Positions 1 to 48,303 of a stretch of DNA of 48,303 bases are shown piece after piece. How positions within the stretch are numbered: the stretch's first letter is position 1; each line of letters starts with the position of its first letter. The notes below the pieces were generated by a model that saw nothing but the letters and a program-made list of their open reading frames with translations, was not told the DNA's origin and searched no databases. A program made the translations under genes and the position numbers. Source of the DNA: Patescibacteria group bacterium (GTDB lineage: Bacteria > Patescibacteriota > Patescibacteriia > JACRDY01); the NCBI GenBank assembly GCA_041653535.1, contig JBAZFH010000004.1, positions 73,271-121,573 on the forward strand. Direction: 5' to 3'.

Positions 1-46
1 CTTTTTGCTCCAAATTAAGATTTTTAGTTATTTCTTTGGTTTCCAT
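1..46 (-). CDS. 5' end of an unidentified CDS running off the left edge (partial)
   Basis: ATG at 46..44 followed by an open frame to position 1 (METKEITKNLNLEQK...). Only 15 codons are visible, so no function can be assigned. Confidence 0.2.
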   Translation of the reverse strand, partial: METKEITKNLNLEQK

Positions 47-97
47 ACTGCCAATATTTTAGCACAGTCTTGGCTATTTTTCATAGTCTAAACACTG

Positions 98-126
98 TTG
101 ACTTTTTAAAGTGAAAGACGTATAAC
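98..126 (+). promoter_or_regulatory. candidate sigma70-type promoter for the 383..2380 operon
   Basis: TTGACT (98..103), 17-nt spacer, TATAAC (121..126). Would give a leader of about 250 nt. Confidence 0.35.
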
Positions 127-382
127 ATATTGAAATAGAACTTTGACAAAACCCCTTAAAATAAGGGATAAAAAAGGAGAATTCAAACATGAGGGGAAAA
201 AAATAAAAACACCAATGATTTTTTTAACGACCCTTCTCTGGTAATTTTAGGTATTTTTGGCGCCCCTTATCTGATCTGGCTGGGTATTTCCGGTATCTAC
301 AACTACTTTCAAGACCACACCGTCGGTCACCTGACAAACGTCAATCCTGGGAAACACTGCTTTAAACGAAGGAGAAAACATC

Positions 383-1144
383 GTGGGTAAAAAAAACAAC
401 AGTTTCTTCAGATTTCTTGCTCATCTCTTTATCATGGCAACAATTCTATCGCTGGCAGTAGGAGCCACGGCTTGTAAAGATAAAAAAATAAAAAAAGACG
501 ACCAGACTGCTCAGCAAAACAGTCTGCGCGACGAATTGAGGAGAAACAAACAAGAAATTGAATCAACTATGACAAAAATCAACCAAGAAATCAATAAGGC
601 CGAAGGTGCTCTCCAATCCTTAAAATCAGCGGCCAAAGAATGCCAGATGGAACTGAATAAAATAAAAAAAGAAGAAGGAATCGAAACTTACCAGCAGGCT
701 GTAAATAGTCAAAAGGCAAACAACAGACTGCAATGCATCGCCGCCAACCAGGGATATATTGATTACATAAACCAATACATCTTTGAGTCCAAAAGTTCCA
801 ACGAAAATTTACTGTCGGTGAAAAGGCAGCTCGACGCTGGCATTACCGCCAGTGAAGTTCTCAACAATGAAGGTAACCTGCAGAACCTCCGCGAAACCTT
901 AAAAGAATTCAGTCAGAGGTACGGGAAAAATCAAGGCAATGAAATAATGCCGAAATTCACCAACCTTCCAGCTGAGGACCTGGAAAAGTTAAAGCAACAA
1001 TCGTGGGAAAAGATTCAGGAACAAACAAAAAATCAGCAACAAATAAATCGCGATGCTGTCACGGGACCGCCACATCTCGTACCCCACGGCTCGGGTAGTT
1101 CCGGACCGCCGATACCGCAGCGGACAGCCGACAGTCTCGAATGA
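383..1144 (+). CDS. putative lipoprotein with coiled-coil region and Pro/Gly-rich C-terminus (function unknown)
   Basis: GTG start 7-8 nt after AGGAG. Signal peptide with lipobox-like LAVGATAC. Long heptad-like K/E/Q-rich segment. TGA stop. Confidence 0.7.
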   Translation: MGKKNNSFFRFLAHLFIMATILSLAVGATACKDKKIKKDDQTAQQNSLRDELRRNKQEIESTMTKINQEINKAEGALQSLKSAAKECQMELNKIKKEEGIETYQQAVNSQKANNRLQCIAANQGYIDYINQYIFESKSSNENLLSVKRQLDAGITASEVLNNEGNLQNLRETLKEFSQRYGKNQGNEIMPKFTNLPAEDLEKLKQQSWEKIQEQTKNQQQINRDAVTGPPHLVPHGSGSSGPPIPQRTADSLE

Positions 1145-1220
1145 AGAAAAAATTTTCCTGACCTGGTCGAAAAACCTGCAGAATAAACGACACGAATAAC
1201 CAAAAAAGCGAGGAACAACA

Positions 1221-2174
1221 ATGAATATTCAATGGGTTAAAACAAATACTGGTTTTGCCATCTCGTTAATCATCGCCTTGATTATCACGGTAATCGGCGC
1301 AAAATTCGGCAGAATCTGGCTATCATCTTTTGGCTTGCTGCTGGCGGCCAGCGGTGTACTGCTCAAAATTATGTACAGCGCCAGTGCCAAACCGGCAAAA
1401 ATCGCCCTGGCGATAATTTCTTTAGCAGCCGCATTAGTCGTTTTTGTCTTTATCGCCGGACTGGACTCGCTGCTTGTCCTAATCACGGTCTATCCATGGA
1501 TCGCCGACAAAATCGTAGGACAGACCAATATGAACGTCTACCTTGCCAATGCTATTGCTGTTGTCATGGCCGTAGTAGTGCTCTACGGAATGCATATCAC
1601 CCGCAAAAATCGCCCGGCAGGAATAGCGATTTTAGCCGTCGTCATGATCAGTTATTACGTCATGCTTTTTATCATGGCGGTCGAGCCAAACTTTGACCAA
1701 AACGGCAAAGCGGTAAAATGTTACGCCCAAATACCCGGGGGCGATATCGAATACGTCAACTGCAAGTACAAAGTCCATCCGGTTTACGCCACACTGGTGA
1801 AACCGGTGACGACAGCGGTCGCCCTACCGGAACGGGCGACAAAAATCATCCCTTATGCCGAGATCCAACTGTTTGATCCGCGAACCGGCGAGGCAATGTA
1901 CTGGTTCAGCCAAGACCAAAACGGACGTTTTGAACTTTACAACCGTCCGGGATTTCACTCTCAAACCGGACAAATGCTGCAACCGGTCAGTAAAGCGGCG
2001 GCGGATCTGATCGTTCGTAATTTGCAGGAAAAAAATATCAACGCCTTTGCCTTGACGGAGAAAGAAAAAAAGTTATTCAACGACAAAGTAAATGGCGACG
2101 TTATCGCAACCAACGGCGTCAATGGTCTGATCAATTTTATCGACCAACATCAGGAACGCCTGAAACAGGAGTGA
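1221..2174 (+). CDS. polytopic membrane protein with soluble C-terminal domain of about 150 aa (function unknown)
   Basis: ATG preceded by GAGGA. About 5 hydrophobic helices in the first 165 aa, then a hydrophilic domain. No recognisable motif. Confidence 0.75.
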   Translation: MNIQWVKTNTGFAISLIIALIITVIGAKFGRIWLSSFGLLLAASGVLLKIMYSASAKPAKIALAIISLAAALVVFVFIAGLDSLLVLITVYPWIADKIVGQTNMNVYLANAIAVVMAVVVLYGMHITRKNRPAGIAILAVVMISYYVMLFIMAVEPNFDQNGKAVKCYAQIPGGDIEYVNCKYKVHPVYATLVKPVTTAVALPERATKIIPYAEIQLFDPRTGEAMYWFSQDQNGRFELYNRPGFHSQTGQMLQPVSKAAADLIVRNLQEKNINAFALTEKEKKLFNDKVNGDVIATNGVNGLINFIDQHQERLKQE

Positions 2175-2380
2175 ATCAAAAAAAAATGAAAGCTCTGATC
2201 ATCAGTTGTAGTCATTGCCGCCGCGAATTTGCCGCCGATACCAAAACAGCGGTGGCAACAAAAGAAATTATCAAAAAAATAGTTGCGGGTTGCGTTATCA
2301 CCTGCACCTGCCCACACTGTAACAAAAAACAGCGGGCGACAATTTGGTTCGCCAATACCAAAAAGTTGCTGCGCTACTAG
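2171..2380 (+). CDS. small Cys-rich zinc-ribbon-like protein
   Basis: GTGA start/stop overlap with the upstream gene (an alternative ATG lies at 2186). CSHC ... CTCPHC cysteine pairs. Followed by a terminator. Confidence 0.55.
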   Translation: MNQKKMKALIISCSHCRREFAADTKTAVATKEIIKKIVAGCVITCTCPHCNKKQRATIWFANTKKLLRY

Positions 2381-2390
2381 CAAAATATAA

Positions 2391-2423
2391 AACCCACCGA
2401 CTCTCGTCCTGGTGGGTTTTTCT
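2391..2423. terminator. bidirectional rho-independent terminator between the zinc-ribbon gene and lexA
   Basis: AACCCACC (2391..2398) pairs with GGTGGGTT (2411..2418). T-run on the plus strand and T-rich tract on the minus strand. Confidence 0.6.
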
Positions 2424-2433
2424 TTATATAAAG

Positions 2434-3054
2434 TTACACCGTTTTATAATTTCTTATTACCGCCCTGACCACGCCCTGAATCAACGGATCTTTGACGTAA
2501 ATCGGGTCCATGTCTTTGTTGGCCGGTTGCAGACGAATCCTGCCGACTTCCCGATAAAATCTTTTTAGTGTGGCATAGGCGTTATCAAGCAGCGCTACTA
2601 CTGTGTCACCGTTGTTAGGGCTAGGATTGCGCTCTACCACTACGTAGTCGCCGTCCAAGATCCCGTCTTCGATCATACTGCTGCCTTTTACCTGCAAGAC
2701 ATAAGAATTTTCTTTATGAAGTACTAAATTTGCCGGAATGGCTATCGGCTCGGGATTAGCTATCGCTTCTATCGGTTCACCGGCAGCAATCAGACCCATC
2801 AAAGGTAAATTAACTATCTCGGTAATATTTATATCATCGCTTTCCACCGAAATCAGCTCTATCGACCTGGCCTCATTAGTCGAACGACGCAGCAAGCCCT
2901 TTTTCTCCAACGCCTCAATATGCTGGGCAACCGTTGCTACTGAAGAAAGCTTAAAATGACTGGCAATTTCACGAAAGCTAGGAGAGTAACTATGGGCAAT
3001 AATAAAATCACGGATGTATTCGATTATTTCTTGTTGTTTTTTGGTGAGACCCAT
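2434..3054 (-). CDS. lexA: LexA repressor (S24 peptidase)
   Basis: N-terminal LexA winged helix (SFREIASHFKLSSVATVAQHIEALEKKGLL). Ala-Gly cleavage site (LIAAGEPI). Catalytic Ser (KGSSM) and Lys (TLKRF). Confidence 0.9.
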   Translation of the reverse strand: MGLTKKQQEIIEYIRDFIIAHSYSPSFREIASHFKLSSVATVAQHIEALEKKGLLRRSTNEARSIELISVESDDINITEIVNLPLMGLIAAGEPIEAIANPEPIAIPANLVLHKENSYVLQVKGSSMIEDGILDGDYVVVERNPSPNNGDTVVALLDNAYATLKRFYREVGRIRLQPANKDMDPIYVKDPLIQGVVRAVIRNYKTV

Positions 3055-3062
3055 ATTGGTAG

Positions 3063-3090
3063 ATGGTAGTTAGTAGTTGGGGGTTAGGGA
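3063..3090 (-). repeat. CTA-rich, G-poor leader segment abutting the lexA ATG (member of the dispersed CTAAC repeat family)
   Basis: Minus-strand reading: CCCTAACCCCCAACTACTAACTACCATCTACCAAT-ATG. No Shine-Dalgarno sequence. Confidence 0.4.
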
Positions 3091-3196
3091 CAGAATCAAC
3101 TTTTGATTTTTAGCGGCTAGCTTTTTTTAAATCGTCTTCGCTCGTGCCAAGACAAATTAGTGGGCCTAATTATTTATTATTTGCTAACCGCCAATC

Positions 3197-3209
3197 ATCA
3201 CCCGGTGAT
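3197..3209. promoter_or_regulatory. 13-bp perfect palindrome ATCACC-C-GGTGAT just downstream of the lexA -10 box
   Basis: Read directly. Starts 11 nt downstream of the lexA -10 box, i.e. at about the predicted TSS. The same ATCACCnGGTGAT core recurs at 39148..39164. Confidence 0.3.
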
Positions 3210-3219
3210 TCATACTTCT

Positions 3220-3247
3220 ATTATACCGAACAAAAACCGAACGTCAA
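3220..3247 (-). promoter_or_regulatory. lexA promoter
   Basis: Minus strand: TTGACG (3247..3242), 16-nt spacer, TATAAT (3225..3220). Confidence 0.6.
3228..3242 (-). promoter_or_regulatory. candidate SOS box, direct repeat GTTC-N7-GTTC inside the lexA promoter spacer
   Basis: Minus strand: TTGAC-GTTC-GGTTTTT-GTTC-GG-TATAAT. Matches the direct-repeat LexA box architecture known from Alphaproteobacteria. Confidence 0.45.
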
Positions 3248-3300
3248 GAATACTTATCCACAACAAAAAATCACCCTTTATTTACTATTTCTTTTTACTA

Positions 3301-3329
3301 TTGACAAAAATATTCTAAAATGCTATTAT
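3301..3329 (+). promoter_or_regulatory. near-consensus promoter for the 3397..4251 gene
   Basis: TTGACA (3301..3306), 17-nt spacer, TGc-TATTAT (3321..3329, extended -10). Confidence 0.6.
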
Positions 3330-3396
3330 ATAAAGATTTGAAAATTGACAACCAATATTTTTTTTCAGAACTTTCAGAACTAAGGAGGTAAAGAGA

Positions 3397-4251
3397 ATGG
3401 TCGCGATCACAACAATCACCGCCACCCCGGGCACGATCACCGTGCCGGTCGCCAAAAAAACCAACGACATGATCGTTGTCGTCTTCCAAAAGGACGGCGA
3501 CAACATCATGGGCAAAATCCAGAAAGACAAAAAAAGACGAAACAAAATCGTCTTCGTGAACGGCTATCACCGTCACGTCGAATCGATCAAAGCTGGCAAA
3601 AAAAACGTTTTGTGGACATCACCCCTGCCTGACGACGGCGAACGGTGGCTCGTGGACGTTGTCCACGACAACAAACCCAAAGACCCGGAGCGCGGCGCCC
3701 TATTCGTGCGGCTGCAAAAAAACCTGACCGCCGAAGAGAAGGCGGTCCAGCGCGCCGAGGAAATGCGCCTGGCGCCGATCGTGGCACTCGGGTTCAAAGT
3801 CGAGGAAGCGCAGGTGATCGAAAAAATCGCGGCGAAAATCCGCGAACGGAAACTGTTTTCGCAATTCCGCGACTTCGCCAGCGCAAAATCGCTCAACGTG
3901 GGCGTCAACCGTCTCAGCGCCGACGCGCACCGAATGTTCAAGGCGTTGGTTCTGGAGGCAAACAAAATCAGCGAGCGTCCGGAAATGTGGGGCATTACCC
4001 ACAAAATGTTCGAAGCGGCGGTCATGTGGCTCGGTCTCGAGTCGACCGACGCCGCTTTCATCCCCCAGGGTAAGCGCTGGTACGTTTGCATCTGCGGCAC
4101 GGCAACCCGTGCCCGCAAAGGCGCGAACGAAGTCCAGTGCGACGCCTGCGGTCGACGGGCGGTGCTCGACGAAGCCAAAGATGTCGAGCAAAAAAAGGTG
4201 GCTTTGGTCGAAATGGCCGCCGCCATGCAGCAAAAGTGGAACGGCAAATAG
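3397..4251 (+). CDS. GC-rich orphan protein with C-terminal CxC...CxxC zinc ribbon (function unknown, probably horizontally acquired)
   Basis: ATG 8 nt after AAGGAGG, with its own promoter and terminator. Third codon positions are mostly G/C, unlike all neighbours. Stop-poor on all six frames. C-terminal motif VCICGT...CDACG. Confidence 0.8.
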   Translation: MVAITTITATPGTITVPVAKKTNDMIVVVFQKDGDNIMGKIQKDKKRRNKIVFVNGYHRHVESIKAGKKNVLWTSPLPDDGERWLVDVVHDNKPKDPERGALFVRLQKNLTAEEKAVQRAEEMRLAPIVALGFKVEEAQVIEKIAAKIRERKLFSQFRDFASAKSLNVGVNRLSADAHRMFKALVLEANKISERPEMWGITHKMFEAAVMWLGLESTDAAFIPQGKRWYVCICGTATRARKGANEVQCDACGRRAVLDEAKDVEQKKVALVEMAAAMQQKWNGK

Positions 4252-4276
4252 CGTCGCTGTCGACAAATTATTCATC

Positions 4277-4309
4277 AAGCGGATTCGAAAGGATCCGCTT
4301 TTCTTTTTG
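4277..4309 (+). terminator. rho-independent terminator of the 3397..4251 gene
   Basis: AAGCGGAT / ATCCGCTT stem followed by TTCTTTTT. Confidence 0.6.
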
Positions 4310-4312
4310 CAT

Positions 4313-4341
4313 AAAAAAACCGGCGAGATAACTCCCGCCGG
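4313..4341 (-). terminator. rho-independent terminator of the beta-CASP gene
   Basis: CCGGCG / CGCCGG stem. A T7 run follows on the minus strand (A7 at 4313..4319 on plus). Confidence 0.55.
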
Positions 4342-4350
4342 ATTTGATTG

Positions 4351-5892
4351 TTATAAAATTTTGGTTATATCCTCCTTTTCTTCGGGAACGATAATTCGTC
4401 TGCCAATATCACGAAAACGACTTGATTGATCCGCGATAAGCAAACGACGCAAGGCTTGCGCGTTTTCCGCCTCGCCATGAAGCAGCATAACCCGGTTTTT
4501 TTCATCAATATGCTGCCGCAAAAAATCCACCATACCGGGTCCGTCTTCGTGAGCCGAGATGCCAAAAAGCGTCAATACATCGGCTCTGATAATTTTTGAC
4601 TGACCGTAAATCCTTAACCGCGTTCCCTTTTGAGACATGGCGATTTTACGACCGCGAGATTCGCGAACGGAAAATCCGGTCAAAATCACCAAATTACGAG
4701 GATCGTCAATGCCATTCGCCAAATGATGAACAATTCGACCGGCATCACACATGCCGGACGCCGCCATGATAATAACCCGCTGCTTAGCGTTCAACTGCTG
4801 CGACTCGGTTTTATCCAGGGTCTGGGTAATGCCGCCGTTGGTCAAAAAATCCGGATACTGCAACTCCCGCAAATAACCGGCAAGTTGAGAGTAAACGTTG
4901 CTGACTTTAATTGCCAACGGACTGTCCAGATAAATAGGCATCTGCGGTATTACCCCTTCTTCACGCAGCGTATAGAGCATGTAAAGCAGCTCCTGAGTAC
5001 GCTCCAGAGAAAAAGCGGCGATCAGCACCTTGCCGTCACGATCGTGTGTTTGACGAATTTTTTCGATCATTTCTTGTTTTGAGACTTCAAACGACAGGTG
5101 GCGGTCCGCTCCATAAGTCGACTCGGTAACCACCAGATCAGGAAATCTTTCGTCCGACGGCAAGCCCAAGAAATCTTGTCTCGGATAAAGAATCATGTTC
5201 TTTTTCCGTCCGACATCGCCAGTAAACAAGATTGAACGCTTACGACTTCCTTCGCGCCAACGGATAAGAAAAGCCACTGACCCAAGAATATGACCAGTAG
5301 GCAGAAGCTTCAACTCCATGTCGTCGGCCATGCCTTTTAACGGTTTCCACTCATTTGGCGGTCGATCAACCAGTCTCTCTGTCAGCCATTCCACGTCCTG
5401 TTCAGAATAAAGAGGATAAATGGCCTCCGACATGCCTCCGCCCTTGGAATTTTGACGATCGTGCCGCGGCTTGTCTTTTTTGCCTTTACCTCTTAGGTCT
5501 TGGTCTCCGGTCTGTCGGCGAGCCTGATCTAGTTTGCGCCGATGTTTTTCCAGCCACAACGCTTCTTGTTTGGCAATACGGGCTGAATCGATCAACATCA
5601 AGGGCAACAATTCCCGAGTCGGAGAAGAAACAATCACTTGACCATGAAATCCCCTCTTTCGCAGTAGCGGCAAAAGACCGCTGTGGTCGATGTGTGAATG
5701 GGTTACCAACACGTACCTCAAATTCACCTGCAAACGAGCCAGTTGATGAACCAAAGAACTGTTGTGGGTATATGCTTTAGCAACATTACCCTGTTGCGAC
5801 CCCATATCAACCAGTATGCCGCTGCCAGCATGAACCAACAGCGTACAAGAACCAGTTACCTGACCAACCGCGCCTAGCGGGATAACATCCAC
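4351..5892 (-). CDS. metallo-beta-lactamase fold / beta-CASP-type ribonuclease-like protein
   Basis: HSHIDHSG (HxHxDH) motif with the overall MBL plus beta-CASP layout. GTG start 6 nt after AAGGGGG. Contains a basic K/R-rich insert. Confidence 0.75.
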   Translation of the reverse strand: MDVIPLGAVGQVTGSCTLLVHAGSGILVDMGSQQGNVAKAYTHNSSLVHQLARLQVNLRYVLVTHSHIDHSGLLPLLRKRGFHGQVIVSSPTRELLPLMLIDSARIAKQEALWLEKHRRKLDQARRQTGDQDLRGKGKKDKPRHDRQNSKGGGMSEAIYPLYSEQDVEWLTERLVDRPPNEWKPLKGMADDMELKLLPTGHILGSVAFLIRWREGSRKRSILFTGDVGRKKNMILYPRQDFLGLPSDERFPDLVVTESTYGADRHLSFEVSKQEMIEKIRQTHDRDGKVLIAAFSLERTQELLYMLYTLREEGVIPQMPIYLDSPLAIKVSNVYSQLAGYLRELQYPDFLTNGGITQTLDKTESQQLNAKQRVIIMAASGMCDAGRIVHHLANGIDDPRNLVILTGFSVRESRGRKIAMSQKGTRLRIYGQSKIIRADVLTLFGISAHEDGPGMVDFLRQHIDEKNRVMLLHGEAENAQALRRLLIADQSSRFRDIGRRIIVPEEKEDITKIL

Positions 5893-6035
5893 GACTACCC
5901 CCTTCTACGCATTTATTTTCTGCGTCAGTTATTAGCACTTTATTTGTAAAAGGTCATTAAAGTACTTTAGATAATTTTTCATAAAAAAGCAACCGCAAAA
6001 AACGGCAGTTTTCCCCGTCAAAAAAATTACTGTTT

Positions 6036-6575
6036 TTACAATTTGTATATGATAATCGACACTCCATCCGGAGATTGACGATCAATACTGGTCGGCGTCC
6101 AGCCTGGAATAGCAAAGGCGTAAGAAATCACCCTGGTTCCGGGTTTTAATTCTTTTCGTAATTTTTCCGGGAGCTCATTATTTTCTAAATTAGTAGGAAT
6201 TCCAAAAAAATACACTACTGTCGCTTCGGATAAATCCACGTGAAAAAAATTATCTCGCCGGAAAAACAAATTTTCGCTAGGGTGAAATATTTGCCTGATC
6301 CGACAAATCAAATACATAAATAAGGAAACTTCGATACCGACGGTTTTAATACCAAATCTCTTATTCACTTCAAAGACCAGTGCTCCAGCACCACAGCCAA
6401 GATCGTAAAAAACGTCACAATCTTTGAACTCCGCTAAAGCAAAAATCCGCTGCCAATCTTTTTTGTCAGTTGGTATCCAGGGTGAGAATCTTTTATAAGA
6501 AATCAAAAAAGTAATAATAAACGCCAAAACTATCAATACTATTATCAAATCGATTGTTTCAAAATTTATATTCAT
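6036..6575 (-). CDS. class I SAM-dependent methyltransferase with N-terminal membrane anchor
   Basis: N-terminal hydrophobic helix. Motif I is DLGCGAGALV. Confidence 0.7.
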   Translation of the reverse strand: MNINFETIDLIIVLIVLAFIITFLISYKRFSPWIPTDKKDWQRIFALAEFKDCDVFYDLGCGAGALVFEVNKRFGIKTVGIEVSLFMYLICRIRQIFHPSENLFFRRDNFFHVDLSEATVVYFFGIPTNLENNELPEKLRKELKPGTRVISYAFAIPGWTPTSIDRQSPDGVSIIIYKL

Positions 6576-6637
6576 GCGCTTATTATATCTTGCGGGTAAA
6601 TATCTGACAACTCAGCGCTTCTCATAAATCCGTGCTA

Positions 6638-6666
6638 TTGACAATATTATCCCAAAATCATAAGGT
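6638..6666 (+). promoter_or_regulatory. candidate promoter for the 6785..7375 gene
   Basis: TTGACA (6638..6643), 17-nt spacer, weak TAAGGT (6661..6666). Followed by a GC-rich leader of about 110 nt. Confidence 0.3.
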
Positions 6667-6784
6667 ATAGTATTCTCAGGCGTCAATCTTGGAGGTTTGC
6701 CAAGCGCAGGCTGACAAGATTAACGAGCGTTCATTGAAACCGCCAGCCTAACGGACTGGCACTATCACGAAAGGAGTGGCCAAG

Positions 6785-7375
6785 ATGCCACAATTTCTTC
6801 TTCCGGAAACGGAAAAATTGTACGAAAAATTCTGCGGTCAAGGTAAAAAACTTGCAGAAAAAATTCAGCACCAACATGAAAAAAAGGCGCAGGAACTCCG
6901 CAAACAAGTAAAAACCTCTCGAGACGATCTGGCAGCAAAAATTTGCGATGCGAAAACCGAAGCAAAAAAAGAATTACTGCGTCGGCAAGAACAAAAAATC
7001 TTGGAATTGGAAAAAAAGGCAGCTGTCCTCTCTGACAAAGAATTTTGGTTCGCTGCCACTCAGTATATGTTGCCAGAAGAGTTCGACCTTGAAAACAGCA
7101 CTGATTACAAACGATACCCCACGATCGCTGATTGGGCTGAAAGCAAAGCACGACGGGTCGAACAAAATAAAATCCTTACCAAAGGAAGTATTATCCAACA
7201 AACATTTGGTACCATGCCTCGCTATTTAATCGAATACCCCGGCGGGAAAGGCTTTTTCATCTGCGCGGTGCTCGACGAAATCGGTAAAAAAACCGAAGTC
7301 ATTTGGATGACCGACTCGGTCAAACAGATGAATGACGATGAGTTACGCTTAGTAGACTTTTCTCTCAGCCAATAA
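6785..7375 (+). CDS. hypothetical protein (N-terminal charged coiled coil, C-terminal globular domain)
   Basis: ATG at 6785 lies 8 nt after AAGGAG. The ORF-track GTG at 6776 overlaps the SD and was rejected. Own terminator. Confidence 0.75.
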   Translation: MPQFLLPETEKLYEKFCGQGKKLAEKIQHQHEKKAQELRKQVKTSRDDLAAKICDAKTEAKKELLRRQEQKILELEKKAAVLSDKEFWFAATQYMLPEEFDLENSTDYKRYPTIADWAESKARRVEQNKILTKGSIIQQTFGTMPRYLIEYPGGKGFFICAVLDEIGKKTEVIWMTDSVKQMNDDELRLVDFSLSQ

Positions 7376-7385
7376 ACATTAACAA

Positions 7386-7418
7386 ATCGGGCGCTAAATG
7401 CAGTGCCCGATTTTTTTA
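7386..7418 (+). terminator. rho-independent terminator
   Basis: ATCGGGC / GCCCGAT stem followed by T7. Confidence 0.7.
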
Positions 7419-7422
7419 TTGT

Positions 7423-7452
7423 AAAAAAATCGTCCTTATTTCTAAGGACGAT
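7423..7452 (-). terminator. rho-independent terminator of the 7464..7883 gene
   Basis: Perfect 10-bp stem ATCGTCCTTA / TAAGGACGAT with loop TTTC. T-run on the minus strand. Confidence 0.75.
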
Positions 7453-7463
7453 TGTTAGAGATT

Positions 7464-7883
7464 TTAGGAAACTTCTTCGAAATCCCATCCACCGTCTTTC
7501 TGATAGATCCAGAGCATTTGGACGTCCATACCATGCCACTTGGCGCTAATCTTTTCTTTCAACTTGCGCATGTCATCAACCAGATACTTTTTGGCATCTT
7601 CGGTCGAAGCAAACGCCGCCGTCCCGCCATAAGCGCCACAGTCTTCGTGCTGAGTAAGAATCACTCGATTGCTACCGTGTAATTCGTGTGACAACTCGAT
7701 CTGCCGAAAAAGAAAACCGGCTTCAACACTGTCGGGATCGGCGACAAAAGTTTTACAAGCGCCGGCGACAGACACTAAATCGATATCACCGACATAACTA
7801 TGAATTACAAGCCATTTTTCGATTGCTTCGTGCAGCCGAAAATCCATGCATCGAACTAAAATATTCCTACAGTTGTGTGACAT
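7464..7883 (-). CDS. small beta-carbonic-anhydrase-like protein (putative)
   Basis: Has CMDFR (CxDxR) and HEDCG (HxxC), spaced as in beta-class carbonic anhydrase zinc ligands. Only 139 aa, so the function is uncertain. Confidence 0.45.
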   Translation of the reverse strand: MSHNCRNILVRCMDFRLHEAIEKWLVIHSYVGDIDLVSVAGACKTFVADPDSVEAGFLFRQIELSHELHGSNRVILTQHEDCGAYGGTAAFASTEDAKKYLVDDMRKLKEKISAKWHGMDVQMLWIYQKDGGWDFEEVS

Positions 7884-7934
7884 ATTGATAAATTATTTTA
7901 GATTATTATAAATTAATGTCTTGGTCAACGCAGA

Positions 7935-8375
7935 CTATTTATCTAACGGTTGGTTTGGTAAATTGCGGTATTTTTTCTTTTTGGCAACCTTAATCCGCAC
8001 CAACTCTCTTTCGATTTGGGCGCTCAGCGCGGCAAACTCTTCGGAATCGAAACGTTTTTCGGAAAGCAACTTTTCCGCCCTGGCTTTCGCTTCTTCGGCT
8101 CGCTTCTCGTCTATTTCTTCGGCATATTCGGCGCTGTCAGCAAGGATAGTCACCTTATCTGGCAATACTTCAATAAAACCACCGGCGATGGCAAATATCG
8201 CTTCCTCACCGTCTTTGACAGTACGCAGTTCTCCCGGTAAAACAGCCGAAACCAAAGGAATGTGCCCTGGTAGTACCGTAATTTCCCCTTGCACGGTCGG
8301 AATAGTAACCTGGTCGACTTCTTGCGAGTAAACCTTGCGCTCCGGAGTGGTAATTTCGAATTTTATTTTTTTCAT
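7935..8375 (-). CDS. atpC: F1 ATP synthase subunit epsilon
   Basis: Last gene of the atp operon. Typical N-terminal beta-sandwich sequence (ITTPERKVY...VTIPTVQGEITVLPGHIPLV). Confidence 0.9.
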   Translation of the reverse strand: MKKIKFEITTPERKVYSQEVDQVTIPTVQGEITVLPGHIPLVSAVLPGELRTVKDGEEAIFAIAGGFIEVLPDKVTILADSAEYAEEIDEKRAEEAKARAEKLLSEKRFDSEEFAALSAQIERELVRIKVAKKKKYRNLPNQPLDK

Positions 8376-8437
8376 AATAAACAGTAGTTAGTCTTTAGTG
8401 GTTAGGCATATTTCTAACATCCTGACTTCCTAACCCC
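8376..8437 (-). repeat. atpD-atpC intercistronic module: purine-rich arm, loop, phased CTA heptamers ending at the atpC ATG
   Basis: Minus strand: GGGGGTTAGGAAGTCAGGATGTTAG-AAATATG-C-CTAACCA-CTAAAGA-CTAACTA-CTGTTTA-TT-ATG. Confidence 0.5.
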
Positions 8438-9876
<1,439 letters not shown>

Positions 9877-9890
9877 TTATTAATTTGTAA

Positions 9891-10808
9891 CTATTCCAAC
9901 GCTGCCTTACCGCCGGCAATTTCGGCTATTTCCCTGGTAATTGCCGCCTGCCGCGCCTGGTTATATATCAACGTTAACTCATTAATCATGTCGCCGGCGG
10001 CGTCGCTAGCGTTACGCATCGCCAACATTCGAGCGCTGTGTTCAGAAGCATTGCTTTCCAGTAAAGCCTGATAAACCTGAACTTCCAGTAATCTGGGTAA
10101 CAATTCCTGCAAAATAATTTTGGGATTTGGTTCAAATAAATACTCAAAATTTTGTTGCTCAACCGAACCGTCGACACTATCAACCGCTTTTTCGACTATG
10201 CCTAGCATTTGGTCGGGATCAGGAATTATCGGCAAAATCTGTTTGGTGCGCGCTATTTGTCGCAGTGAAGAAATATAGTCGGTATAAACCAAAACCACCT
10301 GATCATATTTACCGGACAAAAAATCTTTAACCAGCATTTTGGCAAGCGGTCTAATACTGAGAGAGTTTTCCACCACGTCGGCTTTTTCAAACTCAGCGAC
10401 CAGATTATATCCCATTCGGGAAATGATTTTTGCCGACTTTCTACCCAGCACCAAAAAATCAGCAGCTAGTTCCGGGTTTTTTTCCTGAGCCCGTCGTAAA
10501 TATTCTTTAGCCACCCTGACTACCTGTTGGTTAAAAGAACCGCACAATCCCCTGTTGGAACTGACTAAAACCAAAGCGATTTTTTTGACTTGTGCCCGAC
10601 GGGTAAGCAACGGGTGCAGTCCGGATTTAGTTTTTCCGGCAACGCTTAAAACCAGCTGCCAAGCAAGCGTAGCGTAAGGACGAGTCGCCAAAACGCCGCC
10701 AACCGCTTTACGCATTTTGGAAGAAGACACCATTTCCATGGCTTTGGTAATTTTTTTAGTGTTTTTCACCGATTTGATCCGGCGAACTATATCCCTAGTA
10801 CTAGGCAT
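9891..10808 (-). CDS. atpG: F1 ATP synthase subunit gamma
   Basis: The ATG at 10808 gives the canonical MPSTRDIVRRIKSVKNTKKITKAMEMV. The ORF-track start at 10856 is a TTG extension. Confidence 0.9.
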   Translation of the reverse strand: MPSTRDIVRRIKSVKNTKKITKAMEMVSSSKMRKAVGGVLATRPYATLAWQLVLSVAGKTKSGLHPLLTRRAQVKKIALVLVSSNRGLCGSFNQQVVRVAKEYLRRAQEKNPELAADFLVLGRKSAKIISRMGYNLVAEFEKADVVENSLSIRPLAKMLVKDFLSGKYDQVVLVYTDYISSLRQIARTKQILPIIPDPDQMLGIVEKAVDSVDGSVEQQNFEYLFEPNPKIILQELLPRLLEVQVYQALLESNASEHSARMLAMRNASDAAGDMINELTLIYNQARQAAITREIAEIAGGKAALE

Positions 10809-10867
10809 AAAATAGCTTTCGGCTTTCAACACGCGGCGATAGACCGCGGGCTGCAAGCTTAATGCGT

Positions 10868-12388
10868 CTATTTAATTATATAATCCAGTGTCTGCTTGTA
10901 ATCGTTAACCAAATTTTTTATTCCATTTTCTATTTCTTCAGTCAAATCTTTTTTACTGACAATTTCTTGTAGCACCTTCTTACCGTTAATATCCAGATAT
11001 TTATGAAAACCGGCCTCAAATTCCTGTACTTTCTCCACTGGCACATCATTGAGATATCCGTTGATACCGACATAAATAATAATTACCTGATGATCAATCG
11101 ACATCGGTACATACTGACCTTGCTTAAGTATTTCTTGCATGCGCTGACCAAGACTTAACTGATTACGGGTAGTTTCGTCCAAATCAGAACCAAACTGGGC
11201 GAAAGCGGCGAGTTCGCGATATTGCGCCATGCTAAGTTTTAGCTTACCCGCTACTTTTTTCATCGCCTTTATCTGTGCAGCTGATCCGACGCGAGAAACG
11301 GAAATACCTGTATTAAGAGCCGGACGGACACCTTGATAAAACAAATCGCTCTCCAAAAAAATCTGTCCGTCGGTAATAGAAATAACATTAGTCGGAATAT
11401 AAGCCGAAACGTCTCCGGCCTGAGTTTCGATAATCGGTAAAGCAGTCAACGAACCACCGCCATTTTCCTGGCTAAGTTTGGCGGCACGTTCCAATAAACG
11501 AGAATGTAGATAAAAAATATCTCCTGGATAAGCTTCTCGTCCTGGCGGACGGCGCAAGAGTAAAGATATTTCTCGATAAGCGACGGCGTGTTTAGATAAA
11601 TCATCGTATACTACCAAAACATCTTTTCCTTGATCCATAAAATATTCACCCATAGCGCAACCAGCATAAGGAGCAATGTAAGAAAGCGAAGCCGGATCAG
11701 AAGCGCCGGCTACCACCACGATGGTATATTCCATGGCTCCGCGCTTTTCTAGTTCGGCAACGATACGAGCAATTTTTGATTCCTTTTGACCGATCGCCAC
11801 ATAAATGCAAATAACGTTTTGACCTTTTTGGTTGATAATCGTGTCGATGGCAATAGCGGTTTTACCGGTTTGACGATCGCCGATAATCAATTCACGCTGA
11901 CCGCGACCAATGGGAATCATAGCATCAATCGCCTTAATACCGGTTTGTAGAGATTGGCGAACCGCTTCGCGGGTGATAACGCGAGGAGCAATTTTCTCTA
12001 CCGGATAATAAGTAGCAGCTTTAATATCTCCTTTGCCGTCTAACGGCGCCCCGAGCGGATCGACTACCCTACCGATTAGCCCGTCTCCCACCGGAACTTC
12101 CAATATTCTGCCGGTAGTTTTTACCGTATCACCTTCTTTTATCCCCACATAATCGCCCAAAATCATTGCCCCAACAGATTCTTCTTCCAGATTTAGCGCC
12201 ACGCCAAAAATTTTCCCGGGAAACTCCAACATTTCCGAAGACATGCATTCAGACAACCCGGCGATACGGGCGATGCCATCTCCGACTTCAACCACCGTAC
12301 CGGTGTTTTCCAGCCTTACTCCGGTTTTAAAATCCTTAATCTGTTTTTTTAGACTTTCAATAATGTAATCTTTTGTAGTGCTAGACAT
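10868..12388 (-). CDS. atpA: F1 ATP synthase subunit alpha
   Basis: Walker A GDRQTGKT and overall AtpA similarity. Confidence 0.97.
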
Positions 12389-12413
12389 AAAATAAATTTA
12401 AATATTATATTTT

Positions 12414-12815
12414 TTAAATAATGTTTTGCCGCAAATCGTCCAAACAGGTATTAATACTGGCATCTAAAATCTGGTCGCCGATTTTCAAGACCATACCGCC
12501 CAGCAGACCCTCGTCAACCACATTGTTAACATTTATCTTGACAGCCCGATTAATTTTTTTTATCTTCTCTACCAAACTTTTCTTTGCCGCTTGGTCTAAC
12601 GGTCGCGCCGAGTAAACAACAACATCGATCACTCCAGTTTGCTGCTTGTCATACTCGGTAAACTCCTCGATTATCCGATCTGCTAGTTTTAAACTTTTAT
12701 TTTTAAAAAGCATTCCAACCAAATTTTCAGCTGCTTGGTCAACCTGGGTCTTACTCATATCTGCGGTTGCTTGATAAAAAGCGGCGGCGTATTTTTTAGC
12801 AGAAAGCTTTTTCAT
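12414..12815 (-). CDS. atpH: F1 ATP synthase subunit delta (short form)
   Basis: Sits between atpF and atpA. OSCP-like C-terminal segment (VDEGLLGGMVLKIGDQILDAS). At 133 aa it is shorter than typical delta subunits. Confidence 0.8.
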   Translation of the reverse strand: MKKLSAKKYAAAFYQATADMSKTQVDQAAENLVGMLFKNKSLKLADRIIEEFTEYDKQQTGVIDVVVYSARPLDQAAKKSLVEKIKKINRAVKINVNNVVDEGLLGGMVLKIGDQILDASINTCLDDLRQNII

Positions 12816-12822
12816 AAATTAA

Positions 12823-13320
12823 TTATTTTATCTTCTCTATTGCATCTTCTATTACTTTTTTGTCGATATCTTTGGTCAAAGCGCTGCCAAGAACCTTTTT
12901 TGTGACAGCCACTACCAAATCTGCGACTTCTGTTTTAGCCGCAGACACCATCTTGTCTTTTTCCGCCGCCAGCTGTTCTTTGCCCTGGTTTACCAATTTG
13001 GCGACATCTTCCTTGGTTTTATTTATTGTTTCTTTACGATTTTCCTCAGCCTGTACCTGGGTTTGAGCTAAAATCTCCAAAGACTCTCTTTTAATTTCAG
13101 CAATTTTCTCTTCTCTTTCCTTTTTACTACTCTTGACACGCTCTTCGATTTCTTGGGCGTCGCGCAAACTTTTTTCTATTTTTGCCGAACGCTCATTCAT
13201 AGTCTTGAGTAAAGGTTTGAGCGCAAAAAACCACAAAACCAAAAGAACAATAACAAAATTTACCAGCTGAGCGATAACCAATTTTACGTCAAGATGAAAC
13301 GTTTCAATTAATGATTCCAT
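12823..13320 (-). CDS. atpF: Fo ATP synthase subunit b
   Basis: Single N-terminal TM helix followed by a long charged helix. Operon position fits. Confidence 0.85.
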   Translation of the reverse strand: MESLIETFHLDVKLVIAQLVNFVIVLLVLWFFALKPLLKTMNERSAKIEKSLRDAQEIEERVKSSKKEREEKIAEIKRESLEILAQTQVQAEENRKETINKTKEDVAKLVNQGKEQLAAEKDKMVSAAKTEVADLVVAVTKKVLGSALTKDIDKKVIEDAIEKIK

Positions 13321-13392
13321 ATTGGGTAGCTAATATTTTTTAACCCCGAAGGACTAGTCTAAAACGACTGATCCTCCGTTCGTCAAAAAGTA

Positions 13393-13632
<240 letters not shown>

Positions 13633-13705
13633 TTAGACTGTTTTTTTGTTTATAGTCCCCTGATGATCATTTAATTATTTCCTAATTAATAATGACTAAC
13701 AGACA

Positions 13706-13745
13706 GTAGTTAGTGGTTAAAAAAATCTAACAACTAAACACTGGC
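13706..13745 (-). repeat. second copy of the hairpin module (after the atpB stop)
   Basis: Plus strand GTAGTTAGTGGTTA-AAAAAAAT-CTAACAACTAAACACT aligns with 9826..9874. Same A7T loop and the same AAACACT tail. Confidence 0.55.
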
Positions 13746-13751
13746 AACTAG

Positions 13752-14624
13752 TTAATGTTCTTCTGCCGTACTGGCAATAGTCAAATAAACTAAAGTCAAG
13801 ACTGCAAAAATTAAAGCCTGAATAATACCGACGATTATCTCTAAAAACATAAAAGGAATCGGCAGAATAAAGGCAAATAAAGCCGCCATGGAACTAAGCA
13901 GTACTTCTCCGGCAAAAATATTACCGAATAACCGGAAGGATAAAGAGGCGACTTTGGCAACTTCACCGATAACCTCAACTATGCCGACAAAAGCCTTGAT
14001 CGGGTTTACTAGTACAATCGCCGGATCACGCAAAACTTTTTTCGGAATTTCGGCTAAAGCTTTAAGATTGATAAATTTATTAAAATGTTTCCAAAAACCA
14101 ATCATCAATACCCCGGCAATATGCGAACCGACAACGGCGAACAATGAAAGCGCTAACGTAGTGTTCAAATCAGCCGTACCGCCGCGAAATAATGGAATAA
14201 ATACTTTATGACCTTCTGCAACTTCATTAAAACCGATCGAACCGACTCCCGGCAACAATCCCAGCCAATTGTTTAAAAGAACAAACAAAAAAAGAGCGAA
14301 GGCAATGGGAAAAAATTTCAGCGACTTTGCCCTGCTGCCGGTAACGGTATCGCAAAGATTCAGCGCCCCGTCAACAACCATTTCGAAAATATTTTGAATA
14401 CCTTTTGGTGTTTCTTTCAATCGCAAACGCACGGCCAATGACAATACAACAACTAATATAACGACCACCCAAGTATTAATCAACGAATTGGTAACGCCAA
14501 AGCTACCCACATGAAATATCGGTTCAGCAAAAAGAGTCGGCTCATGACCGATTTCGGTCTGTACTTCACTATGAACGCCAGAAATTTGCGTTTCTATATT
14601 GTTGTCGCCAGCTTCACTTGTCAT
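13752..14624 (-). CDS. atpB: Fo ATP synthase subunit a
   Basis: Multi-pass protein with the conserved LSFRLFGNIFAGE motif (essential Arg). Confidence 0.9.
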   Translation of the reverse strand: MTSEAGDNNIETQISGVHSEVQTEIGHEPTLFAEPIFHVGSFGVTNSLINTWVVVILVVVLSLAVRLRLKETPKGIQNIFEMVVDGALNLCDTVTGSRAKSLKFFPIAFALFLFVLLNNWLGLLPGVGSIGFNEVAEGHKVFIPLFRGGTADLNTTLALSLFAVVGSHIAGVLMIGFWKHFNKFINLKALAEIPKKVLRDPAIVLVNPIKAFVGIVEVIGEVAKVASLSFRLFGNIFAGEVLLSSMAALFAFILPIPFMFLEIIVGIIQALIFAVLTLVYLTIASTAEEH

Positions 14625-14892
14625 CTTTTTTTTCTTTTTTATTAAACTCTTCCATTTGTTTTATTGCCGCTCCAGCTTCGCGAACTATACCAAAGGTCGA
14701 AATAACAAAAGCAACCCCAACCGCCGCCAGATAGAGCCAAGGATCGGTACCGTATTTTTTATCAAGCCATTGCCCGATAAATATGGCGCCGATAACCGGA
14801 AAGGCTATCCAACCGCTAAGTTGAAAAAAAAGTATCAACGCGGGACGCCACCACAAATCATTTGAATCCCCGGTTTTTTTATCTTTGGTCAT
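14614..14892 (-). CDS. atpZ: AtpZ/AtpI-like small membrane protein preceding atpB
   Basis: Two TM helices, overlaps the atpB start by 11 nt, and is the first gene of the operon. ATG at 14892 (the ORF-track start at 14901 is TTG). Confidence 0.5.
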   Translation of the reverse strand: MTKDKKTGDSNDLWWRPALILFFQLSGWIAFPVIGAIFIGQWLDKKYGTDPWLYLAAVGVAFVISTFGIVREAGAAIKQMEEFNKKEKKDDK

Positions 14893-14925
14893 ATTTTTCA
14901 AAAGCAGCTACGAAAAAACAACAAT

Positions 14926-14954
14926 ATTATAAAGCACTTTTTATTTTTGGTCAA
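14926..14954 (-). promoter_or_regulatory. atp operon promoter
   Basis: Minus strand: TTGACC (14954..14949), 17-nt spacer, TATAAT (14931..14926). Confidence 0.6.
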
Positions 14955-14997
14955 CAAAAAAATTTTTAGCTTTTAACACCCCCCCCCTCTTCCACTA

Positions 14998-15026
14998 TTG
15001 ACTTACTTGAAAAAATATGGTAAAAA
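14998..15026 (+). promoter_or_regulatory. candidate promoter for the 15086 gene
   Basis: TTGACT (14998..15003), 17-nt spacer, TAAAAA (15021..15026). Confidence 0.4.
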
Positions 15027-15085
15027 TACAAAAACATAAAACAACTACAAAAACACGCTTTTTAAAAAATTAAAAAGGAGAACTA

Positions 15086-15397
15086 TTGAACGCTTTACTT
15101 AACTATTCAGTAATTTTGGCATTTGTCTTCTTGTCAGCCGGCATGATCATCCAGATCAAGAAAACCTTAAAAAGAAAAACCGCTAAGGATATCTCCTTTT
15201 ACGAGGTGCTGGCAAGACTGCTTGCGACAATGATTTTCAGCGCCAAATATCTCATGGTTTCAGACAAAGCGCTGATCATCGGCAGTTCGATTTTCAACAT
15301 CACCTTTCTTGTATATTTTATAATCATCTGCGTAGTGATGGTACAAGAAAAAAAACCAGCTTTTATAGCCGGTTTTTTATTTTACTTTTTTATTTAA
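15086..15397 (+). CDS. PQ-loop / SemiSWEET-like three-helix membrane protein
   Basis: TTG start 8 nt after AGGAG. 103 aa with 3 TM helices. Helix 1 ends in IQIKKTLKRKTAKDIS, resembling the PQ-loop signature with Pro replaced by Ile. Confidence 0.5.
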   Translation: MNALLNYSVILAFVFLSAGMIIQIKKTLKRKTAKDISFYEVLARLLATMIFSAKYLMVSDKALIIGSSIFNITFLVYFIIICVVMVQEKKPAFIAGFLFYFFI

Positions 15398-16260
15398 ATC
15401 CCAAAAAGCTTTTTTGCATTGGCTGTTGTGGTTCTCGCCACTTCTTCAAAACTCACCGCCCTAACCTCGGCAATTTTTTTTGCAACAAACTCGACATAAA
15501 TCGGTTCGTTACGTTCTCCTCGATGCGGTTCGGGTGCCAAAAAAGGCGCATCGGTTTCCACTAATATTTTTTCCAGCGGTATAATTTTTGCTATCTCCCG
15601 CAATTCCAATGATTTTTTAAAAGTAATAATACCGGTAAAACCAATATAAAAACCAAAATCAATAAACCCTTTTGCTTGGACCAGATTGCCTCCAAAACAA
15701 TGCACTACCCCTTTTAATTTTTTATTTTTTACTTTTAATCTTAAAATTTCTAACAAATCGTCATACGCCCCGTAAACGTCTTTCTTTGTTCCCCGACAAT
15801 GCAAAACCAAGGGCAGATTGAGTTCATCTGCCAAATCAATAAATTTGTTTAAAGTTTCCACTTGAATTTTTTTTATCTTATCAGGATCATCTTTCATTTC
15901 GTCAAAGTAATAATAGTCTAACCCCACTTCTCCTAACGCAACCACCTTATCTGATGATTTCGCCAACTTCCTGTACGTGTCATAATCAAAAACTTCCTGA
16001 CGAGTAACAAATTTATATTCCTTGCCATCAAATTTTGCCGATTCGGTAATATCCTGCGTCAGATGAATCGGATGCAAGCCGACCACCGCATAAACACCTT
16101 TTTGATAATTTTGCGCAATTTTTATAGTGCGCCGCGAGGTTGAAAGCTGCGAACCGATATTAACGAGCCAAGTATTATTAGCCAAAGAACGCCGAATAAC
16201 ATCTTCGGCGTCTTTACTATAAGCGTTAAAATTTACATGACAATGGGAATCAACCAACAT
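15394..16260 (-). CDS. tatD: TatD family metal-dependent hydrolase
   Basis: N-terminal DSHCH motif and overall TatD/YabD pattern. Confidence 0.85.
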   Translation of the reverse strand: MLVDSHCHVNFNAYSKDAEDVIRRSLANNTWLVNIGSQLSTSRRTIKIAQNYQKGVYAVVGLHPIHLTQDITESAKFDGKEYKFVTRQEVFDYDTYRKLAKSSDKVVALGEVGLDYYYFDEMKDDPDKIKKIQVETLNKFIDLADELNLPLVLHCRGTKKDVYGAYDDLLEILRLKVKNKKLKGVVHCFGGNLVQAKGFIDFGFYIGFTGIITFKKSLELREIAKIIPLEKILVETDAPFLAPEPHRGERNEPIYVEFVAKKIAEVRAVSFEEVARTTTANAKKLFGI

Positions 16261-16303
16261 AAGCAGCGGAGACAGGTATTTAATGCATTATTACCAAAAA
16301 ATT

Positions 16304-16813
16304 TTAAATTACGCTCTTTAACTGCCGTAACAATTCCGGCAAAAGCGGCGCCAAAAATTTAGCCATAGTAACAAACCAAGGAGTAATACTGGAATTTTGC
16401 AACTGTAATGTCAACCATTCATTTATCGGATATCGGGCAATAAAAAATAAAACTAATCCCAAAGTAAAAGCACCTTCTAAAAAACCAAGTAACCCGCCGG
16501 CAAGACGATTGATACCGCTTAAAAAAGGAATAAAAGTGACAAATTCAAACATGCGATCAAAAAAGTAAAATACTAACCCGACTAAACGATTGACAAAAAT
16601 CAAAATAATTACAAAAGATATCACTTTTCCCAAATCACCGTCACCCCAAATAAAAGAGCCCCAGCTGGCTAATCCCAGATAATAATGACCGGCAATAAAA
16701 GCGCCGGCGGCTATGCCGACTAAAGACCCCAAAGCATGAATAAAACCAAACCATAAACCAAAAAGCACGAAACCGCCAAGAAGAATCAATAAAACGAGAT
16801 CAAAAATTGCCAT
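16304..16813 (-). CDS. CvpA family membrane protein
   Basis: Four-helix pattern starting MAIFDLVLLILLGGFVLFG, typical of colicin V production protein homologues. ATG at 16813 (the ORF-track start is TTG). Confidence 0.6.
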   Translation of the reverse strand: MAIFDLVLLILLGGFVLFGLWFGFIHALGSLVGIAAGAFIAGHYYLGLASWGSFIWGDGDLGKVISFVIILIFVNRLVGLVFYFFDRMFEFVTFIPFLSGINRLAGGLLGFLEGAFTLGLVLFFIARYPINEWLTLQLQNSSITPWFVTMAKFLAPLLPELLRQLKSVI

Positions 16814-16844
16814 AAGCAACTTTTTATTAATTATTTTTATTTAT

Positions 16845-16976
16845 TCAAACTGTATAAAAAATAATAATAACGATGATGCAAACCACTGCCAGAATCCCCC
16901 AATACAAAACCGGTCGTTCTTTTTTTTGTTTCTGACGTTCCTCAATATTATATTTTTGAGCAATATTTTGATCCAT
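16845..16976 (-). CDS. unlisted 43-aa ORF, C-terminal TM helix (hypothetical)
   Basis: MDQNIAQKYNIEERQKQKKERPVLYWGILAVVCIIVIIIFYTV*. Fills the rsmI-cvpA gap. Below the ORF-track size cutoff. Confidence 0.3.
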   Translation of the reverse strand: MDQNIAQKYNIEERQKQKKERPVLYWGILAVVCIIVIIIFYTV

Positions 16977-16997
16977 AATAATTTAAAAAATTACGTC

Positions 16998-17675
16998 CTA
17001 TTTTTTACCCTCAATAATAACCGCGAATTCTCCTTTTACTATACCATTTTTCAGCTCTAGTTCAAGCTCCTGCGCCGTTCCGCGGTAAATCGTTTCAAAT
17101 TTTTTGGTCAACTCACGACCGATAACCACTTGCCTGTCAGCGACACCGAAAACAATCAATTCTCCAATCAACTTAATTATGCGATGACAGGATTCATAAA
17201 GAATAATAGTCCTACTACTGGCGATAATTTCCTTTAAAAGAGTCTGCCTGCCTTTTTTGTGCGGCAAAAAACCAAGAAACAAAAACTGGTCGCATGAAAA
17301 TCCCGCCACTGAAGCCAGAACTGCCAACGCCGTCGGACCGGGAATCGGTACGATTTGTACCTGTGAACCAAAACGTTCGATCGCTTTTTTGACTAAATAA
17401 TTTCCCGGATCAGATATTCCCGGCGTACCAGCATCAGAAACTAAAGCAATATTGCTGCCTTCGCGCAGTTTATTTAAGATAAAATCTATTTTTTCTATCT
17501 TACTATGCTGATGATAACTTAATGTTGGTTTTTCCAGATGATAATGTTCCAAAAGTTTTTTGGTTTGTCGAGTGTCTTCGCACAAAATCAAATCAACCCC
17601 TTTCAAAATATCCAATGTCCGCAGGGTAATGTCCGCTAGATTGCCGATAGGGGTGGCGACAATATATAAAAACAT
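16998..17675 (-). CDS. rsmI: 16S rRNA (cytidine1402-2'-O)-methyltransferase
   Basis: VATPIGNLADITLRTLDILKGVDLILCEDTRQT signature. Confidence 0.9.
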   Translation of the reverse strand: MFLYIVATPIGNLADITLRTLDILKGVDLILCEDTRQTKKLLEHYHLEKPTLSYHQHSKIEKIDFILNKLREGSNIALVSDAGTPGISDPGNYLVKKAIERFGSQVQIVPIPGPTALAVLASVAGFSCDQFLFLGFLPHKKGRQTLLKEIIASSRTIILYESCHRIIKLIGELIVFGVADRQVVIGRELTKKFETIYRGTAQELELELKNGIVKGEFAVIIEGKK

Positions 17676-17694
17676 AAAAAAATAATTATTTTCT

Positions 17695-17838
17695 CTACAC
17701 TGCTTTTTCCGCAGCTGCCCCTACTAACTCCATGTTTTGTCCGCAGCAAACTAATATCCCGCCGCCGGCCTTAGTCACTTCGACCTCATTACCACAAATG
17801 GCGCAATAATATTTTTCGCCGATTTTTTTAACAGCCAT
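17695..17838 (-). CDS. desulforedoxin (47 aa), not in the ORF track
   Basis: MAVKKIGEKYYCAICGNEVEVTKAGGGILVCCGQNMELVGAAAEKAV*. The CxxC...CC spacing and GGG-LVCCG match the desulforedoxin / Dfx centre I domain. Confidence 0.7.
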   Translation of the reverse strand: MAVKKIGEKYYCAICGNEVEVTKAGGGILVCCGQNMELVGAAAEKAV

Positions 17839-17849
17839 ATTATTTTTTA

Positions 17850-18191
17850 TTATTTGGTTAAGACAATTTTTATCTTATTTTCCCAGATACCATGAATATT
17901 GCATTCTTCTAAAAATCGCAAATCCGTATCCTGGTCAAATTTCAAAGTAAACTCCGTTTCTGGTGGCGTATTAGGTTCCAGTTTATTTTTTGCAATCAAA
18001 ATATCGCCATTATAAACGGCCACCCACATAATATAATGTTCCGGCATCATCGGATGAACAATCTCCCCTATTTTTACTTTAAGCTTAAATTCCTTGCCAG
18101 CTTTTATTTTTTTAGGCAACTCTACAAAAGGAATATGCTTTTTTTCAAAATCATTTAGATAATTGAGGTCTTTTGGTTGTTTTATTTCCAT
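17850..18191 (-). CDS. superoxide reductase (neelaredoxin-type, single domain)
   Basis: Iron ligand motifs EKKHIP, HPMMPEHYI and CNIHGIW. Confidence 0.85.
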   Translation of the reverse strand: MEIKQPKDLNYLNDFEKKHIPFVELPKKIKAGKEFKLKVKIGEIVHPMMPEHYIMWVAVYNGDILIAKNKLEPNTPPETEFTLKFDQDTDLRFLEECNIHGIWENKIKIVLTK

Positions 18192-18227
18192 AAATTTAGT
18201 AGCCTTATGAATTAATTTGCTACAAAA

Positions 18228-18256
18228 ATTATACCAAAATTAGCCCAAAAAATCAA
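18228..18256 (-). promoter_or_regulatory. promoter of the SOR-desulforedoxin pair
   Basis: Minus strand: TTGATT (18256..18251), 17-nt spacer, TGg-TATAAT (18233..18228). Confidence 0.5.
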
Positions 18257-18262
18257 ATGCCT

Positions 18263-19669
18263 CTAATTTTTTAGAATCTCAACCGGCATACCTAGAACCG
18301 ACCAATTATAAATCCATTTAGCGTCAGGGGTATACATATTAACGCAACCATGACTCATCGGATGACCAAAATTAGAATGCCAGTAGGTACCATGAATAGT
18401 ATACGGACCCTTAAAAGACAAAACCCACGGCACACCAGGCAAGTCGTACCCTGGTCCAAACATATGAACGGTCGGTCTTTTACGCCAAATGCTGAAATTA
18501 CCGAGAGGAGTTTTGAGGTATTTCGTACCAGAAGAAATTAAAAAGCTTCGCACTAAAAATCCGCTGTCGTAAGCATACAATGTTTGTTTACTGCCCGTAT
18601 CAACTAAAATTAATTTCCCAGTCACGTTAATGTCTGGCAATTTGTCCGGCGCCACTACTATTTCCAGCGATTTGTCATCATCAAACTGACCAATCGCCAA
18701 CTGGACACCAGTTGTTAAGTCTTGATCAAAGGCAAAAAATTTTTTTTCTTCTCTGCCAAACGAATCGAAAATCTTGACCGAAGGAGAACCGGTGTATCCA
18801 GCACCAACTATGATTTCTTTTTTCCCGTCGCCGTTTGTATCACCACTGGCGATATTAACCCCTCCCTTAAAATCATCACCAAAAACTTTCCAGGAATTAA
18901 TCTTTGAGCCATCGATACGTCGCAAATCAATTACTGGCAAAGAATTATACCGTCCGGCGCTGACCATTTCCGTTTTTTTATCCCCACCAAAATCTTCCAG
19001 AACCATCGACAGACCCAAACTGTCAATATAATCATTACTTTTAAAACCGAGCTTCAAATCATTACCGTTTTTATCAAAAATTTTTACCTCTGACTTTGCA
19101 ACATTATATACTCTGGCAACCGCTATTTCTTCTTGATCGTCTCCGTTGATATCACCAGCGGCAATATTTATACCCTGGGTGTAGTCTTTGGCAAAAGCCA
19201 TCCAACCGATATTAATCTTAGGCGTTCCCGTTCCGTCAAAAATTCTAACGTGCGGACCGCCGCCTTTACCCGGAGCGGTGACGATCTCGTCTTTTTTGTC
19301 ATTGTCCAGGTCGGTTCCCACAACTTGAATACCGCCGGTAAAATTTTTATCGTAAGCTAAAAAATCTCTTAAATACGACCCGTCACTGTCAAAAATCTTA
19401 ACCATTGGTTCACCGCCAAAACCCATGCCAACAACTATTTCACTCCTACCGTCACCGTCAATATCTGCCGCAGCAAGACTGAAATTTTTTACCACCGTAT
19501 CAAAAGGAAAAAATTCTTTTTCTATTTTTAGCGTCTCGCTATCGTAAATCCTGATTAAAGGTTTTGCCGCGACTAAATCTTGGCTATAAACCGCAAAATA
19601 AGGCCAGCAAAAAAAACTGGTCAAAATAACCAAAAACGAGCCTATTTTACTGCTCTTTTTTAAATTCAC
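18263..19669 (-). CDS. secreted FG-GAP repeat protein fused to a YkuD-type L,D-transpeptidase domain
   Basis: Signal peptide. At least 4 DxDGDGxxEI FG-GAP repeats. C-terminal HGTYWHSNFGHPMSHGCVNM catalytic motif. GTG start. Confidence 0.8.
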   Translation of the reverse strand: MNLKKSSKIGSFLVILTSFFCWPYFAVYSQDLVAAKPLIRIYDSETLKIEKEFFPFDTVVKNFSLAAADIDGDGRSEIVVGMGFGGEPMVKIFDSDGSYLRDFLAYDKNFTGGIQVVGTDLDNDKKDEIVTAPGKGGGPHVRIFDGTGTPKINIGWMAFAKDYTQGINIAAGDINGDDQEEIAVARVYNVAKSEVKIFDKNGNDLKLGFKSNDYIDSLGLSMVLEDFGGDKKTEMVSAGRYNSLPVIDLRRIDGSKINSWKVFGDDFKGGVNIASGDTNGDGKKEIIVGAGYTGSPSVKIFDSFGREEKKFFAFDQDLTTGVQLAIGQFDDDKSLEIVVAPDKLPDINVTGKLILVDTGSKQTLYAYDSGFLVRSFLISSGTKYLKTPLGNFSIWRKRPTVHMFGPGYDLPGVPWVLSFKGPYTIHGTYWHSNFGHPMSHGCVNMYTPDAKWIYNWSVLGMPVEILKN

Positions 19670-19676
19670 AAAACGA

Positions 19677-20294
19677 TTAATTTATCTCGTCGATCACTAC
19701 TATTTTTTTGTTCTCCAAAATGCTGTACAAAAATCTATCGGTTATATCTCGACGATATTTATATTCAGTCACCGGCATAAGAGTAAAATTTATTTCATAA
19801 TTCAAATCTTTTTCAAATTTTCTTATCAAACGACTCAGTTTGTCACGATTGATACTGCCGACAATAAACAAATCCGTTGGCGCGCCGACAAAACCAACGA
19901 AGATACCGGTGAGTGCCATATATTTTACCGATCCTATTTTACCGATTTTTTTGACTAAATCGTTTTCGATTAATACCTGAGCTTTTAATATTAAAGCTTT
20001 TAATTCTGCAAATAAAACATGGTCCACGTTAATCTGATAATATTTTTTTTCTTGCTTATTATATTTATTTTTTTTTCCGTTTCTTGCGCCCGCTTTTTCA
20101 CCTACTTTTTCATCGCGCTTAAAAGTTTTTACTAGCCCCAAATCTTCAAGATTTTGCAGTTCTCTCCTTACAGCGTTAATCTGCAAATGCGTTAGTCGGG
20201 TTAACTCTCTGACATAATAGGAGTTTTCCGAATGGTTTAAAAAAATCCGTAAAAGTTTTACTCTAGTTTTTGAACCAAATAGGTGTTCAAGCAT
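19677..20294 (-). CDS. winged-helix transcriptional regulator-like protein
   Basis: LFGSKTRVKLLRIFL...YYVRELTRLTHLQINAVRRELQNLEDLGLV. ATG at 20294 (the ORF-track start is TTG). Confidence 0.55.
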   Translation of the reverse strand: MLEHLFGSKTRVKLLRIFLNHSENSYYVRELTRLTHLQINAVRRELQNLEDLGLVKTFKRDEKVGEKAGARNGKKNKYNKQEKKYYQINVDHVLFAELKALILKAQVLIENDLVKKIGKIGSVKYMALTGIFVGFVGAPTDLFIVGSINRDKLSRLIRKFEKDLNYEINFTLMPVTEYKYRRDITDRFLYSILENKKIVVIDEIN

Positions 20295-20404
20295 AAAATT
20301 GAGTAACAACTGACGGTAAAAAGCCGCCAATAAATTACTATTTAATATTTCTCTTGTTTATAGTATAATATAAACCATAAAAATCCACAACGACAAAACA
20401 ATAT

Positions 20405-22891
20405 ATGATCCCCAGGTTTAGCCAATTATTTATCTATTCGCCTGATAAAAGCAGCTCGCTGTGTAAAATTTTTATTACCACACCAAGCCTGGATAAAGAA
20501 CAGTCCTTAGGACGACTTTTTGGTATTATCGAAATAGAATCAAACGATCGTGGACTTTGGGACACCATAGAAAATCTAGCGACGCTTCTGGAAAAAAGCT
20601 ATTATGGTGAAGATAATATTTTGATTGACGTCGGCCGACCAACTAAAGAAATATCAGTCGAAGAAACATTTGAAAAAACAATTCAAACTTTTAATGACAA
20701 ATTAATAGAGCTGATCAAAGGTGGTAAGTTGGCAAAACTTTTAGAAAAAATGAATATTACCGTTGGGGTTTTAAAAAATAAAAAACTTTATTTTGCCGCC
20801 GTGGGTAATACTAGCGCCTTTTTGCTTCATCAACTCAAAAGCCAAGAATACCGCATGATTGATGTTCTGGACAGCACTGGCGGCAGGGAAGAAAAAATCA
20901 ATCCTTTCAAAATACTCTCCAACGTAGTTAACGGGGAAATCGACAAAAATGACTCCATGATTTTTTGTACCAATACCCTGTTAGACTATCTATCGCTTGA
21001 TAAAATCAAACAGACTTTAACCACCCTAGATCCGGCGGCAGCCAGTAGACATCTTAAAGATTTGCTTTTGGAAGCTAGTATTAACACCGTATTTGCCAGT
21101 ATTATACTAAAACTAATACCGGACGAAGAAGAAATAAAAAGTCAAAAAGAAATCCGTTTACCCCAAAGATCTCTCAATACCTTGATTTCAACGGAAAAAA
21201 CCACCGAACAATATCTTTCTCCCCCATTCAAGTTCAACCTGATCAAATATTCAACTATTATTTTACGCAGCGCAAAAAATACCATGGCAGCAGCTTTTAG
21301 CTATTCCGTACAGAAAGCGAAATCCGCTCAAGAAAAAAGACAGCAAAAATCCAAAGAAACCCAAATTATTGATGTTAATAACGAAATAGAAATAACCGAC
21401 ACAACACCGATTGCAGTTGATGAAGAATCCTCAATTGACGCGAAATTTATCATGCCAATACAGGAATACGCGATACCAACGACAGAAACCGTAGAAACAC
21501 CACTATCAGCACAAATAAAATCGAAAGGTCAGCCAAAATCAATAATAACTCCACAAAATCAAACCAGCGTAAAAATTGCAACCAATCTTTGGATGGTTAT
21601 AAAAAAAGCAGCTGTTTACGTCATACATACAACAAAAAAAACCGCCATTTGGTTGGGACGCACTGGTAAGTCTTTATATTATATTATTACCAATAAAGAC
21701 CAACAACGACGAAAGGAGCGACAAAAACTATACTCTCTTTTTATTAGTTGGCTTGCTAGTTACGTCCGACGATTCAGAGCGCTACCGCCGTTAAGCAGAA
21801 AACTGCTTATTTTTTCCGCCGTTCTTTTTGTTCTCTTCGTTTTTAGTATCGCCCAAACCAGTTACAATAAAACAGCGGCAAAACAAAGAGCTGTTTTTGA
21901 CAATTCCGTATCTCAGATTGAAGCGTTAAATGACAAAATTCAAGGAGCATTAATCTATAACGATGAAACACAGGCTCAAGATCTTTACAAACAGGTTCAA
22001 GATATTTACTCTCAACTAAAAATCAACGGTAAAGACGAGGTCAAAACCGCCGGAGAGATTAAACAAAAAATGGACGAAGTGTCAGCCAGACTTCAGCACG
22101 TAGCAAAAATTAAAGCGCAAAAAATAGCGACGCTGGAAATCCCGGAATCACCGGCAAACATAGCGGCTATGAACATCGTTGGCACAAAAATATTTTTACT
22201 AAATAGTAATAATAACTCTCTTTACTATCTAGACACTGCTGGTTCGGAAATAAAACCTTTGAATCTCAGCTCAAACGATCCCCAGATAAAGTTTGGTCTA
22301 CTTTATAATAATGATATTATTTATTATCACGGTGGCAACGGTCTGATACGCTTTACTACCAAGGAAAGCAAGTTAGAAAATGTTAATATTAATCTAAACG
22401 GCCAAGAAAATAAAGTCACGGATATCGAGTCTTATAATAATCGCCTTTACGTTATTAGCGCTGCCAACAATCAAATTTATCGCTATACGGGTAATCCCGA
22501 GGGTTTTGGCGAGCCCAGCAACTGGGTTAAAGACTCCAACCGAGATTTGAATACTGCCGTATCTATGACTGTAGACGGTGATGTTTATATTCTGCAAAAA
22601 GACGGCAATATTCAAAAATTTACTTCTGGACGTAAACAAAATTTCAGTTTATCAATGATCGAGCCAAAATTAAACGAACCACAAAAAATCTGGACCGATT
22701 CGAAATCAGACAATCTCTATATTTTAGATAAATCGGGTCGAATAGTAGTTGCCGATAAATCCAATGGCAAAATAACAACGCAATATGTAGTAGAAGAATT
22801 AACTGGTTTGACAAATTTTATCGTGGCAGAAAAAGATAAAAAGATATACCTTCTAACCGACACTTCCAGTATCTACCTGCTCAATCTCTAG
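20405..22891 (+). CDS. large membrane-anchored protein: degenerate PP2C-like N-domain, TM helices, C-terminal repeat/propeller-like domain
   Basis: 828-aa ORF. The N-terminal 240 aa resemble the PPM fold pattern (VGVLKNKKLYFAAVGNTSAFLL ... DSMIFCTNTLLDYL) but lack clear metal-binding Asp residues. Function unknown. Confidence 0.7.
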   Translation: MIPRFSQLFIYSPDKSSSLCKIFITTPSLDKEQSLGRLFGIIEIESNDRGLWDTIENLATLLEKSYYGEDNILIDVGRPTKEISVEETFEKTIQTFNDKLIELIKGGKLAKLLEKMNITVGVLKNKKLYFAAVGNTSAFLLHQLKSQEYRMIDVLDSTGGREEKINPFKILSNVVNGEIDKNDSMIFCTNTLLDYLSLDKIKQTLTTLDPAAASRHLKDLLLEASINTVFASIILKLIPDEEEIKSQKEIRLPQRSLNTLISTEKTTEQYLSPPFKFNLIKYSTIILRSAKNTMAAAFSYSVQKAKSAQEKRQQKSKETQIIDVNNEIEITDTTPIAVDEESSIDAKFIMPIQEYAIPTTETVETPLSAQIKSKGQPKSIITPQNQTSVKIATNLWMVIKKAAVYVIHTTKKTAIWLGRTGKSLYYIITNKDQQRRKERQKLYSLFISWLASYVRRFRALPPLSRKLLIFSAVLFVLFVFSIAQTSYNKTAAKQRAVFDNSVSQIEALNDKIQGALIYNDETQAQDLYKQVQDIYSQLKINGKDEVKTAGEIKQKMDEVSARLQHVAKIKAQKIATLEIPESPANIAAMNIVGTKIFLLNSNNNSLYYLDTAGSEIKPLNLSSNDPQIKFGLLYNNDIIYYHGGNGLIRFTTKESKLENVNINLNGQENKVTDIESYNNRLYVISAANNQIYRYTGNPEGFGEPSNWVKDSNRDLNTAVSMTVDGDVYILQKDGNIQKFTSGRKQNFSLSMIEPKLNEPQKIWTDSKSDNLYILDKSGRIVVADKSNGKITTQYVVEELTGLTNFIVAEKDKKIYLLTDTSSIYLLNL

Positions 22892-22905
22892 AATATTTAG
22901 ACACT

Positions 22906-22950
22906 AAAAAATCCAGCTGCGAAACTATGCGGCTGGATTTTATATTTTTA
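22906..22950. terminator. bidirectional terminator between the 828-aa gene and rplL
   Basis: 11-bp stem AATCCAGCTGC / GCGGCTGGATT flanked by an A-run and a T-run. Confidence 0.7.
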
Positions 22951-22960
22951 GAAGTTGCTT

Positions 22961-23362
22961 TTACTTCAAAGTAACTTTAGCACCAGCTTCTTCCAGTTTG
23001 GCTTTAATTTTTGCAGCGTCTTCTTTGGAAGCACCTTCTTTTACCATCTTTGGAGCACCGTCAACTAAGTCTTTAGCGTCTTTCAAACCAAGATCAGTAA
23101 CTTCGCGCACCGCCTTAATAACACCAATCTTGTTAGCACCAGCGTCGGTCAATTCAACGTCAAAACTGGTTTTTTCCTCAGCTGGAGCGGCAGCAGGACC
23201 GGCAGCGGCCATCATGACCGGAGCGGCAGCAGCAGAAACACCAAATTTTTCTTCTAAAACCTTGACTAATTCCGCTAAATCAAGAACCGATAGCTTCTCG
23301 ATTTGTTCGACCAGAGTTTTAAATTTTTCTGGCACTTCGACGACTTTTTTTTCTTCTGACAT
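22961..23362 (-). CDS. rplL: 50S ribosomal protein L7/L12
   Basis: Ala-rich hinge and C-terminal [18 protein letters not shown]. Confidence 0.95.
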
Positions 23363-23422
23363 AAATTTAATTCATTTATTCCGCACGAGGCGAAAATTAT
23401 TTTATTTATTTAGTTATCTTGA

Positions 23423-23947
23423 TTAAACGCTTTTTTTATCTTTTATACCGTTAAGCACTACTACTAGTCCGCGCAGATTACCCTGCAAAACGTTTAGCAG
23501 CCCGGACATTGGCGCGGCTATACTGCCAACCAGCTTGGAAAGCAACTCTTCTCTCGTTGGTAACATAGACAGACTCTTAACCATCTCAGAAGCAATAACT
23601 TTATTTTCCAGTAGCCCGCCGAGCACTTTTAAGACTTCGTTATCTTTGGCAAAGGTACAAACTGTTCGGGCCGGAGCTACGTCGTCATCATAAGAAATAG
23701 CCATAGCCATACTACCTGGCAACTGACTCAAATCAATATCGATTTTGGCTTCGTCTAACGAACGTTTAAGCAATGTTCTTTTTACTACCATGTAGTCGAG
23801 TCCGTTTTTGCGGCATTCGCTTCTTAGTTTATTTACCGCGCTAACTTTTAGTCCGGCAAAACTAAAAAATACTACTGACTTAATCTTTGATGCCTTATCG
23901 GCAAAATCTTGGATAATTTCCTGCTTTTGTTGTCTTGTTTTTGGCAT
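23423..23947 (-). CDS. rplJ: 50S ribosomal protein L10
   Basis: Lies upstream of rplL and has the L10 sequence pattern. Confidence 0.9.
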   Translation of the reverse strand: MPKTRQQKQEIIQDFADKASKIKSVVFFSFAGLKVSAVNKLRSECRKNGLDYMVVKRTLLKRSLDEAKIDIDLSQLPGSMAMAISYDDDVAPARTVCTFAKDNEVLKVLGGLLENKVIASEMVKSLSMLPTREELLSKLVGSIAAPMSGLLNVLQGNLRGLVVVLNGIKDKKSV

Positions 23948-24010
23948 ATATATAGCAACTAGCGGCTAAAAGTTAACGGCTAAAACCGCTTTCCCTAGCC
24001 TATTATTTAC

Positions 24011-24034
24011 AAAAAAACTGCGGATCTACCGCAG
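24011..24034 (-). terminator. intrinsic terminator inside the rplJ leader (attenuator candidate)
   Basis: Minus strand: CTGCGG-TAGAT-CCGCAG followed by T7, about 60 nt upstream of the rplJ ATG. Confidence 0.55.
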
Positions 24035-24144
24035 AAATAAGCCAAAAAATGGAGATGTTTGGCTGTTTTACCTACACGGGACTTATTGTTTGCCCGTGGT
24101 CTGCGGCAAACCCTTTTAAATAAGGGTAAAATTTAGATGTCCAC

Positions 24145-24172
24145 AGTATAACAAATCTCTAAAATAAGTCAA
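24145..24172 (-). promoter_or_regulatory. rplJ-rplL promoter
   Basis: Minus strand: TTGACT (24172..24167), 16-nt spacer, TATACT (24150..24145). Confidence 0.55.
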
Positions 24173-24223
24173 GAAGTCATCCCGCTAACCAGCACTAACC
24201 ATCTTCAACTTCAACTCATAATG

Positions 24224-24253
24224 AAAAAATCCTGCCAAAAGGCAAGATTTTTT
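24224..24253 (-). terminator. rho-independent terminator after the tRNA-Tyr-tailed element
   Basis: Minus strand: AAAAAATCTTGCC-TTTT-GGCAGGATTTTTT. Confidence 0.7.
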
Positions 24254-24257
24254 CATA

Positions 24258-24378
24258 TGGGCCGGGAGGGATTCGTGTCCTGGGCAGCGCTCACCGTTCC
24301 CAGGGTCGCAGTTCGCGACGCTCGTCTGCGTTCGCCCTTGGCGAACTTAACTCGCTTCTGCCCGTGCGAATCTTCCTC
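24258..24378 (-). ncRNA. GC-rich structured RNA candidate ending in a copy of the tRNA-Tyr 3' end (unclassified)
   Basis: GC-rich island in AT-rich DNA. The 20-nt stretch 24256..24275 is identical to 24421..24440: the last 18 nt of tRNA-Tyr (T-loop 3' half plus acceptor 3' strand) plus the 2 bases that follow it. Nested helices GATTCG/CGAATC, GGGCAG/CTGCCC, GTTCGCC/GGCGAAC and GTCGC/GCGAC. Own terminator. No 5' acceptor strand, so it is not a tRNA. Confidence 0.4.
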
Positions 24379-24385
24379 ATCAAAA

Positions 24386-24420
24386 GAAAAAATTGCAAGC
24401 CAAAAGGCTGCAATTTTTTC
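24386..24420 (-). terminator. rho-independent terminator after tRNA-Tyr
   Basis: Minus strand: AAAAAATTGCAGCC-TTTT-GGCTTGCAATTTTTT. Near-duplicate of the 24224..24253 terminator. Confidence 0.7.
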
Positions 24421-24422
24421 TA

Positions 24423-24504
24423 TGGGCCGGGAGGGATTCGCACCCCCGAAGGCAAAGCCAGCTGATTTACAGTCAGCCCCATTTGACTGCTTTGGTACCG
24501 ACCC
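24423..24504 (-). tRNA. tRNA-Tyr (GTA), class II with long variable arm, CCA not encoded
   Basis: Acceptor GGGTCGG/CCGGCCC. Anticodon stem GCTGA/TCAGC with loop CTGTAAA. Variable arm GGC-TTT-GCC. T-arm GGGGG-TGCGAAT-CCCTC, which is unusual in having G rather than T at position 55. Confidence 0.85.
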
Positions 24505-24505
24505 A

Positions 24506-24581
24506 TGGAGCCGTTGCGCGGATTTGAACCGCGGACCTACTCCTTACCATGGAGTTGCTCTACCAGCTGAGCTACAACGGC
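24506..24581 (-). tRNA. tRNA-Thr (GGT), CCA encoded
   Basis: GCCGTTG TA GCTC AGCTGGTA GAGC A ACTCC ATGGTAA GGAGT AGGTC CGCGG TTCAAAT CCGCG CAACGGC T CCA. A perfect cloverleaf. Confidence 0.95.
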
Positions 24582-25502
24582 TTATTTTTTATCTTCAAAA
24601 GATAAAGGCTTTCCTAAATCGCGTATCTTTTTAGCAAATTCTTTAATTTTATTATTTTCTGGATTTACTTTCTTCAGATGAGCCAATGTATCTTTAGCCT
24701 CATCCTTATCGCCCACAATTATACAGATATCTATCAAAGAGTCAAGATATCTGGGATTATTTGGCTCTAGACCAACCGCCTTTTCCAAACTATCTTTAGC
24801 TGAACTATAGTCACGGGATTCCTTATAAACGTTGGCTAAATCGAAATAACGAACCGCCGCCTGTGAGTCTAACTCTAAAGACTTTAAATAATAACCTCTA
24901 GCTTTTTCCAAGTCTCCTTGAGCGATGGCGATATTGCCCAAACGCGAATAAGCATCAAAGTTATCAGCGTTCATTTTGATAATATATTCAAATGTTTCTT
25001 GAGCCTGATCAAGTTTTCCTTTTTCCCAATACAAATCACCCAAACCCTGATAAGCTTCAATGTTTTTGTGGTCCAAAGAAATCGCGTCAATGAATTTTCG
25101 TTCAGCTGCCTCGAACTCCTCTTCCTCGGTCAGCTTTCTTCCTTCACTGACTAAATCGCCGGCTTGTTGAATTATTTTTTCTTTTTCTTGAGGTGTATGA
25201 GCCGAAACTTTAGCTCGATATCTTTTTTCTAAATCTAAAACATTTTGATAGGTTGTTTTGAAGCTTCCAAATATTTTTTCTAGCGTCGGCTTCATTTTTT
25301 TAGCCATTTTTCTACTACTCTCTACTAAATTTCTCCTCAATTTTTCTCTCACAATTCTTTTCTTAACCAAAGAATCTTGACCAGAAGAAGACGCATTGAC
25401 ATCAATATTACTTAATGCAGGAAATTTTTTGACAATAATAATAATCACTACAAGAAGACAAATAACAATCACCGCTAATGCAATTATATTGGCTATTATC
25501 AT
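24582..25502 (-). CDS. membrane-anchored TPR repeat protein
   Basis: N-terminal TM helix and several 34-aa TPR-like repeats (AYQGLGDLYWEKGKLDQAQETFEYIIKMNADN...). Confidence 0.8.
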   Translation of the reverse strand: MIIANIIALAVIVICLLVVIIIIVKKFPALSNIDVNASSSGQDSLVKKRIVREKLRRNLVESSRKMAKKMKPTLEKIFGSFKTTYQNVLDLEKRYRAKVSAHTPQEKEKIIQQAGDLVSEGRKLTEEEEFEAAERKFIDAISLDHKNIEAYQGLGDLYWEKGKLDQAQETFEYIIKMNADNFDAYSRLGNIAIAQGDLEKARGYYLKSLELDSQAAVRYFDLANVYKESRDYSSAKDSLEKAVGLEPNNPRYLDSLIDICIIVGDKDEAKDTLAHLKKVNPENNKIKEFAKKIRDLGKPLSFEDKK

Positions 25503-25505
25503 AAA

Positions 25506-26270
25506 CTATATTTCGTTAATCAATTTTTGAAATCCATAACAATCCAGGCTGGCTCCTCCGACTAAAAAACCTTCCAAAATATCTATCCGAGAAAAAAATT
25601 CAATAGTCTGTTCGTTGACCGTACCGCCGTAAATCACTTTAAAATTTTTATTAAATTTATCAATACCGTATATCTCAATTAAAACATGACGAATCATCTG
25701 ACAGCTTTCTTCCACCTCCTTTGTAGTAGCGGCGCGACTCCCCCGACTAGTACTAATCGTCCAAAATGGTTCATAACTAACGACTATTACTTCGTCTTTT
25801 TGCGGGTCGACTCCTTGTAATGCTTCGCTGATCTGCTTTGCCACTACCGCCGCCGTTCTACCTTCTTGTTTTTCGTTCCAATCCTCACCAACACAAACTA
25901 TTGGAATCAAACCATATTGTACGGCGGTTTTGATTTTGCGGTTAACCATGATAAAATCTTCTTTAAAAAAATTCTTTCGCTCAGAATGTCCTAAAATAAC
26001 ATAACTACAACCAAGCTCGACAAGCATAGCGGGCGACACCTCTCCTGTCAATGCGCCAAAATCTTTTTCTGCACAATTTTGTGCGCCGATTTTTATTTTT
26101 GATCTTTTTAGCAATTTATTAGCTGCCGGTAAAACAGGATATGATGGCGCGATTACTAATTCGACATTATTTAATTTTAATTTTTTACACTGCTTAATCA
26201 AAAAGACACTTTTACTAAGTGTCAGGTTCATCTTCCAGTTCGCAACAACTAAATATTTTTTGTGCTTCAT
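25506..26270 (-). CDS. tpiA: triosephosphate isomerase
   Basis: ANWKMN, GHSERK and the C-terminal YGGT/GGASL motifs. ATG at 26270 (the ORF-track start is GTG). Confidence 0.9.
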   Translation of the reverse strand: MKHKKYLVVANWKMNLTLSKSVFLIKQCKKLKLNNVELVIAPSYPVLPAANKLLKRSKIKIGAQNCAEKDFGALTGEVSPAMLVELGCSYVILGHSERKNFFKEDFIMVNRKIKTAVQYGLIPIVCVGEDWNEKQEGRTAAVVAKQISEALQGVDPQKDEVIVVSYEPFWTISTSRGSRAATTKEVEESCQMIRHVLIEIYGIDKFNKNFKVIYGGTVNEQTIEFFSRIDILEGFLVGGASLDCYGFQKLINEI

Positions 26271-26283
26271 ATTACCAATTATT

Positions 26284-26859
26284 TTACCAACAACGCGCAC
26301 CAGTAGAATAAACCGCCCACGACCAAGGAGTATTTGGCGGCGTAACGTTTAACTCCAATGAGCATGGATCGCTGCCGCCATCTCGACTAGGATCGATCAT
26401 CACCAGATAACTTTCGTTAGAAATATCTTCGGGATTATTTGCCAATATTTTATAGTCATCACCATCAGACCGATAAAGATAACATCTAGTGCAGTCATCA
26501 GTATAAGGATCGGTTGGCAATTTTACTATCAAATCAGTCGGTAGATCCGGCACCCAATATTCCGTATTCAAACCCCATTGATGCGCGCTGCAGCTGGAAC
26601 TGCCTGATACCACCGCGCAAAGACCATACCAACCATAATCGTCATTTACCGCTGATTCAGGATATTTGCCATGATCCTGATAATAAATGGCTAATGCCTT
26701 CTCAACCTGCTGAACGTCACTAATACGCGTCGCATCGCGAGCTTTGATTCGCACCTGACCAAAAACAGTAATGCCGATATTAACCAACAAAATAAGAATG
26801 CTAATGCTTACCATCATCTCTATCAGGGTAACACCTTTTTGATTTCTACTGTTTTCCAT
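26284..26859 (-). CDS. type IV pilin-like protein (prepilin N-terminal methylation motif)
   Basis: KG-VTLIEMMVSISILILL prepilin cleavage/methylation signature. ATG at 26859 (the ORF-track start is TTG). Confidence 0.75.
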   Translation of the reverse strand: MENSRNQKGVTLIEMMVSISILILLVNIGITVFGQVRIKARDATRISDVQQVEKALAIYYQDHGKYPESAVNDDYGWYGLCAVVSGSSSCSAHQWGLNTEYWVPDLPTDLIVKLPTDPYTDDCTRCYLYRSDGDDYKILANNPEDISNESYLVMIDPSRDGGSDPCSLELNVTPPNTPWSWAVYSTGARCW

Positions 26860-26901
26860 ACTGGGTAATATTATACAATATTTTGCCAAAAGATAAAAAC
26901 C

Positions 26902-28155
26902 TTAAATAATATTTTTTTCCACTTTTTTCACCTCGCCAATTACTGCTAAATTTAGCTGGTTTTTAACAAAAATATTTTGAGCAATACGTTTGACGTCACT
27001 AGCTTTAACCTTTAGTATTTTTTGCAATTTTTCTTTCGGCTCCATTATTTTTCCCGATAATAATTTTTGCTTCGCATACCAATCCGCTAAATGCGCCGAG
27101 TCTTCCAAATCGATAGCTAGTTTACCTCGCAAAAATTCCTTCGCTCTTTCTAACTCCTCGTCTGTCACGCCATATTTCTTTATTTTTTCCATTTCCTGCC
27201 AAACCAACCCGACTGCCTCACGCCAACGCTTTTTATCTAACCCCGCCTGAACAACAAAACACCCCGTGTCTTCATAAACATTGTTTGTCGCTTTAATATA
27301 ATAAGCGAGCCCCCTCTTTTCGCGAATTTCAATAAAAAGACGCGAGCTCATTGTTCCGCCCAGTATCGTTGCGAGCAAATATGCCGGGTAGATGTCGACA
27401 TCACGATAGCCATATGCCGACCAACTCATCGCCAGCTGCACTTGGTCTGTTTTTTTATACAAAATTTTATTTTGCGCTGACCGTTGACTGCTTAAAAATG
27501 GCGTAAAACTTATTTTATTTCTCCGATTATCTGCTTTTTCAAAATACTTTTTAACCAAATTAATATCGGTTTTTTGAAAATTACCAGCTAGACCTAAAAC
27601 CATATTACTCGGCTGATAAAAATACTGCCAATATTTCAAAATCTTTTCTCGATTAATAGACCCAACGGTCTTTTTTGTTCCGATTATCAGCTCTCCTAGC
27701 TTATTACCGGAAAAAGTAAGCTCTTCGACCAAATCTTCAACGTACATAATGGGATTATCTTGATACATATTCATTTCTTCCATAATTACTCCTTTTTCTC
27801 GTTTTAATTCTTCGGCTGAAAAGACAGAACTAAACATCATGTCGGAAAGCAGTTCTAGCGCTAATCTCTTTTTTCCGGCGTTAACTTTGACATAATAACC
27901 GGTATGGTCCTTGCTAGTAAAAGCATTGTAATCGGCCCCCACGGAGTCTAGCTCCTGAGAAATAATAAAAGTTGACGGTCGCTTCTTCGTACCCTTAAAC
28001 ATCATATGTTCCACAAAATGGGAAATACCACGGACATCCTTATCTTCATAACGAGACCCGGCTTTCACCAACAACAAAGCCGTAACCGTTTGTGTTTCTT
28101 TTCGCGGTGCCAAAATCACAGTCAAACCGTTTTTCAAAACGTATTGTTTATACAT
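26902..28155 (-). CDS. M16 family zinc peptidase
   Basis: Inverted zinc motif HFVEHMMFKGT (HxxEH). Confidence 0.85.
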   Translation of the reverse strand: MYKQYVLKNGLTVILAPRKETQTVTALLLVKAGSRYEDKDVRGISHFVEHMMFKGTKKRPSTFIISQELDSVGADYNAFTSKDHTGYYVKVNAGKKRLALELLSDMMFSSVFSAEELKREKGVIMEEMNMYQDNPIMYVEDLVEELTFSGNKLGELIIGTKKTVGSINREKILKYWQYFYQPSNMVLGLAGNFQKTDINLVKKYFEKADNRRNKISFTPFLSSQRSAQNKILYKKTDQVQLAMSWSAYGYRDVDIYPAYLLATILGGTMSSRLFIEIREKRGLAYYIKATNNVYEDTGCFVVQAGLDKKRWREAVGLVWQEMEKIKKYGVTDEELERAKEFLRGKLAIDLEDSAHLADWYAKQKLLSGKIMEPKEKLQKILKVKASDVKRIAQNIFVKNQLNLAVIGEVKKVEKNII

Positions 28156-28209
28156 AATGATAATAATTTTAAATTATAAATCTTAAAATATAAAAAGACA
28201 ACGACTTGC

Positions 28210-29319
28210 TCAAATACGGAAATGATTTTTTCTTTTATAAATAAGGATCAAAAAAACTCCGAGAAAAATCATCACCCCAAATAAAATCAACAGAGCAAGC
28301 AACTTATCTTTACTCTGCAAAAAAAGCGTCAACGAGCCGAAAAAAGCGGAAAATAAATACAAAATTAAGACTGCCTGCCGCTGCGATAAACCAACATCAA
28401 GCAAACGAAAGTGTAAATGTTTACGGTCCGAGGTTTTAAAAGGATTTTTGCGCTCCCAAAAAAGTCGCCGCGCCACTACCCAAACCAAATCCAAAATTGG
28501 TATGCCCATCACTAAAAGAGCAGTGGCGATTTTACCGCCGGAAATGATGGATAAAACACCCAACATAAAACCAATAAAAAGCCCGCTTTCGCCTAAAAAT
28601 ATTTTAGCCGGATAAAAATTAAAAAGTAAAAAACCCGCAGTAGCGCCAGCCAAAACAATAGTTAAAATTGCCGTTTCTGGCTGCCACCAACGAGTCGCTG
28701 TCGATAAAAGAAAAATAGCAATTGAACCAATAGCGCCTATACCCGCCACCAGCCCGTCTAGACCGTCTAAAAGTTTGACGGTATAAATCATCAACATTAA
28801 CCAAAAAAAAGTAAAAATATCGGCAATCAAAACAAACTTAAAAACTTTACCACCCCAGGACAACAGCGTGAATTGATATTGATTAAAATATAAAAATCCA
28901 CCCAAAGGATTGGTGATTTTGTCCACGCCGATACCTCCGATAATCACGGTTAAAATTGCCAACACCGGCCAAACTAACTGCTTAATCGGACTGAGATTAT
29001 ACTTATCATCCAAAATCCCGCCGATCATCAAAAATAAACCAGCAATAAATAAGGTAAAAATATTATAGAGGCTGATATTTTTACCCACCAAAAAATCAGT
29101 GCAAAAAGCAAAAAACCAGACAACGACAAAAAAAGCAAAAAATATCGCCAGCCCGCCCAAAAGCGGTACTGCTTTTTTATGAATTTTGCGCGCCGGATCA
29201 GCTTCTGGTCGATCCACTATCTGCCAACGCCAAGCGACTCGTTTTATTAGCAACGTAAAAACTGCCGCCAAAATAAAGGCGGCTAAAAAACCCAGCGCAA
29301 AAACAATATATAAATTCAT
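28210..29319 (-). CDS. glycosyltransferase family 4 (MraY/WecA-like polyprenyl-phosphate sugar-phosphate transferase)
   Basis: About 10 TM helices. Motifs LDDKYNL and VKLLDGLDGLVAG. Confidence 0.8.
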   Translation of the reverse strand: MNLYIVFALGFLAAFILAAVFTLLIKRVAWRWQIVDRPEADPARKIHKKAVPLLGGLAIFFAFFVVVWFFAFCTDFLVGKNISLYNIFTLFIAGLFLMIGGILDDKYNLSPIKQLVWPVLAILTVIIGGIGVDKITNPLGGFLYFNQYQFTLLSWGGKVFKFVLIADIFTFFWLMLMIYTVKLLDGLDGLVAGIGAIGSIAIFLLSTATRWWQPETAILTIVLAGATAGFLLFNFYPAKIFLGESGLFIGFMLGVLSIISGGKIATALLVMGIPILDLVWVVARRLFWERKNPFKTSDRKHLHFRLLDVGLSQRQAVLILYLFSAFFGSLTLFLQSKDKLLALLILFGVMIFLGVFLILIYKRKNHFRI

Positions 29320-29325
29320 AAAATA

Positions 29326-32130
29326 TTACTCATCAGTTACTCTGATTTTTCCGCCAATATCATAAATTATTTTACTGCCCCGCTTAAACTGATTCTGAAT
29401 TTTCATATTAGCCAAAGCATTAGCCAGTTTTTCCTGGATTACCCGGCGCAGTGGTCTGGCACCAAACTGCGGATCAAACCCCGCCCAGGCAAGCTCCTCG
29501 ATCGCCGCTGGCGTTACCTCTAGAACCACACCTTCTTTTAATAAGTTATTGGCTATTTTTTTGGTCATTAAATTGGCAATCTGGATCACTTCTTTTATAG
29601 TTAACGGTTTGAACACATTAATTGCGTCAAAACGGTTTAAAAATTCCGGCTTAAAAAATTGATTTAATTGATTGTCAACCAAATCATTTTTAATTTGTTC
29701 AATATCAACACCGGTTTTAACCTGGTCTTGAATATATTTAGTGCCGGCATTAGAAGTCATAATAACAATAGTATTGGTAAAATCTACCGTTCTGCCAGCG
29801 TTATCAGTCAAACGACCATCATCCATTACCTGTAAAAAAAGATTTAAAATATCGGAATGGGCTTTTTCGATTTCATCAAATAAAATTAAAGAAAACGGGT
29901 TGTTGCGCACCGCTTCAGTGAGTAGTCCGCCGCTCTTTTGACCAGTAGGAGCGCCGATCAAACGATAAAGGCTTTCTTTAGTTTGGTATTCGGACATATC
30001 CACTCGAATCATCAAATCCTCATTCCCAAAATAAACAGCCGCAATCGTTTTGGCTAGCTCGGTTTTACCGACACCGGTCGGACCTAAAAATAAAAAGTTG
30101 GCTATTGGTCTGGTCCCCTCGCGCATTCCAGCACGTGCCCGACGGAGCGCTGCTGCCACTTCTTTCACCGCTTCTTCTTGGTCGACCATTCTTTGATGTA
30201 TCTCCTGTTCAAGACCGACCAACTTCTCCGACTCTTCTTCGCTTATTTTAGTTAACGGAATACTGGTTTTTTGTGAAACAATAGTCGCCACATCTTCGCC
30301 TAACACCGCTGATTTTTGACCCCGACTTTGCGCTACGTAAACAGCTGTTTCTTTTAAAACATCCAAAGCTTTAGCTGGCAGATAACGATCATGAATATAA
30401 CGCGCTGACAATTCAACAGCGCTAACGATTGCATCGTAAGAAAAATAAATCTTGGTCTGCGCTTCTATCGATCCGACCCTGCTTTCCACAATCTGAATCG
30501 CCAAATCTCCCGTCGGTTCTTCTACTACTACTTTATGTAAAACCGAACTTAAAACACCAGCCGATTCAACGCTGCTATACCCTTGAGGCGTGGTAGTAGT
30601 AATAGCAACTGACCCGGTTTTACTTAAATAATTAGCCAAAGCATCAGATAAATCCAGACTTTCTTGACCACCGGTAGAAATACCAAGCAACTGATCCACG
30701 TCTTCAATGACTAAAATAATATTTCCCGAACGCTGCATTTCGTTAAATATACTAAGCAGTCTCTCGCTGGCTCCGGCAGCACTAACGCCAGCGGTAATTT
30801 TGGGAATACTAAGAGTCACCAATCGTTTATCCTGCATTACTTTAGGAACCTCGTCAGCTATCATGCGTTGGGCAATATCTTCAATAATCGCTGTTTTACC
30901 CACTCCGTGCTGACCGACCAAGACAACACTGTTGTTACCGCCCTCTATAATGCGTAAAACCTCTTGTATTTCGTCTTCCCGACCGATATTCGGTGGAAAC
31001 AGCCCATAAACCGCCTGCCGCGTTAAATCAACGGAAAAAGCGTCTAAAAACGGCGTCATTACCGCGGTATAAGCTTTATTAACATCACCTTTGGGTCGTC
31101 GTTTACCCAAACGATGATGACGTTTCCATTGTTGATACAACCGTTCATTGATCTGCAGCCAAACAACAACATTTCTGATTTTATTCAAATCAATATCTAA
31201 TTGATATAAAAGATCTGAAGCGATATTCTTTTCTTGATCAATGGCGATTAAAAGCTCGGCGACAGTAACTTGTTCCTGACGAAATAAATACGCTTGTTCA
31301 TAAGCGCGAAAAATCACATTTTTTACAGTTGACGAGAGAACCGGCTGACCCGAAATTGCCGGAGAAATCTTAGCCATTGCCTCTTTAATACCCTTCATCA
31401 GCTTTTCGCCGTCAGTACCCAAACGACTAAAAATTACATTTGTTTTATGACTGCTTAGCGATCCAGCTAAAAGATGAATCGGTAAAACTTCCGGGTGGTG
31501 CCAATTTTTAGCTATCCGCCACGCCTGCTCTAATGCCCTGATTGCATCAGGAGAATAATTGCGGCTAATATCAATCTGTACATCTTTACCATCCAATAAC
31601 TGTGCCCAAGTAGGAACACTCGGCGATATAAAATTTTTAGCTTTAACCGCCTGATCATCAAAAACTTTTTTTATGATGCTGATTTTTTTAGAATTAGCTA
31701 TCTCTAAACGATAAAAAAGATACGAATCAACCAGTATGCTTATCCAAAACAAAACTACCTTTCCATCGCCGCGTAAATTTGGCCAACCGTGAAAATAATA
31801 GCTAAAAGGATTTAGGGTAATTTTTAATATCTCTCCCGACGCTATCGGCTCGCCATAAACCCATAAACCTAAAAGTAAGCCAACTGCTCCAAAAATCAAC
31901 AAAACAATATTAACGGCTTTGGTAAAAAACTTTTCCATAGTTCGGCGGGCAATGTTTTGCCAGTCGATGGTTTCACCCCAATATAAAAAGTATTCTTCTT
32001 TTTTTTGCGAATTCAAATTTGTATACCAATAAGCGATTCCTAGTTCACCGCAAGAGTCACAACCACGACCCTGGCAGAAAGAGCAGACGATCGGATAAAA
32101 ATGACTGATATTTTGCTTATTATCTGCCAT
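29326..32130 (-). CDS. ClpC/ClpA-like double AAA+ ATPase with N-terminal Cys4 zinc finger and two TM helices
   Basis: CSFCQGRGCDSCG, then two hydrophobic helices and Clp_N-like repeats. Walker A GQHGVGKT and GPTGVGKT. Walker B VIEDVD and LFDEIEKAH. Confidence 0.85.
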   Translation of the reverse strand: MADNKQNISHFYPIVCSFCQGRGCDSCGELGIAYWYTNLNSQKKEEYFLYWGETIDWQNIARRTMEKFFTKAVNIVLLIFGAVGLLLGLWVYGEPIASGEILKITLNPFSYYFHGWPNLRGDGKVVLFWISILVDSYLFYRLEIANSKKISIIKKVFDDQAVKAKNFISPSVPTWAQLLDGKDVQIDISRNYSPDAIRALEQAWRIAKNWHHPEVLPIHLLAGSLSSHKTNVIFSRLGTDGEKLMKGIKEAMAKISPAISGQPVLSSTVKNVIFRAYEQAYLFRQEQVTVAELLIAIDQEKNIASDLLYQLDIDLNKIRNVVVWLQINERLYQQWKRHHRLGKRRPKGDVNKAYTAVMTPFLDAFSVDLTRQAVYGLFPPNIGREDEIQEVLRIIEGGNNSVVLVGQHGVGKTAIIEDIAQRMIADEVPKVMQDKRLVTLSIPKITAGVSAAGASERLLSIFNEMQRSGNIILVIEDVDQLLGISTGGQESLDLSDALANYLSKTGSVAITTTTPQGYSSVESAGVLSSVLHKVVVEEPTGDLAIQIVESRVGSIEAQTKIYFSYDAIVSAVELSARYIHDRYLPAKALDVLKETAVYVAQSRGQKSAVLGEDVATIVSQKTSIPLTKISEEESEKLVGLEQEIHQRMVDQEEAVKEVAAALRRARAGMREGTRPIANFLFLGPTGVGKTELAKTIAAVYFGNEDLMIRVDMSEYQTKESLYRLIGAPTGQKSGGLLTEAVRNNPFSLILFDEIEKAHSDILNLFLQVMDDGRLTDNAGRTVDFTNTIVIMTSNAGTKYIQDQVKTGVDIEQIKNDLVDNQLNQFFKPEFLNRFDAINVFKPLTIKEVIQIANLMTKKIANNLLKEGVVLEVTPAAIEELAWAGFDPQFGARPLRRVIQEKLANALANMKIQNQFKRGSKIIYDIGGKIRVTDE

Positions 32131-32133
32131 AAA

Positions 32134-32505
32134 TTATGAAGAAATGTTTATCATTAGTTGAAAAATCACAAAAATTGGTATCCCAATCCAAAAAGTAATC
32201 ATTGCTAGCTGCAAAATAAAATACAAAATAATCAGCACAACCTTAAACAAAATAAAAAAAGTCCGAATGACAAAACTGATTATTTTACCAGTAATATCAT
32301 ACTGACCATACATTGGTTTGGTCCAATTTTTTACCCAAACCGCAAGACCTATATTAGATTCAAATAATTTCAAAGCGATAAAACGCCTTTTTATCAACCC
32401 CGCTAACCCCGAAGAATACCACCAAAACGGCCAATACAAAAAATTGCCAACAATATCTTTGACTACAAATCTAGCCGAAAGTATAAAAGGATTTTGGCTT
32501 TTCAT
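32134..32505 (-). CDS. small multi-pass membrane protein (hypothetical)
   Basis: 123 aa, about 3 TM helices. Separated from the Clp-like gene by 3 nt. Confidence 0.6.
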   Translation of the reverse strand: MKSQNPFILSARFVVKDIVGNFLYWPFWWYSSGLAGLIKRRFIALKLFESNIGLAVWVKNWTKPMYGQYDITGKIISFVIRTFFILFKVVLIILYFILQLAMITFWIGIPIFVIFQLMINISS

Positions 32506-32573
32506 CTTAGTTTATATTTTACCACAAAATATAAAAAAAGAAAAAGGGCGAATGCTTTTTCGCCCTTATAATA

Positions 32574-33695
32574 TTATGCTTTTCCTGCCGCTCGATAGTA
32601 AATAACGCCGATCTCCTCGGCTTTAGTCGTTGCGACTTCACCCAAGTCATCATCAGCAACAGAAATATCTTCCAAAATACGTTGCAAGGCGTTTTTTACG
32701 TCCTGTAAAAAATCAGCGGCTTGCCGCGGCGGATCCTGCGATCCTTTATACTTAAGACGATACTTTTCGCCTTGACGCTGCACCACCATAATCTGCCGCC
32801 TCTCTCCCTGATAGAGAGTAATAGCATAACCGTTGCGACCGCTGTTTTTCATCAAATAACCAAGTGCGTCGCTTACCTCTTTGGCTTTTGAAGATGGCCA
32901 AATTTGGTTTTGGGAAAAGGCAACAGCCCCAAAGCTAAACGTCACCTCTTTCAATCCCTTTTCCGCCGCTAAATTTCTAACGACGTCAGGAATTTTAACC
33001 CGCGATACGGCGTCATGAATTCGCCGTACGGCTTTGGATATCTCGGCACGACCGACGTCGCGCATAAAAAACGCGAACTCATCGCCGCCAAACCGGCAAG
33101 CGCAATCACCGACTCGCAGTTGTCTCATCTTTTCACCGACTTGCTTCAACACTTTGTCAGCCAAATCATGGCCAATGACAGCATTGATTTTTTTGAAAAA
33201 ATCGATATCAAAAAAGACAAAAACTACGTAGCGATCCACTTGACCAGTTTTTTGCAGTTCTCGACGCATTTTTTCGTAACTCTCGATAAAAGCGTCGTGT
33301 TTGAGCAGCCCGGTTTTGTCATCGACTTGCGACGCCAAACGCAGCGTAATTTCATTAAACGCCCGGTCAAAATTTTCACTTTCAAAAATTTTAGCTACGT
33401 CTCGCCATAATACACTTTGGGGCAAAACGCTGAAACGATTTTTGATACCCAACCGGGAGACGACTTTTTCCATGTACTGATCGTAAAGAACGAGTACCCG
33501 CGTTTGCTGCTCGACGGTTAATTGTAAAAGTTTTTCCCTTGCTCCTACCACCGACCTAACGGGCTGGCGGAAAAGAACTTCTTTTACTTCACGCTTACGC
33601 CAAAACAAAAGTCGTTGCCACAACTTATTTAGCCAGTGAAAAATATTTTCTCGACGAAAAGTTTCTTTTGTCAAACCGTTATTTTGCCTGCTCAT
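32574..33695 (-). CDS. GGDEF-domain diguanylate cyclase
   Basis: The RFGGDEF active site is preceded by an RVGD I-site at the canonical 5-residue spacing. The N-terminal 170 aa are unassigned. SD is GAGAGGGGGAAG. Confidence 0.85.
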   Translation of the reverse strand: MSRQNNGLTKETFRRENIFHWLNKLWQRLLFWRKREVKEVLFRQPVRSVVGAREKLLQLTVEQQTRVLVLYDQYMEKVVSRLGIKNRFSVLPQSVLWRDVAKIFESENFDRAFNEITLRLASQVDDKTGLLKHDAFIESYEKMRRELQKTGQVDRYVVFVFFDIDFFKKINAVIGHDLADKVLKQVGEKMRQLRVGDCACRFGGDEFAFFMRDVGRAEISKAVRRIHDAVSRVKIPDVVRNLAAEKGLKEVTFSFGAVAFSQNQIWPSSKAKEVSDALGYLMKNSGRNGYAITLYQGERRQIMVVQRQGEKYRLKYKGSQDPPRQAADFLQDVKNALQRILEDISVADDDLGEVATTKAEEIGVIYYRAAGKA

Positions 33696-33830
33696 ACTTC
33701 CCCCTCTCTTATATCTTCAGCAAAATGCTATTTGAGTTTTTTAGGTGCAATGGTAATGGTGTAAATGGGTAAACCATATCAATTTAACAAAATATTACGT
33801 TACTGTCAAACATAACTTGTAAAAATAAAC

Positions 33831-33866
33831 AAAATAAAAATCCCGCCCCTACAAAAAAGCGGAATT
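33831..33866 (-). terminator. weak rho-independent terminator directly after rpsJ
   Basis: Minus strand: UUCCGC / GCGGGA stem (one G-U pair) followed by a U-rich tract. Confidence 0.4.
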
Positions 33867-33892
33867 TTTTATAAAGAAAAGTTTTTCAAAGA

Positions 33893-34246
33893 TTACATTT
33901 TTATCTCAATATCAACGCCGGCAGGAAGACTTAAGCTCATTAACGCGTCTACAGTCTTTGGAGTTGGGTCAATAATGTCAATCAAACGCTTATGAGTACG
34001 CATTTCAAACTGCTCTCGAGCGTCTTTGTGGACAAAAGTAGACCGGTTGACGGTAAAGACCGCCTTTTCTGTAGGTAGCGGTATTGGTCCCATAACTCTA
34101 GCACCGGTACGACCAGCGGTTTCCATAATCGTCCGAGTCGACTGATCAATAATCTTATGATCATAAGCCTTAATCTTGATCCTGATCCGCTGATGAGCTT
34201 TCTCATCCTTAACCTTCTTGGTTATTTTACTACTTACGGTTGTCAT
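33893..34246 (-). CDS. rpsJ: 30S ribosomal protein S10
   Basis: [18 protein letters not shown]...GPIPLPT. ATG at 34246 (a shorter start than in the ORF track). Confidence 0.9.
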
Positions 34247-34311
34247 CTCTTTTGACTTAATTATTAAACAAACTCGAGTTCCCCACAAAAATTTCGTGAG
34301 GAACTTTCAGT

Positions 34312-35496
34312 TTACTTGATAATATTAAGAACAACTCCAGCGCCAACAGTATGACCACCTTCGCGGATAGCAAACTTTTGCTGATTTTCCAAAGCGATCG
34401 GGTTGATCAATTTGACAGTTAGTTTAATAGTGTCGCCAGGCATAACCATCTCGGTTCCGGCTGGTAAAGTGATCTCACCAGTTACATCGGTAGTACCAAC
34501 ATAAAACTGGGGTTTATAACCAGCAAAAAATGGTTTGTGACGTCCGCCTTCTTCTTTGGACAAAACGTATACTTCGGTCTCAAACTCTGTGTGAGGAGTA
34601 ATAGAGCCAGGTTTAGCAAGAACCATACCGCGTTCAACCTCATCTTTTTTAATACCGCGAAGCAAAATACCGGCGTTATCTCCAGCTTGACCTTCGTTTA
34701 ATGATTTATTAAACATCTCGATGCCGGTAACTACGGTTTTGCTGGTATCGCGAAGACCTACTAATTCAACTTCTTCGTTAATTTTGACAATACCGCGTTC
34801 TATTCTGCCAGTAACAACAGTACCGCGTCCTTCGATCGAAAAAACGTCTTCGATAGGCATTAAAAACGGCTTATCAATATCACGCTGAGGTTGCGGAATG
34901 TATGTATCTAACGCTTCGAGAAGTTTATCAATACATTCAGACTCAGGACCATTAGGATTTTCCAAAGCCTTGAGAGCTGAACCGCGAATAATCGGAACCT
35001 CTTTGCCTTCATATTCGTATTTAGTCAAAAGATCGCGAACCTCGTCTTCTACTAAATCAATCAGGTCCGGATCAGACACTTGATCAACTTTGTTTAAGAA
35101 AACAATAATTTTTGGCACTCCAACCTGATGAGCAAGTAAAATATGCTCACGGGTTTGAGGCATCGGACCGTCAGTAGCGGCAACGACTAGAATCGAGCCA
35201 TCCATCTGAGCGGCACCGGTGATCATGTTTTTAATGTAATCAGCGTGACCGGGACAATCGACGTGAGCATAATGACGTTTCTCAGTCTCATACTCAACGT
35301 GAGCGGTAGCAATAGTAATACCGCGGGCCTTTGACTCGGGAGCCTTATCTAAATCATCGACTCCTTTGTCCTGAGCAGCCAAACCCTTTGTTTTTAAATG
35401 CGCCAAAATGGCAGCAGTCAAAGTGGTTTTACCGTGGTCGACGTGACCAATGGTACCCACATTAACGTGTGGTTTGCTACGATCAAAATTTGCCAT
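34312..35496 (-). CDS. tuf: elongation factor Tu
   Basis: [28 protein letters not shown] at 35496 preceded by GGAGGAG. Confidence 0.97.
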
Positions 35497-35616
35497 AGCC
35501 TTATTCTCCTCCAACAACCTCCTGGAAAAAGCTCTTTCCTAAGAGTTTTAGCCAGTTGCTGGCTGAATTAATTAATAATACTTATAATTTTAAACTTCTT
35601 GTTTTTATGTTTAAAC

Positions 35617-35985
35617 CTATTCTTCCTCAATCGGCTCGAACTGATAAATATCATCATTAGTTTCATCAATCGCCTTAGTTATATCTTTTTTATCATCGTC
35701 TCTCCCTTCCTCGTTCTTGTCTGCCAGAGAACCAATTATTTCTTCTTCGGAAATACCTATTTTGTTTGATTGCTGCTCTTCCCGCCAACGAGCGATGTCA
35801 CGATTAATTTTAGCTAGAAGCCCTTCTTCTGTCAAACCCTCGACTGTAGATTCTACTAATAATAATTTTTGATAATCATCAATAGGTAGTACCACAAAAG
35901 AACTATCATTAGCGGCATCAAAAAACACCAGCTTGTCTCCTGTTTTTTTAATCAAATCTAATGCTTTACGAAACTCGTTAGTCAT
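35617..35985 (-). CDS. acidic 122-aa hypothetical protein inserted between fusA and tuf
   Basis: ATG lies 3 nt after the fusA stop. N-terminal alpha/beta segment and a very acidic C-terminal tail. No recognisable family. Confidence 0.7.
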   Translation of the reverse strand: MTNEFRKALDLIKKTGDKLVFFDAANDSSFVVLPIDDYQKLLLVESTVEGLTEEGLLAKINRDIARWREEQQSNKIGISEEEIIGSLADKNEEGRDDDKKDITKAIDETNDDIYQFEPIEEE

Positions 35986-35988
35986 AAA

Positions 35989-38079
35989 TTAAGCGCGCTT
36001 AGCACCGGTTCTTTTTGATATAATTTCCTCGGCAACATTGGATGGAACCGGAGAGTAATGATCAAATTCCATACTATAACTAGCTCTACCCTGAGTCATT
36101 GAACGAAGCTGAGTAGCATAACCAAACATTGAGGCAAGCGGTACTTGAGCGTCAATAACTTTCATGCCGGTACGATCACGCATTTCCTGAATTTGACCGC
36201 GTTTGGCGTTTAAATCACCGACTACTTCACCCATATAGTCTTCCGGCGTTACTACTTCGACTTTCATCAAAGGTTCAAGTATCACCGGACCGCCTTTACG
36301 ACAAGCTTCTTGCAATGCCAACGATGCAGCGACTTTAAATGCAGCTTCAGATGAATCGACTTCGTGATAAGAACCGTCAAATACGGTTGCTTTAATATCC
36401 ACAATCGGGTAACCGGCTACGATACCGCGTGGCAATGCCTCCCTGACACCCTTTTGAATCGCCGGAATATATTCGCGCGGAACAACTCCGCCTTTAATTT
36501 CGTCGACAAATTCAAAACCCTTACCTGGTTCCTGCGGCTCAATACGCAACCAGCAGTGACCGTATTGACCACGACCACCTGATTGACGAATATATTTACC
36601 TTCCGCTTCGGCTTTTTTCTGAATAGTTTCACGATAAGCCACTTGCGGCGAACCAACATTACATTCAACTTTAAACTCGCGTTTCATGCGATCAACAATA
36701 ATATCAAGATGCAACTCGCCCATACCGGCGATAATAGTCTGCAAAGTTTCTTCGTCGGTGTGAACTTGAAAAGTCGGATCTTCTTCAGCCAATTTTTGCA
36801 AAGCAATACCCATTTTTTCCTGATCAGCCTTAGTCTTTGGTTCGACTGCCACGTGAATAACCGGTTCAGGGAAACTAATAGATTCTAAAACTATAGGATG
36901 ATTTTCATCGCACAAAGTGTGCCCGGTAAAAGTAGCTTTGAGACCCACCGCGGCGGCGATTTCCCCGGAATATACTTCCTCCACTTCCTCGCGATGATTA
37001 GCGTGCATACGTAAAATACGGCCGATTCTTTCGCGTTCACCGTTAGTAGCATTATAAACATAAGAACCGGATTTGAGCATACCTGAATAAACACGGAAAA
37101 AACAAAGCTTACCGACAAAAGGATCGACAGCGATTTTGAAAGCCAAAGCGGCGAAGGGTTCGCTATCATCGGATTTACGGATCATTTTTTCGTCTTCATT
37201 ACCAATAGCATGACCTTCAACTGGAGGAATATCGAGCGGAGACGGTAAATAATCAACAACAGCATCAAGTACAAACTGGACACCTTTATTTTTAAGAGCC
37301 GAACCAACAACTACGGGAACGATCTTGTTTTCGATAACAGCCTTACGCAAAACCGGCTTTAGTTCTTCGTTGGTTACCGTCTCGCCGTTTAAATATTTAT
37401 TCATTAAAGCTTCGTCGTTTTCACAAATAGCCTCCACTAACTGCGCCCGGTATTTTTCCGCTTTTTCCTTCAACTCACCCTCCAAATCAGTTTCTTCCCA
37501 CTTGGTACCAAGATCATCGGTATAACGAATCGCTTTCATTTTAAACAAATCGACAATACCTTCAAACTTATCTTCAGCACCAATAGGCAGTTGAATCGGA
37601 TGGGCGTTTTTGGTCAAACGATTGTGAATAGAATCCAAATCTTTATAAAAATCAGCGCCGGTACGATCCATTTTGTTAATAAAAGCCAGTCGCGGTACTT
37701 GATATTTATCGGCCTGGTGCCAGACGGTTTCTGATTGCGGTTCAACACCAGCAACACCATCAAAAACAACCACACCGCCGTCAAGGACGCGCAAACTGCG
37801 TTCTACTTCAGCGGTAAAATCTACGTGGCCTGGAGTGTCGATTAGATTGAGACGACAGTCTTTCCAAAAACAAGTAGTGGCGGCAGAAGTAATAGTTATA
37901 CCGCGCTCCTGCTCTTGTTCCATCCAGTCCATAGTAGCAGCACCTTCATGAACTTCACCGATTTTATGCTTTTTACCAGTATAAAATAAAATACGCTCAG
38001 ATACTGTGGTTTTACCCGCATCAATATGAGCGATGATTCCGATATTACGTGTTTTTTCCAGACTATACTCTCTAGACAT
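35989..38079 (-). CDS. fusA: elongation factor G
   Basis: [17 protein letters not shown] and full-length EF-G similarity. Confidence 0.97.
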
Positions 38080-38099
38080 AGATAAATGTAGTAAAATGA

Positions 38100-38567
38100 T
38101 TATTTAGCAAAATGAGCAAAAGCTTTATTTGCTTCAGCCATACGATGAGCATCTTCGCGTTTTTTGATTGCCGCGCCCTCCTTATTGTAAGCATCAATAA
38201 ATTCTGCCGCCAGGCACTTGCTCATCGGCATGCCTTTACGAGCCTTAGCAGCAGTAATCAACCAACGAAAAGCTAAAACATTACGACGATCGCCGCGAAC
38301 TGGATAAGGGATCTGATAATTAGCGCCGCCGACACGTCGAGAACGTATTTCCAAAAGCGGAGCAACGTTTTTAATAGCTCCATCAAAAACTTCTATGGGG
38401 TTTTTCTTTGTTTTTTCGGCGATAATATCAAAAGCCTTATAAATAATATTTTGAGCAGTGGTTTTTTTACCGCGCTCCATAATATAGTTAGTAAATTTGG
38501 CAATAACGACATTGTTGTATTTGCTGTCTGGATAGATTTTTCTCTTTGGTGCTTGTTTACCACGCAT
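38100..38567 (-). CDS. rpsG: 30S ribosomal protein S7
   Basis: Typical S7 sequence, located between rpsL and fusA. Confidence 0.95.
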
Positions 38568-38584
38568 AATATAAAAGATTAAAA

Positions 38585-39013
38585 TTAAGAAGCTGCTTTT
38601 TTATCCCTCTTGGCGCCATAGCGAGAGCGACCGCGTTTGCGACCGGAAACGCCTTGAGTATCATAAACACCGCGAATTACTTTGTAACGAACTCCTGGCA
38701 AATCAGAGGTTCTGCCGGCTTTAACCAGCACGATGCTGTGTTCCTGTAAATTGTGACCTTCACCAGGAATATAAGCGGTAACTTCCATACCGTTAGACAA
38801 ACGAACACGAGCGACTTTTCGTAACGCTGAGTTTGGTTTTTTCGGAGTTCTGGTAAACACTTTTAAACAGACGCCGCGCTTAGCAGGACTACCATTTGGC
38901 AATATGGTTCTTTTACGATGCAAAGTGTCTAACGTAGATTGCATTGCAGCGTATTTAGCTTTTTTCGGCTGAGCTTGTCGGCCGTGACGGATTAGTTGAC
39001 TGATAGTTGGCAT
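38585..39013 (-). CDS. rpsL: 30S ribosomal protein S12
   Basis: [12 protein letters not shown] ... [16 protein letters not shown]. Confidence 0.95.
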
Positions 39014-39147
39014 AATTTAGCTGATATCCAAAGCAACTAGTTACTGCAACCCAAAAAGAAAAACTAGTAGCTTATAATTATTTAAAAAAATACCTTAATT
39101 AAAAGGTAACAATAGAATAGCATTAAGACTTTCGGTAGTCAAGGGAT

Positions 39148-39164
39148 TTATCACCTGGTGATAA
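39148..39164. promoter_or_regulatory. 17-bp perfect palindrome TTATCACC-T-GGTGATAA upstream of the rpsL operon
   Basis: Read directly. Lies 5 nt upstream of a candidate -35 TTGACT (39142..39137, minus strand). Same ATCACCnGGTGAT core as 3197..3209. Confidence 0.3.
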
Positions 39165-39249
39165 TTTTTCTTAAAACCCCAGTATTTTGTAGTTTTACCT
39201 TATTTCCGTCCTCAACTTTATTATCTAATTTTAGACAAATTAATCAAAT

Positions 39250-39480
39250 CTAGACCAATTCCTGTACTCTCCCCACCAGACCATTGGTTAGCCGGACTTT
39301 TATACCCCGCGGATGATGCCTGCCCGGACTCAAAATATCTTTGACAATACCAAACGTCAGTTGACCTGTCGGCTGGTCGGTCTTGAGGACAATCAGCACC
39401 TTGGTCCCGGGGTGTATTTTACTACGGTCTTCGACAGATATGTCCTTTAGAACAACCAATAAACCAGATTCCAGACCCAT
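39250..39480 (-). CDS. YwbE-like small conserved protein
   Basis: VLIVLKTDQPTGQLTFGIVKDILSPGRHHPRGIKVRLTNGLVGRVQELV matches the YwbE family pattern. The start overlaps the upstream gene by 34 nt, so the exact start is uncertain. Confidence 0.6.
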   Translation of the reverse strand: MGLESGLLVVLKDISVEDRSKIHPGTKVLIVLKTDQPTGQLTFGIVKDILSPGRHHPRGIKVRLTNGLVGRVQELV

Positions 39481-40082
39481 TGAAATAAACTGCCAAAAAT
39501 CGAATACCCTGGCAAAAAACTGTCCAATATCACTAAACCGAGCAAAACAAATGGTCCGTTTTTCTCAAAACGATATTTAAACTCGTTGAACCGATCAGGC
39601 AGCGCGGCAAATAAAACTTTAGATCCGTCGAGCGGCGGAATCGGGATAAGGTTGAAAACAAGCAAAACCATATTTACCAAAGAAAGAAACATCAAAAATT
39701 GCAGCAAAAGATTATCCGGAGAAAGATTGGTATAAATCCGTAAAAACTTAAAAGCTAAACCAAAAACAACCAAACTGGCAATATTGGAAAATGGTCCGGC
39801 TAGAGAAATAATAGTCGTCCCCCACTTTTTATTGCGCAAATTATACGGATTATACGGTGCTGGATTACCCCAACCGAAACCGACGAGCAGTAACATAAAA
39901 AAGCCGAGCCAATCAATATGTGCCAGCGGATTTAAAGTAAGCCGACCCATATCCTTGCCAGTACTGTCACCCAAGCCGTAAGCGGCTAAAACGTGAGAAA
40001 ATTCATGAATAGTAATCGCGTAAACCACCGCCATTACCCAAAGCAAAAAAGAAATCGGATCGGAGAACAATAAATTTAGCAT
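39447..40082 (-). CDS. M50 (site-2 protease) family membrane metalloprotease
   Basis: HEFSHVLAA (HExxH) within a TM helix. Multi-pass protein. Confidence 0.75.
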   Translation of the reverse strand: MLNLLFSDPISFLLWVMAVVYAITIHEFSHVLAAYGLGDSTGKDMGRLTLNPLAHIDWLGFFMLLLVGFGWGNPAPYNPYNLRNKKWGTTIISLAGPFSNIASLVVFGLAFKFLRIYTNLSPDNLLLQFLMFLSLVNMVLLVFNLIPIPPLDGSKVLFAALPDRFNEFKYRFEKNGPFVLLGLVILDSFLPGYSIFGSLFQWVWNLVYWLF

Positions 40083-40193
40083 GGGAGTTGATTTATTTTT
40101 TATTTTCTGTTATCCTAATTTTACCTTAATAAATAATTCGAAGCAAGTAACTAGTGGCTAGCAATTAGTAACTAGCGGCCAGAAAAATTCTAG

Positions 40194-40235
40194 CCCCCAG
40201 CTACCAGCTACCAGCTACTATCTACCAGCTACTAT
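40194..40235 (+). repeat. six tandem 7-nt units (CCCCCAG, CTACCAG, CTACCAG, CTACTAT, CTACCAG, CTACTAT) ending 4 nt before the rpmB ATG
   Basis: Read directly. Preceded at 40148..40182 by a purine-richer arm (GTAACTAGTGGCTAGC...ACTAGCGGCCAG) and an A-rich loop. Confidence 0.7.
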
Positions 40236-40239
40236 CCAT

Positions 40240-40431
40240 ATGGCACGAAGATGCGAAATTTGCGGCAAGGGCCCTAAAAAAGCCGCGAGCCGTTCCCACA
40301 GTAAAATCAAAACTTTGCGTAAACAATACCCCAATCTGCAAATCAAAACCGTTGACGGTAAAAGAAAAAAAATTTGCACCACTTGTCTCAAAACCATCAA
40401 CCGTAAAGGTGCTGTGAAAAAAAAGAAATAA
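40240..40431 (+). CDS. rpmB: 50S ribosomal protein L28
   Basis: MARRCEICGKGPKKAASRSHS pattern. Confidence 0.9.
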   Translation: MARRCEICGKGPKKAASRSHSKIKTLRKQYPNLQIKTVDGKRKKICTTCLKTINRKGAVKKKK

Positions 40432-40445
40432 TAATTTTTCCAAAA

Positions 40446-40475
40446 AACACCTCCAAATATCCGGGGGTGTTTTTA
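40446..40475. terminator. terminator between rpmB and tgt (convergent)
   Basis: AACACCTCC / GGGGGTGTT stem (one G-U pair) followed by a T-run. An A-run on the other side allows bidirectional use. Confidence 0.65.
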
Positions 40476-40490
40476 GTTATCAAAAACCGT

Positions 40491-41621
40491 TTAAATCTTA
40501 CCGGTCTTTATCTGCTCTTGAATCTTTTTCATCAAATCAAGATAAAATTCCAGATTATTAAGCGTAGCCAGACGCAGAGCCAAAACTTCATTAGTTTTAA
40601 ATAAATGGTGCAAATAAGCCCTAGAATATTCGCGCAACGCAGGGATTTTTGAGTTTTTATTTATTGACCTGAAGTCATTTTTAAACTTAGTATTTTCAAT
40701 ATTTATTGTTTCATAAAACTTGCCGGACAAATTGTTATTTTTCCAAACAAATAACCGACCATGCCGACCTTCGCGAGTTGGTATCACGCAGTCAAACATA
40801 TCTATGCCGGACTTGACCGCCGCTACTATTTCCTCCGGTCGACCTAACCCCATAAGATAACGAGGCTTGTCTAGCGGTAATATCGGAACAGTCCAGCTTA
40901 AAATATCTTTCATCTTTTCTCGCGGTTCACCCACTGCCACCCCGCCAATAGCATAACCGTCAAAATCAAGCGCCTCCAGTTGCTTGGCGCTTTTAATTCG
41001 CAAATCTTTATAAACCGACCCCTGAACTATCCCGAACAACCCCTGCGTTTCTTTATTTTTTCCTTTTAACTTTTTACTTTTTACTTTACTATCAAAATAT
41101 TTTTTACAACGCGTTGCCCACCGAGTAGTCAACTCCAATGATTTCTCGGCATATTTTTTTTCGCACGGATAAGGTGGACATTCATCAAGCACCATTAATA
41201 AATCAACGCCAAGATCGAGCTGAATCTCAACTGCCTTTTCCGGTGTCAGCAAATGTTTTGCGCCACCATCTTCATCAACGCGAAAAATCGCTCCTTGTTC
41301 TGTGATTTTACGAAAATCGGATAATGAAAAAACTTGATAGCCACCACTGTCGGTGAGTATTGGTCCCGACCAATTCATAAACTGATGTAGTCCACCGGCG
41401 TGTTTAATCAACTTATGTCCCGGCTGAATATACAGATGATAAGTGTTAGACAAAATAACATCTGGCGCCAATTCCCTGATCTCTTTGGCTTCCAAGGTTT
41501 TAATTGCCGCCTTGGTCGCAATCGGCATAAAAAATGGCGTTTGTATTTTACCATGCGGTGTGATTATCTCTCCTCGACGGGCTTTAGATTTTTTGCTTGT
41601 TTTAATTAAGGTAAATTTCAT
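40491..41621 (-). CDS. tgt: queuine tRNA-ribosyltransferase
   Basis: Full-length Tgt pattern (TPFFMP, DSGGYQ, GLGRPEE). Confidence 0.95.
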   Translation of the reverse strand: MKFTLIKTSKKSKARRGEIITPHGKIQTPFFMPIATKAAIKTLEAKEIRELAPDVILSNTYHLYIQPGHKLIKHAGGLHQFMNWSGPILTDSGGYQVFSLSDFRKITEQGAIFRVDEDGGAKHLLTPEKAVEIQLDLGVDLLMVLDECPPYPCEKKYAEKSLELTTRWATRCKKYFDSKVKSKKLKGKNKETQGLFGIVQGSVYKDLRIKSAKQLEALDFDGYAIGGVAVGEPREKMKDILSWTVPILPLDKPRYLMGLGRPEEIVAAVKSGIDMFDCVIPTREGRHGRLFVWKNNNLSGKFYETINIENTKFKNDFRSINKNSKIPALREYSRAYLHHLFKTNEVLALRLATLNNLEFYLDLMKKIQEQIKTGKI

Positions 41622-41681
41622 AGGTTAAAATATGATACGATTATGCACTATTTATACTACAGTCCACCGTTTTAATCAAAC

Positions 41682-41712
41682 AAAAAAGCCTTGACCGTAA
41701 AGCCAGGGCTTC
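41682..41712 (-). terminator. rho-independent terminator of the 41724..42521 gene
   Basis: Minus strand: AAGCCCTGG / TCAAGGCTT stem (with wobble) followed by T6. Confidence 0.5.
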
Positions 41713-41723
41713 GTGAATAATAG

Positions 41724-42521
41724 CTACAACAATTTTCTGGCAGACGCCAGCCCCAGGTCCTTATCATGACCAAGGTCAAAATAGTTGTTGATGAACAACT
41801 TATGATCAAACGTCAAACCAACGCTAACATGAGCATCTTCTGCACCGTTATTAAAAACACTGTTGGTTCGAACATAAAACCTCTGGTCGAAATGAGTGCT
41901 GGTAATAGCCCAGACCATCTCGGCTATGTTGGGAACATAATCTCCCTCGAGAAGACAGCCAGATTGCCCGCACCAATCCCCGCCCATGGAACCGGGAACA
42001 GCTTCTTTGCGCAAAGCTATCCAACGCGCCGCCGGTACTTTGTCATTACGAAAAAAATAATATTTTTCGTACCAACCGGCTATTTTATTATTATTAAAAT
42101 AGCCGGGTCTCAGCGCTTTGATATCTGCCAACCCCATAGGATAGCTGGGACCAGGAATAAGCACGTAATTATCGTCCCACAGTGAACGAAGCACGTCGGC
42201 TTTCGGCAACGTATTCTGAAGCCGCAACAGCTGCTCGTTGCTGTAAGTGATGTCGGCTATTTCTTGCGGAGCAACAAAATCACCCCGCAAAATAAAACGC
42301 GCTAAATCATATGGTGTCATGGCAAATTCCCGCGCTTTATTTAGCACCGTTTCCGCGACCGCTGCCTTAAGCTCATCACCATGTCCGAGTATTTGTTGCA
42401 GCTGGACTTCACTCGGATTCAATACAATCAATACCAATTCGGCAGCGTGCTTAGCGATTCCTCGTAACAACTCCTGAATATTTTGTTGTTTTTGACTGCT
42501 TATAGCCAAATTTTCGTTCAT
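41724..42521 (-). CDS. orphan 265-aa hypothetical protein
   Basis: Long ORF with its own terminator. No motif recognised. Confidence 0.7.
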   Translation of the reverse strand: MNENLAISSQKQQNIQELLRGIAKHAAELVLIVLNPSEVQLQQILGHGDELKAAVAETVLNKAREFAMTPYDLARFILRGDFVAPQEIADITYSNEQLLRLQNTLPKADVLRSLWDDNYVLIPGPSYPMGLADIKALRPGYFNNNKIAGWYEKYYFFRNDKVPAARWIALRKEAVPGSMGGDWCGQSGCLLEGDYVPNIAEMVWAITSTHFDQRFYVRTNSVFNNGAEDAHVSVGLTFDHKLFINNYFDLGHDKDLGLASARKLL

Positions 42522-42768
42522 GGTTTTATTCCGCCTTTTTGTTTTTTTGTCATTTCGAAAATACGCCTTTTACTCATCTCCTCACCCCCCCTTCCCTTGC
42601 AAAAACTATTTTGCGGTTATGTTTTTTTCGACACAATTACGATAAAATACCTTATTTTATGATTCAAAGAACTAATAATAAATTTTAACATAAACTATTA
42701 TTTTGTAAAGGGGTTAAAAATATTGCCAAACAAAAAAAGAGCTTTAACACGCTCCCATATTTTATCTC

Positions 42769-43110
42769 TTATTTTGCCATCGCCACATCGTTACCTGGCA
42801 TTTGTAGATACGCAACATCGGTTGTCGGCACCATGCCCATGGTTTCAATTTTTTTAGTTAAACCATTAATGGATTGCAATTCCTGCACTTGCAAACTCAA
42901 ACTGCGATTGCTTGATTTGGCATCTTCCAGTTTTATTTCAAGATCGCGTAAAATATAACCTTTGACCGCCGAAGAGTTGACTTGTGTCAGGTATAAAAAA
43001 CCACCCAATACTATTAGGCAGATAAAAAAGATATTAAAAACCTTGATGTTTAAGGAAAAATTTCTTCTTTCTTTTTGTTTTGTATTTTTGTTTTGTATTC
43101 TCGATGTCAT
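42769..43110 (-). CDS. FtsL-like cell division protein (single TM plus coiled coil)
   Basis: Located directly after rsmH. Basic N-terminus, one TM helix and a periplasmic coiled coil. ATG at 43110 (the ORF-track start is GTG). Confidence 0.5.
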   Translation of the reverse strand: MTSRIQNKNTKQKERRNFSLNIKVFNIFFICLIVLGGFLYLTQVNSSAVKGYILRDLEIKLEDAKSSNRSLSLQVQELQSINGLTKKIETMGMVPTTDVAYLQMPGNDVAMAK

Positions 43111-43173
43111 ATTTAGGCCCAATTTTATGCGAACTTTCACCCACGGCGGTAAAAAATTCGCATAAAATCAAGT

Positions 43174-44103
43174 CTATATTTTTTCCGCCACGCGCAATTT
43201 GGCGGATCGCGATCTGGGATTAAAACCTACTTCATCGTTTTTTGCTACAATCGGTTTTTTGGTGAGAATCTTTATTTTTGCACGATGATCGCAACGACAA
43301 ACTGGAAAATCAGCTGGACAAAGACAGTCTTTACTTTCTTGACGAAAATAATCTTTTACTATTCTATCCTCCAACGAATGAAAACTAACTACGGCGATGC
43401 GACCACCGGACTCCAATAAATCGATTGCTGCCGGCAACACCTGCTGTAGATTCTCCAATTCTTGATTGACAAAGATCCTTAAAGCCTGAAAAATTTTTGT
43501 TGCTGGATTAATTTCACTTGGTTTTCGGTAAAACCGACGATAGACTGTAGAGATTATTTCTGCCAACTGTTTAGGATTTTTGATTTTGGCTTTTTGCCGT
43601 ATCTCGTGAATTATCTCGGAGATTGGTCCGGCTAGCCTCTCTTCTCCTAATTGCGAAAAAATATTTTTTAATCTTTCTACAGGATATTGATTAATTATCT
43701 CAAACACAGTTAATGAACCTTCACTCTCATCAAATCTCATGTCCAGAAATCCTTGATCTTCGAAAGAAAATCCCCTACCCCTGTCCGCGAGTTGATTAGA
43801 TGATAAACCCAGATCCAAGACCACACCATTGATTTTATCAATTCCCCTTTCATGGCAAATATTAGTTATATTTTTGAAATTATCATGAACCAAAATAATA
43901 TTGTCATTTTTTCCGGCAAAACCATCTATCGCTCTTTGATCTAGATCAATAGCCACTACTTTTCCACCGGGCAAAACCTTTTCGGCAATTTTTACCGTAT
44001 AACCGCCGCCGCCCAAAGTACAGTCAATAAATATCTGCCCCGGTTGAGGGTCGAGATATTCAATCACCTCCTTTAAAAGAACCGGGACATGAATATTGGA
44101 CAT
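43174..44103 (-). CDS. rsmH: 16S rRNA (cytosine1402-N4)-methyltransferase
   Basis: HVPVLLKEV...DCTLGGGGY. ATG at 44103 (the ORF-track start is TTG). Confidence 0.9.
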   Translation of the reverse strand: MSNIHVPVLLKEVIEYLDPQPGQIFIDCTLGGGGYTVKIAEKVLPGGKVVAIDLDQRAIDGFAGKNDNIILVHDNFKNITNICHERGIDKINGVVLDLGLSSNQLADRGRGFSFEDQGFLDMRFDESEGSLTVFEIINQYPVERLKNIFSQLGEERLAGPISEIIHEIRQKAKIKNPKQLAEIISTVYRRFYRKPSEINPATKIFQALRIFVNQELENLQQVLPAAIDLLESGGRIAVVSFHSLEDRIVKDYFRQESKDCLCPADFPVCRCDHRAKIKILTKKPIVAKNDEVGFNPRSRSAKLRVAEKI

Positions 44104-44156
44104 ACGAATTAAATTCAACCAATTTCTTAATTTCCAAATTTCTAATTTCTGTTTTT

Positions 44157-44585
44157 TTAGACTCCCAATTCTCCTAATTTCTCGGCGATATTGCCACTTT
44201 CTTTTTCCACTCCAGAACGATATTTAGCCCAAAGCTGTTCATCCCAAAGCTCAACACGATTATAAAGACCGGCAACAATTACCTTTTTATCCAATCCGGC
44301 AAACTTACGCAAATATTCTGGAAGAACTATTCTGCCCTGACCGTCTACCAAAACATCCATTGCGCCGGCAAGCATCAGGCGTGAAAAAGCTCGGCTATTG
44401 GCCTGTGATATTGGCATGGCGGAAAGCTTATCAGCAAGTTTATCCCATTCTTTAGCTGGGTAAATAACCAAACAACCGTCCAGCCCCTTAGTAACCACTG
44501 CTTTAGCCAAGTCCTTGCGAAACTTAACAGGAATAGCCAGCCTGCCTTTTTCATCAATATTGTGAGCATACTCACCAATAAACAT
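44157..44585 (-). CDS. mraZ: transcriptional regulator MraZ
   Basis: MFIGEYAHNIDEKGRLAIPVKFR and a duplicated SpoVT/AbrB-like half. Confidence 0.9.
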   Translation of the reverse strand: MFIGEYAHNIDEKGRLAIPVKFRKDLAKAVVTKGLDGCLVIYPAKEWDKLADKLSAMPISQANSRAFSRLMLAGAMDVLVDGQGRIVLPEYLRKFAGLDKKVIVAGLYNRVELWDEQLWAKYRSGVEKESGNIAEKLGELGV

Positions 44586-44619
44586 AATATTTTAGTTATC
44601 CTCTGTTTTATTTATATAT

Positions 44620-44667
44620 CCCCACCTTTATCCACAATTCACCACTTATTTCCATTATACACCACTT
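44620..44667 (-). promoter_or_regulatory. array of five 10-bp phased GTGG-type boxes (candidate MraZ operator)
   Basis: Plus-strand CCAC/CCAT at 44622, 44632, 44642, 44652 and 44662. Minus strand: AAGTGGTG, TAATGGAA, AAGTGGTG, TTGTGGAT, AGGTGGGG. Confidence 0.55.
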
Positions 44668-44682
44668 ATAATATTTTTTCAA
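44654..44682 (-). promoter_or_regulatory. mraZ operon promoter
   Basis: Minus strand: TTGAAA (44682..44677), 17-nt spacer, TGt-TATAAT (44659..44654). Overlaps the GTGG array. Confidence 0.6.
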
Positions 44683-44757
44683 CCACTAAGATTTATCCAC
44701 AAGTTATAACTATTAAAAATTAACGACCGTGACCACTAAAAAATAGGTTAATTAAAC

Positions 44758-44788
44758 AAAAAAACCGCTTCCTGGCAAAGAAACAGCT
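44758..44788 (-). terminator. candidate terminator after the 44843..45229 gene
   Basis: Minus strand: CUGUUUC / GAAGCGG stem (two G-U pairs) followed by U7. Confidence 0.4.
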
Positions 44789-44842
44789 TTATATATAAAC
44801 AATATTCGCTCTTACTACACACGCGATATTACAACCATTTAA

Positions 44843-45229
44843 TTATTGTCCCCTGGAAAGCATTTTGTAAATATTATTATTTTTTATCATTTCAGGAATT
44901 TCCATATCGGTATTTCTTCCGTATAGCATAAAAGAAAGAATTTCTTGGATAGTAGGAGCTGTCGCTTGCTGCTCAAAATTTGGTATCACGTTTAAATCTG
45001 TAATGCGGTATACTGCTCCTTTATATTCTGCTAAATAGTATTCTCCTTCTGGTACGTTGTCGGAATGGCGTAATCCTTGCCCAATAATCCATTTTGAGCT
45101 TTCCAACAAAATACCCCTGTCAATAGCTTCTCGCACCAAAGTATCGACGTTCTTATCACTAACTTTCAAATACACGTGACCCAGACTTACCATTTCCATT
45201 GCCTGCTGTAACGGTAATTCTCTTTTCAT
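44843..45229 (-). CDS. hypothetical 128-aa protein
   Basis: ORF with an ATG start. No recognisable motif. Confidence 0.65.
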   Translation of the reverse strand: MKRELPLQQAMEMVSLGHVYLKVSDKNVDTLVREAIDRGILLESSKWIIGQGLRHSDNVPEGEYYLAEYKGAVYRITDLNVIPNFEQQATAPTIQEILSFMLYGRNTDMEIPEMIKNNNIYKMLSRGQ

Positions 45230-45273
45230 ACTTTTTTTAAATTAAAGACATAATAACCAACAATTGACGACTG

Positions 45274-46884
45274 CTAATATATTTCTTCTTTCTTTTCTCT
45301 CATAAAAGAAAACCAGTCCTCCAATACCTCTAAAATAATCTTTAACGGCGCTTCAATAATAAAATCCATGATAAAAACAAAAACGTTTATTTTAGACAGT
45401 TTAACCGAAAGCCACCTTCCCAGCCGTACTATTGGTAAAGAAAAAAAATCAAACAAAAGATTGATAAATCCTTCGCGGTTGTCCAAAACTATCAATTCAC
45501 GAGCGCGCAAACGAATATTGATGGCAAAAAAACTGACAATACAAAGAAAGAAAATAAAGATTCCACCGGAAAGAATATTGAAATGAATTTTATTCAAGAA
45601 CCAAATCACCACACCAAAAGTAATGCCGTATGTAATAAGGTAAATGATATTGAAAAAAAATCTGGTTATCGTTCCGCGACCCAAGCCGTGCCGAATATGA
45701 TATTTTTTTTGTTCCGTCCCCTCTTTCTGATAAACAATATCCTTGATTTCATGAATAATTTTTTCCGTATTTTTTTGTTTAGGCAAACGAATTAATAAAC
45801 TGATTGCCAGCATCAACACCGGCGGAAATAAAACGTTGATTAAAATCGAGCTGTAATTAAGACCCTGCTGCAAAAAATATTCAAAAGGTATTTCCAGCAA
45901 CATTGCCAAAACCATTTTAGTGATAAAAATATAAATCACACTACGAACAACCGAACGGACGACTTTTATCCGAATCTCCTTGTAACGCTGACTACAAACA
46001 GTGGCAACTTCTTCGGTTAAAACCCTAGGATGGGTAACAATATCTTCTATCCGATCCCTATTTTTTGCCAATACTTCTCGTAAAATCAAAAAATATACTG
46101 CATAACGACGACCGATCTTGTTTAGCTTGTTACGCAATGGATGGGATAAATATTTTTCCATCCGCGATTGCTCTACGTTCCAATTTTGCACCAGCCGTTC
46201 AACGTCTTGCAAGTTCGGATCGCTGCCAAAAAAATTTGGATAGAATTGAGATAATAAATAATAATGCAAAATACCTTCGTCGGATTTGAAAAAACTCTTT
46301 AGTGCAGTAAGATTGAAAAGTATATCTTGGTTCTTTTCGTTGACTCCCGAAGGCAGTTCGATATCGCGCTTCAGAACCTTTGTCATCGCAATAATCGAAG
46401 CCTGTCTTTCCCGAAAATCAAACAAATAATCTTCTACTTCACATGCTGCAATCTGCAAAAACCAAATAAACAACCGCCGCGCGAAACGACCTTTGTAATA
46501 TTTATCTATAAATTTTTCTATCGTCAAATATTTTTCCAAAAGTCTGTCCAGTCCATGAGCGCTACTTTCCAAAATAGTATTATTTGGCAAATGATTAATA
46601 CGGATCAAATCTTGAATCAGGTGCAAACCCAGCCCATCAACTCGTCCTTCGATAGAAATTAATCTTTTCATTATGCGAAATATCGCGTTTTTGCGGATTA
46701 AATGCTCGTCATTATAATCAACAACGTTGCGTAATTTTTCATAAATCAAAGACACCCGACCAATTGCTTGATTAACCCTAATCTTTGAATCATCTTCGGC
46801 AACAGCAGTCTCTAACGAGTTTTCAACTTTAAAAACTTTAACCATTTTGGCGATAAAGCTGGGAACAAAAACTTTTTCCGTCAT
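45274..46884 (-). CDS. hypothetical membrane protein (soluble N-domain of about 300 aa plus about 5 C-terminal TM helices)
   Basis: 536-aa ORF. Hydrophobic helices start near residue 310. Family not recognised with confidence. Confidence 0.75.
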   Translation of the reverse strand: MTEKVFVPSFIAKMVKVFKVENSLETAVAEDDSKIRVNQAIGRVSLIYEKLRNVVDYNDEHLIRKNAIFRIMKRLISIEGRVDGLGLHLIQDLIRINHLPNNTILESSAHGLDRLLEKYLTIEKFIDKYYKGRFARRLFIWFLQIAACEVEDYLFDFRERQASIIAMTKVLKRDIELPSGVNEKNQDILFNLTALKSFFKSDEGILHYYLLSQFYPNFFGSDPNLQDVERLVQNWNVEQSRMEKYLSHPLRNKLNKIGRRYAVYFLILREVLAKNRDRIEDIVTHPRVLTEEVATVCSQRYKEIRIKVVRSVVRSVIYIFITKMVLAMLLEIPFEYFLQQGLNYSSILINVLFPPVLMLAISLLIRLPKQKNTEKIIHEIKDIVYQKEGTEQKKYHIRHGLGRGTITRFFFNIIYLITYGITFGVVIWFLNKIHFNILSGGIFIFFLCIVSFFAINIRLRARELIVLDNREGFINLLFDFFSLPIVRLGRWLSVKLSKINVFVFIMDFIIEAPLKIILEVLEDWFSFMREKKEEIY

Positions 46885-46888
46885 ATTT

Positions 46889-47305
46889 TTACTTTTTTTT
46901 AGCTGTAGTAATATTCGGTTTTTGGTTATAAAACGGATGAACCATGCTAAAACTACTTTTATCTTTTAAAATCTCTATACCGTCAGCAACCAATTCTTCC
47001 AAACTAGAATATTTTTTGGAATATCTCAAACCAATGACTGGTATATCTAAGGCATACCCCATGGTATTTGCCAATATCACACCTAAACGAACTGAGGAAA
47101 AACCACCCGGACCGGTAACAACAATTACGCCTTTTAAATCTTTAAATTTTATTTTATTTTTTTTCAAAACCCGATCAACTAAAAATAGCAGTTTTTCCGC
47201 CTGCGACCGACCAACCACCAGTCCTTGTCGATCAATTATTTTTCTTCTTTTTGCCAGACCAACCATTAAACGATCGCTAACCGTTGTATTGATAATCAAA
47301 ATCAT
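46889..47305 (-). CDS. tsaB: TsaB/YeaZ-like protein, short form
   Basis: GVIVVTGPGGFSSVRLGVILANTMGYALDIPVIG matches the TsaB N-terminal domain. At 138 aa the C-terminal half is missing. Confidence 0.6.
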   Translation of the reverse strand: MILIINTTVSDRLMVGLAKRRKIIDRQGLVVGRSQAEKLLFLVDRVLKKNKIKFKDLKGVIVVTGPGGFSSVRLGVILANTMGYALDIPVIGLRYSKKYSSLEELVADGIEILKDKSSFSMVHPFYNQKPNITTAKKK

Positions 47306-47308
47306 ATT

Positions 47309-48303
47309 TTATTGACGAAACAATACTTCCGTAGGAATAGTAGTGCTTTCGTCGCCCCAAGACAGTTTCATGTAAGCACCACCGTTTTTTTCGTAATATT
47401 CTACCTTGATATCATGCCGACCGCGAGTAAGCGTTATCTGCCCACTCTTACAGGTTACGCGATGACTAGACCAATTATCCACCACCTGCGTACCGTCTAT
47501 ATACAAACGCGAGCCATCATCGGAGCAAGTATAAAAAGTATAATTTTTTTCTTCGGGAATATTAATCTGTCCGGTCCATCTCACCGAAAAATAATCATCA
47601 TTAAGATACTGATCATCGGGATTACCGCTGCCCCAAGAAAAATTTATATTTTTATCGGTTCTGGTAAACTCTTTGGTTTTGAAATCACTACCAGTATAAT
47701 AATCTCCTTTTAATCCCGAATTAGTATATACGCCTTCTTCTTCATTTTTACGGTAATTTATTAAATCATCAGCTTCATCGACGATCAAAGTCTGAGCTGT
47801 GTCAGCTAATGCCACCTTGTAAACGTCAATATCTGCTCCGGCTGGATACAACACGTTTTGATAAGCAACATCGCTAATGAAGTTTTTATTGAAATGATAA
47901 CCATCCCAAGAAACAAGCGAAACAAACTTACGGCTATAACCATTAGTTAATAAATAGTAATCGTCCGGTTCTCCTTGGTAACGAAAAACCATACCGGTAG
48001 GATGACGATTATCTTTTAACACTCCGCCGTCTTTATAATCCTGGTAAAGCGAATCAGGCAAATCTATCACCCGCCCCTTCCAATCGGTTCCAAATAACAA
48101 CTCCGCTTGAGCGGGACTACTTATATGCTTAATAACACCGGCTGGCTCAACCGCATAAACTTTTGGATCGCTAATAAGTTTCATTAAGTAAGTTCCCGGT
48201 CTAAGTTTTATATTTTGCCCCAAACTCAACTCAGATAGTTGCGAATTAGTAACCGTACGGATATTATTAAAATCTTTATCCAGGAAAAATATATCTTTTC
48301 GTT
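47309..48303 (-). CDS. PA14 domain-containing protein, 5' end outside the window (partial)
   Basis: C-terminal GLKGDYYTG...DYFSVRWTGQI...YTFYTCSDDGSRLYIDG is the PA14 signature. The frame stays open from 48229 to the window edge, and the ORF-track M at 48229 is an internal TTG. Confidence 0.8.
   Translation of the reverse strand, partial: RKDIFFLDKDFNNIRTVTNSQLSELSLGQNIKLRPGTYLMKLISDPKVYAVEPAGVIKHISSPAQAELLFGTDWKGRVIDLPDSLYQDYKDGGVLKDNRHPTGMVFRYQGEPDDYYLLTNGYSRKFVSLVSWDGYHFNKNFISDVAYQNVLYPAGADIDVYKVALADTAQTLIVDEADDLINYRKNEEEGVYTNSGLKGDYYTGSDFKTKEFTRTDKNINFSWGSGNPDDQYLNDDYFSVRWTGQINIPEEKNYTFYTCSDDGSRLYIDGTQVVDNWSSHRVTCKSGQITLTRGRHDIKVEYYEKNGGAYMKLSWGDESTTIPTEVLFRQ

Follow-up and report, generated by a model that had tools for sequence, protein, structure and literature searches.

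'Moron'-like or island cargo genes are single foreign ORFs with their own promoter and terminator. The gene described here resembles them in being a self-contained transcription unit of atypical composition that is absent from close relatives, and its family is found in variable or tRNA-adjacent spots. At the protein level, the best structural matches of the predicted N-terminal barrel, which comprises about 90 residues and five strands, are OB/S1-like domains, namely those of vaccinia K3L, aIF1A/IF1, NusA (S1), Rrp4/Rrp40 (S1), RNase R (S1) and RPA. The order and types of the protein modules, the similar length and the DNA repair-related neighbors of the family are also reminiscent of RecO, a recombination mediator that, in the Deinococcus RecO structure, consists of an OB fold, a helical domain and a Cys4 zinc finger. 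Finally, the gene adjoins lexA, the promoter of which carries a GTTC-N7-GTTC direct repeat, as in the direct-repeat SOS regulons of Alphaproteobacteria and Patescibacteria. This repeat is the operator type described for Alphaproteobacteria (PMC8565304), and direct-repeat LexA motifs are stated to have arisen independently several times (PMC7739468, citing a study of Patescibacteria by Sanchez-Osuna et al. 2017).

The gene occupies positions 3397..4251 on the plus strand of the window, that is, the whole stretch of 48,303 nucleotides from a Patescibacteria group bacterium that was analyzed, and encodes a 284-aa protein with a predicted OB/S1-like N-domain that is followed by a helical region and a C4 zinc ribbon. 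On balance, we favor the reading that this is an independently transcribed foreign accessory gene in a variable spot, which encodes a member of an undescribed OB/S1-like, helical and zinc-ribbon family with a likely nucleic-acid-linked role.

The GC-rich gene and its locus

The gene is served by a promoter at 3301..3329 of the plus strand, with TTGACA, a 17-nt spacer and the extended -10 element TGcTATTAT, which matches 11 of the 12 consensus positions and includes the TG extension; transcription is inferred to start at about position 3337. The Shine-Dalgarno sequence AAGGAGG, read directly from the sequence, is located at 3383..3389 (plus strand), 7 nt before the ATG, and an intrinsic terminator at 4277..4309 (plus strand) consists of a 10-pair stem (4277..4300) followed by a T-run. 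All these host-like signals had been proposed in an earlier note on this DNA, and each was found at, or within 1 base of, the position given there. RNA folding of the leader (5'UTR) detected no significant structure (z = -0.42), and Rfam scans of the locus yielded nothing above noise.

The GC content of the gene is 0.571 (0.59, 0.38 and 0.74 at the first, second and third codon positions, respectively); that of the entire window is 0.404. The GC3 of 0.74 deviates strongly from that of the remaining 49 ORFs (non-overlapping, 100 aa or longer), which represent the host by a sample of 48 kb only (mean 0.387, sd 0.062, range 0.28-0.56, highest value 0.563; z = 5.7). The region is poor in stop codons, and eight ORFs with a length of 60 aa or more, on both strands, overlap that of the gene. 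Thus, the striking GC-richness of the third positions and the scarcity of stops, which were the starting points of the earlier note, both hold, and so does the expectation that the codon usage would depart from that of the host. The bias is more than plain GC-richness: C-ending codons replace T-ending ones, with a C/(C+T) fraction at NNY codons of 0.94 vs 0.42 in the neighboring genes and 0.30 in the genes for EF-Tu, EF-G and ATP synthase, and Lys, Glu and Gln codons keep host-like A endings, with a G/(A+G) fraction of 0.33 vs 0.29 in the neighbors. Translational selection for C-ending codons was considered and rejected because the highly expressed host genes have a still lower C fraction at NNY codons (the 0.30 given above).

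The eight overlapping ORFs could be taken to mean that 3397..4251 is open by chance, being part of an inserted GC-rich sequence with few stops, or that the true gene is to be sought on the other strand, such as the ORF of 224 aa at 3573..4247 (minus strand). We consider this exceedingly improbable: the position-specific GC content suits the plus-strand frame, the Shine-Dalgarno sequence, the promoter and the terminator all serve it, and 28 clusters of homologs align in this frame over the full length, so that the family alignment effectively refutes this view. An assembly artefact can be dismissed as well, given that the contig is 100% identical in two further samples.

The GC-rich cassette (about 3271-4310) is part of a strain-specific segment, 3271..6035, that is bounded by the conserved block of the lexA promoter on one side and by the stop codon of a methyltransferase gene on the other. 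The segment also contains a gene for a beta-CASP metallo-beta-lactamase nuclease (4351..5892, minus strand; GC3 0.50) that is convergent with the GC-rich gene. Both genes are missing at this locus in L083 and L084, the two closest relatives with contigs spanning it (LexA identity to the window, 85% and 81%, respectively). In these genomes, the atpD-atpC-CA-methyltransferase genes are syntenic with those of the window, and the lexA promoter comes after the methyltransferase gene, with different or no genes in between. Homology to the window ends at about 3270; the counterpart of 3271..6035 is 57 bp long in L083 and about 980 bp long, with two unrelated ORFs, in L084, and the methyltransferase-lexA spot differs among all three genomes. 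Given its absence from both closest spanning relatives, the GC-rich gene sits in a variable spot and, considering also the deviating codon usage, is foreign or accessory. The earlier note had suggested foreign acquisition and had proposed comparing the neighborhoods of lexA in relatives; the atypical composition and the lack of the gene at the locus in L083 and L084 bear this out, and the gene is real and almost certainly acquired from elsewhere. In a scan of genome contigs, the beta-CASP neighbor matched Alphaproteobacteria only, at about 29-34% identity.

The locus differs from those of 'moron'-like cargo genes in several respects. No prophage was found at the gene, no integrase or transposase marks the insertion, and a search for repeats at the boundaries detected no flanking direct or inverted repeats other than short chance matches. 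No homologs of the family were found in the phage and plasmid collections (tblastn) or in IMG/VR (alignment A2), and the nearest homolog of the window protein is only about 30-34% identical. In addition, the family gene is stably syntenic in two lineages, as detailed below.

The protein family and its predicted structure

The earlier note regarded the product as an orphan with no recognizable motif apart from the zinc ribbon; the orphan status is not supported. An exhaustive phmmer (HMMER) search of 1.84 billion representatives added 28 clusters at E <= 1e-3; apart from the query, three clusters reach E <= 1e-10. The window protein is 22-34% identical to the full-length members of this family, and members of about 250-295 aa share the full-length architecture, in which a helical region connects the OB/S1-like N-domain to a C-terminal zinc ribbon of four cysteines, with 18 invariant columns in the family alignment, including the four cysteines. 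The word index evidently misses this family: a word-indexed search retrieved only the protein itself with the single sequence, only P0018 and the query with the full family alignment, and nothing with the N-domain alignment. Scans of the window protein and 14 members against Pfam, PHROGs, NCBIfam and PADLOC returned generic zinc-ribbon noise at most, such as weak matches of some members to the Zn_ribbon Pfam model and a PADLOC match of PDC-M14A to the zinc ribbon of one member (E = 2.9e-4), the window protein itself having no PADLOC match. PDB sequence searches with the protein and the family profile produced only spurious zinc-finger matches, and RecO was not among the profile matches. Thus, the homology and structure searches advised in the earlier note recovered a family of homologs, without a match to a described family in Pfam, NCBIfam, PHROG, PADLOC or PDB. 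Judging from these sequence comparisons, the window protein belongs to a rare, previously undescribed, fast-evolving family.

The hallmark of the family is the N-terminal beta domain (3466..3732, plus strand; aa 24-112), which is conserved in 27 proteins and contains the motif KIVF.xGY...W..LP.DGE.W...V.D..P.DP..GAL.V.L..NLT; a 9-residue insertion after GYH (about aa 60-68) is unique to the window protein. The C-terminal module (4051..4164, plus strand; aa 219-256) reads C-I-C ... C-D-A-C, in agreement with the CxC...CxxC pattern noticed earlier, and its four cysteines (C231, C233, C248 and C251) are invariant in 14 sequences. AlphaFold2 predicts four short strands in this region (221-256), and both the conservation and the model point to a zinc ribbon that is present across the family.

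With the family alignment as input, the AlphaFold2 model reached a mean pLDDT of 79.7, vs 43.6 for the single-sequence model, which was useless and was discarded. The pLDDT of the N-domain was 85-95 over most of aa 21-110 and 75-84 over aa 51-80. Of the 50 best Foldseek matches in the PDB, about 35 are limited to about 85-115 columns; this short group consists mostly of OB/S1-type domains, including those of K3L, aIF1A, NusA S1, Rrp4, RNase R and RPA. These fold matches are weak (E ~1e-2, about 90 residues, rmsd 5-7 A), with a probability of up to 1.0 and, for the N-domain vs K3L, a TM-score normalized by the target of 0.57-0.59. This model suggests an OB/S1-like barrel fold for the N-domain. 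The family differs from the described OB/S1-like domains in that no sequence-profile match of the N-domain to S1, CSD or OB Pfam models was obtained and in the fusion of this domain to a helical region and a zinc ribbon. Its motifs KIVFIxGY, LP.DGEEW.C and PEDP..GAL are unlike the RNP motifs of S1 and CSD domains and are partly acidic. Given the acidic conserved loops of the N-domain (DGEEW, PEDP) and the spread of isoelectric points across the family, from 5.1 to 9.6, charge gives no indication of nucleic-acid binding.

The LexA operator and SOS control

The GC-rich gene and lexA (2434..3054) are divergent, with 342 bp between the start codons, and the earlier note envisaged a candidate damage-inducible effector wired next to the SOS repressor. 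Under such a model, LexA would repress the gene via GAAC repeats in the 5'UTR or via a shared intergenic operator. The lexA promoter (TTGACG-16-TATAAT; 3220..3247, minus strand) lies outside the cassette, and its spacer is filled by the LexA operator GTTCGG-N5-GTTCGG (3226..3242, minus strand). The GTTC-N7-GTTC repeat is present upstream of lexA in 41 of the 81 loci, and a weight matrix of the operator was derived from 47 instances that precede lexA in related loci (consensus GTTCGGTTTTTGTTCGG). With this matrix, the sole site in the window that scores above 12 is 3222..3246, inside the lexA promoter spacer, with a score of 37.0; the best score within 3271..3400 is -6.8. The center of the operator is about 100 bp before the inferred transcription start of the GC-rich gene, so that operator and promoter of this gene do not overlap.

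The tandem 9-mer TCAGAACTT/TCAGAACTA (GAAC-N5-GAAC; 3365..3382, plus strand) is indeed present in the 5'UTR right before the Shine-Dalgarno sequence and shares the GAAC core with the operator half-site, but it is not a predicted LexA site. It scores -11.5, its units are separated by N5 rather than N7 and thus are 9 bp apart, vs 11 bp in all 47 operator instances (a spacing by which these instances were collected), and it was not detected in the 5'UTRs of other family members. Nor is such a repeat statistically unusual: tandem 9-mers with at most one mismatch occur in about 20 places in the window, and GAAC-N5-GAAC was observed 3 times against 1.25 expected, a count reached in 12 of 100 shuffles.

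The case for a link to the SOS response is strengthened by a second lineage (L163 and L175), in which the family gene is also found near lexA: the homolog P0018 (27% identical) and its syntenic counterpart P0010 are located 0.7-3.1 kb upstream of lexA and a gene for a Y-family polymerase. By our own rough estimate, if family genes were scattered at random over a genome of about 0.9 Mb, their occurrence within 4 kb of lexA in two of the six lineages would have a probability of about 1e-3. Against this, LexA boxes in the family loci are found only directly before lexA; P0018 and P0010 have promoters and terminators of their own and lack a LexA box; and no site scoring 10 or more precedes the family genes of L163, L170, L172, L173, L175 and L180. 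Moreover, none of the other 80 lexA loci contains a family member, and the regions upstream of both lexA genes demonstrably vary as sites of insertion, a variability that could account for the adjacency with no functional link involved. On the sequence evidence, control of the GC-rich gene by LexA is not supported, and we consider an SOS-linked, damage-inducible effector unlikely.

Genomic contexts of the family and candidate roles

The contexts of family genes are readable in six independent lineages only. Every member with sufficient flanking contig sequence has its own consensus-like promoter and terminator: TTGACA-17-TAnnnT promoters precede the family genes in L163, L170, L172, L173, L174, L175 and L180, and a hairpin with a T-run ends them in L163, L170, L172, L173, L175 and L180. 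In nearly every locus, the GC3 of the member exceeds that of its neighbors (0.59 vs about 0.31 in L163, 0.59 vs about 0.36 in L173, and 0.44 vs about 0.29 in L170); in L180, the member has a GC3 of 0.46, vs 0.13-0.27 on the side of the defense island and 0.36-0.58 on the other side. In two pairs of diverged genomes, L170/L177 and L163/L175, each representing one lineage, the family gene is syntenic and therefore inherited, and yet its GC3 is still shifted. Recent transfer alone fails to explain this shift. P0004 and P0006 are 47% identical, vs 80-85% for the syntenic flanking genes, and P0018 and P0010 are 32% identical, vs 62-77% for the flanks; by these comparisons, the family genes evolve faster than their flanking genes.

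The neighbors share a nucleic-acid theme, represented in the window by the beta-CASP nuclease. A Hef-like (ResIII/DEAD) helicase is encoded near the family gene in two lineages (L175 and L172, 55% identical) and was the only neighbor to recur in an all-against-all comparison; in L175, the helicase and an OB+HD protein follow the family gene. The neighborhood in L173 includes recG (RecG wedge domain), and that in L180 includes an island with DpnI/DpnII, GmrSD, HNH and AAA_15 genes. In four of the six lineages, tRNA genes are located 0.1-1.5 kb from the family member.

Considering these contexts together with the structural model, the window protein is, most likely, a mobile nucleic-acid-binding accessory protein. 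Under the reading that we favor, the GC-rich gene would have been inserted between the lexA promoter and the methyltransferase gene in a small, low-GC host genome, probably of the candidate phyla radiation (Patescibacteria) judging from the 0.85-Mb genomes of relatives and from the types of sample. Its expression would be driven by a strong sigma-70-type promoter of its own and would not depend on LexA. The protein itself, as far as its ligand and physiological role can be inferred, would have no enzymatic activity and would bind either single-stranded nucleic acid or a partner that processes nucleic acids, and might function in genome maintenance or in genome conflict.

A more specific possibility, which we hold only tentatively, is that the gene is a genome-conflict module, either a stand-alone anti-phage sensor or effector, or a counter-defense or immunity factor left behind by a mobile element; the rapid divergence would then reflect an arms race, and the adjacency to lexA would be incidental. 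Compatible with this are the divergence of the family, which outpaces that of its flanking genes, its patchy distribution (29 clusters in 1.84 billion representatives), the location in hot spots beside tRNA genes, the helicase and HD-domain protein that follow the gene in L175, and the island with restriction-modification, GmrSD, HNH and AAA_15 genes that P0020 borders. The N-domain, furthermore, also occurs by itself, or attached to long C-terminal regions of unrelated sequence, in P0015, P0019, P0021, P0024 and P0028, a pattern typical of modular conflict proteins. Yet a clear defense island is found in only one of the six contexts, no enzymatic or toxic domain is recognizable, there are no relatives in the phage or viral collections, and the best PADLOC match, that of PDC-M14A mentioned above, is not significant. 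Decidedly improbable, in our assessment, is a dedicated DNA-repair or recombination mediator, akin to RecO or to an SSB accessory protein, that would work with the neighboring helicases (Hef-like, RecG) and nucleases (beta-CASP, OB+HD). The order of the OB, helical and zinc-binding modules and the length of about 250-290 aa seem to resemble RecO, and repair-type neighbors are present in five of the six lineages; these neighbors, however, have separate promoters and terminators. None of the 14 family members matched RecO_N or RecO_C of Pfam at E <= 0.1, the top 50 Foldseek matches in the PDB do not include RecO, SSB or gp32, and the zinc ribbon is near the C-terminus in the family, whereas that of RecO is within the helical domain. 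A core repair factor would also be expected to be less patchy, less fast-evolving and less compositionally foreign.

The favored reading of a foreign, nucleic-acid-linked accessory gene can be extended, speculatively, to the family as a whole. This could be a new family restricted to the candidate phyla radiation (CPR), a mobile, rapidly diversifying single-gene nucleic-acid module involved in conflict with phages or mobile elements or in damage tolerance, which repeatedly settled next to lexA, repair helicases and tRNA genes. The persistent bias for C over T would then be gene-specific, of selective or mutational origin, even in vertically inherited members, and not a leftover from a donor.

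CPR bacteria have tiny genomes, their accessory genes are mostly unannotated, and they cannot yet be grown alone. Here, an apparent orphan turns into a definable family with a structural model, a diagnostic N-terminal motif and recurring neighbors. Once the operator of this lineage, GTTCGG-N5-GTTCGG, is defined, neither adjacency to lexA nor a GAAC-containing repeat is evidence of SOS control. If the T-to-C bias at third positions is intrinsic to the family, this would be an unusual case of a codon bias that travels with a gene. For experiments on genome maintenance or conflict in CPR bacteria, the family offers a concrete candidate.

Composition and expression signals of the gene beside lexA

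The 284-aa coding sequence divergent from lexA (3397..4251, forward strand) has an overall GC content of 0.571, with GC1, GC2 and GC3 of 0.59, 0.38 and 0.74, in a window with 40.4% GC. Among the other 49 non-overlapping window ORFs of at least 100 aa, GC3 averages 0.387 (sd 0.062, maximum 0.563), which gives this gene z = 5.7 and confirms, within the window, the extreme composition pointed out in the earlier note. As the stretch is poor in stops, the gene is overlapped on both strands by eight ORFs of 60 aa or more. The previously named expression signals are all present in the forward-strand sequence: a TTGACA-17-TATTAT promoter with a TG extension (3301..3329; 11 of 12 consensus positions), the tandem 9-mer in the leader (3365..3382), an AAGGAGG Shine-Dalgarno sequence 7 nt before the ATG, and a terminator consisting of a 10-pair hairpin and a T-run (4277..4309). 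No significant RNA structure was detected in the leader. The contig is 100% identical in two further public samples, which excludes a chimeric assembly.

The bias is not a uniform GC shift. At the third position, T makes up 7% instead of 35% and C 45% instead of 18%, and in two-fold pyrimidine-ending codons, C accounts for 94%, compared to 42% in the neighbours and 30% in the genes for EF-Tu, EF-G and ATP synthase. Translational selection within the host was ruled out as the cause because these highly expressed host genes show no preference for C-ending codons. The Lys, Glu and Gln codons favor A in a host-like manner (G-fraction 0.33 vs 0.29). Given that Lys stays AAA while other codons turned C-ending, the gene contains six in-frame A6-A8 runs (7.0 per kb vs 3.5 per kb in host genes), encoding Lys-Lys and similar stretches and located at 3454, 3529, 3598, 3716, 3821 and 4190, which are potential slippage sites.

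The lexA locus in relatives and the question of LexA control

Scanning metagenomes with LexA gave 80 related loci, among which L083 (LexA 85% identical) and L084 (81%) are the closest relatives with usable flanks. L084 keeps the order atpD-atpC-carbonic anhydrase-methyltransferase-lexA, and the 3.3-kb contig of L083 shows only methyltransferase-lexA. In these two relatives, the locus lacks the GC-rich gene as well as its beta-CASP nuclease neighbor, and no member of the same protein family was found at any of the 80 other lexA loci. The interval between the methyltransferase stop and the conserved lexA promoter block measures 57 bp in L083, ~980 bp in L084, where it holds two unrelated ORFs, and ~2.77 kb in the window (3271..6035); because it differs among the three, the spot is variable and the GC-rich gene is an accessory insertion. 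The DNA homology stops at ~3270, ~30 bp ahead of the -35 element of the GC-rich gene, and the insertion spot showed neither flanking repeats nor an integrase or transposase. The deviant GC3 and codon usage, together with the absence from L083 and L084, support the foreign origin suggested previously.

The convergent beta-CASP metallo-beta-lactamase nuclease gene (4351..5892, reverse strand; 513 aa, Lactamase_B, Beta-Casp and RMMBL domains) has its best matches among species-representative genomes in Alphaproteobacteria, at only 29-34% identity, and its GC3 of 0.50 points to a probable separate acquisition. Just downstream of the lexA 3' end, a 69-aa ORF with two CxxC pairs (2171..2380, forward strand; weak CpXC zinc-ribbon Pfam match, E = 1.9e-5) overlaps by 4 nt the stop codon of a 317-aa membrane-protein gene. 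L084 also lacks the genes that lie downstream of lexA here (69, 317 and 253 aa), and L083 has another gene there.

The lexA promoter, TTGACG-16-TATAAT (3220..3247, reverse strand), has its spacer occupied by the direct repeat GTTCGG-N5-GTTCGG (3226..3242, reverse strand), an arrangement that is typical of the lexA loci across which the site was footprinted. Of 81 loci, 41 have GTTC-N7-GTTC ahead of lexA, usually as GTTCGGTTTTTGTTCGG; the 17-mer of the window itself recurs in about half of the 81, and at many loci an inverted copy (GAAC-N7-GAAC) follows shortly after the first. Operators of the GTTC-N7-GTTC type are known from Alphaproteobacteria (PMC8565304), and PMC7739468 attributes a direct-repeat LexA motif to Patescibacteria. 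The site in the window is a clean LexA operator of this direct-repeat kind, footprinted across related loci, in a lineage that probably belongs to the CPR. This probable host phylum is deduced from genome sizes of ~0.85 Mb among relatives and from their sample types, small-filter fractions of groundwater and landfill.

The earlier note proposed the GC-rich gene, wired next to the SOS repressor, as a candidate damage-inducible function, with the tandem 9-mer (GAAC-N5-GAAC) reusing the GAAC half-site of the lexA promoter. A weight matrix built from 47 operator instances yields a single strong site in the window, at the lexA promoter (3222..3246, score 37.0; runner-up 11.7), whereas nothing within 3271..3400 scores above -6.8, the 9-mer repeat reaching -11.5. 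The units of this repeat are spaced by 9 bp, compared to 11 bp in 47 of 47 operator instances, for which this spacing was the selection criterion; the window has ~20 places with a tandem 9-mer whose copies differ by no more than one mismatch, GAAC-N5-GAAC is not enriched there, and the repeat is absent from the leaders of other family members. The inferred transcript of the GC-rich gene starts ~100 bp downstream of the operator center. In L163 and L175, contigs that carry both a family gene and lexA, LexA boxes were found directly before lexA and nowhere else, and the family gene ends in a terminator of its own. Taken together, the sequence gives no support for direct LexA regulation of the GC-rich gene.

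A perfect DnaA-box consensus, TTATCCACA, is located at 3254..3262 (forward strand); such boxes lie ~6-12 nt upstream of the lexA -35 element (up to ~24 nt in one locus) and are conserved, in either orientation, in the promoter alignment of the closest relatives. Beyond the window, the box was noted in L083, L084, L085, L175 and 17 other lexA loci; of 46 lexA promoters with an operator, at least 17 contain it, some from loci with LexA only ~57-63% identical. DnaA might thus act on the transcription of lexA, or the 9-mer might be recognized by another factor. Two further perfect copies, the sole ones elsewhere in the window, lie 65 bp apart at 44628..44636 and 44693..44701 (forward strand). They are intergenic, flanked by ORFs 44157..44585 and 44843..45229, and may mark an origin or a promoter regulated by DnaA. 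The lexA leader is unusually long, ~158 nt (3055..3212, reverse strand), from an inferred transcript start at ~3213 to the ATG at 3054; its equivalent in L083 contains a 78-aa lysine-rich ORF (758..994) ending 5 nt before lexA.

A fast-diverging protein family, its predicted fold and genomic settings

The description of the gene as an orphan is refuted. A word-indexed search with the window protein returned the self-match alone; exhaustive phmmer against 1.84 billion cluster representatives recovered 28 further clusters at E <= 1e-3 (best E = 1.3e-16), with blastp identities of 26-34% to full-length members. The end-to-end alignment of 14 proteins (248-296 aa) contains 18 invariant columns and delineates a conserved N-domain of ~85 aa (KIVFIxGY...W.G.LP.DGEEWLCEV..DT.PEDP..GAL.V.L..NLT), a variable helical middle, an "AWL" helix, and a C-terminal CxxC...CxxC zinc ribbon. 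In the window protein, the N-domain contains a 9-residue insertion, and the first zinc knuckle is CxC. The N-domain is also found alone (89-161 aa) or joined to long unrelated C-terminal regions (389-717 aa). There were no matches in Pfam, NCBIfam, PHROG, PADLOC or PDB sequence families, and no relatives in IMG/VR, INPHARED phages or PLSDB plasmids.

AlphaFold2 with the family alignment reached a mean pLDDT of 79.7 (85-95 across most of the N-domain); on the single sequence, pLDDT was 43.6. Among the short Foldseek matches (~90 residues) in PDB and BFVD, most are barrels of the OB/S1 type (K3L, aIF1A, NusA S1, Rrp4/Rrp40, RNase R, RPA, HIN), with probabilities of up to 1.0, yet E of just ~1e-2. 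The protein is read as a candidate OB/S1-like barrel followed by a helical domain and a C4 zinc ribbon, a fold assignment that has support but is not proven. The module order resembles that of RecO, which, however, was retrieved neither by profiles nor by the fold search. The isoelectric points in the family range from 5.1 to 9.6, so that charge provides no argument for nucleic-acid binding.

Family genes could be read in context in six independent lineages. In the window, the gene is divergent from lexA and convergent with the beta-CASP gene. In the syntenic L163 and L175, it follows tRNA-Glu, with lexA and a Y-family polymerase downstream; the order in L175 is family gene, ResIII/DEAD helicase, OB+HD protein, lexA. 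In L172, it is divergent from an ECF sigma factor gene, with a helicase next, and in L173, where tRNA-Arg is located 85 bp downstream, from recG (RecG wedge domain). In the syntenic L170 and L177, it comes after tRNA-Met/tRNA-Lys, between cation ATPase and nucleotidyl-transferase genes, and in L180, it borders an island with DpnI/DpnII, methyltransferase, AAA_15, HNH and GmrSD genes, ~200 bp from a tRNA gene. Every member with sufficient flanking sequence has its own consensus-like promoter and terminator. GC3 exceeds that of the neighbors in nearly every locus, a shift that persists even where the gene is syntenic between diverged genomes, and in two syntenic pairs, the family proteins are 47% and 32% identical vs 80-85% and 62-77% for the flanks.

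Several of these loci have further features. At L175 9050..11832 and L172 5167..6054, a ResIII/DEAD/Helicase_C helicase (587 aa) follows the family gene; it is 55% identical over 300 aa between these two lineages, which differ widely in GC content, and the OB (tRNA_anti-codon) and HD protein that follows it in L175 resembles YhaM-type nucleases. A GC-rich island of ~3.5 kb begins directly after tRNA-Glu in L163 (7295..10795; also in L164 and L165) and comprises a 237-aa ORF (GC3 0.48), a 442-aa ORF (0.65) without a match in Pfam or PADLOC, and the family gene P0018 (0.59), in a genome typically at ~0.31; other genes occupy its place in L175. In L170 (~7756..7870), the tRNA-Lys 3' end (CAGCCGGATCACAA) is repeated ~100 bp downstream, just before the family gene promoter, and looks like an att-site scar of past integration.

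The gene is found near lexA in two of the six lineages, with a probability of ~1e-3 under random placement by our own estimate; such proximity would be expected where the region upstream of lexA is an insertion hot spot, which holds for both lineages. The best-supported interpretation is a self-contained accessory cassette of foreign origin, inserted in a hot spot abutting the lexA promoter, with a product that belongs to an undescribed, fast-diverging family combining an OB-like barrel with a zinc ribbon. Because the recurring neighbors all handle nucleic acids, the protein might serve as a binder or adaptor, either in maintaining the genome or in genome conflict.

Follow-up and report, generated by a model that had tools for sequence, protein, structure and literature searches.

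Tandem heptanucleotide arrays adjoining Shine-Dalgarno-less start codons in a patescibacterial ATP synthase-lexA region and its relatives

In the window, by which we mean the whole 48,303-nucleotide stretch of a Patescibacteria group bacterium contig analysed here, four genes (rpmB, atpD, atpC and lexA) are preceded by arrays of 7-nt units which run almost without interruption into the start codon and take the place of a Shine-Dalgarno (SD) site. The first-pass annotation of this DNA had proposed a distinct leader class. That proposal is partly supported: such leaders are real, SD-exclusive, G-depleted and biased in orientation, but the 7-nt CTA phase finds no support as a signal in its own right. 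The explanation we favour, to which we give an even chance, is that these are simple-sequence arrays produced by slippage and then filtered, or co-opted, as SD-independent initiation regions, in which case the 7-nt phase would be a mutational signature.

Heptamer arrays and start codons in the window

Direct reading confirmed the four leader sequences as originally quoted and, together with fold predictions and repeat scans, resolved them into the following elements:

40194..40239, + strand: start-proximal array of rpmB, composed of CCCCCAG, CTACCAG twice, CTACTAT, CTACCAG, CTACTAT and CCAT (direct reading, TRF, lag-7 scan)
40147..40182, + strand: G/U-rich arm upstream of the rpmB array (direct reading, (CTA-N4) motif scan)
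9806..9841, - strand: atpD leader array, three CTAACCA units, CTAATAA, CTATTAT and T, running into the ATG at 9805 (direct reading, TRF, lag scan)
9842..9890, - strand: from the atpG stop towards atpD, the 5' arm TTTAGTGTTTGATAGTTGGTAGTTAG and loop ATTTTTTTA of a spacer-spanning hairpin (fold, loop comparison)
8376..8437, - strand: from the atpD stop to the atpC start, the entire spacer as a single imperfect hairpin, GGGGGTTAGGAAGTCAGGATGTTAG, a loop, then CTAACCA, CTAAAGA, CTAACTA, CTGTTTA and TT (direct reading, fold)
3055..3089, - strand: lexA leader, a 35-nt G-free C/A tract containing CAACTAC, TAACTAC, CATCTAC and CAAT and adjoining the ATG at 3054 (direct reading, TRF period 7)

The six rpmB heptamers occupy positions 40194-40235 and are followed by CCAT and the ATG at 40240 (40194-40242, + strand, with the start codon); TRF reports 5.1 copies of period 7. 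The arm upstream of them is also phased at 7 nt (CTAGTGG, CTAGCAA, TTAGTAA, CTAGCGG), with four UAG triplets spaced 7 nt apart, and includes two copies of GTAACTAGYKGC, a motif observed three times in all for 0.02 expected. The atpD array (9841-9803, - strand, with its ATG) comprises 3.7 perfect copies according to TRF, and the atpC array lies at 8405-8376 on the same strand, or 8405-8373 with the ATG. All four arrays reach the start codon to within 0-4 nt, and in their last ~8 nt the units of array leaders decay to A/T-rich sequence like that of other SD-less leaders. The register of CTA to the ATG varies (-8, -8, -9 and -11 in the four leaders). GGAG, GAGG and AGGA are all absent upstream of the four genes, and these leaders do not have an SD site defined as at least 4 nt of AGGAGG situated 4-18 nt before the start. 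Complementary upstream arms, reported as purine-rich, do exist for rpmB, atpD and atpC, but their composition is G/U-rich. The hairpins are not intrinsic terminators of the type composed of a GC-rich stem and a U tract; they are followed by an ATG and not by a U run. There is a canonical terminator downstream of rpmB.

A chance origin of this pattern is excluded. Four consecutive CTA-N4 units with at most one mismatch occur 12 times in the window for 0.04 expected, and a sliding autocorrelation over lags 3-14 singles out lag 7 as the only period with strong arrays that are not of low complexity. Tandem direct repeats of a 7-nt unit in at least 2-6 copies were found by TRF, by lag scans and by direct reading, TRF identifying period-7 arrays at three of the four leader sites. 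A search of the window against Rfam 15, which includes ribosomal-protein leaders and riboswitches, returned only two tRNAs at the gathering score, with no match at E<=1 over positions 38950-40300 and no rRNA in the window.

Further arrays occur elsewhere in the window, the first two of them away from start codons:

13695..13751, - strand: hairpin belonging to this family, immediately past the atpB stop and ~85 nt before the atpE ATG, thus not start-abutting (motif scan; fold z -2.78)
24181..24220, + strand: CTAACCA-like array CCCGCTAACCAGCACTAACCATCTTCAACTTCAACTCATA, with a terminator hairpin on one side and the rplJ promoter on the other (motif scan, fold)
23948..23985, - strand: rplJ leader phased on UAG/UAA, with TAGCCGT, TAACTTT, TAGCCGC, TAGTTGC and TATATAT followed by the ATG (motif scan)
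15712..15736, - strand: in-frame period-7 array in tatD, encoding a variable loop (TRF, protein alignment with DNA)

The hairpin between atpB and atpE and the atpD element have in common GTTAGATTTTTTTA, ACCACTAAC and the loop GTTAG-ATTTTTTTA. The ATG after the array at 24181-24220 opens an ORF which overlaps two tRNA genes and is probably no real gene. The rplJ leader is predicted to fold no better than its shuffled versions.

How these leaders differ from the remaining ones was assessed in the 118 genes of six loci (the window and relatives) whose spacers measure 35 nt or more, by scoring the last 35 nt for 7-periodicity. An SD-like tetramer precedes 31 of these genes and the last 35 nt are strongly 7-periodic in 16. 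The two features tend to exclude each other, an SD-like tetramer being present in 1 of the 16 array leaders versus 30 of the 102 others (one-sided Fisher p=0.04), and the sole exception is a chance AGGA within a GGACTCA unit. Array leaders contain 8.7% G and 22.5% C compared to 14.7% G and 15.4% C in other SD-less leaders, and G is less frequent than C in 12 of 15 array leaders of the clade (p=0.018). Both the SD exclusivity and the G-poor composition noted at first are supported. The contrast drawn with ordinary GGAGG genes, however, is weaker than claimed because about three genes in four lack an SD site; upstream of most window genes lies A/T-rich sequence containing no SD site and no array.

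Related loci and metagenomic contigs

AtpD places the window in the Patescibacteria near Magasanikbacteria. Its closest relatives are 83-88% identical in this protein, and the collections contain no same-species relative or second strain of the window organism (best AtpD identity 88%). We compared five relative loci with called genes, in which the synteny (atp operon, then lexA) is kept. The spacers between atpG and atpD, between atpD and atpC and in front of lexA again carry arrays or array hairpins in the relatives, and the units are genome-specific:

Window: CTAACCA
Relative L201: GATTTAA/CTTAAAT before atpD; four TACGAAT units before atpC; AGAAATA/TATTTCT after the lexA promoter; AGTCCAG/GGACTCA before dciA
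Relative L204: three to four CTAGCCA units before atpF and atpC; CTAACAG before atpD; CCAGTTA before lexA
Relative L207: AGCCGAT-type hairpins before atpF, atpH and atpC
Relative L208: six ATCTAAA units forming the entire atpG-atpD spacer

That these spacers keep their arrays could be due to a function and not just to tolerance, a point against the explanation we favour. The rpmB array was absent in the only RpmB relatives (68% and 59% identity), in which the M50/rpmB/rpsL synteny is kept and arrays occur at other spacers.

The period is retained while the units change. In eight related loci totalling 167 kb there are 21 segments at lag 7, seven at lag 8, two at lag 10 and at most one at any other non-harmonic lag, and block shuffles give approximately none. 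In a first set of 80 AtpD loci, CPR-like loci contained 19 lag-7 segments in 332 kb and non-CPR loci none in 641 kb. Approximately ten of the 21 arrays of the related loci adjoin a start at a distance of 12 nt or less and the remainder lie elsewhere, including four inside ORFs; arrays are also found just after stop codons and one crosses the atpF ATG. The variable loop of TatD, located between two conserved motifs, is built from heptamers in the window and in three relatives, with a different unit in each of the four genomes, one of which has a perfect array of five AGAATCA units in frame. In three relative lineages, contigs sharing at least 99.9% identity showed no unit-number differences, which indicates that slippage is not fast on that scale.

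A wider view is provided by a metagenome scan for CTAACCACTAACCACTAAC, which retrieved at least 120 contigs with GC contents of 33-69% among the matches listed. One listed contig is betaproteobacterial, and its array adjoins lpxH. Gene calling around these arrays by longest ORF and codon-position GC failed on high-GC contigs, where shadow ORFs appeared on both strands. We used instead a strand-symmetric test, which looks no further than 12 nt from the array end for an ATG that begins an ORF of 100 codons or more. Among the matches listed, such an ORF adjoins the array on the C/A-rich strand in 12 of 69 cases and on the G/T-rich strand in 1 of 65 (p=0.0015), a clear bias in orientation. A complementary G/T arm within 110 nt lies upstream of 15 of 74 CTAACCA arrays and downstream of none of the 74, again among the matches listed. 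As a palindrome is identical on both strands, a G/T arm placed upstream leaves the start-proximal arm G-free whichever way the neighbouring gene points. The G-rich-arm-first order is confined to CTAACCA-type arrays and, for the most part, to the window's own clade. An extension of it to a rule for CPR in general finds no support, an automated survey of heptamer hairpins having given 6 that begin with the G-rich arm, 6 that begin with the C-rich arm and 5 neutral; the same counts tell against a general G-poor rule.

Origin, structure and possible readers of the arrays

Three features point to a mutational origin of the phase: units are replaced wholesale with the period kept, the register to the ATG is not fixed, and arrays occur in frame in tatD. 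For the same reasons, together with the arrays found after stop codons, the 7-nt CTA phase is not retained as a signal. We propose that a 7-nt slippage or expansion process, very active in this patescibacterial lineage and found in other phyla too, would generate arrays and inverted pairs (palindromic units), which would accumulate where they are tolerated, mostly in short intergenic spacers. The phase and the CTA anchor would then be signatures of mutation and not a code being read, and selection would act on the composition of whatever part adjoins the start codon. A G-free array offers no possible ATG, GTG, TTG or SD-like sequence, a simple reason why it could be tolerated or useful right before a start. 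Being C/A-rich and with little structure of its own, it may stand in for the whole upstream region as a landing site that needs no SD pairing and is presumably of the S1 type. In spacers with an inverted G/U-rich arm, the fold would extend from stop to start, and a terminating ribosome or an RNase would presumably be needed to open it. SD exclusivity, G depletion, orientation bias and arm order all fit a constraint from translation initiation, as judged from sequence; the parts of this scheme that we infer are that slippage is the mechanism and that translation benefits at all.

In the window, folding predicts hairpins at rpmB, atpD and atpC that are only modestly better than those of shuffled sequences: pairing of the rpmB array with its arm is weak (z -1.47), the atpG-atpD spacer folds at -19.6 kcal/mol (z -1.46) and the atpD-atpC spacer at -16.3 kcal/mol (z -2.18). 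The lexA tract is predicted to be single-stranded, downstream of a strongly structured 5' UTR (z -3.69). Hairpins of the relatives reach -20 to -55 kcal/mol, with z scores of -5 to -12, and typically extend from the stop codon to 0-10 nt before the next ATG; that many start-proximal arrays are locked in such very stable hairpins is an observation against a simple unstructured landing pad.

Repetitive extragenic palindromes, known as REP, BIME or REPIN, are imperfect palindromes confined to spacers, form multicopy, genome-specific families, can affect mRNA stability, lie mostly 3' of genes and are associated with RAYT transposases. The arrays resemble them as imperfect palindromes in spacers, with genome-specific families, and differ in having arms made of tandem heptamers and in that the link to a RAYT here is limited to an IS200-like gene in one relative. 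The main rival to slippage is accordingly that the elements are REP/REPIN- or MITE-like palindromes with heptamer-array arms, copied between spacers, possibly through gene conversion or the action of a Y1 (RAYT/IS200-type) transposase, and acting at the RNA level as intercistronic hairpins, whether as RNase III-type processing sites, exonuclease barriers, 5' stabilisers or bridges coupling stop to start. We consider this unlikely, though several observations are compatible with it. Two whole spacers of relative L207 are 87% identical over 83 nt, and with the loop common to two window elements this implies that units are copied and not only grown in place; these duplications also argue against slippage alone. 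Palindromic copies number two to three related ones per 20-48 kb and a few unit families dominate each genome. The stop-to-ATG hairpins are far more stable than shuffles, and in four genomes a 5'-terminal hairpin, each time with a differing sequence, comes directly after the lexA promoter. An intercistronic structure is evidently used in this operon, since the atpE-atpF spacer has a conserved stop-proximal hairpin with compensatory change in 10 of 23 pairs; such covariation is the mark that selection on an RNA structure leaves in these genomes.

The heptamer hairpins behave differently in several respects that weigh against the REP-like reading. They are no more stable in the sense than in the antisense orientation, and their sense mismatches are A.C and not G.U, so that selection on RNA pairing itself leaves no visible sign; avoidance of G in the 3' arm explains the A.C mismatches. 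The suggestion of the first-pass annotation that the arm sequesters the array as a switch thus finds no support in strand asymmetry. Arrays abut starts with no inverted partner at lexA in the window, atpD in L208, atpC in L201 and in L206, and a tight hairpin before atpD would oppose the need for more beta than gamma subunit. As for an enzyme, the ten window ORFs scanned against Pfam include no Y1 transposase, and the IS200-like Y1_Tnp gene of relative L206 (28 bits versus a cut-off of 23) is only a lead for REP/RAYT-type copying. Judging by their geometry, the array hairpins may take part in coupling, processing or stabilisation.

A bolder combination of copying and reading seems improbable to us as a whole. 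It would make the elements portable spacers, self-propagating palindromic heptamer-array units copied between genes in Patescibacteria and, patchily, in other SD-poor lineages. In either orientation, each would place a G/U arm near the stop and a G-free arm near the start, giving a stop-to-start hairpin coupling or processing the cistrons and an SD-independent initiation site possibly read by a tandem OB-fold protein (bS1 or Csp) with a 7-nt footprint, so that the period would be functional.

Next among the rivals, after the REP-like element, is a periodic protein-binding platform, that is a dedicated cis-regulatory leader read by a single-stranded RNA-binding protein, in which each heptamer would be bound by one OB-fold or other domain. 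Ribosomes would be recruited or blocked by this reader, for which the candidates would be bS1, a cold-shock-domain protein and a HutP/TRAP-like oligomer that recognises UAG/CUA at 7-nt intervals. The strict 7-nt spacing of CUA in the 3' arm and of UAG in the 5' arm, and the sense-oriented, SD-exclusive placement of the arrays, speak for such a reader, and Csp has been reported to bind heptamer repeats with one protein per unit, S1 and Csp having been proposed for the TAACTGA repeats (PMC4679880). Units that differ wholly among close relatives and among the spacers of one genome would nevertheless demand many co-evolving specificities, the ATG register varies, and arrays also lie in coding loops and after stops. 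A HutP/TRAP-type site, with at least three conserved UAG or GAG triplets at fixed spacing, is not seen across the related loci, the replacement units of the relatives being UAG-free. Overall we hold a periodic reader to be a doubtful explanation of the arrays.

It is very improbable that the arrays are contingency loci in which gain or loss of a 7-nt unit alters leader spacing or structure and switches expression. Moraxella tandem repeats between promoter and start are cited in PMC4679880 as acting in this way, and indels in 7-nt steps have been reported between Cyanothece strains, but the genes concerned here are core housekeeping ones (atp, rpmB, lexA), the arrays are short (3-6 units) and lengths are constant at the 99.9% identity level described above. 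Pairing of the C/A-rich units with some part of the 16S rRNA outside the anti-SD, in the manner of an epsilon-like enhancer, is the least probable reading of all: the arrays are SD-less, next to the ATG and in a single orientation, yet units change between genomes for which, given the similarity of their AtpD, almost identical rRNA is to be expected, and the CTAACCA unit is used across the whole GC range of the metagenomic matches listed, the betaproteobacterium included.

Known heptanucleotide repeats and implications

The first-pass annotation knew of no described element of this type, and here it was mistaken: heptamers adjoining SD-less starts are on record for Beggiatoaceae, cyanobacteria and Bacteroidetes (PMC4679880) as well as for Nostoc (bioRxiv 10.1101/2022.06.06.494920). 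In marine Beggiatoaceae and some cyanobacteria and Bacteroidetes, TAACTGA direct repeats lie mostly a few nucleotides upstream of starts and in one orientation (MacGregor 2015, PMC4679880); SD sites are rare in these spacers, ribosomal-protein genes are included, about 25% of the genes of that genome use an SD site, and S1, Csp or CsrA have been proposed as readers (PMC4679880). For Nostoc and Anabaena, the preprint describes contiguous heptamers near or overlapping start codons (bioRxiv 10.1101/2022.06.06.494920). The present arrays share with TAACTGA the tandem 7-nt repeats in 2-6 copies, ending a few nucleotides before the start, the preferred orientation, the overlap with the expected ribosome-binding site and the rarity of SD, as well as the presence before ribosomal-protein genes in a genome where about one quarter of genes use SD; the function is putative in both cases. 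Unlike TAACTGA, the units here are CTAACCA, CTACCAG and CTACTAT, with several per genome and replacement between close relatives; the arrays often pair with an inverted array to give stop-to-start hairpins, whereas TAACTGA repeats are reported without particular structure, and the host belongs to the Patescibacteria.

Heterocystous cyanobacteria are said to carry the STRR1-3 units CCCCAGT, TTGGTCA and CAACAGT, reportedly described by Mazel et al. in 1990. Cyanobacterial heptamers resemble ours in being intergenic, in having several unit families per genome and in often lying near or overlapping starts or promoters. They differ in unit and phylum, and the parts of that literature available to us do not describe hairpin pairing or an arm-order bias. 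The arrays do not belong to STRR, given their different units and a host that its AtpD relatives identify as patescibacterial. A broader category, which the present arrays match, is that of the long simple sequence repeats or LSSR (Mrazek et al. 2007, as summarised in PMC4679880), in which, according to that summary, heptanucleotides are the commonest long class in many prokaryotes, slippage has been proposed as their source and units whose length is not divisible by three are found mostly outside coding sequence. LSSR is a descriptive label that makes no reference to start codons, to orientation or to the inverted pairing seen here.

Within the E. coli atp operon, an mRNA structure of atpHA, a specific conserved fold, reportedly couples translation (a finding ascribed to Rex et al. 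in 1994). The likeness lies in an atp-operon intercistronic structure masking a downstream start as long as the cistron before it is not translated; the hairpins here are replaced wholesale, and coupling by them would follow from geometry. C/A-rich enhancers that act independently of SD include the CAA-rich, G-free omega leader of TMV, CA multimers and the S1-dependent leader of E. coli rpsA; the effect of these elements has been measured. Our leaders are similarly G-poor, C/A-rich and SD-less right before the start, but those enhancers are not 7-nt periodic and ours are known from sequence. The rpsA leader is also cited in PMC4679880.

The heptanucleotide-repeat phenomenon, with a putative function, is therefore already known and the present arrays are not a wholly new element. 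We found no account of heptamer repeats in CPR in the literature. What is new is the lineage, the multiplicity and turnover of the units, an inverted pairing whose arm order is fixed in CTAACCA-type arrays, the retention of arrays at the same positions and their occurrence in frame.

Essential genes, encoding ATP synthase subunits, ribosomal protein L28 and LexA, have had their whole upstream regions replaced by interchangeable simple repeats, which suggests that initiation at these genes needs little beyond a G-poor sequence in which start codons and SD-like motifs do not occur. Spacers and protein loops alike appear to be shaped by an unusually active process of 7-nt expansion. On the practical side, assemblies of CPR metagenomes break at such arrays, and gene callers are misled by them. 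If the hairpin architecture is functional, it would represent a new way to organise polycistronic expression, and should the arrays prove to be portable spacers, they would constitute a previously unrecognised class of translational spacer.

Heptamer arrays in coding sequence and outside the candidate phyla radiation

The 7-nt tandem repeats are also found within genes. One and the same variable loop of TatD, flanked by GAYDDLLEIL and KGVIHCFGG, is built from in-frame heptamer arrays in four genomes (that of the window and those of the related loci L201, L207 and L208), and the repeated unit is different in each, a perfect (AGAATCA)5 being among them. The tgt ORF (queuine tRNA-ribosyltransferase) also contains an A/T-rich period-7 array, AAAGTAA-like on the sense strand. 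A metagenomic contig from a Sulfuricella-like betaproteobacterium, L081, has a (CTAACCA)n/CTAGCCA array that stops 6 nt short of the start codon of lpxH. The CTAACCA unit is thus also found directly next to start codons well beyond the candidate phyla radiation.

Arrays in coding sequence and upstream of lpxH
Window 15712-15736, minus strand: in-frame array within tatD (15394-16260)
L201 3828-3884; L207 2853-2905; L208 4154-4188: TatD-loop array in relatives
Window 41048-41092: period-7 array in the tgt ORF (40491-41621, minus strand)
L081 343-405: (CTAACCA)n/CTAGCCA array upstream of lpxH

Intercistronic, promoter and leader elements

In the atpE-atpF spacer, a conserved hairpin, UAAUGAUUUUUGAC...GGUUAAAAAUUAUUA, starts at the atpE stop codon. 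Among the six genomes compared, compensatory changes are seen at 10 of its 23 pairs, and the hairpin is probably a genuine RNA element of this intercistronic region.

The lexA promoter region retains TGTGGATAA followed by GTTCGG-N5-GTTCGGTATAAT in four genomes. The former resembles a DnaA box and the latter, a direct repeat, is a possible operator. Two further exact copies of TGTGGATAA lie upstream of mraZ, which brings its total in the window to three against 0.35 expected. The lexA 5′ UTR has a strong predicted fold (z -3.7) and retains a conserved TTAGGCCCA. A gene for a beta-CASP/metallo-beta-lactamase RNase (RNase J/CPSF-like) adjoins the locus and is one of few in the window with a G-rich Shine-Dalgarno-like site (GGGGG) and a GTG start.

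GTAACTAGYKGC also occurs three times (0.02 expected), always on the sense strand and in ribosomal-protein leaders (rpmB twice, rpsL once). The rpsL leaders of the loci L209 and L212 lack it; a related motif, CGCTAGTTGC, is present in the rplJ leader of the window. Between tRNA-Tyr and the rplJ promoter lies a GC-rich stretch of ~150 nt with a terminator-like hairpin on each side. It has no credible match in Rfam; possible identities are a small RNA or the remnant of a gene.

Elements of the window
13321-13392, minus strand: atpE-atpF spacer hairpin (also in the spacer of L201, L204, L206, L207 and L208)
3215-3265, minus strand: lexA promoter
3100-3215, minus strand: lexA 5′ UTR
44628-44636 and 44693-44701, minus strand: TGTGGATAA upstream of mraZ
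4351-5892, minus strand: beta-CASP RNase gene
39033-39044, minus strand; 40147-40158 and 40168-40179, plus strand: GTAACTAGYKGC
About 24250-24400, minus strand: GC-rich stretch

Array hairpins, inserts and a Y1 domain in relatives

L207 carries hairpins made of period-10 (CACAGATTAA) and period-8 (ATGGTTAT/CCATAAAA) arrays, and its atpF start codon is overrun by a GCTATCC-type heptamer array extending into the coding sequence. Two relatives have a broken atp operon: one or two small opposite-strand ORFs with Shine-Dalgarno sites separate atpG from atpD, and array hairpins are present at the flanks of the insert.

Arrays and inserts in relatives
L207 550-617, 2268-2343, 5174-5270 and 5668-5705: period-10 and period-8 array hairpins and the atpF-crossing heptamer array
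L204 9147-10000; L207 9369-10000: atpG-atpD insert

Another relative, L206, is rich in array hairpins and includes an IS200-like Y1 transposase domain (16551-17141; PF01797 at 28 bits, cut-off 23). This domain provides a lead towards RAYT-type mobilisation of palindromic units.
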